From contig NMRA01000721.1 in assembly GCA_002633005.1 (NCBI GenBank), forward strand, positions 84,745-148,744: DNA of 64,000 nucleotides, in the 5' to 3' direction. Shown here one piece after another: positions 1 to 64,000 of the stretch. Each line of letters starts with the position of its first letter. Within the stretch, counting starts at the first letter, position 1. Below the pieces are notes generated by a model. It was not told the origin of the DNA. It worked only from the letters and a program-made list of their open reading frames with translations, and did not search any database. Source of the stretch: Phoronis australis (lineage: Eukaryota; Animalia; Phoronida). The translations under genes and the position numbers were made by a program.

Positions 1-486
1 ATCTTAAATATCCTTAAATATCCTTAAATATCCTTAAATATCTTAAATATCTTTCAATATCCTTAAATATCCTTAAATATCCGTAAATTTCCTTAAATAT
101 CCTTAATTATCCTTAAATATCTCAAATGTCCTTAAATATCCTTAAATATCTTAAATATCCTCAAATATCCTTAAATATCCTTAAAAATCTTAAATATCCT
201 TAAGTATCCTTAAATATCCTTAAATATCTTAAATATCCTTAAATATCCTTAAAAATCTTAAATATCCTTAAATATCCTTAAATATCCTTAAATATGTCAA
301 ATATCCTTAAATATCCATAAATACCCTTAAACATCCTTAAAAATCTTAAATATCCTTAAATATCTTTAAAAATCTTAAATATCCTTAAATATTCTTAAAT
401 ATCCTTAAATATCCTTAAATATATTAAATATCCTTAAATATCCTTAAATATCCTTAAATATCCTTAAATATCCTTAAGTATCCTTA
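1..486. repeat. 10-bp tandem repeat (ATCCTTAAAT)n, truncated by window start
   Basis: Directly visible, roughly 48 slightly degenerate copies. Confidence 0.97.
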
Positions 487-1118
487 CAAAACATCACCGT
501 TTCAAATTACTGTCAGAATGTAATTTTACCTTACTAATAGCCGTTCATTCAATTGACGTTTTGTCGAAACACACGTTTGTGTACCATTCTTTGGACTCAA
601 AACCTGGTTATAAACTATAATTAATATAAAACGTTTCTTGTCGGCAATGTGCACGTGTTACTCTGGTGTCTTACGTTATACCATTACGTCTACGTCGTTC
701 TGATATTTGGTCTCTGAAAAGTCACCACTGCACATTAATACGAGTGCTTTTACCTTGGAACCCTGTCCATATTGGTGAAATTTTTGATGATACCGACTTG
801 AACATGGCAGCAGATTGCTGTTAGCATAAATAACTTAAAGTACGTTGATAACCACTATGGCATAATTATTTCAGCCCTTCATCAGGAAATTTACAGTATA
901 TTACATAGCCATGTGAGCTGGCAATCCCAAATTGGTTGGATTATTAGAGCTTGCTGTCAAGAATTGACATGGGATTTGGCGGTAATAGGCAGTGCGGACC
1001 AAAGCAAATGCGGTTCGACGTGTTTTGTAGATAGTGTATAGAACTGTTTCACCATATTACAGTTTGACGATGTATTCGTCTTTGTAGCGTAGGCTTTTTT
1101 CCAACAATGTTCTAAGAG

Positions 1119-1338
1119 TCACTCGAATTTCGGTGGGGTCTGAGAGTATTGAATTTTTATCCGGCAAGTCACGCATATTCCCTGACAATGGAGGTTGGCT
1201 CTACCTTTCGTTTTGTCATGCACTGCTTGCGCTAACAACGGCTGATCTACAAATTCAATTTTTAGGTGCCCGGATACTGCATTTGGCGGTACTCTAAGCT
1301 GAACCTCTTTCCACAAGATATTGCTCCATCAATAGTTG
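1119..1338 (-). pseudogene. Truncated, frameshifted paralogue of the ZU5-like exon at 29069-29913
   Basis: Same acceptor context (tttctatccctatag|CAACTATTGATGGAGCA). KEVQLRVPPNAVSGHLKIEFVDQPLLAQAVHDKTKGRANLHCQGICVTC aligns with KGVQLKVPPNAISGNIEIEFVDQLLLARAVHYDTQGRANLHSQRLCMTC. About 10 bp are deleted near 1320, shifting the frame; similarity ends and a stop follows at 1119. Confidence 0.85.
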
Positions 1339-1696
1339 CTATAGGGATAGAAATGATATCCGTTAGTTAGAATTGGAACGACGGCCAATTCAATTCATGG
1401 GTTTCTTATTTATTAGATCTTATCAGCAATCGCCTCAATGTGGAGACTTCGACACACGTTGTCTTGGTATTTTTGAGTTTGCGCTGTCAGTAACAATCAG
1501 GACGGGAAGGAAACCCCGCCTTCAATAAATCGTACTCAATGGCGCGTGAACAAATAACAATAATATAACAAATATCTCCATTAAACAAACATGGCGATGA
1601 TACCATAATGATGACGTATCACTGTCCCCTTACATGTGCATGTCAATAACTTGTGAAAGCCTGTAAATGCACGTCATCGACCGACGATAAAAATAC

Positions 1697-1778
1697 CCAC
1701 CATTTGCCTTTTGCGACAGGTCGTGCCTTCGAAGACGGTCGAACTTGTACTCAGTGTTTGAAGTGCTTGACTTGGAAG
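1697..1778 (-). CDS. 82-bp internal exon (LPSQALQTLSTSSTVFEGTTCRKRQMV-G), phase 0 to 1, preceding the ZU5-like exon; probably part of a pseudogenised paralogue
   Basis: tttcag acceptor, gtattt donor, open frame, phase compatible with the ZU5 exon; paralogues at 12697-12778 and 30193-30276. Confidence 0.6.
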
Positions 1779-2393
1779 CTGAAATTAATTAATGTCATCA
1801 GGTTCACTGCATTATTCAGAAAAAACTGGTTCACGAATCTGTGTCGGATGTTGTGCAACAGAACTCATGACGTTAGTTCATTTCCTGAACATGACCACTT
1901 TTTGGTTGCTCTGTAGTAATCGTCTGTGATTTGAGCTCCCCCACAGAAAATGTCTGGTTGAGCTGGATATAATTTGAATATGATACAGCCACGAAGTTTT
2001 ACTCCCTGGGTCTACGCCCAATGTCGGGAGTGGCAAAGATTTGTGGAAGGGCGCCGATTTCAACGGCTTTCCTATGAAGTTCTTGCAACTAGCTGTCATT
2101 TGATTCAAATAACCAACATCAACGATTTTTAAAAATTGATGGGGTTTTATTTCGCAGGATGGCCTTAGTCATCTCTAGATACTAACCATTACCATCAAAA
2201 AACCGATGCAATGAGGGTATTATTGATTTTCCAAAGTATACAGAATTGCAGACAAACCAGATCAGTACCAAACCATAATGAATTGATTTGGATTGTTGTA
2301 AAAACTGTTTACAACCGGTACATGTATAGCTGTAATACCACAATAGTTTAACGCAAGTAAGAAAGCGAGTAGAAATAGTCATTTGTACTTTAC

Positions 2394-2456
2394 CTTCTTT
2401 TTCCGTCACTTTTCCTGATGGGAACTGAACTGAACTTCCTGCGCCAATCTTTAGTC
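2394..2456 (-). CDS. 63-bp symmetric phase-1 exon (G-LKIGAGSSVQFPSGKVTEKE-G)
   Basis: tttgtttccattag acceptor, gtaaag donor, length a multiple of 3, open frame. Confidence 0.5.
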
Positions 2457-2737
2457 CTAATGGAAACAAACGAACAACAGTTTACTATAAACAGCGGAGG
2501 AAGAATGTCAACAAAATAAGCTTGGGTTTGGCACGATTTTTTTCCTCTGGCTGCAGACACTTCTAGTAAGCAAAGTAAACCGAGAGATATTCACACTCGT
2601 TTTTAATTCCAGATTTTTCTCAACCAAACTTTGATTTTTAGATTACACGGTATTTTTATTGAATGTGACGCATTTTGAAGAAAGAGCAACAAAACAATAA
2701 ATTGAAGAGGTAGGGTATGATACAAAAAATTGCATAC

Positions 2738-2845
2738 CTGCCATCGTACCCTGTTTTTTACCTCTTCTATAGCTATACTCAAATTCATCGGCATCATCAT
2801 AGATATCTGAGATCTGTCTTTCAATGTCACCACTGACATAGGGCT
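2738..2845 (-). CDS. 108-bp symmetric phase-1 exon (E-PYVSGDIERQISDIYDDADEFEYSYRRGKKQGTMA-G)
   Basis: gtatttcag acceptor, gtatgc donor, open frame; paralogues of identical length at 7616-7723 and 9232-9339. Confidence 0.65.
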
Positions 2846-3389
2846 CTGAAATACACAATTTACTGTATAAGCAACATTAAAGTGGAGACCATACAATTTA
2901 CAGTTAAATATCAAAAACGTGAATGTTAAAATGGCCTCAGTACAATTATGTCCATAAGCAAAATAAAACTTCGCGTAGTAACGCATGAATGCTGATCCCC
3001 TGCGTAAAGTACATGACATACATGTACATGTAATCCCACACAACAGGAAATCCTCGGAGCTAACATGTAACGCGACTCTCTAAGGCTTTTGTTGAGCTTA
3101 TGTGACAAGTCTGTCCATATGGCTCTGTCGTCTGCTTGATACAGGATCATCTTGCTAATGTGTATCATGAAGATCATGGTCACGTGACCTGATTCATTAT
3201 GCACTATGCTTGGTGACAAGTGTGACCATCTCTTTATATTTCAACCTGGATGTGAGTGAAATTGGTGAAGACTAGGGGCGTGTATTATCTGCAATTCTAC
3301 ATGTACCTCACCTACATTGCACCACATACAGAAGAGGTATTTTCACTCGTCTTTTCGGATTTGGGCTAGTAAAAAGTGATATTCGAAAA

Positions 3390-5285
3390 GGGGCGTCGCA
3401 ACTCCATTGCGGCAGTTGAGAGTGACCCAATTTCTAGGTGGTATTCAACTTTTCTGCTAGCTTTTACGATTGTTTTTCACCCGTAATTTCGAGTTCATGG
3501 AGTTAACGTTGTCACCAGTGCCAATGGTTGGTGGCATCTTCTGCCGTGCACTAAAATGGGTGAGCTATTGAAACAGATATTTCAAGGCCACAAGGCTGCC
3601 ACAAGCCACTATAATACTCAATGAATTTATCTGTCAAAGGAACCATCTCTTCCTGCAGTCATAGGAGCCAAGTCCTGTCCTTGTCAACATCCGAATTTGA
3701 AGTAACGCCTGCTCTTCAGGTTACATTTTATGGAAATGTTTCACGTACATTGTATGGCACATATTCAGAGCCAAGTAAGCACACGTCATTATCACGTGGT
3801 ATCTTGTTGCTAACCAACATGTTTTCCACATTTAGTATTTTTTTCCAGTGCTGGGAAAATTTGTTTTATTTTAAGTCTTTTGGTTTCATATAAATCTCCT
3901 TAGGTAATATAAAGTAAAATAGACATGATTTGTAAAATAAGTGGATTATGTTTGTCAACAGTCGAGCCTGAACATATATGTTACTGTAACATAAAAAGTT
4001 GGAAAATACACATGGTCAATAAAACAACTCATGTTATGGTAATCAAACTATTTAGGCTGTCTCGTCCCTGTCGTTCAGATAGGTGAATGGGAAGTAGTTC
4101 CGTCCAAGAATGCAAATTTCAGTTCTGTCGGTCCGACGGCTACGAGAGGTGTAGTTAGCGGAGAGGTACTTTACTCTTGGCGTTGGAAGCTGTGCATGTA
4201 ATTATGACACCGTGTTTCTACATTGTAATGCTTAGCTTCACCATTGTCTATATGCTTCCAATTTTGTCTTGAGGAATTTCAATTATTATCTCAACCTATT
4301 GTTCAAGCGTTGTCTGCGGAGTGAACTGTTGCGTGCCCTTCTTGCTTAGTGAGCAGACGTGAACTGAATTGTCTCAAAACCCTCGCCGACCAACTAGTAC
4401 TCTCCCATCACAAATAGCACTGCCCCTACAGGGAATACCTAGCATACCTAACAGAGAGTCAAAAAGACCGTAGGTGAAAAGTTGTCCAGATCTTAAAGGT
4501 TTACTCAAGGTGCTGGAGTTGACGTCACGTAGCCAGTTTGCCCCAGTTAAAGATATTTAGGAAGTTACATTGCACAGTTCTAGGTTGTGCGAGATTTAGG
4601 AACAGAGTAAAAATATTAAACACAAACAATTAAGTCACAAATGGAGCAAAATTATTTGTTTTAAGCGAGGATATGGACGGAACACGTTTCGCATGTAAAA
4701 TCAACCTTTACTGGAAAAGAAGGTGTCCAGTAATAATATGCCAGATACCACTACCAAGTGAGGCGTTTGCTAGAATCATAACCGAACGAAAGACAACACG
4801 AGTTTTTGGTAAGAAATCTAACTCTTTTTCAGACGCAGACATAGAGGAAATTTTCTGATCGAAATAACATGTATCTTCACTCCTATAAAGCGTCTCAACT
4901 CCGTTGCAGCATCATAGAGCGACCCAATTTCTAGCTCGTACATAATTTTTTTCACTTTCTTTCAATTGAGTTTTTCACTCCTAATTTTATTTCAAGTCCA
5001 CAGGGTAAACGTTGTCACCAGTGCCAGTGGTTGGTAGCATCTTCAGCGTGCACTAAGAATGGAATTGATATTACTAGGTCAAAAGTGTACCACAAACACC
5101 TATAATACTCAACTTATCTTTCAAAGGAACCATTTTCTTTCCCCAGTTTCAGGAGCCCAGTTCTGGCCTTGTTAACATCCGAAGTAGCAGTGACACCTGA
5201 TCTACCCGCGACACTTTGTGGTATATTTTTGCACGTGTCATTTTGTTGCTGACCACATGTATTTTTGCATATTTGGCATTATTTT
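3390..5285. repeat. Diverged direct duplication (about 3395-3845 vs 4895-5285)
   Basis: Shared blocks gacccaatttctag, aacgttgtcaccagtgcca(a/g)tggttggt, tataatactcaa, caaaggaaccat, aggagcc. Confidence 0.8.
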
Positions 5286-5820
5286 TTCCGAAAGAGCACT
5301 CGATTCATCAATTATGCAATTCCGCATAAAGTCGACTATTTTGAGGCTTTCAAATTCCTGCAAGACCTGTTGTTTAACACCTAACCACCACTAAACACAA
5401 TTCTTTCTTCCGATACGTCATCAATTTCATGCATCAATACGTCATCTGGCCTTCTCATACAATGCCTTGAGTGCGTGTTTTGACATGGCCCGAGTACTGC
5501 GGGTATTTTTTATCCAAGCCTGCGCTACACTCACTGCAAGGTCCTTATGAAATTTAGAAACTGCATTCGTATGAACGTGATTTCAAAAACAGGTGTACCA
5601 ATTTCATGTTTTATGTTTGACTCTTCAGCTACTAGTAGGAAGATTTCGACGCAATCTGTTTTAGGAAGGTTTTTGAGATCTTGCGTCACTTGGTAGCAAT
5701 TTTGTGTTATAATGAACATTTCTAGAAGCATGCTTTTGGCCGATGCATTTGCGATTATTTAACGATTTGCATTATTTTAGTTTATTTGTTATGTTTAGTT
5801 TGTGGAGAACAAGTGTTCCG

Positions 5821-6043
5821 AACATAGTTTAACATTTAACATATTTTAACATTTAACATAGTTTAACATTTAACATAGTTTAACATTTAACATAGTTTAA
5901 CATTTAACATAGTTTAACATTTAACATAGTTTAACATTTAACGTAGTTTAACATTTAACGTAGTTGAACATTTAACGTAGTTTAACAATTGACGTAGTTT
6001 AACATTTAACATAGTTTAACATTTAACATAGTTTAACATTTAA
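5821..6043. repeat. 17-bp tandem repeat (AACATAGTTTAACATTT)n
   Basis: Directly visible, about 13 copies. Confidence 0.95.
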
Positions 6044-7615
6044 ATCTGCATAGAAATAAGAAAAATATCCTGGAGCACTGTTTGGTGTTCCAAAGATTGC
6101 CAAGGTTAGACTTGTCACATAAATGTTTGCTAAACCATGTTTACTTGAAAATAGTAAAAAAACACCTACTGCTCTTTAAGATCGGTTAAAATGTGGTTGT
6201 GTAAAGAAGTTGTTTAGCAAAAGTGGCTATGATTTTAGCCAAGATGTGTTTGAGAAAGATCACACCAATTCCAAAATACAAAACTTAAAAATTCACATTT
6301 CTGAGACAAAATCAAAAGGATTCAGTCCGAGTTTCATATTAGGTGGCAATTTGCTTGAAATTATTGTGTACATCTGTTTGATGCAAAACCGTGGTAACCT
6401 CAGTAAAAAATTGGCATTTGATCGTGGTTCCCTGGGTCATGGTCACCGCTTGCTGATTACTAATAATAATTAAATCAAATAGATACTGGAATGCCGTGCA
6501 GTTATCGACGGATAAAAACATAAATTACTGAAATAGTAAAACTATGACCGGTATTGTTAACGCTGGTCTTCTGTGCGATTTTATTTACTTCCATCTACAC
6601 ATTTCCGGTAGTGTGTGTCATACATGTACCCTTGACCGAGAGCGCATTGCTCGAAGGGTGTTGAATATTTAATATATTTTAGTACTGACGCTGATCGTTG
6701 TATTTCTACTAGTTTTATTGATTAATGTTTGTTATGATGTTAGGTCTCAGTAAAACTTTACTTGTACAAGGTTTCACTCACGTGTCAGATTTACTGTTGA
6801 GCAAACTGACGGCTACATTTAGGGGCGTGCCTGCACAAAAATGACTCAGGGCCTCAACTTGCGGTCACGAGAGCGAACACAATTGTGACAGCTGCCAAAC
6901 TCACGTAAGACGTTTTTTATGCATACACGTGGTCTTAGGAACATTGAAACTTGAAATCATTCCTGTAAAACAGATTCCTGAGGAATTTTTAGGATTCTGA
7001 AAGACACTAGAACTGAAAAATAATAAATGGGTAATTTGGCAAGAACTTTTCTCACTAGACTCAATGTGCTTCATACAGACAGCACTTTGTTATGTCATCG
7101 TTTCCCTATTTAAATTATAAGGCTGGTATCAGTGTCACCATCAAGGACTGTCGTTTGATTTGAAATAAAATTCGGGTATTAAGTGGTCTAGCTGGCCCTC
7201 GATGTTTTTCAGTCACAGTTAAATTCGAACTCGACAGACTTCAATAACTTGCGCCTGCAGGGTTGGCTGGACATTTTAATTTGCACGTGACGGCTACGAC
7301 TACCATTTGCTTGTTCTGAGTATCTGAATGTTGCCCATCAAACTTATACCCACGTTTTGATCTGACTTCACTTTTCCTAAACATTCAGTGCTTGCAAGCG
7401 AGATAGCCAGATTCTTTGTTTTTCTTGAACCTGGGTCATTTTAAAGAAACAATTATTTGAAAATTAATCGTAACGTATACATGATGACATTTTGCCTTCA
7501 ACAAGAAATAAATACGCTTGTCTGTGTTCTTTTTATTAAAATACAATTAACCTCCATTGTTGTGTACAATAGTTTCTCCAGTATTCAAACATGTGATTTT
7601 ACACGACATGCATAC

Positions 7616-7723
7616 CTGCTGTCGTAGCCACTTTCTGGTCAGATTTCTTGCGATAAAAAGCATGAGACCTATCAAGAGAGATTGTTGAGAACTGCCTGTC
7701 AATGTCAGCAATGCCACGAGGTT
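7616..7723 (-). CDS. 108-bp exon paralogue (E-PRGIADIDRQFSTISLDRSHAFYRKKSDQKVATTA-G)
   Basis: atatttcag acceptor and gtatgc donor; same length and phase as 2738-2845. Confidence 0.55.
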
Positions 7724-9231
7724 CTGAAATATAACACTTACTATAAACGGCATGGTAAAAGTGGAGAACATTAAACTTACAAGGAAACACATGATTGTAG
7801 TCTGCTTGATAGAAAGCCATCTTGCTAACGTATATCATGAAGACCATGGTCGCAAAGGCCTGCTTCATCGTGAATTTTCCTCGGTGACATCTGTGACCAT
7901 CTTTTTGTATTTGCGAAATTGATGACGACTGCTGGCGTGTAATTGTTGAAGTGCAGTTCTATCAGACCTAGATTGGCGCAAAGCTGTATTATAAATACAC
8001 CAAACTGGTCCATGTATTGTCACTGCCATGTTTTGAACAGAGTACATGAAGCGACAATGCAGCTCTACCACTATAATAACAATATGAATATTAAAGTTAC
8101 CACAATACAAAGTTTCCAAGGTCAAAACTACAGGTGCTAGCCCTGCTCCTCTGTTTACACAATATTTCTACAAGGAACAATTTGTGTAGGATAAACTCAA
8201 TTAAAGTATACTCGTGACGCAACGCTTAAGTGGAAATAATCCTGAGGATTTTGTGGACTCTGAAATACACAAGGACACAAAAATAAAAAAGGGTTGATTT
8301 GGCAAAACCATCTCACACAAAACACAATATATTCTATAACGCAGTCAAATTTGAAACCAAAAAATCACCCATTGCGTTAAAATCGTTGGTAGAAATGTTT
8401 GGTATGCAGAAAGTTACTAACTGTCAAATGTTAAAGAAGCAGATGATTAGTCTCGTTCTGTTGAAGACTTGCTACGATGATGACCGGTTCTAGACCTTGA
8501 CAAGATCGAAAAATTNNNNNNNNNNNNNNNNNNNNNNNNNNNNNNNNNNNNNNNGTTTTTTTACATTCAAATTTAAGCGCCCATAGCGGTAACCCGGACG
8601 AGCACGGTACTCAAGGTTGATTGTTCAGAATTATTTTAAAGGCTTACAATTTAGCATAAGGAATTTCCAAAAACAGGACTCAAATCGTTGTTTGAAAATA
8701 ACATGAAGAAAAAACTTAAAGGATTCTGATATAGTCTTCATCTTGAACATCTACCTTAAACGAAAATTAGCCATGTTATTAAACGTTTGCAATAGTTTTC
8801 AAAGAATAAGTCTATGTCATAGGTATATTTTGTCAATGGAAAGTTACCACTACACAATATTTCGAGTACATTGTACTTGGAACACTGTCCATGCATGTGA
8901 GATTTTTCAAGATACAGACCAAAACATGACCGTAGTTCGTTGTTAGCAGACAGAACACGCAAGAATACAATACGTTGATAACCAGTCCTTCAGCGAACGG
9001 TTTTACCGCGTATTGCATAGCCACAACACCACATGACCATGTGTATTGCAAACTGAATCATCGCATTAGCGTGTATTACATAGTCACATCACCATCTGAT
9101 CATGTATTACATAGCCCAACACCATAAATACGCTTGTCTTTGTTCTTTTTATTAAGATACAATTAACCTCCAATGTTGTTTACAATGGTTTTTCCAGTAT
9201 TCAAACAAGTGATTTTACACAACATGCATAC

Positions 9232-9339
9232 CTGCTGTCGTAGCCACTTTCTGGTCAGATTTCCTGCGATACACAGCGTGAGACCCATCAAAAGAGATTG
9301 TTGGGATCAGCTTGTGAATGTCAGCAATGCCACGAGGCT
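9232..9339 (-). CDS. 108-bp exon paralogue (E-PRGIADIHKLIPTISFDGSHAVYRRKSDQKVATTA-G)
   Basis: Same splice signals, length and phase as 7616-7723. Confidence 0.55.
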
Positions 9340-11204
9340 CTGAAATATAAGACTTACTATAAACGCCATGGTAAAAGTGGAGAACATTAAACTTACAAGG
9401 AAACACATGATGGTAGTCTGCTTGATAGAAAGCCATCTTGCAAACGTATATCATGAAGACCATTGTCGCAAAGGCCTGCTTCATCGTGAATTTTCCTCGG
9501 TGACATCTGTGACCATCTTTTTGTATTTGTGAAATTGATGACGACTGCTGGCGTGTAATTGTTAAAGTGCAGTTCTATCACACCTAGATTGGCGCAAAGC
9601 TGTATTATAAATACACCAAACTGGTCCATGTATTGTCACTGCCATGTTTTGAATATAGTAGATGAAGCGACAATGCAGCTCTACCACTATAATAACAATA
9701 TGAATATTAAAGTGGTCACAATACAAAGTTTCCAAGGTCAAAACTACAGGTGCTAGCCCTGCTCCTCTGTTTACACAATATTTCTACAACGAACAATTTG
9801 TGTAGGATAAACTCACTTAAAGTATACTTGTGACGCAACGCTTAAGTGAAATTTATCCCCAGGATTTTGTGGACTCTGAAATACACAAGGACAAAAAAGT
9901 AAAAAAAAAATGGTTGATTTGGCAAAACCATCTCTCACAAAACACAATATATTCCATAACGCAGTCAAATTTGAAACCAAAAAATCACCCATTGCGTTAA
10001 AATCGTTGGTAGAAATGTTTGGTACATGTATGCAGAAAGTTACAAACTGTCAAATGTTAAAGAAGCAGATGATTAGTCCGGTTCTGTTGAAGACTTGCTA
10101 CGATGATGACCGGTTCTAGACCTTGACAAGATCGAAAAATTACGACAGGAAAACGTTTCCACCAAAATGTATCGCAACCCTTGTCACGATTCCCGATTAC
10201 GTGGCAGTAAATTGACAAGTCTGTGTATGTGACTGTGTAGTCAGGTTGGCACACGGCCATCTTGTGTATAATGAAGGCAATGCTAATGGGGAACTGTCAC
10301 AACAGACACTGTCCTCGTCAACAACTGTGGCCCTTTCTTTGAATTTCAGTGAATCCGTGGCAACGTGGGTTTGAGTGAAATTTATAACGAGTGACGAAAG
10401 GGAGTGGTAGTACCACACCTATACTCGGACAAAGCGTTGTTATGTACACCCTGCTGGCCGGTATATTCCCATGGGTATATTTTGATTGTAATTTTCAGAC
10501 ACAACAGACTGGTTCAAAACTTTCCTTATCATAAAGAAAACAATGCCCATGGTAGGCTTACTGCACACCCCGGTTTTTTTACATTCAAATTTAAGCGCCC
10601 ATAGCGGTAACCCGGACGAGCACGGTACTCAAGGTTGATTGTTCAGAATNGAAAACACTGCCCATCGTAGGCTTACTGCACACCCCGTTTTTTTAGATTC
10701 AAATTTAAGCGCCCATAGCGGTAACCCGGACGAGCACGGTACTCAAGTTTGATTGTTCAGAATTATTTTAAAGGCTTACAATTTAGCATGAGGAATTTCC
10801 AAAAACAGAACTCAAATCGTTGTTTGAAATTAACATGAAGAAAAAACTTAAAGGACTCTGATATAGTCTTCATCTTGAATATCTACTTTAAACGAAAATT
10901 AGCCATGTTATTAAACGTTTGCAATAGTTTTCAAGGAATAAGTCTATGTCATAGGTATATTTTGTCAATGGAAAGTTACCGCTACACAATATTTCGAGTA
11001 CATTGTACTTGGAACACTGTCCATGCTTGTGAGATTTTTCAAGATACAGACCAAAACATAACCGTAGTTCGTTGTTAGCAGACAGATCACGCAAGAATAC
11101 AATACGTTGATAACCAGTCCTTCAGCGAACGGTTTTACCGCGTATTGCATAGCCACAACACCACATGACCATGGGTATTGCAAACTGAATCATCGCATTA
11201 GCGT

Positions 11205-12441
11205 GTATTACATAGTTACATCACCATCTGATCATGTATTACATAGCCACATCACCACATGACCATGTATTACATAGCCACATCACCACATGACCATGTA
11301 TTACATAGCCACATCACCACATGACCATGCATTACATAGCCACATCACCACATGACCATGTGTTAATAAGCCATATCACCGCATGACCATGTATTACATA
11401 GCCACATCACCACATGACCATGTAATACATAGCCACATCACCACATTACCATGTGTTAGATAGCCACATCACCACATGACCATGCATTACGTAGCCACAT
11501 CACCACATGACCATGTATTACATAGCCACATCACCACATGACCATGTGTTAATAAGCCACATCACCGCATGACCATGTATTACATAGCCACATCACCACA
11601 TGACCATGTATTACATAGCCACATCACCACATGACCATGTATTACATAGCCACATCACCACATGACCATGTATTACATAGCCACATCACCACATTACCAT
11701 GTATTACATAGCCACATCACCACATGACCATGTATTACATAGCCACATCACCACATGACCATGTATTACATAGCCACATCACCACATGACCATGTATTAC
11801 ATAGCCACATCACCACATGACCATGTATTACATAGCCACATCACCACATGACCATGTATTACATAGCCACATCACCACATGACCATGTATTACATAGCCA
11901 CATCACCACATGACCATGTATTACATAGCCACATCACCACATGACCATGTATTACATAGCCACATCACCACATGACCATGTATTACATAGCCACATCACC
12001 ACATGACCATGTATTACATAGCCACATCACCACATGACCATGTATTACATAGCCACATCACCACATGACCATGTATTACATAGCCACATCACCACATGAC
12101 CATGTATTACATAGCCACATCACCACATGACCATGTATTACATAGCCACATCACCACGTGACCATGTATTACATAGCCACATCACCACATTACCATGTAT
12201 TATATAGCCACATCACCACATTACCATGTATTACATGGCCACATCACCGCATCACCATGTATTACATAGCCACATCACCACATGACCATGTATTACATAG
12301 CCACATCACCACATGACCATGTATTACATAGCCACATCACCACATGACCATGTATTACATAGCAACATCACCACATGACCATGTATTACATAGTCACATC
12401 ACCGCATGACTATGTATTACATAGCCACATCATCACATGTA
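11205..12441. repeat. 31-bp minisatellite (TATTACATAGCCACATCACCACATGACCATG)n, about 40 copies
   Basis: Directly visible; short arrays at 9015-9125 and 22853-23003, monomer remnants at about 899-915 and 14620-14640. Confidence 0.97.
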
Positions 12442-12696
12442 TTGGTTCTTGTGAGGATTTGAAATTACTGTCAATTAAATTCCTGTTTTCTTACTAAGTA
12501 GCTTTTAGTAGCGATCACTTCATTGTTCAGACTTAGACACATACACTGTGTTGCCCAAGTAATTCTGCATTTCCGTTTTCAATAATAATCCAGGAATGAG
12601 AAGGTGACGATGGCACTCTTTGTCCTTTTTATCGCAATAAGTTGGCGGGTAATAGACCATGTGTGAGAGTAGCTATTCGGTTTACGAGAAAAATTC

Positions 12697-12778
12697 TAAT
12701 CATTCTGTTTTTTGGAAAGAACAGTCTTTTGAATACGGCCGACCTCGTTCCCAGTGCCCGGACAACTTGACTTGGAAG
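12697..12778 (-). pseudogene. Pseudo-exon paralogue of the 82-bp exon (LPSQVVRALGTRSAVFKRLFFPKNRMI), donor GT mutated to GA
   Basis: Aligns with 1697-1778 and 30193-30276; the downstream ZU5 exon is absent and the 31-bp satellite lies in its place. Confidence 0.6.
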
Positions 12779-13077
12779 CTATATATGTATTGTTCGTGAA
12801 TTTGTGTCAAATGTTGTACATGATCCTTTTTGGTTGTTCCGTAGTAATCGTCTGTAGGCTGAACTCTATCACAGAAATGTCTGGTCGAGCTCACATTTGG
12901 ATCTATATTTAATATTCATACCCCCATAATTTTACACTCTATTTTTAAGAAGAACATCGGGAATTCTTAGACACTCCTGAAGGGGCGCCGCACGGCCTAC
13001 AGCAGTTCCTGTACATGTCGTTTGATTCAAAAGACCAACTTGAAAATTCCTGAAAATTTTCTGGGCGTTTTGTTCGC

Positions 13078-13212
13078 AGGTGGTCCTAATGATCTCACGA
13101 TACAGGATGGTCCTACTGATCTGACGATACAGGGTGGTGCTACTGATCTCAGGATAGAGGGTGATCCTACTAATTTGACGATACAGGGAGGTCCTGCTGA
13201 TCTCACGATACT
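13078..13212. repeat. 27-bp tandem repeat (GGGTGGTCCTACTGATCTCACGATACA), about 5 copies
   Basis: Directly visible; related array at 30458-30660. Confidence 0.9.
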
Positions 13213-16200
13213 AAATATTTGCACCATTACAAATCAATGCAGTGTGAGTATCGTTGACTTTGCAAAGTATCCAAAACAGCGGACACACTGATATGTACAT
13301 GTATCAAGCCATAACGAACTCATGTGCAGTTTTTAAACTGTTCACCACATTTTTTACATCTTCAATACCAAAATAGTTAATCTGAACCGTGCAAGTTAGA
13401 CAGCCACTAAAAATTCTAAATGGAAGTTTATCTTTCATTTCTATCCTTAGTTTCAGTCTAGACAAGAGGACAAAGATAACAACAGTTTACAATAAACGCA
13501 AACGTATGACAATAAATGCAACAAAAAACCTGTTTCATCATGCACTATCCTTTGTGACAATTATGACACTCTCTTTGTACTTCAAGGTATCAGGGCTAGC
13601 TGGTTGTGGGTGAACTTAAGGAATATTGAGGGACAGGCACTGCAGTTCTACCACGCCTCTATTGGGACAAAGATTCATTATTTGCAAATGAACAACAAAG
13701 CCCTTCGTTTTAAAGCAAAGGTATATTTTGATGCTAATTTACAGGTAGGACACGCGTCTCCGAAGACGCTTCTAAATAACAAAAAGTCACCTGACTATTT
13801 GCAAATGACGGCAAATTTTAGATAATGGACCCACTATAGTAATAAACTAAAGGACACCGACTTGTGAATTTGTGACCAAAATACGAAGGCATCCAACTGT
13901 AAATTTCCGCGGGTACCGACCGCTCGCCTTTGAAGTCCACTAATGACAGGAAACGTACATTGGGTCTGTTTTCATTTAGTATTGTTAATCGATAAAACAT
14001 ACACGTATGTTGAGTTCTCAACAAAGAAAATTTCTCATCGACTCAAAACAATGAGTTCCTCACCTAGATTTCAGAAACGGGCACGCGTGCTTTATTTTTG
14101 ACGGCTCTCCCATCAGAGCACCGGAGTATCCCAAATTGCCCTTTTATGTGACGTTCGACCCTTGATATAAACACAGATGTAAGAATGGAAATTTTAAGCC
14201 GTAGACATTCCAACTTCTTTAGTGCATGCCATATATCCGCTTGCAATATTAAAGATGAACAAGTCTCACATTAGCATCCCATGAAGTATATTCTCCGGAA
14301 TCTTTGAAGTGTAGTTTTTACAAGTTTTTTGTTCAAATGCACCTTTAAGGTCAAGCAGTACTCTAAACAAATGTCCAACTTTACCTTGACGTCTTACGTT
14401 ATGCAATTACACGTACGTCTATGGCATGTTTATATTTGGTCATTGAAAAGTCATCACTACTCAATACTTCGAGTACTTTGTACTTGGAACCCTGTCGCTT
14501 GTGGTGAGATTTTTCATGGTACAGGCTGTACATTGTTGTTTGCAGAGATAACATTTAAAAATACAAGACGTTGATAACCACTGATGGATATTTCAACCAC
14601 ACCACCAACCTGTTCATGTGTATTACATAGCCACATGAGCTGGCAATCCCGACTTGGATGGATTGTTAGAGTATGCTGACAACACTACCGTGGGATTTGG
14701 CGGTAATAACATATAAAACGAAGCAATGCTAATGTGGTCACGTGTTTCGCGTATAATGTATGGCAATATTTTAAAACTGTTTCATTATCTTAATGTTTTA
14801 CTATGTCTTTGTCTTAGCAACACAGGCAGGCTGACCAGGAAGGCACTGTGGAAATGAGGTCCCAAATGAAACAACCATCCTCATACCAAGAGCATGCAAA
14901 GCGGAAAAAGCCCGAAATGCAAAGGTGCAAGTGTTTTGCGTGTATGCTTGGAGGTTAACTAGTATATCCCGGTAATATTCCCTATTTGCACCCATTGCTC
15001 AGAAATTGCACTTTGTTTTTTGGACATAATAGCGAATTTGACCGAATTGGTGGAATTAAAATCTTCCCTGAAGGTACTGTGTTCTCAGTTTCTATTCCAT
15101 TTTTTCAGATGTTTCGGCGTGCGCCGTGAGGCCAAACTAATAGCTTGCGATCTTCAGAACGACACCGGTTTGATTTCCGGGGATCGCAGGACATTCTTTC
15201 CTCTGCCGGGGAAAATCTCAGCTTATTGTACAAAAACACTGAATTCAATCTCATATTTTAACATTCCAATCTCACCAACAAAGTAGTTTGTTCAGTGATC
15301 GGAACAGTTCTACAGTAGGCCAAACTTCTGAAACATTTGCATTTGAGTAGCGTGAATGCGCGAAGAGATGTCCTGCTTTTTCGAGAGAAAATAGGTCTAC
15401 AGAAGGTATTCCAAGTATAGGTCACGGATGTGAGTCAGATTCACGCTATGAAACCTCAATCCTCCTTACCAGTTGGCGGTGCATCAAATTCCAGTCTGAA
15501 CAAGTGTTCCTAAAACGAAACGAAATTCAACGCACAGAAATAGTTACAAGTGCAGTAGCATATCTTTGAGATAAATCAATTAATCTGACCAACACAAGAC
15601 CTTGCGAAAATCTCAAAATTACTATGCATGAATTTACACCTATATGCTTTGCCAGGTGACTGACAATTTCTAAATTTAACTCGTTGATAAATTACTTTAT
15701 TACTTCCGCTTAATATTGTATTTACCGTCATAATAATCATCAAGTAGGTCCAAACTGGTTTGCATTAAAATTTATTCATTTTGAATACAATAAACTAGCA
15801 CGTTTCAACTTCAAAGAACTGAACCACCGAGAAATTAAGATTTGAAAGCCTCGATGCTGCAATACAATAGATTTTAGTAATGATTCGTTACTTTTTATTA
15901 TGTTAAAATTAAGCGATCCTGGGTTGATATCAGCATTGATTAAACACTACGAGATGCATCACGCCAAGGGTGATTAAATTGTCCAAAGAATTTAACGTCT
16001 GTAAGGCTTTTTAAATTGGATATTATTTAATAATTTTAACATACGTGTCATTAAATCACAATAAAATGAGGTCGCCAGGTGCAGTCAACAACTTGAATCC
16101 CATTAAAAACGTCCGTGTTAACAGGTTTATGTATATGAGGGTCTTCAGTAGTTAGTCAAGGATGCACTGGGCCACGTTGCAGGAAACAGGACCAAAACTT

Positions 16201-17114
16201 GATCTCGCTTTCTGTAACTTGAGTCAAATGTTTGGCGCTTTTCAGAGCGGAAAACCTTTTACACAATTACAAAAAGTTCTTTATTGAATTTGATGTTTCA
16301 TGGAACTGAACTTAGGCCCTGCGATGTTTTTTTTCGGCGTACATCCACGAAACTACGATGGAATAGTGGTAAACAGATTTCACGATCTGCTCCATCTCCA
16401 GTACCTGACTGGAAAGCTTCGATTAAATGTCTAGCATAGACTTAGATACGTGCATACTAGAACTTCCTTAAATGGAAGTTAAGATAAAGACAGAAGTCGC
16501 GAAGTTAATAAACAAATATCGAATCTCATCGATTGCTCCAATGATCAAAGGTAAGCAGTCGTAAAAGCATAGCCGCAATCCATACACCCGTACACTCGTG
16601 GACAAGCACTGACTTCAACAAATATCATGCATAAACGCCTGTCTATGAGGTGCAGGAGGTAACTTGAGTCGATTTCAATTGTCAACATGAAGTTTTATCG
16701 AAACCAGTTGAACAGTTGCAATTAAAGTATTCATTATTGTCACCATGAAATAAATCAAACAGCCCACAACAAGACAACACTTCTTGCCACCAGTTACCTT
16801 GTATATTTTTCATTAAACCGTATTTCCAAATCACGAAAAATAGTCAACCAAAAAAATGCATAGTTGTTTTCTTAACTTCAAATCAGTCCTTTTGTTGGTG
16901 CTATTTGATTGTGCTTGTCTCTAGGCAGTTCCTCTACGGCTTAGTTAAAAAATGTAAGGGCATTGAGCTCAGGCATTTTGACAAAGGATCTAACAATTCC
17001 AAAAAAAACTAGATTAAATTACATCGGGGATTGATGCAATTTATTGCCACAATACTGGGCATGAGCATTTCGGTTTGCAGGAGACATGACGTCACGAATG
17101 CAGCAACCCTATTA

Positions 17115-17700
17115 CCTACTTGAGAACCTCGCTAAAATCTATCCACACTGACGTGTTCTCAATTTTAAATACACGGCAATATCTCACGCAATCGTCCGAA
17201 GTGTTGCTCTTTTAGCGAGCTTCTAGCGTTACTGAACTCTACCCATCATAAGAAGATCATTAATTTAATGTCTTCTGCATCATGCATAATATCATAAATG
17301 CCCTTGTATATCCCCAACATATGTCTCTTAGGAACACCTTCTGATTATCATGAATCAGATATTCAGAACAGACTTCATCCTTTCAGCATTAGAAGCTGGC
17401 AAAAGCTTTTTTACTAATATTTAATAAGATATTTCTCCAATATTTTAAGAATGTCCTTGATTTATTGCCTTTAGGTAACACCACGTATCGGTGATAGTTG
17501 AGGGAATGTTTTTCATTTTTATTATGAACTAGTTAAGTAATCATCACAGGTGTATAGTTTGCTTTTTAAAGTCCACAAAAGTATTTTTAGGCCTTTCGCC
17601 ATCTTCAATCCATACCGCCTTTTATATAAGCATCAATCATTGTGTGTATTCTTTTCGAATTTCTTCTAGTTCTTGTAAACGCTTACACGACCTGGGTTTT
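17115..17700 (-). mobile_element. Degenerate L1/Tx1-clade non-LTR retrotransposon ORF2 fragment (linker between endonuclease and RT)
   Basis: Minus strand reads KRLQELEEIRKEYTQ*LMLI*KAVWIEDGERP-/-KYFCGL*K, resembling the L1/Tx1 ORF2 motif G..IRSKA.W.E.GEKPTKYF..LEK; contains stops and frameshifts. Confidence 0.6.
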
Positions 17701-18601
17701 TAAACGCACATACAGCAAATACTGTCTATAGGCATTTTATTGCTTTCGGTCTCACCAGCAGCAGCACCTAAAGCTTGGTGGAATGAACCCACAGTTGCAC
17801 CTGACCTCTTTGTCTCCTGTGTTTCTGAGGCTGACAGTGAACAAGTTGCTCAACCACAATAGTCCATGGACCAGTTTGAGAAAAACAGCAATGTACATAG
17901 AATTGTACAACACTCCCCTGTGGAAAGCCTAGTGGGAATAGAGCCTGACAGACGAACCGATTTGTACTGTAGGAGGTTGAGTCATTGTTTTTTTGTAGAA
18001 ACATAATGTCCCAAAAATGGATGATAACTCGGTTAACTCGCCGTTTCGCGAATTTTGATGACCTCTATTAGGGGCGCCAAGATAGGTGTGAAGTCAGAAC
18101 GACAAAGGGGTTTTGGTTTATTTTCACCATTCAAAAATACGCGAGGAGGGCGTGACCACCGATTGAGTGATATCATCTGGAAGGTTTATTGCCTCAAAAA
18201 CTTTGTTGAAGTTAGCACATACGCAGAGGGGAAATACCTGAGAAGTTACGAATATTTTTCAAAAAGATTGACATTTTTCAAATCAAAACGGAATAAATGA
18301 GAACCAACTGTCCAGATATTAGCAAGAGGGGGACAACAATGGAACAAGAAAATCGGAGAACAGGTAGAAATTGTATGTAATATGCCAGAGCTCGACTCAT
18401 TGATTCACGGGTAGAATTCACACCGCGTTTCCCAGTGTTTATTTTCACGGACATAAGCTTTCCTTGACAACACGGCGCCACTACAACCTTAAAGTAAGTG
18501 TCTCTGCAGCTTAGTCTATTTTAGTGGTATTACACAGTACAAACAAATCGTAAAGCAACAGTATTTAATTAGAAAAAATGTGCCGTTTGTGTGTACGTCA
18601 T

Positions 18602-18682
18602 TGTGTGTGAGTGTGTGTGTGTGTGTGTGTGGTTGTGTGTGTGTCTGTGTCTGTGTGTGTGTGTCTGTGTGTGCATGTGTGT
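18602..18682. repeat. (GT)n microsatellite, imperfect
   Basis: Directly visible. Confidence 0.95.
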
Positions 18683-21392
18683 TTTATTTCATTTTGAAAT
18701 TAGAAATGCCAATCTTTGTGGTAGATTGTCATTTTAAAGAAACACCGCCGGGATTTTCAATTACCAGAAAAGCTTTAAAAACGATGGAGATGCCTACACC
18801 CATATTTGCAGCTACCGCTTCATTTTTTGATAACATATTCCGCAAATTTGCGTCCATGCGGTATTAGGTGCTGTATTCGAAATTGTGAAAAATTCACAAA
18901 AAAGACTCCAATTAGTAAAACAGCAAGATTATCACACAAATACCGTCAACAATTTCTTAGAATTATACACTAATCATCCGAAAATCTTCTTGAATTCTAC
19001 CTTTAAGAATTTCTTCATGCTTTCGACAGTTGATTCGTCGACATTGCCTTTACGTCCACATACGTCGTAAGCGGTTTCTCCATTCTGTAACAAAAACATT
19101 GAATGAAAGACGAAGATCACATCAAATGACCACACATGTGTATTGATCTTACGTAGACATGAACATACTACTGTCTGCTTTTTGTGAAATTATTGGTAGC
19201 AGTTAAATGGAGGGACTCGACTTTATATATTTCGTCAATGGCTCGTGGTGATGCTGGGTTACACGAAGGTTTGCTATGGAACATAATGTATCGTATGATT
19301 GGTGTAATGTTTTAATCAAGGCAAGGTTAGTACGGGAATGACAGTAAAATTATGATGAACCCTAGTGGTGGTTTAGAACGCACATGACTGTACACTGGTG
19401 ATGCTGGGTTACACGAAGGTTTGCTATGGAACATAATGTATCGTATGATTGGTGTAATGTTTTAATCAAGGCACTGTTAGTACGAGAATGACAGTAAAAT
19501 GATGATGAACCCTAGTGGTGGGTTACACGAAGGAGTGGTGTAGAACGTACAATGTACATGTACACTGGTGATGCTGGGTTACAAGGAGTGCTGTAGAACA
19601 TAGAGTGTACAGTGTACACGCGATGAGGCTGGGTTACACGAAAGAGTGGTGTAGAACATACAGTGTACAGTGTACACGCGATGAGGCTGGGTTACACGAA
19701 GGAATGGTGTAGAACATACAGTGCACACTGGTGATGCTGGGTTACAAGGAGTGCTGTAGAACATACAGTGTACAGTGTACACTCGATGAGGCTGGGTTAC
19801 ACGAAGGAGTGGTGTAGAACATACATGTACAGTGTACTCTGGTGATACTGCGTTACACGAGGGAGTGGTGTAGAAACATACAGCACAGTGTACATGTGGA
19901 GATGCTGGGTTACACGAAGGTTTGCTGCCGAACATAATGTACCGTATGATTGATGTAATGTATTTAACAAAGCACGGCAAGAACGAGACTGAACCCATGA
20001 GATTGTGACANTGGTTGTGTGTGTGTCTGTGTCTGTGTGTGTGTGTCTGTGTGTGCATGTGTGTTTTATTTCATTTTGAAATTAGAAATGCCAATCTTTG
20101 TGGTAGATTGTCATTTTAAAGAAACACCGCCGGGATTTTCAATTACCAGAAAAGCTTTAAAAACGATGGAGATGCCTACACCCATATTTGCAGCTACCGC
20201 TTCATTTTTTGATAACATATTCCGCAAATTTGCGTCCATGCGGTATTAGGTGCTGTATTCGAAATTGTGAAAAATTCACAAAAAAGACTCCAATTAGTAA
20301 AACAGCAAGATTATCACACAAATACCGTCAACAATTTCTTAGAATTATACACTAATCATCCGAAAATCTTCTTGAATTCTACCTTTAAGAATTTCTTCAT
20401 GCTTTCGACAGTTGATTCGTCGACATTGCCTTTACGTCCACATACGTCGTAAGCGGTTTCTCCATTCTGTAACAAAAACATTGAATGAAAGACGAAGATC
20501 ACATCAAATGACCACACATGTGTATTGATCTTACGTAGACATGAACATACTACTGTCTGCTTTTTGTGAAATTATTGGTAGCAGTTAAATGGAGGGACTC
20601 GACTTTATATATTTCGTCAATGGCTCGTGGTGATGCTGGGTTACACGAAGGTTTGCTATGGAACATAATGTATCGTATGATTGGTGTAATGTTTTAATCA
20701 AGGCAAGGTTAGTACGGGAATGACAGTAAAATTATGATGAACCCTAGTGGTGGTTTAGAACGCACATGACTGTACACTGGTGATGCTGGGTTACACGAAG
20801 GTTTGCTATGGAACATAATGTATCGTATGATTGGTGTAATGTTTTAATCAAGGCACTGTTAGTACGAGAATGACAGTAAAATGATGATGAACCCTAGTGG
20901 TGGGTTACACGAAGGAGTGGTGTAGAACGTACAATGTACATGTACACTGGTGATGCTGGGTTACAAGGAGTGCTGTAGAACATAGAGTGTACAGTGTACA
21001 CGCGATGAGGCTGGGTTACACGAAAGAGTGGTGTAGAACATACAGTGTACAGTGTACACGCGATGAGGCTGGGTTACACGAAGGAATGGTGTAGAACATA
21101 CAGTGCACACTGGTGATGCTGGGTTACAAGGAGTGCTGTAGAACATACAGTGTACAGTGTACACTCGATGAGGCTGGGTTACACGAAGGAGTGGTGTAGA
21201 ACATACATGTACAGTGTACTCTGGTGATACTGCGTTACACGAGGGAGTGGTGTAGAAACATACAGCACAGTGTACATGTGGAGATGCTGGGTTACACGAA
21301 GGTTTGCTGCCGAACATAATGTACCGTATGATTGATGTAATGTATTTAACAAAGCACGGCAAGAACGAGACTGAACCCATGAGATTGTGACA
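18630..21392. repeat. Apparently exact 1381-bp tandem duplication (18630-20010 = 20012-21392) joined by a single n; probable assembly artefact
   Basis: Identical ORF translations at offset 1382; the junction is the n at 20011. Confidence 0.9.
19245..19935. repeat. About 50-58 bp minisatellite (GGTGATGCTGGGTTACACGAAGGAGTGGTGTAGAACATACAGTGTACACT); also at 20627-21317 and 33940-34245
   Basis: Directly visible repeated units. Confidence 0.92.
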
Positions 21393-22852
21393 TGCTGGAC
21401 ATAAGAGATTTAGTGAAGAAGTTTTGCTATTGGAAAGTCGATATTTTCAATGGTATGAAACAGTTCTACAGAACAATAACATTTGGCGAACCTATACCAC
21501 CTCAAAACTCAAAGTAGGTTTCACGTTAGTTACTCCATCCGATCATGATAATACGCTCACAAACACCTTTTCAAGCAACGTGTTAAGTCATTTATGGGAT
21601 GTTGATATTTTTGGTGTTCCACGGTAATTTAATGTCGTAATCTGAGACTAGACTATTTTTGCTGAGTTACAAAACAATATGTGATATCACTGGTCCGCGT
21701 TATGATCACGTGATTGTGTAATGTTTGGATTGTTTTCTTTCACAGAGGTAATTTCTAATAACAGAACCACCAACAGTCTAAAAGTCCATTTTTGTTCCAA
21801 CATGATATGTAGGCTTGCTTGATGTTACACGAAACAAAGGCACAGAAAGCTTACTTGTTATGAAATAATCTGAAGAAGTACATTGTAATGGATTAAAAAT
21901 GGAATTGCCAATAAAAGAAAAAATCATGAGGACCGCAGTATGAACGGGAGTGTCGAAACTAAAAATAATAATATTGTGAATTCTAAAGTAGTGCAAGTGT
22001 ACTCATTCCTTTCCACTCGAGTTGACGATCACATAAATTGTGCACTCGAAAGTAGTACAAGTGTACTCATTGCCTTCAACTTGAGTTGGTCTTCCCAGAA
22101 GCTGCGATTTCACGCCAATAATGCCCACCTACTTGAACTTCGTTTTTAGCCAGATAAACAGGATGAAAGAGTTGAGTGGATCTGTACTTAGAGATTAGAC
22201 CCCGCTGGCCAGAGTGCAAGACATTACGTAAGAATTTTTTAAATTTTATTTTAAAGAAATGATAAAAGAACTTCAAAAATCTAGATGATCAACTTCAAAA
22301 TTCACTGCTTCCATTGATTTAAAGTACTAAGCGATCCAGAGGTTTCATCCCATTACCTTTCTTGCATACTTCACGTTTTATTCAAATTCTCATAGTATTA
22401 TTTGTGTTCTAATTGAAATAAAAACTGGATGCCAAAAACTGCCAAGCAGTATTTTGTAAGACTGTTGCCATTTTTGGACCTAACACGTTTGAGACAAAAT
22501 GTGGGAAAGACCAAAATGCCGTCAGCGTTTTGACTGCAACATAACTCGACGCACCATTTGTCAGTGCCGAAGTCCCCTACGCATGAAGTACGAGAGACTT
22601 GATTTGTTAGATAGTACACAGCAGTGACTATAATTACGAGGTGGAAAAGATTGCAGTGCCATTACAGCCTAAGTAGTATAGTAAGAGGTTTTGGGCGCCC
22701 GTTTTGAGGCTCCTCGGTCAAAGGTCATCTATGTGAAAGGAGGTCACGTGGGATAACTGCGATCGGAAGGCACACCTACCGGACGGATGTGTCAATGACG
22801 TCATGACGTAATAGGTTTAATTGGTTAGAGAGGCACCTCGAAACCCGAACAT

Positions 22853-23003
22853 GTATTACATAGCCACATCACCACATGACCATGTATTACATAGCCACAT
22901 CACCACATCACCATGTATTACATAGCCAAATCACCACATGACCATGTATTACATAGCCGCGTCACCACATGACCATGTGTTACTTAGCCACATCACCACA
23001 TGG
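22853..23003. repeat. Short array of the 31-bp minisatellite
   Basis: Same unit as 11205-12441. Confidence 0.92.
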
Positions 23004-25032
23004 GCTGGCAATCCAGTCTTGGGTGGATTGTTAGATAATAATGTCACGTCTATCGTGGGATTTTGGCGGTAAAATCCAATACGGGTCAAAACTAAAGTGG
23101 CCGTGTGCTTCCCATATAATGCATAGTTATGTATTAAGAACTGCTTCGTCATCTCACTATTTGACAATGTCCTTGCCTGTCCAGCGCAAGCCGGCCGACC
23201 AAGAGGGCGTACCAAAGGTGAGGTGCCAAGTAAAACATGCAAGTTTTACCAAAAACTCCCTACTTGCACGGTAAACAAAGGTAAAATTCCATATTTGCAC
23301 ACTTTGGTGGCACTACAAAAATAATTGTTATTTAGGAAGAAACGTGACTTTTTAACAACGCAAACGTAGAAGCGTTGGCTTCCAAATATAATGGACCATT
23401 AGTAGATTTGACACTGCACCTCGTGCACGGTGGGAAATCCGTGCAGGTATTAAATAGCTGGGCCTCCGTAGAATAGCTGAAAGCGTTCTTCTTGCCGACT
23501 GTTCCTGAAACGAAACAAAATTCAACGCACACATATTATTCAAGTATCAAATTATCTTATTTAAGCTATACTGCTTCATCCTCATTATCGTATTGTTTGG
23601 ATTCTCGGGTTAGTGACCCTATTTGTTCTACTATTATTAATTTAATAGTACCACGTGATCTATCTGTCTTGTCGCACTACTGGTTCATGGTCCATAACTC
23701 TCTCCAATTTTCGAGTTTTCAGTCAATTTCTCTTCCCCTCCCACCCTCAACTCAATTTTCCTTACTTCCTATTTACATTGTAGATGTCCTAGTGTTGCTT
23801 CTGCATATTGTTACTTATCTTCCTAGTTCAACAATTGTGTATACTTGCATTGCTGCATTGTACATCCCATAGTGCTCCTTGTCTGGCAGATTGTCGCAGA
23901 TTGTCACCCACCTCTACAGCTCAACTTATTATATGACACGTTTTAATCGACATCTGTATTAGTTTAATTTGTCATGATCTATGTGACCTTTTCACACGTG
24001 TTGTTTCAACGTAAACTAGACTCAGTGTCGCTTCACAGTTAGCGCAAATAAAAATAGTTACACTGAATGTACTTGTACAGTGACAACATTTTGAAGTAAA
24101 TCTAGAATGCATTAACCTGACCAACACAAGACCTGGTGATGATCTCAAAAATACTATGGATGGATGTATTTAGCGGTATAATAACAACAGGTAGGCCAAG
24201 ATTGCTTCAAACTCATTTATTTTAAGTACATCAAAGTAGTATTTTTCAAATTTCAAAGAATTGTACCACAGAGAACTTAGAACTTGAAGGCCTCTAAGCT
24301 GCAACGTAATAGATTTCAGTAATGTTATATTTTAATAATATGTAAACATAAAGAGATCGCTAGGTTGATATCAGTATAGATTAAACAGTCCAAGATACAT
24401 GTCTATCGCTCCACGGATGTGTAAATTATACTACGAATTGGAAGTCAGTCAGGGTTTTAAGGTTTTAGTTGTATTTTACAATAAAAAATTTGATACAGTT
24501 TCCTGCCAAAAACTTGAATCAGGGTAAAAACGTCATTGCTAAGGCGTCTACGTACATGTGTGACGTTGGTACCAAGCCCGACGTACACTGAGACTAATTT
24601 CATCTGAAAACGGCCAATTTGATTGGGACAACGCGTGTTCGGCAACTTGGGCCAAATGCTTGACTTTTTTTTTCAGAGTTGAAAACACATTTCAAACCAA
24701 TGCATTAAGTACTTGAATGACTTTGGTCTTTTATACAAAAAGCCCTAAGCTGTAGGATATTTTTCTTCGTCCATCCGGGAAACTACGATGTAATAGGGGC
24801 CTGTAAAACTTTATGATCCGTTTCATCTCCACTAGTTCACTGAAAAGCTTCGATTACATGACTGTGTATATCACTAGAATAGAACACGATCTGAACATTC
24901 TAGACGACTCCTTAGATGGAAGTCAAGATGAAGACAGAAGTGGGAATTTAACAATTCTCAAATCTAAGCGATTACTCCAATGATCACAAACAAGAAGTAG
25001 TTAAAACATAGCTGCAATCCGTATACGAGAGA

Positions 25033-25200
25033 TGTAAAATTTTACACGCTAGCGTGTTAAACATGTAAAATGTGACACGCTAGCGTGTCAAACGTGTAAA
25101 ATTTTACACGCTAGCATATCAAACTTGTAAATTGTGACACGCCAGGGTCGTGTCAAACGTGTAGAATTTTGACACGCTAGCGTGTCGAACGTGTAAAATA
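25033..25200. repeat. About 31-bp tandem repeat with palindromic core (ACACGCTAGCGTGT)
   Basis: About 5 copies of tgtaaaattttacacgctagcgtgtcaaac. Confidence 0.85.
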
Positions 25201-25817
25201 TGATAGAACTCTTCAATAAAGATACAATTTAAATAGGCTTGGTAGTTCTGAAAAGGCCACTGGGGGGTAATCATCCAATTTGAATGACTAAATATGTTCC
25301 CTTAATAACATCAAAGAATTTGTAACAAAATAACTGGCTTTTCAAATATCCAGATACTGCGTTAGAGTTGGTTTAGCTGTCAGAGAGTGCAGTTGTTATA
25401 AGAGAGCACCTATGAAGTATGGTTTTCGAGTTTGGTGCAACTCTAACAGAAGTTTATTATGTGTGTACTCTGGTTGACAGTGGCTTGATAAACTTTTCTT
25501 GCAAATGGTATTTCTTGTACCAGGTAAGTTTGATTGTAACAGAAAACAAGAGTCAGTAGAAACTATTGTAATACACATGTACATGTATATGAAGTTGGAA
25601 CGCCTCTCATCTTAAGTAGAATAGCAATTCATAACTGTTGTTATAGGATCAACTCACATTTTTTGCCAGCTTGAATGAGGATAAGACATTGTGTGTAGAG
25701 ATTTCGGCAGAAAAATCAACATGAAATCGATGTTATGACAAATGTTGAATCACTCTTTGTAATTCAAAAATGTTACAAAGTGCGTATGTTCTTTACTTCA
25801 AAAACTGTCTTCAANTA

Positions 25818-27118
25818 ATGTCATTAAAACTAATTTCATCATCGAGTAGGAACCAGGTTTCTACAGTAAACTAACTTCTAACTTCTGTATTTACCGGTGT
25901 TGGAAAAGTTAGCGATCGTTCTTCGGCTGCTGCTAAAATTGTGATGTGTTCTCTTGAGTCGACATTTTGCGATTACGTCACCTGACCTTTACCAGTTTCT
26001 TTTCCACCGATTCTTTTATCAAGTGTTCGTCGCTGACGCTACCTAGGTTGCGTACATGTCATATAAATTATCGGAACTTGTTTCATTTTGTTACAAGTGT
26101 TTAGTATTTTTATTCACGCAAACCGAATTTTAGAACAACCTTAGTGCTGAGAAGCTGCCACCATGTCCCGAAAGACGTCTCGGATAGCGCGTGCGCCGTG
26201 TCACGAGCGTGCTGTTTTTGAAACGGAGGACACACTTCATTGTTAAAAAGGCGGCAAATTATGCTACCAAAGGAAGTTTATTTGATTATTTTCCACTTAA
26301 ACGGCTGCAACGGACAATGGAAGTGTCGGGTGACTACCAGATTTTCCATGCGCTTCCGCCGGTCCGTTAGCTTTTTATGTTGATGTAGCCTAAGTTTTAC
26401 GACGAGATGACGAGCATAAGTCTACTTAGCCAGCCAGCTAGCTGTATGAAGACTGTCGTCAAAATAAAGCTAGGTCCCACTTTGTGTATTTCTTCCGTAG
26501 ACCCCGAAATTGCACACAGCCTGGGTAGTTCTGCTCGTCACCGCGCCGTGAAACTTGTATCAACATGTACAGTGTAAAGCTAAAAACCGGACGGTGTGCA
26601 TGCAAAATCTGGGAGTCAACCGACACTCACCTTTGCCGTTACAGCCGTTTAAGTGAAAAACAATGCAATAAACGTCATTTTCTTGTGTAACTCTCCGCCT
26701 TTTCTAACAATGAAAAGTATTTCGTCGTTTTGAAAACAGTACGCTCGTGTCACGCGCACGCACCATTTCCTAAATTTTTGCGACATCTCTCGGGTGATGA
26801 TGATAGCTTGGCAGCAGCAAAATTTATTCTGAAATTCGATTTTTCGGTATCAAAATTCTAAAAACTTATAATGAAGTGAAACCAGTTCTGATAATTTGTT
26901 TTGACGTGTATGCAAGCTCGTGAAAGAACAACAGTTAATTGAAGAATTTTCGAAAAAAGAAACTGGTCAATAGGTGACGCAATATTTCACGGCGCCGAAA
27001 GCCGTCGCTAAACATCGCTCCACAAATTTAGCAGCAGAATAACGGTAGAACGCCATTTTTGCCAACACCATTAAATAATTTAGTTTACTCAAGGAAGACT
27101 GTAGTTTTTAATGACACC
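25818..27118. mobile_element. Foldback/MITE-like element with about 550-bp imperfect inverted arms
   Basis: ccacttaaacggctgcaacgg (26293) pairs with ccgttacagccgtttaagtg (26636); gtgtcacgagcgtgctgttttt pairs with aaaacagtacgctcgtgtcac; a second partial copy lies at 58490-59210. Confidence 0.75.
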
Positions 27119-27558
27119 AATTTTGTGTCAGATTTTATCTTGCCACTTTTTACCCACATCGGTGCAAAGCTGTATATTTATATACAGCTTTGTACCAAGG
27201 CTAAAGTCTACTATACCCGGGTAGTCAATGGCTGTCTGAAATTTCGGGGTTAACGGAGCTCAATACACAGTGGTACGATAGTCTTAAACTGTAAATTGCA
27301 AGGTCTAAGTATGTTAAATTGTAATAATATTTTCAACATATTGTTAGTTGGATATATCTTCTTCCAATTATCATGTTATTGTGTCTGTAGTTACGTTAAA
27401 AAGCGAAAATTAAAAAAAATCCGCGAAAAGTTGACCTTTGACACCGTGACATGGTGTTGGGGAACACAAACTAGATCAATATCCCACAATGCAGTTTACC
27501 GCCCATACAAAACAGTGGAAGACGAACAAGGAGCGTTCAATCTTGGCATGATTTAGAC

Positions 27559-27805
27559 ATGGTACATCGGTGTGTGTGCGCCAACTGTGCTAACACCAGC
27601 CAGGTGGAAGGCGTGACCCTATTTAGGTTTCCCAAAGACAAGCATCTGGCCGCGAAATGGCACGTTTTCGTGTGCACTGCTCGTCATTGTAAAATGACTG
27701 TCGAGTCGGCCAGTCTGTCGGAGCCGAAATATGCTCCGACCACTTTGAGGACGGCTGCTTCGACGACAAACATATCATGAAGTTTGAAGCTGGTCTTGTG
27801 AAAAG
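27559..27805 (+). pseudogene. THAP zinc-finger (C2CH) first exon with one frameshift, probably from a DNA transposon
   Basis: MVHRCVCANCANTSQVEGVTLFRFPKDKHLAAKWHVFV then, in a shifted frame, GAEICSDHFEDGCFDDKHIMKFEAGLVKR followed by a gtaag donor. Contains the THAP hallmarks CxxxxC, FP, W and CSxHF. Confidence 0.8.
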
Positions 27806-29068
27806 GTAAGTTATCTTCATAATTTATGGCTTATATCCATGACGCTTTCTCAGTGCTTGAACTATAACGATCTTTTTTCGCAATCACCATAGTTCTCGCG
27901 GTCAACAATTGCTGAGTGTTGCCGGTGGTATTTCTTTGGAATGTTGCCCAGTAGGCTATTTGTTGATTCAACTGTTCTTGGNTTAGGGCTGTCCAACCGA
28001 TATTTTTTGGATTTGCAAAAATACTTGAATATATTCGGAAAGATAATGCATCCCACTCAATGTAATTTGAAAAAAATATCAAAATCGGTTTAAGCTGTGC
28101 ACATTTAGTGCAATTTTGGTGGCGAAATTTGGGTCGTTTGTTTGGATCTGCTTGGCCATCCTGGACAACAGCAGCATAAGTTACGAGTTTAACACCGTGC
28201 ATAATTTATTTTCACCAGCAATTTACGATGAAATTTAGTGAGACAGATCTATAACTACTATTCTGAGCGATTGAATAGTTTTCATTGGATTTCGGCCAAG
28301 CAGAAGTTACTTGTAGAGTGATAAAACTGCTCACAATTCCTGTTTTGGACTTCGTCTCATTTCCGGCGGCACCGACAGCATGGTGACTTCTGCTGAACAG
28401 AAGGGCATGTTCACTAGCTTCTCGTTTAATTCACCCGATTACATAACATCGCCGTAACTCAAAGTACATCGTATACCAAAGACGCACTACCCTCCCAAAC
28501 GTGAAGCATTCATCGATGCGCGTGCAAAAGAGGAGTCAAATCTTCAAAAACATCCCATTCAAACTAGCAAGTATTCATCAGACAGGCGAGAGGAATACTC
28601 CTGTTTCGTCACACAATATAAGCACACAACATGGACAACTAAATCGGATTCATACCCAGGCGGAAATGTCAGGTATTTTAGACAAAAATGTTATAGCAAA
28701 CGGGAGGTCTACAGCGTCGCAGATTCTTGACGGTCAGCGGGTCCGCTTCATCGTGAGCATCAAAGAAAGTATAGCGTGTGTTGTATTGCATTTGTTCCAA
28801 TCAACAACTTGTATTTTATGCAACATAGAATTGTTGGATTAAAACGGGGAATTGACAAACTGCACGAGTCCCGGCGGATCAAATACCTTTAGTTTGGATC
28901 GGAGAGTACCGTTAGACGAATGGTTATTTTTCATTGACGTCATTGTCAATTCATTCCCTTACAGCCACTGTAACAGAAACGCGGACACCTGATTCATACT
29001 CCAATACACCACATGCAACATGCAGTCCAACACACACAGACAACAAGTTATACAGGTACTGTACTTAC

Positions 29069-29913
29069 ATGAACCTTCACAGGCCTGTCCATCAGGGTTT
29101 CCTTGTAGATTAATTCCTTCACAAACAGTCGAACCTTGTGACCCGTAAGTGCACGAACTTTAGCTTCAGTCATCTCAAAAACTGTACATGCTCTTTCACA
29201 ATGATCCCTTTCAAGTTTAAACCCTTTAGAGGAAATTTGTTTCTTTTTGTCATCCTCAATGCTCCAGCAAACAATTCCAAACAACAACGTGGCGCTATTT
29301 ATCAAACGCATTTTGTAACATGTACACTCGTGTTCAATGTCATCAGTACACTCCACGTCCACGCCATGACAAAATAGTTTAACTATCAACCCTCCATCTT
29401 GTCTTTTTTTTATGTACGGGCATATCCTGCACATGTATGACACTTCGAGTATATGTTTGATGGTCGTAAACACGCCAGTAGCGATAGGTGATGTGAAATC
29501 TGCCAGCCAAGCAATACTAACCATTAAACATGTTTTACAGTAGAAGATTATTTCCTCCAATGCCATGCTGACATTGCAATCTTCAGTAACGTCAGTCACT
29601 TCACCATCTTTTTCATGCAATATGCGAAAGTCTTCGCTCTTTAGTCGTTGATCATCCACTTTTCCCAACATTGCTGCCACAGTCACTCGCACTTCGACTG
29701 GCTCCGAGAATGTTACATCTCCATCTGTGCAGGTCATGCATAATCTCTGAGAATGGAGGTTAGCTCTGCCTTGGGTGTCGTAATGCACTGCCCGTGCTAA
29801 CAACAACTGATCTACAAACTCAATTTCTATGTTCCCGGATATTGCATTTGGTGGTACTTTGAGTTGAACCCCTTTGTACCCAAAAACTCCACCGTCTGCT
29901 CCATCAATAGTTG
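29069..29913 (-). CDS. 845-bp exon encoding a ZU5-like domain plus a possible UPA-like beta region
   Basis: ctatccctatag acceptor, open for 281 codons, CAT|gtaagt donor (or read-through to the stop at 29048). The pattern GGVFGYKGVQLKVPPNAI...VTFSEPVEVRV...FRILHEKDGEVTDVT resembles ZU5 domains (GG-GV.L.VPP.A, F..PV.I, D.T). The domain call is by eye. Confidence 0.75.
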
Positions 29914-30192
29914 CTATAGGGATAGAAATGACATTTATAAGTACTTGGGAAGGATTGCAACGAAAGTCAATTAAGTTCCTCGTTTTCTTACTAAGTAGCT
30001 TTTATTAGTGATCACTTCAATGTGCAGACCTTGGCACACATTATCTTACTAATTTTGAATTTCCGTTATCAATTACAATACGGGAATGAGAAGGTGACGA
30101 TGGCACCCTTTGTCCTTTTTATCGCTATAAATTTGAGAGTAAAAAAGCATGTGTGAGCGTAGCTACATGTATTCGGTTAAGCAGAAGAATAC

Positions 30193-30276
30193 CAATCATT
30201 CCCCTTTTTTCGGAAAGATCGTGCCCCTGAACACGGCCGACCTCGTACTCATTGCTCGGACTGCTTCACTTGGAAG
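30193..30276 (-). pseudogene. 84-bp version of the 82-bp exon (LPSEAVRAMSTRSAVFRGTIFPKKGE*), +2 nt in an A/G homopolymer run
   Basis: attttag acceptor and gtattc donor intact; the frameshift creates TGA; could be a homopolymer sequencing error. Confidence 0.55.
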
Positions 30277-30457
30277 CTAAAATTGAATTGTTTTTGCTAT
30301 TTGTTGAATGTTGTGCACTCTATTTTCACGAAAACTCGGGGGCACTTAGACATTCCGGGAGGGGCGTCAAACAACCTACATAATTTCTTCTCCCTGCCGT
30401 TTGATTCATAGGACCAACTTAAAAGTTCCTGAAAAATTACTGGACGTTAAGTTTGCA

Positions 30458-30660
30458 GGGTGGACCTACTGCTCTAGTGATACAGGGTGGTTCTACTGAT
30501 CTCAAGATACAGGCTGGTCCCACTGATCTCAAGATACAGGGTGGTTTATACTGATCTCACAATACAGGGTCGTCTTAGTGTTCTTACGACAAAGGGTGGT
30601 CCTACTGATCTGACGATACAGGGTCGTCATAGTGTTCGTACGATAAAGGGTGGTCCTACA
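30458..30660. repeat. 27-bp tandem repeat, about 7 copies
   Basis: Same family as 13078-13212. Confidence 0.9.
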
Positions 30661-33600
30661 TGTACCAAGTCACAACAAACTTTTTTACAGCTTTTAAAAT
30701 TGTTCAGTACATGTACTACATCTCTAATACCAGAATATTTAACATGACACGTGTAAGTTAGACAGCCACTAAAATTCTAAATGGAAGTTTATCTACCATT
30801 TCTATACTTAGTTTTAATCTGGACAAGTGGACAAAGATAACAACAGTTTACAATAAACGCAAACGTATGACAATAAATGCAACAAAAACCTGTTTCGTTA
30901 TGCACTATCCTTTCTAACAACTATGGCCTTCTCACTGCATTTCAAGGAATCAGTTGCTACCTGGGTGTTGGTGAAATTAAGGGCTATTGGGAACGTACAG
31001 TAACCTATGGCAACCGGGAGAGGCACTGCAGTTCTACCACGCCTAAATTTGGACAAAGATTTATAATGTGCAAATGAACACCCCGCCTTTTGTTTTTGTA
31101 GGAAGGTATATTTTGATGCTAAACTACAAGGTAGGAGAGACAACTTCGAAGACGCTTCCTAATAACAAGAATTGCCTTGACTCTTTGCAAAGACGCAAAT
31201 TTTAACTAATTTACCCACTCAAGTAATAAATTAAAGGACAAAACCTTTCTATATAGTAATTGTACTTTTTTCACTGACTTGTGAAACAGTGACCAAAATA
31301 TGGAGGAAACTGATCGGGAATTTCCTTGGCTACCGACCACCCGCATTTCAAGTCTATTAGGCTACAGACAGGAAACTTACACTGGCCCTGTTTTCAGTAA
31401 ATCATCCACGCACGTTAAGTTCTCAACAAAGAAAATTCCTCATCAACTCAAAATATTGAGTTCTTCACCTCAATTTCAGAAACGGGCACGCGTGCTTTTT
31501 AGATAGCCCCCCCCCACCAGAGCACCGGAGTCTCCCAAATTACCCTTAAATGTGACGTTCAATCCTTGATATAAACAACACAATGGTGATTTCAAGCCTT
31601 AGACAGTCTAACTTCTTCAGAGTATGGGATATATCCGCTTGCAATATTCAAGATGAACAACTCTCACTTAACATCCCCATGAAGATTTTACAAGTTTTAC
31701 AGTGCCATGCCTCTTTAAGGTCCAGCAGTACTCTAGAAAAGTGTCCAACTTTATCTACCGCCGCATCTCATCTCAAAAATAAATGACCATATCAATACAA
31801 AACTTCACACATCATGCTTTGTCCATTGCTCTCACAAATTTGGATTAAGAAGTGTTTCTAAATGTCAACAGTTTAGTATGAGGGATTAACAAATATACAA
31901 GTAGGACTCAAAAGATTGTTTGAAATGAACACGGAAAAGTAACTTAGAGAACTTTAAACAGGGTTCATCACATTAGTCAGTGGTGTTGATACGAATGTGT
32001 ATTTTTGCTTCACTGTATTCATAATTGAACATTCCAATTTCACCAAAAAAAATAGTTTGTTCAGTGATGACCACATTTCTACTGTAGGCCAGGCCCCTAA
32101 ACTGCCGGCTAGACTTCTGAAACACTTTTAATTCAGGAACGTAATTTTGCAAAGTCTTGACTTTTTCGAGAGAAACTAGGTATACAAAACGCATTCCAAG
32201 TAAACGTCAGGAAGGGGAGACAGGTTCACGCTATGAACACTCAATCCTTCTTACCAGTTGGCGGTGTAGCAGTTTCCGCTCTTCCGAACAGCTTTTCCTG
32301 AAACGAAACAAAATTCAACGCACAAAAATAGTTAATAGTACAGTAGCATCTCTTCAAAGTAAATCAATTAACTTGAGCAACAAAATACCTAGGGAAGATC
32401 TCGAAATTACCATGTATGGATTTATGCTTTGCGACATCACTGACATTTTCCTCGCTGATAAATTATTTTATTGCTTCTAATAACTATTGTATTTACCGAC
32501 ATAATAAACAATATGTAGAAGTCCAGACTGGTTTGCATTGAAATTTATTCCTTTTAAATACATTAAAATAGCACTTTTAAATTTCAAATAGCTGAAGAAC
32601 AGAGGAATTTCCATTTGGAAGCCTCGGTGCTGCAATGCAATAGATTTTGGTGATTTGTTTTTTTATCATGTAAAAATGAAGTGATATGTAGGCTGAAATA
32701 AGCATGGATTAAACACTATTCTGCCCTCCGCAGAGTAGGCGTGTCCACCAATTGAGTGAAATCAATTGAAAAGTCTTTTGACCTAATGACTTTGTGGAAG
32801 TTAGCACGTACGCAGAGGGAGAATACCTGAGTAGTTACCAGTATTTTTCAAAATGATTGACATTTTTTAAATCAAAACAGCTTACAAAGTAAAGGAGAAA
32901 CTACAGTCAAGATATTAGAAAGAGGGGCAAACACTGGAATACTAAAATTTGAGAACCGGTAGAAATAATGTGGAATATACTAGAGCTCGACTCATTGGTT
33001 TACGGGTAAATCTACGCGGTGACCACTACGTTTCCAAGTGTATATTTTCACGGTCAAAAGCATTCATTGACAACACGGAACTACTACAGTGTAGTTTACA
33101 CGTTTAGTGGTATTACACAGAACAAGCAAATCGTAAAACAACAATATGTAATTACAAACAAAAAGGTAGCGTAATGTGTGTGTCTGTTCGTGTACGTACG
33201 TGGGAGTGGGTGTGGGTGTTAGTGTGCATGTTTGTGTTATTTCATCTTGAAATTAGAAATGTCATTTTAGAGAAAGTCCCAAGGGATTTTTTATTTACCA
33301 GGTAAATCATAAAAACGATGGAAATGCCAACGCACAAATTTGCACCAACGGCTTCATTTTTGATCTGAAATTCCGCAACTTTGCGTTCATGCGGTATTAG
33401 ATGCTGTATTCAAAATTGTGAAAATTTCATAAAAACGACTCCATTTATTAAAACCTTAATATTATCACACAAATACTGTCAGCAATACTTTAGAATTATA
33501 CACTAATCACCCGATAATTTTCATGAATGCTACCTTAAGGAATTCCTTGATGTTTTCTGCATTTGATTTCTTGACCCCGCGTCCACGTCCACAAACGTCG

Positions 33601-33939
33601 TAAGCGGTTTCTCCAGCCTGCAACAAAATGTTTGAATGGAAGACGAATATTACGTAAAATTACAAGACCCGAGAATTGATCTTACATGTATGTAGACATG
33701 AACCTACTGCTACTTTCTGCTCTTTCTGAAATTATTGGCAGCAGAAATTGACTTTTAAATACTTCGTCAACCGCCGATGTAGTGCTAAAATGACCACTAC
33801 ATATTGAGTTATTAATGTCAATAGTTTATGCCAAATACCGATTCTTCCAAAACTGGCTGTTGCTTATTTTCATCAACACTTTTGTTGTGCTCATTAGAGA
33901 CTTGAGAGGAAGCAGAATCGTTGCCATGTAAGCATACAC

Positions 33940-34245
33940 GTGGTGATGTTAGGTTACACCAAGAAGTGCTGTAGTAGATACAGTGTACCCTGGGGATGCT
34001 GAGTTACACGAAAGACTGTTGTAGAACGCACAGTGTACACTGGTGATGCTGGGTTACACGAAGGAGGTTTGTAGAACATACAGTGTACACTGGTGAGACT
34101 GGGTTACACCAAGGAGTGCTGTAGAACATAGTGTACACTTGTAATGCTGGGTTACACGAAGGAGAGCTGTAGAACAAACAGTGTACACGTGGTTATGCTC
34201 GGTTACACGAAGGAGTGGTGTAGAACATACAGGGTACACTGGTAT
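33940..34245. repeat. About 50-bp minisatellite, paralogous to 19245-19935
   Basis: Directly visible. Confidence 0.9.
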
Positions 34246-34904
34246 AACCAGTTAGTTGGAGATCAAACACGACGGCCTGACCGCCCCAGAGACTGGCTTT
34301 GAACGTGTAGACCCTGATGTGTATTTGATCACCAGCCAATCCATGTTAGGTCAGGCCAACCCGCTCTTGAGTGCCGCCATCTAGTATAGGGTACCACGAG
34401 TTGGAGCACCGGTCACTGGGTTTTGCAATCCAGCAGGTGGTTTGGAAGATCGATCAATAGTTGATTTCCGCTCGTTATTTCAGACGACAGCGCCACTCGT
34501 GTTACGGCCCACGAGCAAAACTCAAAGTACATTTCACGTTAGTTACTCCGTCATGATAATACGCTCACAAACACCTTTTCAAGCAACGTGTCATTTATGG
34601 GATGTTGATATTTTTGGTGTTCCACGGTAATTTAATGTCGTAATCTGAGACTAGACTATTTTTGCTGAGTTACAAAACAATATGTGATATCACTGGTCCA
34701 CATTTTGATCACGTGATTAGTGTATTGTTTGGATTGTTTTCTTTTACAGAGGTAATTTCTAATAACAGGGCCACCCACAGTCTAAAAGTCCATTTTTATT
34801 CCAACATGATATGTAGGCTTGGTTGATGTTACACGAAACAAAGGCACAGAGAGATTACTTGTTATGAAATAATCTGAAGAGTACATTGTAATCATTCCCA
34901 TGTT

Positions 34905-37715
34905 GCTTCAAATCACACACAGTTGTCAAATGAAATGAAACTACAACACTTTCCATTTTTCTACACGTTTAGTTGCAAGGTTTTTGTTGAAGTCTGCATT
35001 TTTCGGCAAGGACCTCTTCGGCAATCCATCTAGGTATGCGCTCAAATTTGTCTAGCAGCTTGTAAGTAAAAGTTGTAGAAAATCGAGGTTCACAAAGCTG
35101 GGTTTGGGGCCCCGAAATTGTTTGAAATTTAGGTGAAAAGGGATTTTTTGAGATCAACCTCAGTGTGGAGCCAACATTCAACACCTGCGAGTGCGATGGC
35201 AGTCTCACACTATGTTAGTGCCGTTTCTCCGCTTCGCACTTTACGATTGCCGTTCATACATGTGAGTATTTAGGCCAAAACACCTGTACACGCGGAATGA
35301 TTCGCTTGTCCAAAGGACATATAATACTGTTCAAATGCCTTGCACGTAGACACATGCGTTTTAAATGCACTTAAACGGAATGTTTTTATTTTATTTTATT
35401 TTTTCATCAAGTGTCAGTACTTTTATTTGTCTGAATGTACTGTACGTCGACGTCTGTAATTTTGCATCGCATAAGCAAATCCATTCAAGGTGCATGGCCC
35501 TTCATACGTGCACAGGCAGAAAGCGGAACGGTAAAGATGAATGGCTGCATTCATGGTAGTTGTGCAGGTACAGTGTATTATCGATGAGTAATAATTTTAA
35601 ACAGTGAGAGTATTTCATGAGCGCAGCCCGGGTGTCAGCAGCAAAGCTCGGCTAATTTCAACTTTTTGTCAAGTTGCAGAAGCTTTTGATTTAACGACAA
35701 GCTGAAACACGTGCAGCTACATTGGGAAGGTGGAATTTTCAGCAATACAGTCAATCTGAAGAAATTTGAGTATGTTAACATATAACCACGCCCCCTTAAA
35801 ATCCACTGAAATGTCTGTTGACATAGTCTGTACATCTGCAGTTAGAGATTGGACCCCGTGGGCCAGAGTGCAAGACACGAGGTAAGAATTGTTTAAATTT
35901 TCTTTAAAAAAAATGATTAAAGAACTTCAAAAATCTCGATGATCAACTTCAAAATCCTCTGTTTCCATTGATTTAAAGTACCAAGCGAACCAGAGGTTTC
36001 AGCGAATATTTCTAAGCATCTCATTACCTTTCTTGCATACTTCACGTTTTATTCAAATTTTCAACGTAAATAAATATTTGTGTTCGAATTGAAATAAAAA
36101 CTGGACGCCAAATACTGCCAAACAGGATTTTGTAAGGCTGTGGCCCCTTTTGGACATAACACGTTTGAGACGAAATGTGGGAAGACCAACATGCCGTCAG
36201 CGTTTTGACTGCAACATAACTCGACGTAGCGTTTGTCAGTGTCCAAGTCACCTGCGCATGAAGTACGAGAGACCTGATTTGTTAGATAGTGCAAATCGGT
36301 GACTCTGATTACGAGGTGGAAAAGATTTGAGTGCCGTTACAGCCTAGCTCCAGTGCACTATCATCTGCACCGCAGATGGGGACTAGCAATTACCAAATTT
36401 GGAGAAATGCGCGATTAGTTTAAGTCCAAGCACCATTTCGCAATGTTTCATGCAAGTTGACAAAACGCTTGCTTGTCTGGCACAGGGGGTTAGTAGGTCC
36501 GGCGCGTTTTGTTGATTTGCGCTATATGCGGATTACGTAAGGATTATAATGACGTGTATGCAAGTTGAAAAGGTTTCAGATTTGCAAATGAGTAATTGAA
36601 AATAGTTATACACGAATCGAAGGTTTGCAAATGAGTCTCCAATTTGTAACTAATTGGAAATAGTCATTGGTGAATCGTAGAATGTCGTCGATATTTTCAG
36701 ATGGGTAAACATAAGTCAAATCCATGTGCAACGAATCATTCCCGTGTTGCTTCAATTCACACACAGTTATCAAATTAAATGAACCTACAACTCTTTCCAT
36801 TTTTCTACACGTTTAGTTGCAAGGATTTCGTTGAAGTCTACATTTTTTATTAAGGACCACTTCGGCAATTCATCTAGGTATGCGTTTGTCTAGCTGTTTG
36901 TAAGTAAAATTTGTAGGATATCGAAGTTCCGAAAGCTGGATTTGGGTCCCCTTAATTGTTTAAAATTTAGGTGCGAAGCGCTTTTCTGAGATCAACCTCA
37001 GTGTGGAGTCAACATTCAACACCCGCAATGGCAATCTTACGCCCTGTTAGCGAAGTTTCTCCGCTTCGCACTTTATACATGTACCTAACAATTGCCGTTC
37101 GTGTATGTGCGTGTATTTTGGCCAAAACACCAGTACACGCCGAATGGGGCTGTTGTCCAAATGAAATAATTTTGTTCAAATGCTTTGCACGTACAGTGTA
37201 GACGCACTTGTAGTTCCAGGTGCCTTTCATAAACGGGAAGTTTTTATTTTATTTTTTCATCAAGTGTCAGTACTTTTCATTTGACTAAATGTACGTCAAT
37301 GTTTGCCATTTTGCATCTCATAAACACAATGAAGGCGCATGGCCCCAATACGCGCACACGCAGCAAGCGGAACGATAAAGATGAATGGCTGCATTCATGG
37401 TACTTGGGCAGGTACAGTGTCCTATTAATGAGCAAAAGTGAGAGTGTGGTTCGTACTTATATCAACGACAATCAGGGGTTGACAGGGGTATTTTCTTGAG
37501 TGCAGACCGGGCGTCAGCGGCAAAGCTCGGCTAAGTTTAACTTTTTGTCAAGTTTCAGAAGTTTTTAATTTAACGACGAGCTGAAACACGTGCAGCTACA
37601 TTGGGAAGATGCGATTTTCAGCAATACAGTCAAATCTTGAGACATTTGTGTATGTTAACATATAATCACGCCACCTTAAAATCCACTGAAATGTCTGTTG
37701 ACATAGTCGGTACAT
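34905..37715. repeat. Direct duplication of about 0.93 kb (34905-35835 vs 36750-37715)
   Basis: Shared ttccatttttctacacgtttagttgcaagg, gagatcaacctcagtgtggag, gatgaatggctgcattcatggta, aaatccactgaaatgtctgttgacatagtc. Confidence 0.9.
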
Positions 37716-38956
37716 GTTTTCCGTGGGGGCCAGTCGTGGACATTTATCGGTAAAAGGGGCAATAGCTTATTTGAAGAGAATATCAGAATCAAAGGATAAA
37801 GCAACTATAGTTGAATTTTCAATTTTGAGGCCAAGAACCGACGACTTTTTATTTTGTATTATTGAAAACAGGGACAACACCACACTTTTCAACTGACTGA
37901 TAATTCACCAGACTGCAAGCTGCTTCTTGCAGTACAGTGTCGCCACCCTTTGAGAAGTTTAAAAAGCCTCTTCAACAAGTTTGAATTGCTCTTAAGAGTC
38001 GTTTTAATAAAGAGTGGTGTAGCATTTATCAAACTAAAAAGAACATCAGGGGAAAATCTTACTCCAGTATTTTTATAAAGAATCTTGTCTTATGCTTCAT
38101 TCATACAGTAAATTAAGTTGTATTTCTTTGTATATGCGCATACTTTTGCGTACTTTTGTAAATTTTAATTCTACTCAATTCACTGTATCAAAATTATCCA
38201 CTGCCAGACAATTTCAGTGGCGGGGTATCCCTGCAAGATTAAGAATAACGGGATCTCAAAATAGACCTACTGTAGATCAGCCCGAGAGGTAACTGCATGA
38301 CACTGTCTTCAAATTAATCAGGGTAGACCAATGAATCACGAATGAACACTGCCAGACAAACTGAGTGGCGGAGTTAACTCAGTATTTTGATTTGCAATTT
38401 ACACATCTCTCATAAATTACGGTCACAGACAACTAGGAGAATCAGTCAAGATAAAGGGCACCAATCTCTATCAACATTTCCGATGATGGATGTATTTGTT
38501 GTCATAACACTCCCAAGTAATGCCTCTGATCAAGACTGTTTCACCAGATGTATATCATATTTAAAAGTAAACCCAACTTCACCGACACATGTAGAGACTC
38601 GCACACAAAACTATATTTAGTTTAAACAACGAGGCACAAATAACAGCAGGCATTTGGTAACATAAAGGTTACTATTTTAGAGAGTTTCGGTCAATTTTAA
38701 GGTTTTTAATGAATCAGACAAATTAGCCTGATGCCGCTTGTGCGAAGAAACATTAAAAACAGTGCATAGCACAAAATTAACAGTCCGAATGAAACCGACC
38801 TGAACCAACATATTTCGTGGCACCGTGTAAAACGAAACATGAACATTGAAATGATGACATACATACTTACAGCCTTAGAAGTTTTTGCAACTACATGATA
38901 CAACTAATAAAACTAAACCTGATACTTTACTAACGGGAAGATAACACCACGTCGGA

Positions 38957-39125
38957 AAGTTATAGCAAGGTTAAATGACATGTTCACTATTCAGGTAAAG
39001 TTATAGCAAAGTTAGATGACATGTTCACTATTCAGGTAAAGTTATAGCAAAGTTAGATGACATGTTCACTATTCAGGTAAAGTTATAGCAAAGTTAGATG
39101 ACATGTTCACTAATCAGGTAAAGTT
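38957..39125. repeat. 41-bp tandem repeat (AAAGTTATAGCAAAGTTAGATGACATGTTCACTATTCAGGT) running into the gap
   Basis: About 4 copies visible before the Ns. Confidence 0.93.
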
Positions 39126-39617
39126 NNNNNNNNNNNNNNNNNNNNNNNNNNNNNNNNNNNNNNNNNNNNNNNNNNNNNNNNNNNNNNNNNNNNNNNNNNN
39201 NNNNNNNNNNNNNNNNNNNNNNNNNNNNNNNNNNNNNNNNNNNNNNNNNNNNNNNNNNNNNNNNNNNNNNNNNNNNNNNNNNNNNNNNNNNNNNNNNNNN
39301 NNNNNNNNNNNNNNNNNNNNNNNNNNNNNNNNNNNNNNNNNNNNNNNNNNNNNNNNNNNNNNNNNNNNNNNNNNNNNNNNNNNNNNNNNNNNNNNNNNNN
39401 NNNNNNNNNNNNNNNNNNNNNNNNNNNNNNNNNNNNNNNNNNNNNNNNNNNNNNNNNNNNNNNNNNNNNNNNNNNNNNNNNNNNNNNNNNNNNNNNNNNN
39501 NNNNNNNNNNNNNNNNNNNNNNNNNNNNNNNNNNNNNNNNNNNNNNNNNNNNNNNNNNNNNNNNNNNNNNNNNNNNNNNNNNNNNNNNNNNNNNNNNNNN
39601 NNNNNNNNNNNNNNNNN
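39126..39617. other. Assembly gap (492 N)
   Basis: Run of N. Confidence 1.
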
Positions 39618-41859
39618 TTAGTCACGTACATGTACAACTCCCGGAAACCAAGCCCAGCATTTAGTTTCAAAATAAAGGACATATTCAATACATCAGTTAA
39701 AAACTCCATTGCTATTTAGCTTATTGGTCCACTTCACAGAGTATATCTAATGTCTGCAACTCGTACGGATTGTCAATGTTTCCGTAAACATACATGTAGA
39801 AGTAATTGTTTGTTTATAAACTAGTCTGAAGTGGTCATATTTGAGCTTGTGCAATTTGTTATGTAATGATTTAATTATTATTAGGTGACTGAGTAAGCCC
39901 ATTGAGGCTGGGGGGTGTGGTGAATAATCTGTCTTTGATATTGTATTTACTGGTACCCTTATGTCACTATAATAAATAAATACACATGTACCGTAATCCC
40001 CGGAATACAAGGCCATGACCTCATTGTACTGTATGGCCATTCACTCGAACTTAAGGTCACGGCTGTATAGGATGGGCCATTACTATTTTAAAGTGCTCTG
40101 TAAAACTTCCTTACTTTGCTTATAAGGCCATAAGAAACGTAGCACAAAGACGTGTAACAGAATGCGCGTGACAATAGTATTATTAATATTAAAATAATGA
40201 TGATTAAGTTAAGGAAAACAAGATACGTGTGAACACATCGCACAACACCATACAGCACAGCTACTCCGCACCCAGACAGTGTTCAGTGTTCACCACTTTT
40301 GGAATTCGCTGCTGCAGTTTGCTTGCCAGTTTATTGTTCTTTAGAGAAGCATTATTTCATAATCTTAACCATTACATAAAGTTTTTGTCCTGATTGGTAA
40401 GCCAAAATGAACGCCATTGCCTTACATAGTACGGGTCACTTGCATTTTAGTGTTCTAAAAATGCATTATATGTTTAGTTCCGGACGGATGTAATGTACTT
40501 CGTTTGTTCAAAGAAAATGCTTAAATATTCCACAAGCACTAGCAATGGATCATCCGCCTTAAATTTAGTGATTTTTTCATGGTTGGTACATTTTTAGTAG
40601 TTTTCATTTAACAAAGAATTTCAAAATTGAATAAAGGTGAATGTTTGCCAAATAGTTTTTCAAATTTAACAAAACAAAAAGGAAAGGAGCCATGTTCCTA
40701 CAGCTGAACACGGTTGTGGAATTGCGTGACGCAGAAACTTCAAATTGTATAAAGAAATGACAAATAATTAAGCAAAACCAAAACGATCGAGTTATTATTC
40801 ATTTGAATCAAGTCCCCCGGGAGTAGCGGAGAGTTTACTCTAGCCTAACTGAGATAAGAGACACTTCCAGTCAGAACTGAAAAGAGATAGATATCAGAGG
40901 AAAATCAAATACATTAATCAGGTACGTTAAAAATTAAACCATTTCGACTGATTTTGATTTTATCGAGCACCAGTTTGACAATAACTTTGTATTAGTCAAG
41001 CTTTCAACGACAAATGCCACACCAACGGAATAGTTCTTGTCGCCGACCATCTTCTTTTCACCGCTGTGATCTTCCGCTACTTGAAACCGATATGCGTTTT
41101 CACATTTTACAAGATCCAATAATCAAGCCGTGTTTTTATTTTAATTTTAATTCAAGGACTAGCTCAATACACAATTTGAGAACAACATGACTGTACAATA
41201 CACCCTGATAATCCATTTCAATTAGCATTAAGTAGGCAACTTCTTTAAATTTCACGTCACAGCGTCTCTTATTCTTTCCTCATTTTTCAGGCCCAAGCAC
41301 ATCTTCAGTTATGCGTTTTTATAAAAAGTCGCTCAAACATCCCACTAGCAATCGAACAACGGAGTTCTTGCATCGTGATTGGTATATCTTCAGAATTTTG
41401 CATTTAAAGCAACACGTCAACGTTTACCAATTTGTACTTGAAATGTCCATTTTACTCACGAAACCTTTTACTCCTGTTCACGACGGCCGACTCCAGTGAA
41501 ATTGGCAGACCTTGTAGATTTGAAAGTCTTTGTTTTAAAATCAGTATGGACAAGATTGCACGATGTTCTGCAGGCGTTCTGCAACAGATTTGCGTGCGAA
41601 CTGAGGGAGTTTCTAACCAAATATATACTCGACACATTACGAATCAGAATCATTTTGCCTAGGCTGAATTTTATTGGACATACACAATGAGTGGAATGCA
41701 GTTGCAGACAATTTCGTGTTTGACTTCATAAAACGTCAATACTGTATGCACAAATCGGAAGCGTTCGGTGGCGGAGAATAAGAAAGACGTACAATTCCTT
41801 TACCGGGGGTCAAATTGAGCGGTAACATCAAACTTCAGTTTTACTTCAGATTGGTACAG

Positions 41860-44800
41860 AATGTGCAACTTGGGAATCCAGACTCTGTGATTTATTAAAG
41901 AGTTATATAGCGGTTTCATCAAAGGACACCTATGGTCGGTATTTGGCACCTGAAGAGAGCGCACCCATCACAATGTTCCTTGTTGCTTAGTTACTGAAAA
42001 ATCAGTTCTTGATTAAATCTAGGATTGTTAGTTCAAAGACGAATGTAAGTTACGTCTTTTGTGTAGTCTATACCTGTATGACTTTTCAAAAACTTCCACA
42101 CTAAATTTACATAATATAATGTTTCAATAATATGACTTTGGCCGGGTGAGGAAAGCGAAGACCTTGTTGAAAAGCGTAATCATAAAAATGAACTAGCGGT
42201 AACTTCTTAATAAATTATGAAAACAGCGATAATTTGCATTACTGTAAACAAGCGACACTGCCACCTATTTTACGATTGTTATGTTGCTAAAGAGTCTGCA
42301 CTGTGAAAAATAAAAATATAACTTAGTTCCTGACAAATAGTCAATGTTACGTAGATCACCTCCTTTCATAGTTGTCAGTGTTAGAGAAAGAAAAGCGACA
42401 ACTTGATAACAAGCAGAAAATTTGGGTCTGCTAAAGGAACGAGTGAAATGATTATAGCAACAGAAGAAACTAACCTACAGCGTTTTTGTCGACCGAAGAT
42501 TACGAGTGTCGTACCGCCCAAGCGCCAGAAATTTTTGAATTTAGTCGACTGCAAATTTAAGAGTGTCGCAAAACAATATACATTCTGTTTTTTTTTCTTT
42601 ATTCTTTAATTTCTTTAAGAGAACGGAAAGTGAGCGATATATTAAAAATTGCAGGCGGTCTGATACACGTAGTACCAGGCGGGCGCAGGCCTCGCATGTG
42701 GACACATTGCACTGATCACCTGGAAATATTTTTATGCTTTATTCATATATGGTTAAAACCGAGCTGAGGAGCTAGAAACCTGGCTCAAGGGTTTAGCAGT
42801 GTGACCTGGTGGGACTCAAACCCACGACCTCGAGTAAAGAAAGCAGGCACTTATCAACCAGGCCACACTGCCTCCTCGAGCGATATATTACGTGCTATGC
42901 TAGTTTTGCCGTGAGTTAAAAACATGAAGACTTTGACTTAGTGCACTGCTGGAAAAATAAAAATACGACAGTTTGTCAAGAGCAGGATTGTGTGTGCATT
43001 GTACTTTATTGGTAAAGCTAAGCATAGGATTATTTATTTACCGATATACCATACACTATAACTATAACTACTTAAAAAACTAGAATACACTAAAGTGCCA
43101 CGGACTGAACACGTGATGCAAAAGCACGTTGTTTACTCAGTTTATGAATGATAGCTCACGATTGCTTGACGACGTACCAAGGTGTGTTCGACACCTACGT
43201 GTACTTTGTATTTTACAAAGCGCTACCAACTGTACCTATATGATTGTGACATTTTTTAATCAGATTTGTCATTTGCATTATTTACGTTAAGAGTGAGGCA
43301 AGATACTGCTAAGCTCATCAAGATGTCTAAAAACTCGTACTCAAATATATCCGCCTAAGCCTGAAGAAAAACAAAACGATGAACATGATCAAAAGCGCAC
43401 TCACCATGACTAACTAAATTCGCCGAATCAACTGCAACTGAGCAAACGAAATAGTCTGTTATTCCCTTGCGAGTTTGTAAAAGCCTAGGAAAGCGAGGAT
43501 TCCACTCCTTGATTTTGTTTTTCGTTTTATCACTCTAAAATTAACCGTTTTGGCTCTACTAAAGTCATGTTTTTGAACATGGGTAATAAATTTATAATCC
43601 TATAAAAGCCATGTTTACAAGTAAAGGCAACCTCGCCGACAAAATGAACACCATCGAGACTCACATACCGCCATATTTTGTTTAAACAACCGAAATAGGG
43701 CATCAACCTGAACTTTTGAAACATAAAAAATACCATCTCGGTGATTCATTTGTCAATTTCAAGGTTTTTAGTTAAGCTGAACACAGTACACATTAGCACC
43801 ATTTCAATTCCTGGTTGAACTGCACATGTAAATAAAAGCTAAGTGGTCTATTTTCAGTCAGATTAGCGAAAGGAATTGTCTGATACTTAATCGAGGACAT
43901 AATGAAGCAACTTTGATTTATTTTAATCAAATCTAACGGATACTTTGTTGCTGTCAAGCTATTTTGGGTGTTAGAAGAGCGATGTGACTCTCGATAAGGC
44001 AGGTGAAAAATGTACATGTATAGAAAGTAAACAAAATTGATACGCCATGTAATCTTATTCATTTTTAATAATCATAATGAATGATCCTAATCCTTGAGCC
44101 AACTGGGTGTGATCGTTATTTTTCAACGAACGTTAGTCATTTGCAGCTGGCACACCACTGGCTTACGTAAACTATTTGGTCCTTTCTTTTTTAATTTTTG
44201 CAAACTGATTTCGCTCAAGCAGATGCTCGGTCTATATCATGTCAACTGAATTTGTCCATTCTTCTGTCACAGTAGGATTAGCCTTCAGGTATCAATATCT
44301 GTGTTGCTGATCGAATACACGAATAGTCAGATTGCCACTGACATTTATTCGACCGCTTAAGCATATGCTGTACATGCGTGTGATATATTTACTTGTCACA
44401 TTGTAATGCACTTTACTTCTTTCGAGTAAACCAAGGAAATCGTAACCCACTGCACAACATAACAAGTGCGTTCCGTGCTTAGGAAATAAAGAAAGTGTTT
44501 CACATATACTTGTAGACGCATGCTTATGCCTTGCTTATAGGCACAGGTGAAAATCCGTTGTATATGTGCGCATAATTATTTTTTTATACTTTTGTATTTT
44601 TTTAAATCCACGCGTTTGCGTAACTTTGTGCACATAAGGTAAAAATGTATAAAACAGACATATTGGCTCACAAGGCAAATATTGGAATTGTGTACACTGT
44701 ACATGTATAAGAAAATCAATAAAACTTTTGCTGACATGACAGTTATTGCCTCGGCCCTAAAGCAAGCTTCACTAAATTTCCGAGTGGTGGCACCCGTCGA

Positions 44801-47270
44801 CATCTAAGCACGACTAATGTATGCAAAGTTGAACGGACTGGCACAAATAACATTAAATAACTGAACAGGTTTGTGTAAATGATACTTTGGTGACAATTTC
44901 AGTGAAGATAGCTAGAAAAATTTGCAAAATACAAACCGAAAGAAACGATGATGATATATTTCATTCACAAAAATAAATTTGTAATCCAACGAACTTTGGT
45001 AGCTTTTCACTGAATGATTAGGGCAATTTGAATCTATTGTTTATACTTATGATAACATAAGATGTGGTCGAACAAAAACATGTTGCCACCAATCACTAAC
45101 ATATCTTTAGTGAACATGGAAGTAAATGTTCCGGAAATGGATTCAGATTACGTACAAAATTAAAGCTGTGTTAAAATTGAGGTGAGTATAAATTATACAT
45201 GTAATGTATGTCGTGATCTAAAACTGTGGTAACCTGGACAATCAGCACTAACGTTTATACGAATATTGAGCGCTTAGATGAAGAGAACACAACACTTGAA
45301 AATTAAAGTTAAGTCGGAATGTGTTTTCAATATTTTTTAAAGTTCTGTCTTGCTACACAATGTGATTTACATTGGTGTTTTACCTGTTTGACAACTGCGA
45401 CATTGACACGTTTTTCAAAAATTACTTCCAAGACTGTTCGTTCGTTAACCATTCTCAGACGCTACGTAAACTGATGTGTCACCATCACAATAAATGAAAC
45501 GATTCAAATGCACGCGTCTACTGCTGTGCGTTTCTTTCAAATATGCTCAAATCTTCCACACGTTCTAGCAATCGACCATCTTTATAAAATTAGCGTTGTT
45601 TGTTTCGTGATTGGCACATTTTTAGAATCTTTCCAAAAAATATACACGACAAGTTCACCAAGTAATACCGCAAAAGTCCATTTTCGCACACGAAATTGTT
45701 TCACTTAATTCATGTCGGCTGTCTAATTCAATTCTTCCACAAAATGTAGATTTGCAAACGTTCACTTTATGGACAACATTGGCTGCGTTCTGAGAGTAAT
45801 TTGCGTGAAAGTTGATTTTTTCAGATGCCAATATTTAGAGTTTCCAACCAAATAAATATTCGATAGGTAAGGACTCACAACCCTTTTGCGCACAGCGTGT
45901 TGGACATACACGGCGTGTGGAATTAACTTCTTAAACCGTCCATACTGTATGCATTGACTGGAAGAATTCGGACTTTGCAGTCCCGGAGAGAAAAGAAAGA
46001 CGTGCCATTTCTCTCCCGTACGCCACAATGATTGTAAAGGATGTCCAACTTCGAATCCAGAAACTGCATCATGCTTTATTGAAGCGTTATATGACGGTTT
46101 CATCAAAGGACACGCGTGGCCATCAGCGGGCAAACTAAGTTAGGTGCCGTAAAAATCCGTTATTGAGTAAATATTCGAGGAATAATAAATGGACGTCAAA
46201 ATCCATGTCAAATGTCAATTACGTCTATTATATGAGCTATACTTTGATATTTCCGAATTTTAACGTTTTGTTTCAATAAAATGAATTTGAACGCACGAGG
46301 AAAGTACAGGCACTATTGGCATGCGTATTAATCTGTGAAATGAATTTCTTCATCAACTGTTAAAAACGTCGACACTTAGGATTCCTGTAGACAAGAGACA
46401 CTAAGGAGTCTGCGCTGTGAAAACTAACAAAATAACAATATTCATGACACATAGTCAATGTTATTTAGTTCAGCTACTGAATAGTTGTCAGTATTAGAGA
46501 AGGAAAATTGAAAACTTGATATAAAGCGGTAAAACTGGGTCTGCCAGAAAACGGGTGAGATAATCGTAGCAACAGAAGAAACGACCCGTTTAATCGAACT
46601 AGTCGAACGAACATTACGAGTACTGTAATGACCACAACAGCTCGAAACTTTTGTGTTTAGCCGACTGGAAATATACAGTGTATGAGTGCCATTTTCTTTA
46701 GCAGAACTGAAAGTGAGGGCTATAGCCTGGAATGTGCCGGATTTATCATGAGTCAGTACACCTGAACATTTTCACGGTGTGCACTGCTGGAACAATCAAA
46801 AAAATACGACAGTTTGCCACGATCAGTATAACTGGCAATTGTACTGTACTCTATCGGAAAAAAAACAAAATGACCAAAATGATTCACAAACGTATTCACT
46901 TTGGTCAACTAAAATCGCTGAATCAAGTGCAACTGAGCAAACGAAATAATTTGTTATTTCCTTGCGAGTTTGCAAAATTCTAGGAAAGCAAAGGTTCCAC
47001 ACGTTGGTTTTGTTTCCCGTTTTATTGATACAAAAATAACCGCTTTTGCTCTACTGAAGGCATGTTTTGTTAACTTCGGTAATAAATATATCATCTTATA
47101 AATACCATGTTTACCAGTAAAGTCAACTTCAACGACACATGTACACCATCGAGACTCACATACCGCCATCTTTTGTTTAAACAACGAGGCACAAATACTG
47201 GCATCAATCTGAACTTTTGAAACATAAAAATTACCATCTAAGTGATTTATTTGTCAATTTCAATTTTTAG
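41860..47270. repeat. Diverged direct duplication (about 41860-43775 vs 46040-47270)
   Basis: Shared cggtttcatcaaaggacac, atagtcaatgtta, tagcaacagaagaaac, gcaactgagcaaacgaaata, catcgagactcacataccgccat. Confidence 0.8.
42645..42877 (-). mobile_element. tRNA-derived SINE with 13-bp target-site duplication
   Basis: Minus-strand head GAGGAGGCAGTG-TGGCCTGGTTG (A-box-like)...GGTTTGAGTCCC (B-box-like)-ACCAGGTCACACTGC; flanked by GAGCGATATATTA at 42632-42644 and 42878-42890. Confidence 0.85.
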
Positions 47271-48767
47271 CGAAGCAGGCACCCATTCGTAATTAATCTA
47301 TTTTTCTGCAAGATATCCCGGCATAAATTTGAATTCTTTTAGCTTGAAGTTGGCAAACTTAAATAATTGTGTTGATATTATAAGGGTACAAAACGTGTCA
47401 CTTATAACAAACAGTCAGTATTCATCGCTTTGTTACTGCATGTGGCGATTATGAAGGGATTCCCAGAGCAAAATACACTGACATCACTGGCTTGCGCACA
47501 GAGCAGCAATAGCAGTTTGAATGAAAATGGCTTTCACCAACACGTTTCATGGCATATAAATAAATCAATGACGCTTCGATTAAATAACTGAAACTAAATA
47601 TGTACAGAAGTGGTTTTAAAGCAAGATGTAGGTCTTTTTGATGGAATAGTTTGTTGATAAATGAACAAATCCTCAAACTCAGAGTAGCGTGTGAGCACTA
47701 CCCACAAAACTGTAAAATCAGTTCCGAACATCAGGTGTATTCATTCTCCAATGTGGTGGACCTTGGATAAGTTCCTACATCATTTTGAAGTTACTGTTGT
47801 ACATTTTAAAAGCAGTACATTAGATTTTTGGACTGGTTAATGTATGTTTGACACATGAAACTTTTGATAACGTGGCCATCAACACAAATCACGTCCATAT
47901 CTATTCAAGTTGTTTCAAAAAGAAATCACGTACAACTCAAGCTCCGCATGGAAATGATGAAATACATCCTTATATCTTTAAAACATTCCGCAGCTAAACA
48001 ATAAAACTTGCTTACTTAGCAAAAAGACGAGAGATCAACGAGATGAAGCACGATGCCATATTTTTGAAACAAGTGAAGCAGACGACAGGTAAAAAGCACA
48101 GTACTGTTTCCGACAACAAAATTCACGCAAAAATCGTAAACAAACCAGCTTCAGTGTATACACAATTTAAAGCACCTGCGCATGTATACACAGACTTTGG
48201 ATTTACATGTATTGTGGATCACAGCTCGTTTTCTAAGTTCAGAGGGCTCGGCTTGGCACCGTGATAAAAGGACTTGTGCTTTCGACGGACTGCCCGGGGC
48301 TTTGCCTCAGTCACGCCCTAGATTTCAACATCATAGAATAGTAAATCCGACCATGGCAGGAACATACACGGTTGTGTGGTGAGGTTGAAATACATGTACA
48401 GTTAAGCCATGGGGTTAAAACACATGGATAAATTGATTGCTAAATTATCGTTATATTAAACTAGGCAAGACTAAAACCTTCCAAGATTTCCTTCCTAAAC
48501 GCGCATCTGATTCCTTGCAGTGAACCGATTAAAAACCTGCTTGTTTTATAATTAAAGTGAGAAAATCTGAACCTGTGGCTGTTGTCTGCCGGTGAAAGCG
48601 CGTTTGGTCTGTTTTTATTTTGTGCTGAATTATTACATTGTACGTAGGAGAGAGATCATTTTGACAAGGTATTTATTACGAATAAATAGTTTTACGAACT
48701 CATATTACATTTAAAACACATTTATTGCAGTCTCAACTATTCAAAGAGTGCAACACTCTTGCAATAC

Positions 48768-48869
48768 CTCGTTGACGGTATTGATGTCACATCCGCTTTC
48801 CCTGCACAGTAGTTTCACTACCTCTGTATGTCCACCTGCTGATGCCACGTGCAGCGGTGTGTCACCCGA
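48768..48869 (-). CDS. Ankyrin-repeat exon 6 (SGDTPLHVASAGGHTEVVKLLCRESGCDINTVNE), 102 bp, phase 0
   Basis: ttactgtag acceptor, gtattg donor, canonical G.TPLH.A...GH..VV..L motif. Confidence 0.92.
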
Positions 48870-49422
48870 CTACAGTAAGTGAACAAAAATAGATAATGTT
48901 GATCAGCATTATACAGTAGTGATGTGGGTGGGTGAAAAAGTCGTCGAGTTTTATACTTTGCCAGTTGAAACTTCAACATCAGTTGCAATACTGATGAAGG
49001 GTGTGACTCAACAGGACGAGACTAAAACCTGACATTTAAACTCAGAAAAAACTTGCGCGGGATTTTTTAAAATTCCTCTGATCTGATGTAGTGGTGATTG
49101 AAAAGAGTGTTTCAAATATAACAACTTGATCTCATACATTACAACAGATCGACATTCATTTAATGAGTGCTGTGGAAATGCAAGTAAAGAACCAAGTCAC
49201 TGTGCAAGTCTAGGTGAACTAAAAACTGTTTATAATTAGTTAAAGTCGCGTGCACGTCACGTCACGTGCGGTGGAATGCAACAAAAATGTCAATCTTTAA
49301 AATGAAATCATAAATCACGATTAATTAAATCATTGAATGATTCAGCCAAGTCACATGTTGTGTGTTCATCATCCTTATGTAAACAACTAGTTCAATTAAA
49401 CAACCTGTGTGTCATTACTTAC

Positions 49423-49521
49423 CTTATTACGTACATCTACACTGGCCTTGTTGGCCAACATCACCTTCACTGTGGCTGTATGACCATACCGTGCTGCCGT
49501 GTGCAGCGGTGTCCGGCCCCA
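49423..49521 (-). CDS. Ankyrin-repeat exon 5 (WGRTPLHTAARYGHTATVKVMLANKASVDVRNK), 99 bp, phase 0
   Basis: ttacatag acceptor, gtaagt donor, 33-aa ankyrin consensus. Confidence 0.95.
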
Positions 49522-49882
49522 CTATGTAATAAATAATGGAGATGTGTGAATGGACGATCAAAGTTTAGAGCTAATTAACATACACGGGGGAAATTGAACT
49601 TGTAAGGTGACATAAATGAAACATTACTGACCCCTCTAAGACGCCACAATACTTGACATGTAATGAATTCAAGAATCAAGTTTTACAGATTTTAAAACGT
49701 TACAGAACATGTTACAACTCTACGCAGCTTTGGTTCTTCACCAAGAAAAGCAGACGACATTGAACTTATTGATTTTGGACAATAAATTGTGAAAAATATC
49801 AACAAAATGTGTTCCTAAACATTTTAAACTATCCTTATGTTAACAACTAGTTCAACTAAACAACCAGTGTGTCATTACTTAC

Positions 49883-49981
49883 CTTATCACGTACATCTAC
49901 ACTGGCCTTGTTGGCCAACATCACCTCCACTGTGTCTGTATGACCCTCCCCTGCTGCCCAGTGCAGCGGTGTCCCGCCCCT
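49883..49981 (-). CDS. Ankyrin-repeat exon 4 (RGGTPLHWAAGEGHTDTVEVMLANKASVDVRDK), 99 bp, phase 0
   Basis: ttacacag acceptor, gtaagt donor. Confidence 0.95.
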
Positions 49982-50595
49982 CTGTGTAATATATAATGGA
50001 GATGTGTGAATGGACGATCAACGTTTAGAGCTAATTAACATACACGGGGGAAATTGAACTTGTAAGGTGACATAAATGCAACATTAATGACCCCTATAAG
50101 ACGCTACAATACTTGTAATGATTTCAAGAATCAACATGAGTGCTTCAGATTTTAAAACGTTGCTGTAACAACAGAACATGCTTTGGCCGTTCTACGCAAC
50201 TTTGGCAATTCACGAATGTAAAGCAGACGACATTCAATTTGTTGTGCTTTTGGGACATTAAATTGAGAAAAAGATCAAGGAAATGTGTCCCTAAACATTT
50301 TAAACTATCCTTATATAAACTATCCTTATATTAAACATTACTGACCCCTCTAAGACGCTACAATACTTGTAATGATTTTAAGAATCAAGTGTTACAGATT
50401 TTAAAACGATACAGAACATGTTACAACTCTACGCAGCTTTGGTTCTTCACCAAAAAAAGCAGACAACATTGAACTTGTCATTGTTTTTGGACAATAAATT
50501 GTGAAAAATATCAACAAAATATGTTCCTAAACAGTTTTAATCATCGTGTTTGTTAACAACGAGTTCAACTAAACAACATGTGTGTCATTACTTAC

Positions 50596-50694
50596 CTCAG
50601 TACGTACATCTACACTGGCCTTGTTGGCCAACAACTTCTTCACTATGTCTGTATGACCACCCTCTGCTGCCCAGTGCAGCGGTGTCTCGCTCGA
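50596..50694 (-). CDS. Ankyrin-repeat exon 3 (SSETPLHWAAEGGHTDIVKKLLANKASVDVRTE), 99 bp, phase 0
   Basis: ttacatag acceptor, gtaagt donor. Confidence 0.95.
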
Positions 50695-51051
50695 CTATGT
50701 AATATATAATGGAGATGTGTGAATGGACGATCAACGTTGAGAGCTAATTAACATACACGGGGGAAATTGAACTTGTAAGGTGACATAAATGCAACATTAC
50801 TGACCCCTCTAAGACGCTACAATACTTGTAATGAATTCAAGAATCAAGTTTTACAGATTTTAAAACGTTACAGAACATGTTACAACTCTACGCAGCTTTG
50901 GTTCTTCACCAAGAAAAGCAGACGACATTGAACTTTTTGTTTTTGGACAATAAATTGTGAAAAATATCAACAAAATGTGTTCCTAAACAGTTTTAATCAT
51001 CGTGTGTGTAAACAACTAGTTCAACTAAACAACCTGCGTGTCATTACTTAC

Positions 51052-51150
51052 CTTATCACGTACATCTACACTGGCCTTGTTGGCCAACATCACCTTCACT
51101 GTGTCTGTATGACCACGCCGTGCTGCCCTGTACAGCGGTGTCATGCCCAT
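51052..51150 (-). CDS. Ankyrin-repeat exon 2 (MGMTPLYRAARRGHTDTVKVMLANKASVDVRDK), 99 bp, phase 0
   Basis: ttacatag acceptor, gtaagt donor. Confidence 0.95.
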
Positions 51151-51722
51151 CTATGTAATATATAATGGAGATGTGTGAATGGACGATCAACGTTTAGAGC
51201 TAATTAACATACACGGGGAAAAGTGAACTTGTAATGTGACATGAATGAAACATTACTGACCCCTCTAAGACGCTACAATACTTGTAATGATTTCAAGAAC
51301 CAAGTGTTACAGATTTTAAAACGTTGCTGTATCAACATAACATGTTGTAGAATGTAGACGTCGATTGCCAGAAATTACAGAGTTCCTGCATAACTTGACA
51401 GCGATCCCGCCATGTTGTATTTCTTCACCGATTTTCTGGCTTCGTGTTTAATATAAAGTTGTAATGTTGAATGGACGATTGTCATTAAGAATAGAAAAGA
51501 GTCAACTTTAAGACCACAAATATATTGTTGACACAATTCAAACCTCGATGTTTCTTAAGATGCATGTACACAGTACAGATTGAAAAATACTTGTTGAAAT
51601 CATGAGATATGAAAAGTGTTTTTACACACAAAATATTTATTTAAACTTCAGATAGTCTACAGCTTTTGTAACAAAGATAACATTGTCTTAATTCTAATGT
51701 CGTCTCAAGTAGTTTCTATTAC

Positions 51723-51818
51723 CTTGTCTTGCACGTCTACATTGGCCCCACCCTGCACCAGCACCCTCACCACCTCCGACCTGCCCCTCTCTGCTGCTTT
51801 GTGAAGTGCTGTGCGGCC
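51723..51818 (-). CDS. Ankyrin-repeat exon 1 of those visible (GRTALHKAAERGRSEVVRVLVQGGANVDVQDK), 96 bp, phase 0
   Basis: ttgtttctgcag acceptor, gtaata donor, ankyrin consensus; the upstream start exon was not identified. Confidence 0.92.
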
Positions 51819-52469
51819 CTGCAGAAACAATGAACAAGTTATAGCAAAATTTACAATCACTAATTTCACTGTGAATCCTAATTACTTGTCATGCAAAGGT
51901 TGAAATACAATTGTATACAGAATTACCAAATTTATTCTCTGTTAACCGGGTAATATATTACTCGTGGTTGGAATAGATCATCATTTTAAAGAACAGTATA
52001 TCTACCCGAATACCTGCTGCGTGTATCAATTCAAAAACACGGTGAAACTAACTTAGAAATCCAGTTTCACTCCTCCCCCAGGTCCAAAATAGTTTCTAAC
52101 AAATTTAGGTCACTAACAAACAGGAATAGAATTAAGACAGAACACCAATACATGATTAAAATGATATTGGATTAGGTTATTATTAAAATACAACTGAAGT
52201 GTGAAGTAGTTTAAGGAAAATAACACAATTAAGCAATCCTTGGTATATGATGTGTTACTGGTTAAGAACAAGTACACAGAGAACAATTCAACTTGTTAAT
52301 GACAATGGTATTGAACAAATTGCTAAGTGAGAAAACGTCCTGGAACAGGACAAACTCTTCTCTACAAATTAAACACATTTTACCAAAACCATTCCTCTTA
52401 TCAAGATTGATGTTCAGCAAAGTCAATACATCACGTAATTCCCATTTTGCCAAAAAATGCAAACGCATT

Positions 52470-53753
52470 GTTCTGCTGTTCTGAGTCTCCAGACGTCGAG
52501 GCAGTGACCTGGCCAAGAGAACTGCTGCTTTTAAAAGAGCGCTTTGCCGGCCAGTTTTCGCGTGTACACGCGATAAATTGATACATTAACCTGTTCTTGA
52601 ATATATTTAAAGGGGCATTTCCTTATCGCGAGGAATCAATTAAAGAGACTATGACCATGACAAATATCATGAAACTGGTTGTATCTTGAGTTTTTTGACA
52701 CTCGTTTGACATTGTAAATATTGTAATTCGGCATGGACACCGTTTCCTATCTTGCATAAAAATACTGGCGCGATCGTTGATTTACCTTATTCAACATTTT
52801 ATTTTTGATATTCCGTAAAGAATGAAAAGTCAAAAATATACGGTGTCCAAGACTTTCATATTCTGTATGGAACGATCACGACCTTTTTATGACAAGCAAA
52901 CAAGGAATACAAAAAGGTCAACATCAACATCAGCTGCATTTTGATGTTACGCCTCTACTTGCCGACGGTCACTTGGACCCGACCGTTACTTGGATAGAAT
53001 ATAGAAAACAGACGTAAAAATAACGTGCAAAAATGCAAAATTATGTGTCATAGAGTCATATCCTCCATACCAAAAACAATGATAACATGTTGCACCGGTA
53101 AAACATTTGCCTTTTTGAAATGATCTAAATAAATCTTTTAAATTTCACTGTTTATTAAAATTACCCAAGAAGTACAATGCGTGGTGGTATATCAGTAAAC
53201 TTATAAAAGAGGCATGGAACGCGAATGTTTGGCAAATATATCTTTTAAAGAAATTGTCATGAAAGTAGAACCTCGCAACGTCTAATACAGAGGAATTCAT
53301 TTTCCTCTTGTTAATAAATTTACAGAAAAATCAAACATTTTACAATTTTTGAAATACGTTTTAAGAAAAAAAACTCTGTAGTCAAAACGCATTTTCTAGT
53401 CTCACTCCAACATATGATAAATGGGCTTATGCGCTCATAGTCAGTTCTTAGAAGTCGCTTGATGTCAACGACCAAATTTTCCATATTGTAACCTTGTCCA
53501 AAACCCCATTTAGAACGACTGCATGTCAAAAAACTCAAATTGAAGAATTATACCATTATGGTGATTGGCCATGGTCTCTTTAATTGGTTTATCGTGATAA
53601 GAAAATGCCCCTTTAAATATATTCAAGTACAGGCAAATGTATCACTTGATCGCGTGTACAAGTGAAAACTGTAGCCTATGTGAAATCGCTATTTTTAAAA
53701 TCAACTCTTCGTCTACCAGTGCCACGTAGTTTCAAGACGGATAAGAGCAGAAC
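52470..53753. mobile_element. MITE/foldback-like element with about 190-bp imperfect terminal inverted repeats
   Basis: ttgaatatatttaaaggggcattt (52597) pairs with aaatgcccctttaaatatattcaa (53603); tgtacacgcga pairs with tcgcgtgtaca; the internal segment 52830-53190 recurs at 55540-55870. Confidence 0.75.
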
Positions 53754-53824
53754 CCTGACCCTAACCCCGATCCCTAACCCCGAACCCTAACTCTGACCAT
53801 AACGACAACCACTACAAACATTAA

Positions 53825-56800
53825 ACCCTGCGACTCGAAACTTTGATCTGTTTACCACTTTTTAAACGCGTCTTGCAGATTTGAGTATCAATTTCAGAGA
53901 GTTAAAGGAGAGGTGGGTGCTTGCCAAAGCTATTGGCGCCTTATTGAAGATGTTCACGAGTTACAGGTGGCGATTTGTAGAGGACTTGGCGCTTGTTCCA
54001 ATAAATGTCGCGTCTGATTTGCAATAGTTGGCAACTCAAAACCAGTCTGCTGAAACACCAGTCATGGCTACCGTTCGGCTATGAGTGAGCCCAGTTTTGT
54101 AATCCAAGCGTTTGATGTTATTTGTGATCAAAAGAACCAATGAGACTCATGTTCAAACAGGCTGTTGCATGATATTTCCAAATCATGATCCTCAGCATTT
54201 ACGTCGACCGTGCGTTCAAACAACGGGACCTAGCAGTGTACAGTAGAAATGCGATGCTGTCTGGGATACTGTAATTGGATAATCTCAACATATTACATAA
54301 AAATAATACGTTTTCCCATCACATAGTTTGTTAAGTTAATCGTTAAAGAATTACTGGAAACGTCGATGTTTTGTGACCTGTGATCACGTGTTCTGTTGTG
54401 GTCCAGAACGTTTTTCGGCCCTTCTGAAAATTTGCAAAAGTATCCAAAAATACTGGTCAACAAAACGCGTCAAAGATGTATTCTGCACTATTTCATACTC
54501 ACACGTGACATGTGTGTTTACCACCAAGACATCAATGAGACTGTTCTCTGTTAGTGTTCTTTTGAACTTCATTTCGCAACAATTAAAAGATGGAAGGAGA
54601 AACGCGAATTGCTAGATGTTTGCCAGGTATCTGCCAGAAATGTACATATAAAAACTCACTAATTATATGTTGGAAACTCCAAGCGGCATATTGCAAGTTG
54701 ATACTGGTGGCCAAATCCTCAGGTTGCGTCAGACTTTGAGCCTGTGCAGTTTTATTATTGCAACATTCTAACGTGCAGAGAATATTAGCTAACTGTGACG
54801 ACGCAATTGTGGTTTTAAAATAGGGACGTTCTTGTCATGGTTGTGTGGCTGTCTTTTCAAATTTCATTGTCACTTGTTTGATGAAAGTGGGTCATGAAAT
54901 TAATCACTACGAGTGATTATCACCCTGCTGTAGGTACATGTAACTAGTGAACGCTCGGGTCTGGGAATCGTACTTGTAAAGTAAGAAGAAGCGATACGTT
55001 CCAATTCTTGACCTTTAACCCGATGCTCTGTTCTAATGGTTACTAATGTATTGTGAACTCAATATATATTTCTGAACACGATTAACACGATCAAAATGGC
55101 ATTGCTTGATTTAGTTCAGAAGCCATTTAAAGATCAAATATGTATCAGGTTTTGAACATTTCAGGGAAATGAAATTCAGTGTTGACGTGCAATTGAATGT
55201 TTAACTATTAACTTCCAAAATGTCTTTTATTAGAGGCTTGGAACCCGATAAACAAACTAACTTGAAATATTGGAAGTAATTCTCTACAACATGAACAGAA
55301 TTTAGCCTGCTCACCTGGTGTTCTTAGGGTTTGTTTGTAAATATGTTTAACTTCTGTTCATGTCAGAGCATTTTCTTTTATTTCCAAATTTCAAAAATGC
55401 CATATGTCAACACACAAGGCAAAGCACGTCTCCTTATTTGGAATGGCAGGACATCAATGTTGCAGAAATTTAAGATGATCGATATTCTACCCTAGGATGG
55501 TGTTTATAGATGGAAATGTTAAAAAATGAGGTCTCAAAGAATTTCACATGCAAAGGGAACATCACGATTTCTTTGATGACAAGCAAACACGGAGTACAAA
55601 AAATCTACGCCTTGAACATAAGCCGCACTTTGATGTTACGTCACGATTTGCGGACGGCCACTTGGACCACACGGTTAGTAAATGGACAAAATAAATAAAA
55701 CATACCTACAGGAAGAAAATAATGCGTAATACAACATGGCACCAATACCGAAAAGTATAATAACATGTTGAACCTTAAAACAACTGCCTGTTTGAAAAAT
55801 ATCTACTTGTAAATTAATTTTTAAAATTTCATCGTTTATGAAAAATCACCCGAGAAGTACAATGCGTCACATGAACATCTGTCCATATATTACTAGAAGA
55901 CAATTGGAAATCGATAATTAAATATGCATTTGGACGTCAACACTGTACTGCGTCTCACTACAATTATCAAAACCTGATACACAGTTAAGCATTAAAGATT
56001 CCGCAAGATACAAATTAAGCCACAGTCATTGTGTTCGTTTTTGGTGTGCCTGCATCTCCATCCCGCAAAAATATAAAACAAGAGCGTGAAGAAATATTGA
56101 GTTCATTAATTAACCGCCATAATGAACATACAGCTGAGACAATAGTCAAAAATAAGCGCAGGTCAAAAGTTGGTTGTACGTCTGAGACCGCCTGCACACT
56201 TTTTTAGTGGTTGGTTTTCAGTAGAAGGTTAGAATTCCGGTTTATCCTGGGTAAGTGCATGCAGTCGTGGTTGCATTTGCCCGAGACGAAATGTCACCCC
56301 CCTTATGATATCCTATATCTGCCACCGTATATCACTATATCTGCCATTCATTCTCGACACCTTACTATAGTACTACTGTACAGACCCAACTTTTCATGCG
56401 AGCTGAGATTTTGTCTACTCGTGTCAAGTCGCAATATGCGACTTGGAATTTTCAACATAACCGTACAGAGTTTTACATGTACACCTCTCGGCAAAAACAT
56501 GGCAAATATGAAGCAATTCATGTGGGTCCGACCATTATTTTGTTGTTGCCAAATTAAGTTCAAAAGGACACTAACAGAGAACGGAACTATAAATGTCTAA
56601 CATTTGTAAAAATACATGTATTGCAAAAACATGAAATAATGCGAAATGGATTTTTGACGCGTTTTGTTGAAACGTATTTTTGTATAATTTTGCAAATTTT
56701 CGGATGTGCCGAGGTATATTCCGGAGCACGAGATACAACGTCACAAAACGGTGACGTTTCCAATAATTCTGAAACGATCAACTTAACAAACTTTGTCTTG

Positions 56801-57560
56801 GAAAAAAACATATTATTTTTATGCTAATTGTCCTGATTATAAAATTATAATATCCCTAATCATGGGTGGTGCAGCACTGAAGAATGTGGGGGCTATAGCA
56901 GCCAGACCCCCTGAGGAGCACCGCCCGTAGTCCATGGGTGGCGAAGCACTGAAAACAGGGGGCTACTGCTACACCCCTCACCCCTATGATGCGAAGCCTA
57001 TGCAGATAGTAGATCCCATTGCGGCACAACTTAGTTTTGTTGTTTGTGCGCACGGTCGAGTCCTCGCAGCTATCATGATTCGGAATGTAAAGTAACGACC
57101 TCTTTGAACTCGCCTCCTGTTTTTTTTTTCGCAAAAGACAGAAAGCAAGTGAATTACAACCCTAAGTCCACTTATAGGAAAACGACCTCTTTTTCAGCTG
57201 ACAATTTTTCAGTTTGTACATGTACAGTAACTATTGCAACTTATTTTTTAAACAAGCAGACAAAAAATTTTCAGCAATCATTTTATTCTTCCATTCGCAC
57301 ACCATGCCAATTTTTTACTCCCCAGATCATGAGTCGACTATGTCACTGAAATATGGTGTTGCATCATTTCTTGCTTTGAAACGTTTTGTAACAAGCGCCC
57401 ACTGGTCTACTAATCGCCACTCTTAAGTTTTGACAAAATTCAATAAACCGCCAACTGCTCTGGCAAGCTCCCACCATTAATTTACCTCACTGGAATTGAT
57501 TTTCAACACTTCAAGATGCGTTTAATATGCGGTAACCGGACCAATGTTTCGAGTCGCAGT
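53825..57560. mobile_element. Large foldback-like element with long imperfect inverted arms (about 53825-54730 vs 56380-57560)
   Basis: ctgcgactcgaaac pairs with gtttcgagtcgcag; caacaaaacgcgtcaaa pairs with tttgacgcgttttgttg; ttctctgttagtgttcttttgaactt pairs with aagttcaaaaggacactaacagagaa. Confidence 0.7.
56861..57002. repeat. Two adjacent ~70-bp GC-rich hairpin units (CATGGGTGG...), tiny MITE-like insert
   Basis: catgggtggtgc...gcaccgcccgtag followed by catgggtggcgaagca...gcctatg. Confidence 0.5.
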
Positions 57561-58489
57561 GTAGTAAGTGTGTAATACACTGTAGTCCACGGAGACATTC
57601 TGTTACAAGCGACTGCGTGGTTTGAATTTGTCATCTACGCACTCTATAGTGGGTCACACACTGCTTTAGAACAAATTCCTTTTCAAAAAGAACCCCTCTT
57701 TTATCAATATTTAAAAGCAAATTTCCAGATTCGGTTCATGTCTCCGAAGGATTAGTAACCCCTGCGACATGCATGTTGGGATCAGGTGTCGTTTCGAGGT
57801 TAACCTATATTCTGCAAAATTATATGGCACGTACAGTGTATTCGGTCCCAAGGAGCAAAGTCGAATTACCCGGTAATGGGAAGCCGCTCGGATTGGATAT
57901 TATGTCGAAGCTCCAAGGGAATTCAATGGCAGTAGAGAAAAATACAGTTGCACCAAACAAATTTGGAATTACTAGACGACGCGGGTAAAATCATGATCTC
58001 AACATTTTCTCGACGGCCTAAAACATAATTTGGCACATTTGGTTAATTTTTGCAACCTGTATTCTTAACGGCTTGATGTGTGTCGTGAAATGCAGATATA
58101 AAACGAGTTATTATTAGTTTTGCCTTTGCCATGACCAAAATGTTAAGCATTGTCTAAAAATATGATTGCTTGGATAAATAAGTTTCGTAAACATACTGAA
58201 GCAATGATAAACAAAAACAAACAATAAGCAATGCTTCTTTTCATGTTATCCGCTGTATTATGCGCCTTACCACGGATAATTATTGTTTATTTTTGCATAA
58301 TTTCTTAATATGTTGGTACAGCATTAGAACAAAAGTTTATTTTAAGAACAACAGTAACAATGGCTTTAACATAGTGCAGAGATTAAGATCATGGGTGCAT
58401 GAAAACGGAAGAATGTGATCGGTTAAAGTGTGACACATGATCCATCATCATTCTGAATTTGTTGTCACTTTCAGAGTAAATTGTTTCCT

Positions 58490-59210
58490 ATCTAGCCAGC
58501 TAGCTGTATGGAGACTATAGTCAAAATACAGTAAGGTGCCACTGTGTATTGAGCTCCGACAGACCTCGGAATTGCAAACAGCCCGATAAGTTACATGTAT
58601 GCCCGTCACCTTGCCGTGAAGCTTGTATCAACATTAGCTAAAAACCGGAGGGTGTGCATGCAAAATCTGGAACTCAATTGCCATTCACCTTGCCCGTCAG
58701 GGCCGTTCAAATGAAAAATACAAGACGTCAATTTCTTGTGTAATTCACTGCATTGGTTACAAAGAAATGTATGTCGTCGTTTTGAAAGTAGTACATTCGT
58801 GACACGCGCTACTTACAGGATTTTTTCGACATCACCCATTGGATGAAGACAACATCGCAGCAAAATTTGTTCTAAAATTCGGTTTACAGATATCAAATTC
58901 CAAAAACATACAATGAAGTGAAAACAATTCTGATCATTTGTTGTGACGTTTAACCAACATCGAGGGAGAAAGTGTGATTGAAGAATCTGGGAAAAAGAAA
59001 CTGGCTAATAGGTGACGCAATATTTCATTGCGCCGAAAGTCGAGGCAAAAGTTCACACCACAATTTTAGCAGCAGAGTAATTGTAGAAAAGCAATCTTTG
59101 AAATTCCTGTAGATAATTTAGGTTACTCAAGGAAGATTTTTTTCGGTCAGTTTTTACCCACAACGGCGCAAAGTAGTATATTTAATTTAGTAAACAGCTT
59201 CGTACAAAGG
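58490..59210. mobile_element. Second copy of the spacer plus right arm of the 25818-27118 foldback element
   Basis: tagccagctagctgtatg, gctaaaaaccgga-ggtgtgcatgcaaaatctgg and aataggtgacgcaatatttca are shared with 26430-27200. Confidence 0.8.
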
Positions 59211-60987
59211 CCGAGCCCAATATTTAGCGGTTCGCGTCTACTCCAAGGGGTAACAGTTATATTGATTTACGTTTCATTACAAACTTCTCCTTCTGAGAGT
59301 TTCTTTCTCACAAAAGCGGTCTTCGAATGTAGAATCTGGACTATGGTATGTAGTGTTTGTCATATCATATTAGTTCACGTTCTTTCCGAAATTATCTATA
59401 CGATTGTTTGTTTTTAAAGCAGGGGGATAATTGTGATCAGATATAAATTCGAATGACTTATTGTACATGTACGCGTACGAGCTATTCACAGTTATAACAC
59501 ATAATTCAACCGATATTACAATATATGCATGCCTAAGAACGTGCTCCGAGTCAGTGACCATGTAATCAGTATGCCGTAATTTTTGTTTATCTAAATTTGG
59601 AAGACCTGCTTTGTACTTGGCCTCGGTTTATTAATGTAGGGTAATGACAACACACGACTCTGAAAATTTTGAAAACTTAACTATTTCTTTACGCAGATAC
59701 GTTTTGTCCCCAAGCGTACATTTGATGTACGACGTGGGCACCGACTCTCTGAATGCATCAACCAAGCATATCAATTTTTGAAAATGCCCTCAAAAGTGGT
59801 CTTTTATAAAACACCGTGTTGGCCGTATTCGTCAGTGTAGAAAAGCGAAATAAACCGATTTGTACACACTGCTCAAAGCACTTGTGGACATGCATGTACG
59901 GAAACGTCAACGTCGCTGTCTTACAACGGTGTATGTGCTTGGCATTTCTGATGAAGCGTTCTCATGCTGGATTTTTTTGAAGATTGAGCGCTGTTTCAAA
60001 AAAATGTAGGTCTTCTTACACCAGAGCACAGAAGAATTATTCTGCACCTTGGTTTATTTTCTACCATTTTTTTTCGACATCGCAATCCGGCGCTTTACCA
60101 AAGATTCACGCACGTATGCCGCGTAGAGACAAATACCTCTTCACCACGTATTCACATCTTCGCGTTCAAAATCGTTTTATTTTACGTAATTTGTCAATAT
60201 TTTATTGACAGAAAATATTTATTTTTGGAACAGCGTGAACGAACAACTGATACATGCAACCAGCGCAGATTTTAACGTCACCGATGCACTAAAAACGGAG
60301 TGCGCAAACCTAGAATTGGTTGTAGCCCCAACAGGTGTTTTGTCATGAATTCTCATGAAGTTAATTAAGTGCAAATTTCATCATTTCCTATGACGTACAA
60401 CTATCCCAACAAAACAGTTTATGTTATATAACAATTTCGGACATCTTGTGTTGTTGTTTACTATGCCACTGACCAGTGCCCACTCATAGTGACACCCTAT
60501 ATGGCAAACAGCTGTCCAGACTCCATTCATGTTTATGGTTTGGTTGAAATCACCGAAACTCTCAATATTGCTGTTGTTTTGCACTCAATATTGTTGTTTT
60601 GCACGCACAACCCACACACATTTCTATTCACTACATATATTGTAGCTAGAGTTAATAAACTTTGTGTGTCAGTAGAAACTCAACGACTGTGTTACTTTTT
60701 ATGTTGCTCTCCATCGACTTGCTGTTGCTACCTTGTTAGCCAACTACTGTATCTACCGTTCAACAAAGAACCGGGTAACCACAACTATACTACCACGACC
60801 ATCCCCACACTAGTGGAATCCGTGTCTCCACATTGCCGATATTTCCATCAGGTTTTTACGTGTTTCATGTCACTGACTAAGTTCATGGAAATCGAGTAAC
60901 CACGTGATTTCGAAGTAAGAGTCATCAAAGTCCGTGGGTTTAATGCATACAGGACCGTGAAGTTCACGTCTGTACTGCAAGGGTTAA

Positions 60988-61738
60988 AGGCTAATGCCAC
61001 CCGATTTAATTAGTCTTTTTGCCGTCTTAATCGGTCTATTTTCACATCGCCTCGAATACGGTCGACCTTATCTTGCCAAGAGGTGTCGCGTTAACCTGTG
61101 AAGAAGGTGAGAAACGACGCTAGCGACGTCTGTGGTTCATATGCAGAATGAATGCCGCTATGTTGCGGTGTATCGTTCCAGCTTGTCCGAACTAAGCAGC
61201 CGCGAGGAAAGCGAGTATATCGGGTTTTTTTTACTTCCTCGAGAGTTCGAAATGCTTAGGAAGTGGCTCATGGTAGTGAAGAATGAAATGTACGCTGTAA
61301 ATAGCAAGTATGAGGCCGTGAAACATCTCCGTGTCTGTGGCCTGCAGACGACGTCGACAGTGCCTCACGAATGCCCGGCTTACCAAATAACTCCATACGT
61401 TCCGTTGTCTGAGCTTGTTCACGGCGCCTCTCTAGTATTTCTTCATCACTGTATTCCTGTTCGAATTGATAGCCTGTAAAACTTAACGATCCACCTGCGA
61501 AGTCGGGACTGATGAGCCGCTCTAGCTCGCCCGAAGTCGGGATTGCGAGTTGCCATGTTTGGCGTTTATTACTGAGCGTTCTGTTTCAAAATGAATTATT
61601 CTCACCCTAACCAATACTTATATAAAACTGAAACAAAGTCTGTCTCATTAGATGCAATTTGTAATGCCTTTGGAGTGTCTGTGAGTGCACAAAATGATTT
61701 GAAAAGCCAGCAATGAATAAATCACTGCGTTACCGGCT
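60988..61738. mobile_element. Internally deleted Kolobok-like DNA transposon retaining degenerate 5' ends of two convergent genes
   Basis: TTAA|AG...CT|TTAG flanks. Plus strand carries a THAP remnant: MLRCIVPACPN* then, frameshifted, IGFFLLPREFEMLRKWLMVVKNE...HLRVCGL. Minus strand from ATG at 61556 carries a frameshifted GYQFEQEYSDEE/ILERRRE motif. Confidence 0.55.
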
Positions 61739-62984
61739 TTAGGAGCAATAAAACTAATTGACGGGACACCGAGGCCGTGTGAGCTCATGCTAATTTAGTG
61801 TTAGGGGAATCTTTATTTACATTTACAATACTCAAATAATGATTATCAATGTACAACTTCTGCCCTGACGGTGCTGTGGCCAAAGCGGAACGAATTCGCG
61901 GCCCCCGACGAGTAACTTAAGAAGATTTGCAGTTTCGTGGCTAATTCACCGACATAATCACGTGCACATTACTTTGGCTCACTGGCCAGGATAAGCGTTT
62001 TGTGTTTAGAACTCAGAAAATCACAAGTCTAAACAACACAGATCTATGTTCTCCTGTCTGTATCTCACGGAAAATACTTCGAAATTTTCTCTGAACACAC
62101 CCCAAACTCCTGCTACGGACCTTATGGGCCTGCCGAACTTTGTAGCCCGGGCTACGGTGTGTCCAAATACCAATAAATCCCGTAACAGTGAGATAAAACA
62201 AAAAGTTATTGTGAGAACTCGGTGTATTTTTAAGGGTTTTACATCGAATTTTGATGATTTATTGGTGTTAAACGATGACTCCAAGCGATAACCTGACACC
62301 AGTAACCTGTGTTGTGAACTGCTGAACAGACTGCGTTTGAAACCGATTACGTCATTGGATAATTTCAACACCTCCGTCTGCCGTCAGGTGTCAGGTAACG
62401 CAACCGCACGTGTCGTTATGGAGTAGAACTACTCGATCTAAATTGATACAAATTATGTTGTTTTTTGGGTGGATGCTCCTTTAATACTATGAAAATAAAA
62501 ACCCGGAGTGAGAGCTCTTCGGTGTAACAACTGATGGGTACGTGATAGGAGACCCGTGGAGAATTTTTAAAAACGCAAAAAATTCAGTTCGACGTAACAC
62601 AAACAAAAAAAAAATTGAGCGAAAATGTTAAAAATAGCTTTGTTTACAAAATGACTACAGCCTGTATTGACCGGGAAGCAGCCAATCTAATGCAGCTTGT
62701 TAACGCCAGGAGACAAATTAAAGATCAAATGTAAAGAAAACTTTCAGGTCTTTTTGTCGAAAACTTGTTGCACTGTCAATATTTCAATGATATTACCCCT
62801 TGCCTCCAACATTCGAATCAGCGGGTGTTACTCAACCGATTTGAACTCATGTAACGGAGACAGTAAAACTAGATTAATTTATTTGACCCTGTGCTAAGAC
62901 GAATATGCATCGTCACGCAAAGTGGTACCAGCATGACAATCTATTACGCAACTGCTACTCTAACCTAAAAATAGCAGCCCACCA

Positions 62985-63150
62985 ACTGGTCGGCTGATGG
63001 CCAGTCGGCTAAAGTTCATTTGAAGGGTCGGCTGGGGAAGCGCCTAAGTTATGAGTCGGCACTGCGGCCGGCTTGCCGGCAAATTTGCCGGTCGACGGGC
63101 GGTCGTCGACCAATTTCCGACCAGTCGGACAAAAATTCGTGATGTGTGCT
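62985..63150. repeat. GC-rich, palindrome-rich segment, probable DNA-transposon terminus
   Basis: gccggcaaatttgccgg, gtcgac...gtcgac, and ctggtcgg vs ccgaccag. Confidence 0.4.
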
Positions 63151-64000
63151 GAAGGTCAAAGTTTTCCGTATCCCGTTACATGATAAATCTTATATAAAAA
63201 TGTAATAATGGTCATCTTCAATCTACCCATACCATAGTCTTGAATGACAACTTCGTTGCGTGAGCCAGACAAAACTGGTAACACTTTCTTAGCCGGAGAA
63301 AGGCGAAGAAGGGATATTGCGAAAAAATGCAAACCAATTTTCTTATCATCAAAGCTTAAATCAATAACACCAAGTAGCAGAATTTTAGACCAATAAGGAA
63401 TTGTTTTATCAGTATTACAAAACTACCATAATTTAACTTCACCATGTTTTGCAAGTAGGATGTAAAGCTTATTTCTAGAAAAGAATCAAATTCTTACTTC
63501 CCCGCGTCAGGTCTTCATTTACATTGGACACAACCTGCTTGATATCCGCATGCAGTTTTACAAAACGCAGACAAATTCATCAAAATTGGGGTTGAAGTCT
63601 GAGTAATTTGCAGACGGGTCCACAAACGAGAGTCAGGACTTGACTGAACTGTCCAATTTTTCCAGATCAGTATATTGCATCAATTTGCATTGAATATTTT
63701 CAAATTCTTTTGAGTTGGAAAATGATTTTTCCAGAACATTATTTAGAGTAAGATGTCCAAAGTGGGGCAAGTTACGTGTACACTAGTTTAATTAACGTCC
63801 AGACACCACCCCTAGCCTCGCAACAACTCGTTTCAAGAATAGCATATTCTACGACAAGGTTGTATGCGCATGGCCCTGATGCCTAATATCTCTGCTCACA
63901 GCTTATTTCTAAATTAGGAGGTATTCTACAACCGCGGTTGATCGAAAATAATTAAAAATATATCATACTGCCTGACATCAAATTACCGTCAAATTACTTT

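Follow-up and report, generated by a model that had tools for sequence, protein, structure and literature searches.

Single-repeat ankyrin exons with hypervariable binding-face codons in Phoronis australis

The ankyrin exons and their duplicated units

The window analysed here, a stretch of 64,000 nucleotides of Phoronis australis DNA, is intron-rich, with a G+C content of about 38%, and contains six ankyrin exons, all intact and all on one strand. Four of these (U1-U4) were originally predicted to be 99-nt phase-0 exons lying inside duplicated exon-plus-intron units, and their coordinates, AG/GT ends and phase have been verified. A further ankyrin exon lies on either side of them.

51723..51818, minus strand: E0, 96-nt phase-0 ankyrin exon upstream of U1-U4, older; Pfam Ank match on an overlapping frame
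51052..51150, minus strand: U1, 99-nt phase-0 exon encoding one ankyrin repeat; AG/GT ends, Pfam Ank match
50596..50694, minus strand: U2, 99-nt phase-0 exon encoding one ankyrin repeat, the most divergent unit; AG/GT ends, Pfam Ank match
49883..49981, minus strand: U3, 99-nt phase-0 exon encoding one ankyrin repeat, reference of the family-wide variant test; AG/GT ends, Pfam Ank match
49423..49521, minus strand: U4, 99-nt phase-0 exon encoding one ankyrin repeat; AG/GT ends, Pfam Ank match
48768..48869, minus strand: E5, 102-nt phase-0 ankyrin exon downstream of U1-U4; Pfam Ank match
49362..51344, no strand assigned: tandem array of the exon-plus-intron units U1-U4, with pieces 85-92% identical and a mosaic phylogenetic signal

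All six exon frames exceed the gathering score of Pfam Ank (PF00023), with 35-41 bits (35-39 bits for U1-U4 alone) against a cut-off of 21.1, and a profile built from the six found no seventh ankyrin exon within the 64-kb window. E0 and U3 are identical at 57 of 96 nucleotides. The uniform 456-bp unit that had been proposed is not present; the spacings between U1-U4 are 456, 713 and 460 nt, the longest of which includes a partial extra intron copy. The units were indeed duplicated together with their introns. Their flanks differ at 5-11 of 173 sites on the upstream side and at 3-5 of 41 on the downstream side, with indels in addition, and the homology of the region downstream of U4 to the other units stops about 50 nt past the exon. 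All three possible 2:2 groupings of U1-U4 are found along the unit alignment, as is expected under conversion or unequal exchange.

Two other features of the window may be recorded. Nested old inverted repeats lie upstream of the gene, at 53813-57574 and 52552-53671 (about 75% and 87% complementary), and there are THAP-domain frames on the plus strand at 27475-27780 (Pfam E=3.8e-5) and 61111-61479 (E=0.061), which are probably transposon-derived.

Amino-acid hypervariability at binding-face codons

Among U1-U4, 14 of the 33 codons vary, and both this number and the codon states quoted in the original prediction are correct, as is the statement that changes fall nearly always at the first two codon positions: the minimum numbers of changes at positions 1, 2 and 3 are 14, 11 and 1, which places 25 of 26 at positions 1-2. 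The claimed absence of synonymous changes is also confirmed, none of the 13 fourfold-degenerate sites varying among the four exons. The flanking introns, with 25 changes in 214 columns, provide a neutral yardstick, relative to which the bias of the exons towards codon positions 1-2 is significant (Fisher p=4e-5). At the intron rate 2.75 synonymous changes are expected and none is observed, which is only borderline when taken alone (P=0.064); the signal is therefore the excess of amino-acid changes, of which there are 26 against 8.8 expected, about threefold more (P=2e-6). The six multi-state codons (1, 3, 8, 11, 12 and 32), which were chosen post hoc, carry 17 changes against 1.6 expected, and the other 27 codons are near expectation with 9 against 7.2. 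A codon model, with one parameter added, places omega at its upper bound of 50 (lnL -252.3 against -260.5 at omega=1; 2dL=16.4), an estimate that is rough because it comes from four recombined sequences of 33 codons and recombination can inflate omega.

It might be argued that these are young duplicated exons drifting without selection, or that the array is an assembly artefact, given that decayed paralogous pieces are present in the window's left half, as is a 1381-nt duplicate of 100% identity beside an N, and that few reads match this allele. Drift, however, predicts changes spread over all three codon positions at the intron rate, which is not the distribution described above. Assembly errors predict indels, whereas the frames and splice sites are intact and the same hot codons are found in independent samples. 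We regard either form of this explanation as very improbable.

Against the ankyrin consensus printed in PMC4308713, codons 1, 3, 8, 11 and 12 correspond to ankyrin positions 3, 5, 10, 13 and 14. That source describes the ANK-N5C library, in which positions 2, 3, 5, 10, 13 and 33 are randomised; these lie on the beta-turn and first helix and make up an unbroken surface for binding on the concave face, and codon 8, being position 10, is among them (PMC4308713). The proposal that the variable codons occupy ankyrin binding positions thus stands for codons 1, 3, 8, 11 and 12, but not for the multi-state codon 32, which is the consensus Asp (ankyrin position 1) and not an x position. Position 14 (codon 12) is one that we take to be an x position of the original DARPin design. 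The intron interrupts the beta-hairpin, between ankyrin positions 2 and 3, and each hairpin consists of codons 32-33 of one exon and codons 1-3 of the next.

Further copies were obtained from public sequencing runs deposited under the same species label. With the region 48600-52600 at 82% likeness there were 773 DNA contigs from one run and 1495, 1392 and 2057 RNA reads from three other samples. The test based on U3 (49853-50021, 85% likeness) drew on 176 and 109 contigs of DNA runs X1 and X2, which share one sample, and on 617 and 775 reads of RNA runs X5 and X7, which come from two other samples. It should be noted that the variant figures from this test refer to the best-supported 40 of 87 variant rows, and that the other 47, which are weaker, may hold silent changes. 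Within these best 40 rows 37 variants are exonic, and 21 of the 37 fall in codons 1, 3, 8, 11 and 12 (binomial p=7e-9 against 5/33); the pre-set test, which was run in part, was whether variation would become evenly spread with more copies, and it does not, being concentrated in five binding-face codons. Amino-acid changes account for 33 of the same 37 variants, the remaining 4 being silent in the U3 context (p=0.043). Again among the best 40 of 87 rows, the first and second positions of the hot codons mostly carry two alternative bases, and there is no variant at the third positions of 15 framework codons; those framework third positions that lie between hot codons have a coverage of 370-600 reads. 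For positions 1-2 of codons 1, 3, 8, 11 and 12, site heterozygosity averages at least 0.47-0.51. Codons 16, 20, 21 and 33 form a second tier of variability, and codon 32, at the edge of the alignment, is poorly sampled.

The two alternative bases at a single site are carried by up to 33 and 26 distinct contigs, and the summed depth is near 2000 compared with 16-51 for most of the listed contigs. This suggests a family of tens of related copies, a depth-based figure that does not give a copy number as such. The ‘library’ originally ascribed to the four exons is not made up of these alone, but is mainly a genomic multigene family. The amino-acid hypervariability at the binding-face codons is real and statistically strong, and is seen in independent samples.

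A different origin for this variability would be a targeted mutator or templated process, be it deaminase-like, retroelement-like or somatic conversion from donor exons, that writes the variable codons within individuals. Such a process is compatible with the several alternative bases that one set of five codons shows at both position 1 and position 2, third positions there being nearly only G or T, and with the loop length variants in RNA (three of ten decoded junctions are one codon longer and one of ten is two codons shorter); contigs drop rare variants, so low-level somatic change could escape. It is disfavoured because no silent third position between the hot codons, those of four A-ending framework codons included, has a variant among the best 40 of 87 rows, and because the variants have similar frequencies in DNA contigs and in RNA and occur in the contigs at depths (16-83) typical of stable copies. 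Moreover, no reverse transcriptase or deaminase frame was found among the 113 minus-strand frames of at least 62 aa. We therefore consider a mutator improbable. RNA editing can be rejected, since the variants stand in DNA contigs too (from different individuals), as can an adenine-specific retroelement mechanism, since the A-ending framework codons are without variant among the best 40 of 87 rows.

Transcription and the remainder of the gene

Minus-strand RNA, as judged from mate direction, covers all six ankyrin exons in three samples, and the exon types are transcribed, as the original prediction required. Depth peaks on each exon, including U1 (111-130, bin 51012-51145), U2 (60-105, bin 50610-50743), U4 (38-94, bin 49404-49537), E0 (51-76) and E5 (68-185, against 1-6 in the next bin), and is down to 0-2 in three inter-unit bins. 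Only 29 of 1495, 27 of 1392 and 6 of 2057 reads are at least 99% alike to the locus. Expression is therefore to be understood at the level of the family, and for the same reason the splice joints may derive from paralogs or other alleles.

Ten of the 15 joints listed for the U3 test run from the end of a U-type exon to the start of another, and these repeat-to-repeat joints are found in RNA only. The junctions that were decoded (10 of the 12 strings listed) give ten different loop strings, with the length differences already mentioned. Loose read ends indicate that U-type exons are preceded by E0-type exons or by a sister subfamily, and are followed by E5-type exons. A U1-like to E5-like joint is carried by 22, 13 and 1 reads, has mismatched letters at the joint and may come from paralogs with fewer units. 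The orders and numbers of repeats differ among reads, an observation at family level, the reads not being assignable to this locus. Varied repeat arrangements are thus present within the family, which is distinct from skipping at this locus. The suggestion that exons are shuffled or skipped in frame is upheld in so far as repeat exons are spliced together in varied orders across the family; for the locus itself, skipping, gain or loss is conjectural.

Several additional transcript features were seen. Other repeat subfamilies with a framework of their own are spliced directly to U-type exons (RNA at 49853-50021), E5-type exons also occur in tandem in RNA reads, and about 120 and 95 reads at 49901-49944 represent a related transcript type of opposite mate strand. 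The E0-U1 intron (51146-51681) reaches an RNA depth of 155 in run X7, as a retained intron or a separate transcript in relatives.

For the start and the 3' part of the gene there are the following candidates.

52384..52392, minus strand: tentative candidate start from the splice-site scan, three codons then a phase-0 donor
33534..33617, minus strand: candidate cap exon, 84 nt, phase 0-0, reading as a capping half-repeat after E5; putative link
32255..32297, minus strand: candidate linker exon, 43 nt, phase 0-1; putative link
29048..29913, minus strand: candidate terminal exon of about 287 codons in phase 1, with a weak likeness to ZU5 and the longest N-free ORF of the window

At the 5' end, two runs have 5 and 6 RNA molecules that terminate at 52522, and no joint from the candidate start to E0 is present among the joints listed. 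A 107-aa ORF at 52262-52585 was rejected as first exon; it has no Pfam match and is in the wrong phase for E0, and 20 of 33 and 10 of 21 reads lack 1 nt at 52452. Read-through of E5 leads after 8 codons to a stop and then to AATAAA (48744-48720, minus strand), which is a possible short ankyrin-only isoform, the RNA depth there being low (the 1-6 against 68-185 given above).

The intron between E5 and the candidate cap exon would be 15.1 kb long and holds an N gap, and the cap exon by itself has no Pfam match. The match of the terminal exon to Pfam ZU5 (E about 0.024) is below the cut-off and no stronger than 12 apparent chance matches among 113 frames. Its ORF had no homolog among 2154 candidates from longer proteins, one spurious repetitive match only among 1.84 billion representatives and only chance alphaRep matches in the PDB; its single-sequence fold has a pLDDT of 32 and is unusable. 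There is no match to a UPA or death domain, and the splice link from E5 through 33617 and 32297 to the ZU5-like exon is absent from the reads. Both the identity of this exon and its joining to the ankyrin exons are accordingly uncertain. A splice-site scan at strict thresholds, below which some true exons score, yielded no additional phase-0 exon, either in the stretch from E5 to 33617 or in the DNA upstream of E0. Likewise, NACHT, NB-ARC, death-fold, kinase and RING domains gave no match above cut-off in the 113 minus-strand frames of at least 62 aa, a scan confined to the window and interrupted by the N gap at about 39126-39617.

Between 400 and 33700 the minus strand carries tandem copies, partly in decay, of what is putatively the 3' half of the gene; within the window they have no ankyrin exons of their own.

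33617 and 19084, minus strand: copies of the cap exon
32297, 15509 and 23504, minus strand: copies of the linker exon
9337, 7721, 2843 and 2454, minus strand: small phase 1-1 exons
near 1050-1340, minus strand: second ZU5-like exon, frameshifted

The 1381-nt duplicate, 18630-20010 and 20012-21392, is 100% identical, flanks a single N and is probably an assembly artefact.

Comparison with known systems and proposed function

Among fungal NLRs, Podospora Pa_3_8560 and Pa_2_8180 contain near-identical ankyrin repeats of the high-internal-conservation (HIC) type (Dyrka et al. 2014, PMC4986451; PMC13449251). According to the same sources, positive selection acts in such arrays on five positions, located on the concave face in the inner helix and beta-hairpin, and the arrays undergo repeat-number polymorphism and concerted evolution (PMC4986451; PMC13449251). 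The thresholds for HIC repeats are an internal similarity >85% across 100 aa (Dyrka 2014, PMC4986451) or Psim >=0.7 (PMC13449251); Psim for U1-U4 is 0.826 over 132 aa, which is above the 0.7 rule and just under 0.85. The Phoronis array shares with the fungal arrays a conserved ankyrin framework and positive selection at binding-face positions, but each of its repeats forms an exon of its own that was duplicated together with the introns, it occurs in an animal, and a NACHT or NB-ARC ATPase, by which NLR/STAND proteins are recognised, was not found within the scanned minus-strand frames. Hypervariable repeats apparently occur also in NLRs of animals, plants and bacteria (PMC13449251); for Metazoa, concerted evolution of immune repeats is a matter of speculation only in the accessible text of PMC5100051.

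The brown algal candidate receptors of the ROCO-LRR and NB-ARC-TPR types have one repeat per fixed-length phase-0 exon (Zambounis et al., PMC3341825; Teng et al. 2024, PMC11378527), and are described as subject to exon shuffling, diversifying selection and alternative splicing (PMC3341825; PMC11378527). The Phoronis exons resemble these in that each repeat is on one symmetric exon of fixed length, and differ in that the repeat is an ankyrin and not an LRR or TPR, there is no ROC-COR or NB-ARC domain, and no inverted or dead repeat exons are found in the window. The locus thus works like the fungal and brown algal systems, but is a member of neither, being without their ATPase/GTPase domains.

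With DARPins and ANK-N5C the array has in common that the 33-residue framework is fixed and residues of the concave face are free, and its top PDB matches are mostly DARPins. Unlike ANK-N5C it is natural, it varies most at positions 3, 5, 10, 13 and 14 and also in loop length, and position 33 is invariant in U1-U4 and position 2 varies less. In canonical ankyrins the ankyrin repeats are encoded on 99-nt exons. The Phoronis gene is similar to these and to ANK/ZU5/death-domain proteins in this respect, and possibly in a downstream ZU5, but has only six repeats plus a putative cap, which are young and hypervariable, with no death domain seen and a weak ZU5. When homologs of the four repeats were sought, the 120 of 185 matches listed were all generic ankyrins (best 66% identity), none with any of four family motifs, and no report of an animal one-repeat-per-exon hypervariable ankyrin family was found in the literature searched, chiefly titles and abstracts with few subscription journals.

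We give a probability of about two in three to the reading that U1-U4 are interchangeable middle repeats of an ankyrin gene belonging to a large expressed family, under selection for new binding to intracellular proteins that are probably foreign (from a pathogen or parasite). The binding-face residues outpace the introns and silent sites, likely because of selection for new binding specificities. Unequal crossing-over and gene conversion between near-identical introns would copy, delete and reorder units with the reading frame unbroken, and the same exchange would keep the repeat framework uniform; ordinary point mutations on the binding face are proposed to be favoured and for that reason to evade the homogenisation. 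As the intron lies inside the beta-hairpin, each new exon pairing would, we propose, create its own hairpin tip. Inheritance, and not generation cell by cell, would be the source of the repertoire, whose product is predicted to be a cytoplasmic protein, possibly with a ZU5-like module at the end. The original idea of a rapidly diversifying recognition module is strengthened to the extent that diversifying amino-acid change at the binding-face codons extends to many more copies and that the family is transcribed and spliced. A bolder version, which we would rate as a long shot, is a natural DARPin system in which each individual recombines, or combinatorially splices, hypervariable ankyrin exons drawn from a pool of tens to hundreds; with hairpin tips spanning the junctions, this would give an intracellular anticipatory receptor repertoire based on ankyrin and not on Ig or LRR.

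The same diversifying selection could be directed at a non-microbial target: it might serve allorecognition or the recognition of gametes, or reflect an arms race against proteins of the animal's own transposons. The sequence signature cannot separate these classes of target, fungal arrays of such a kind are functionally known from allorecognition according to the accessible text of PMC13449251, and expression occurs in all three of three RNA samples. On the other hand, a multicopy family with tens of variants per genome would fit a pathogen-sensing repertoire better than recognition at one locus, and we think a non-microbial target unlikely.

Diversified recognition families of invertebrates are few, and mostly based on Ig, lectin or LRR domains. 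The Phoronis family is likely to act as a quickly evolving set of binding proteins, probably directed at the recognition of foreign targets. As such, this expressed family would have arrived independently at the design of engineered DARPins, a framework with a free face, and its modular exons would let specificity be reshuffled in frame. It may show which positions evolution uses for ankyrin binders, position 10 and loop length included. It would extend the fungal and brown algal pattern, and offers a concrete candidate for intracellular non-self sensing in an animal.
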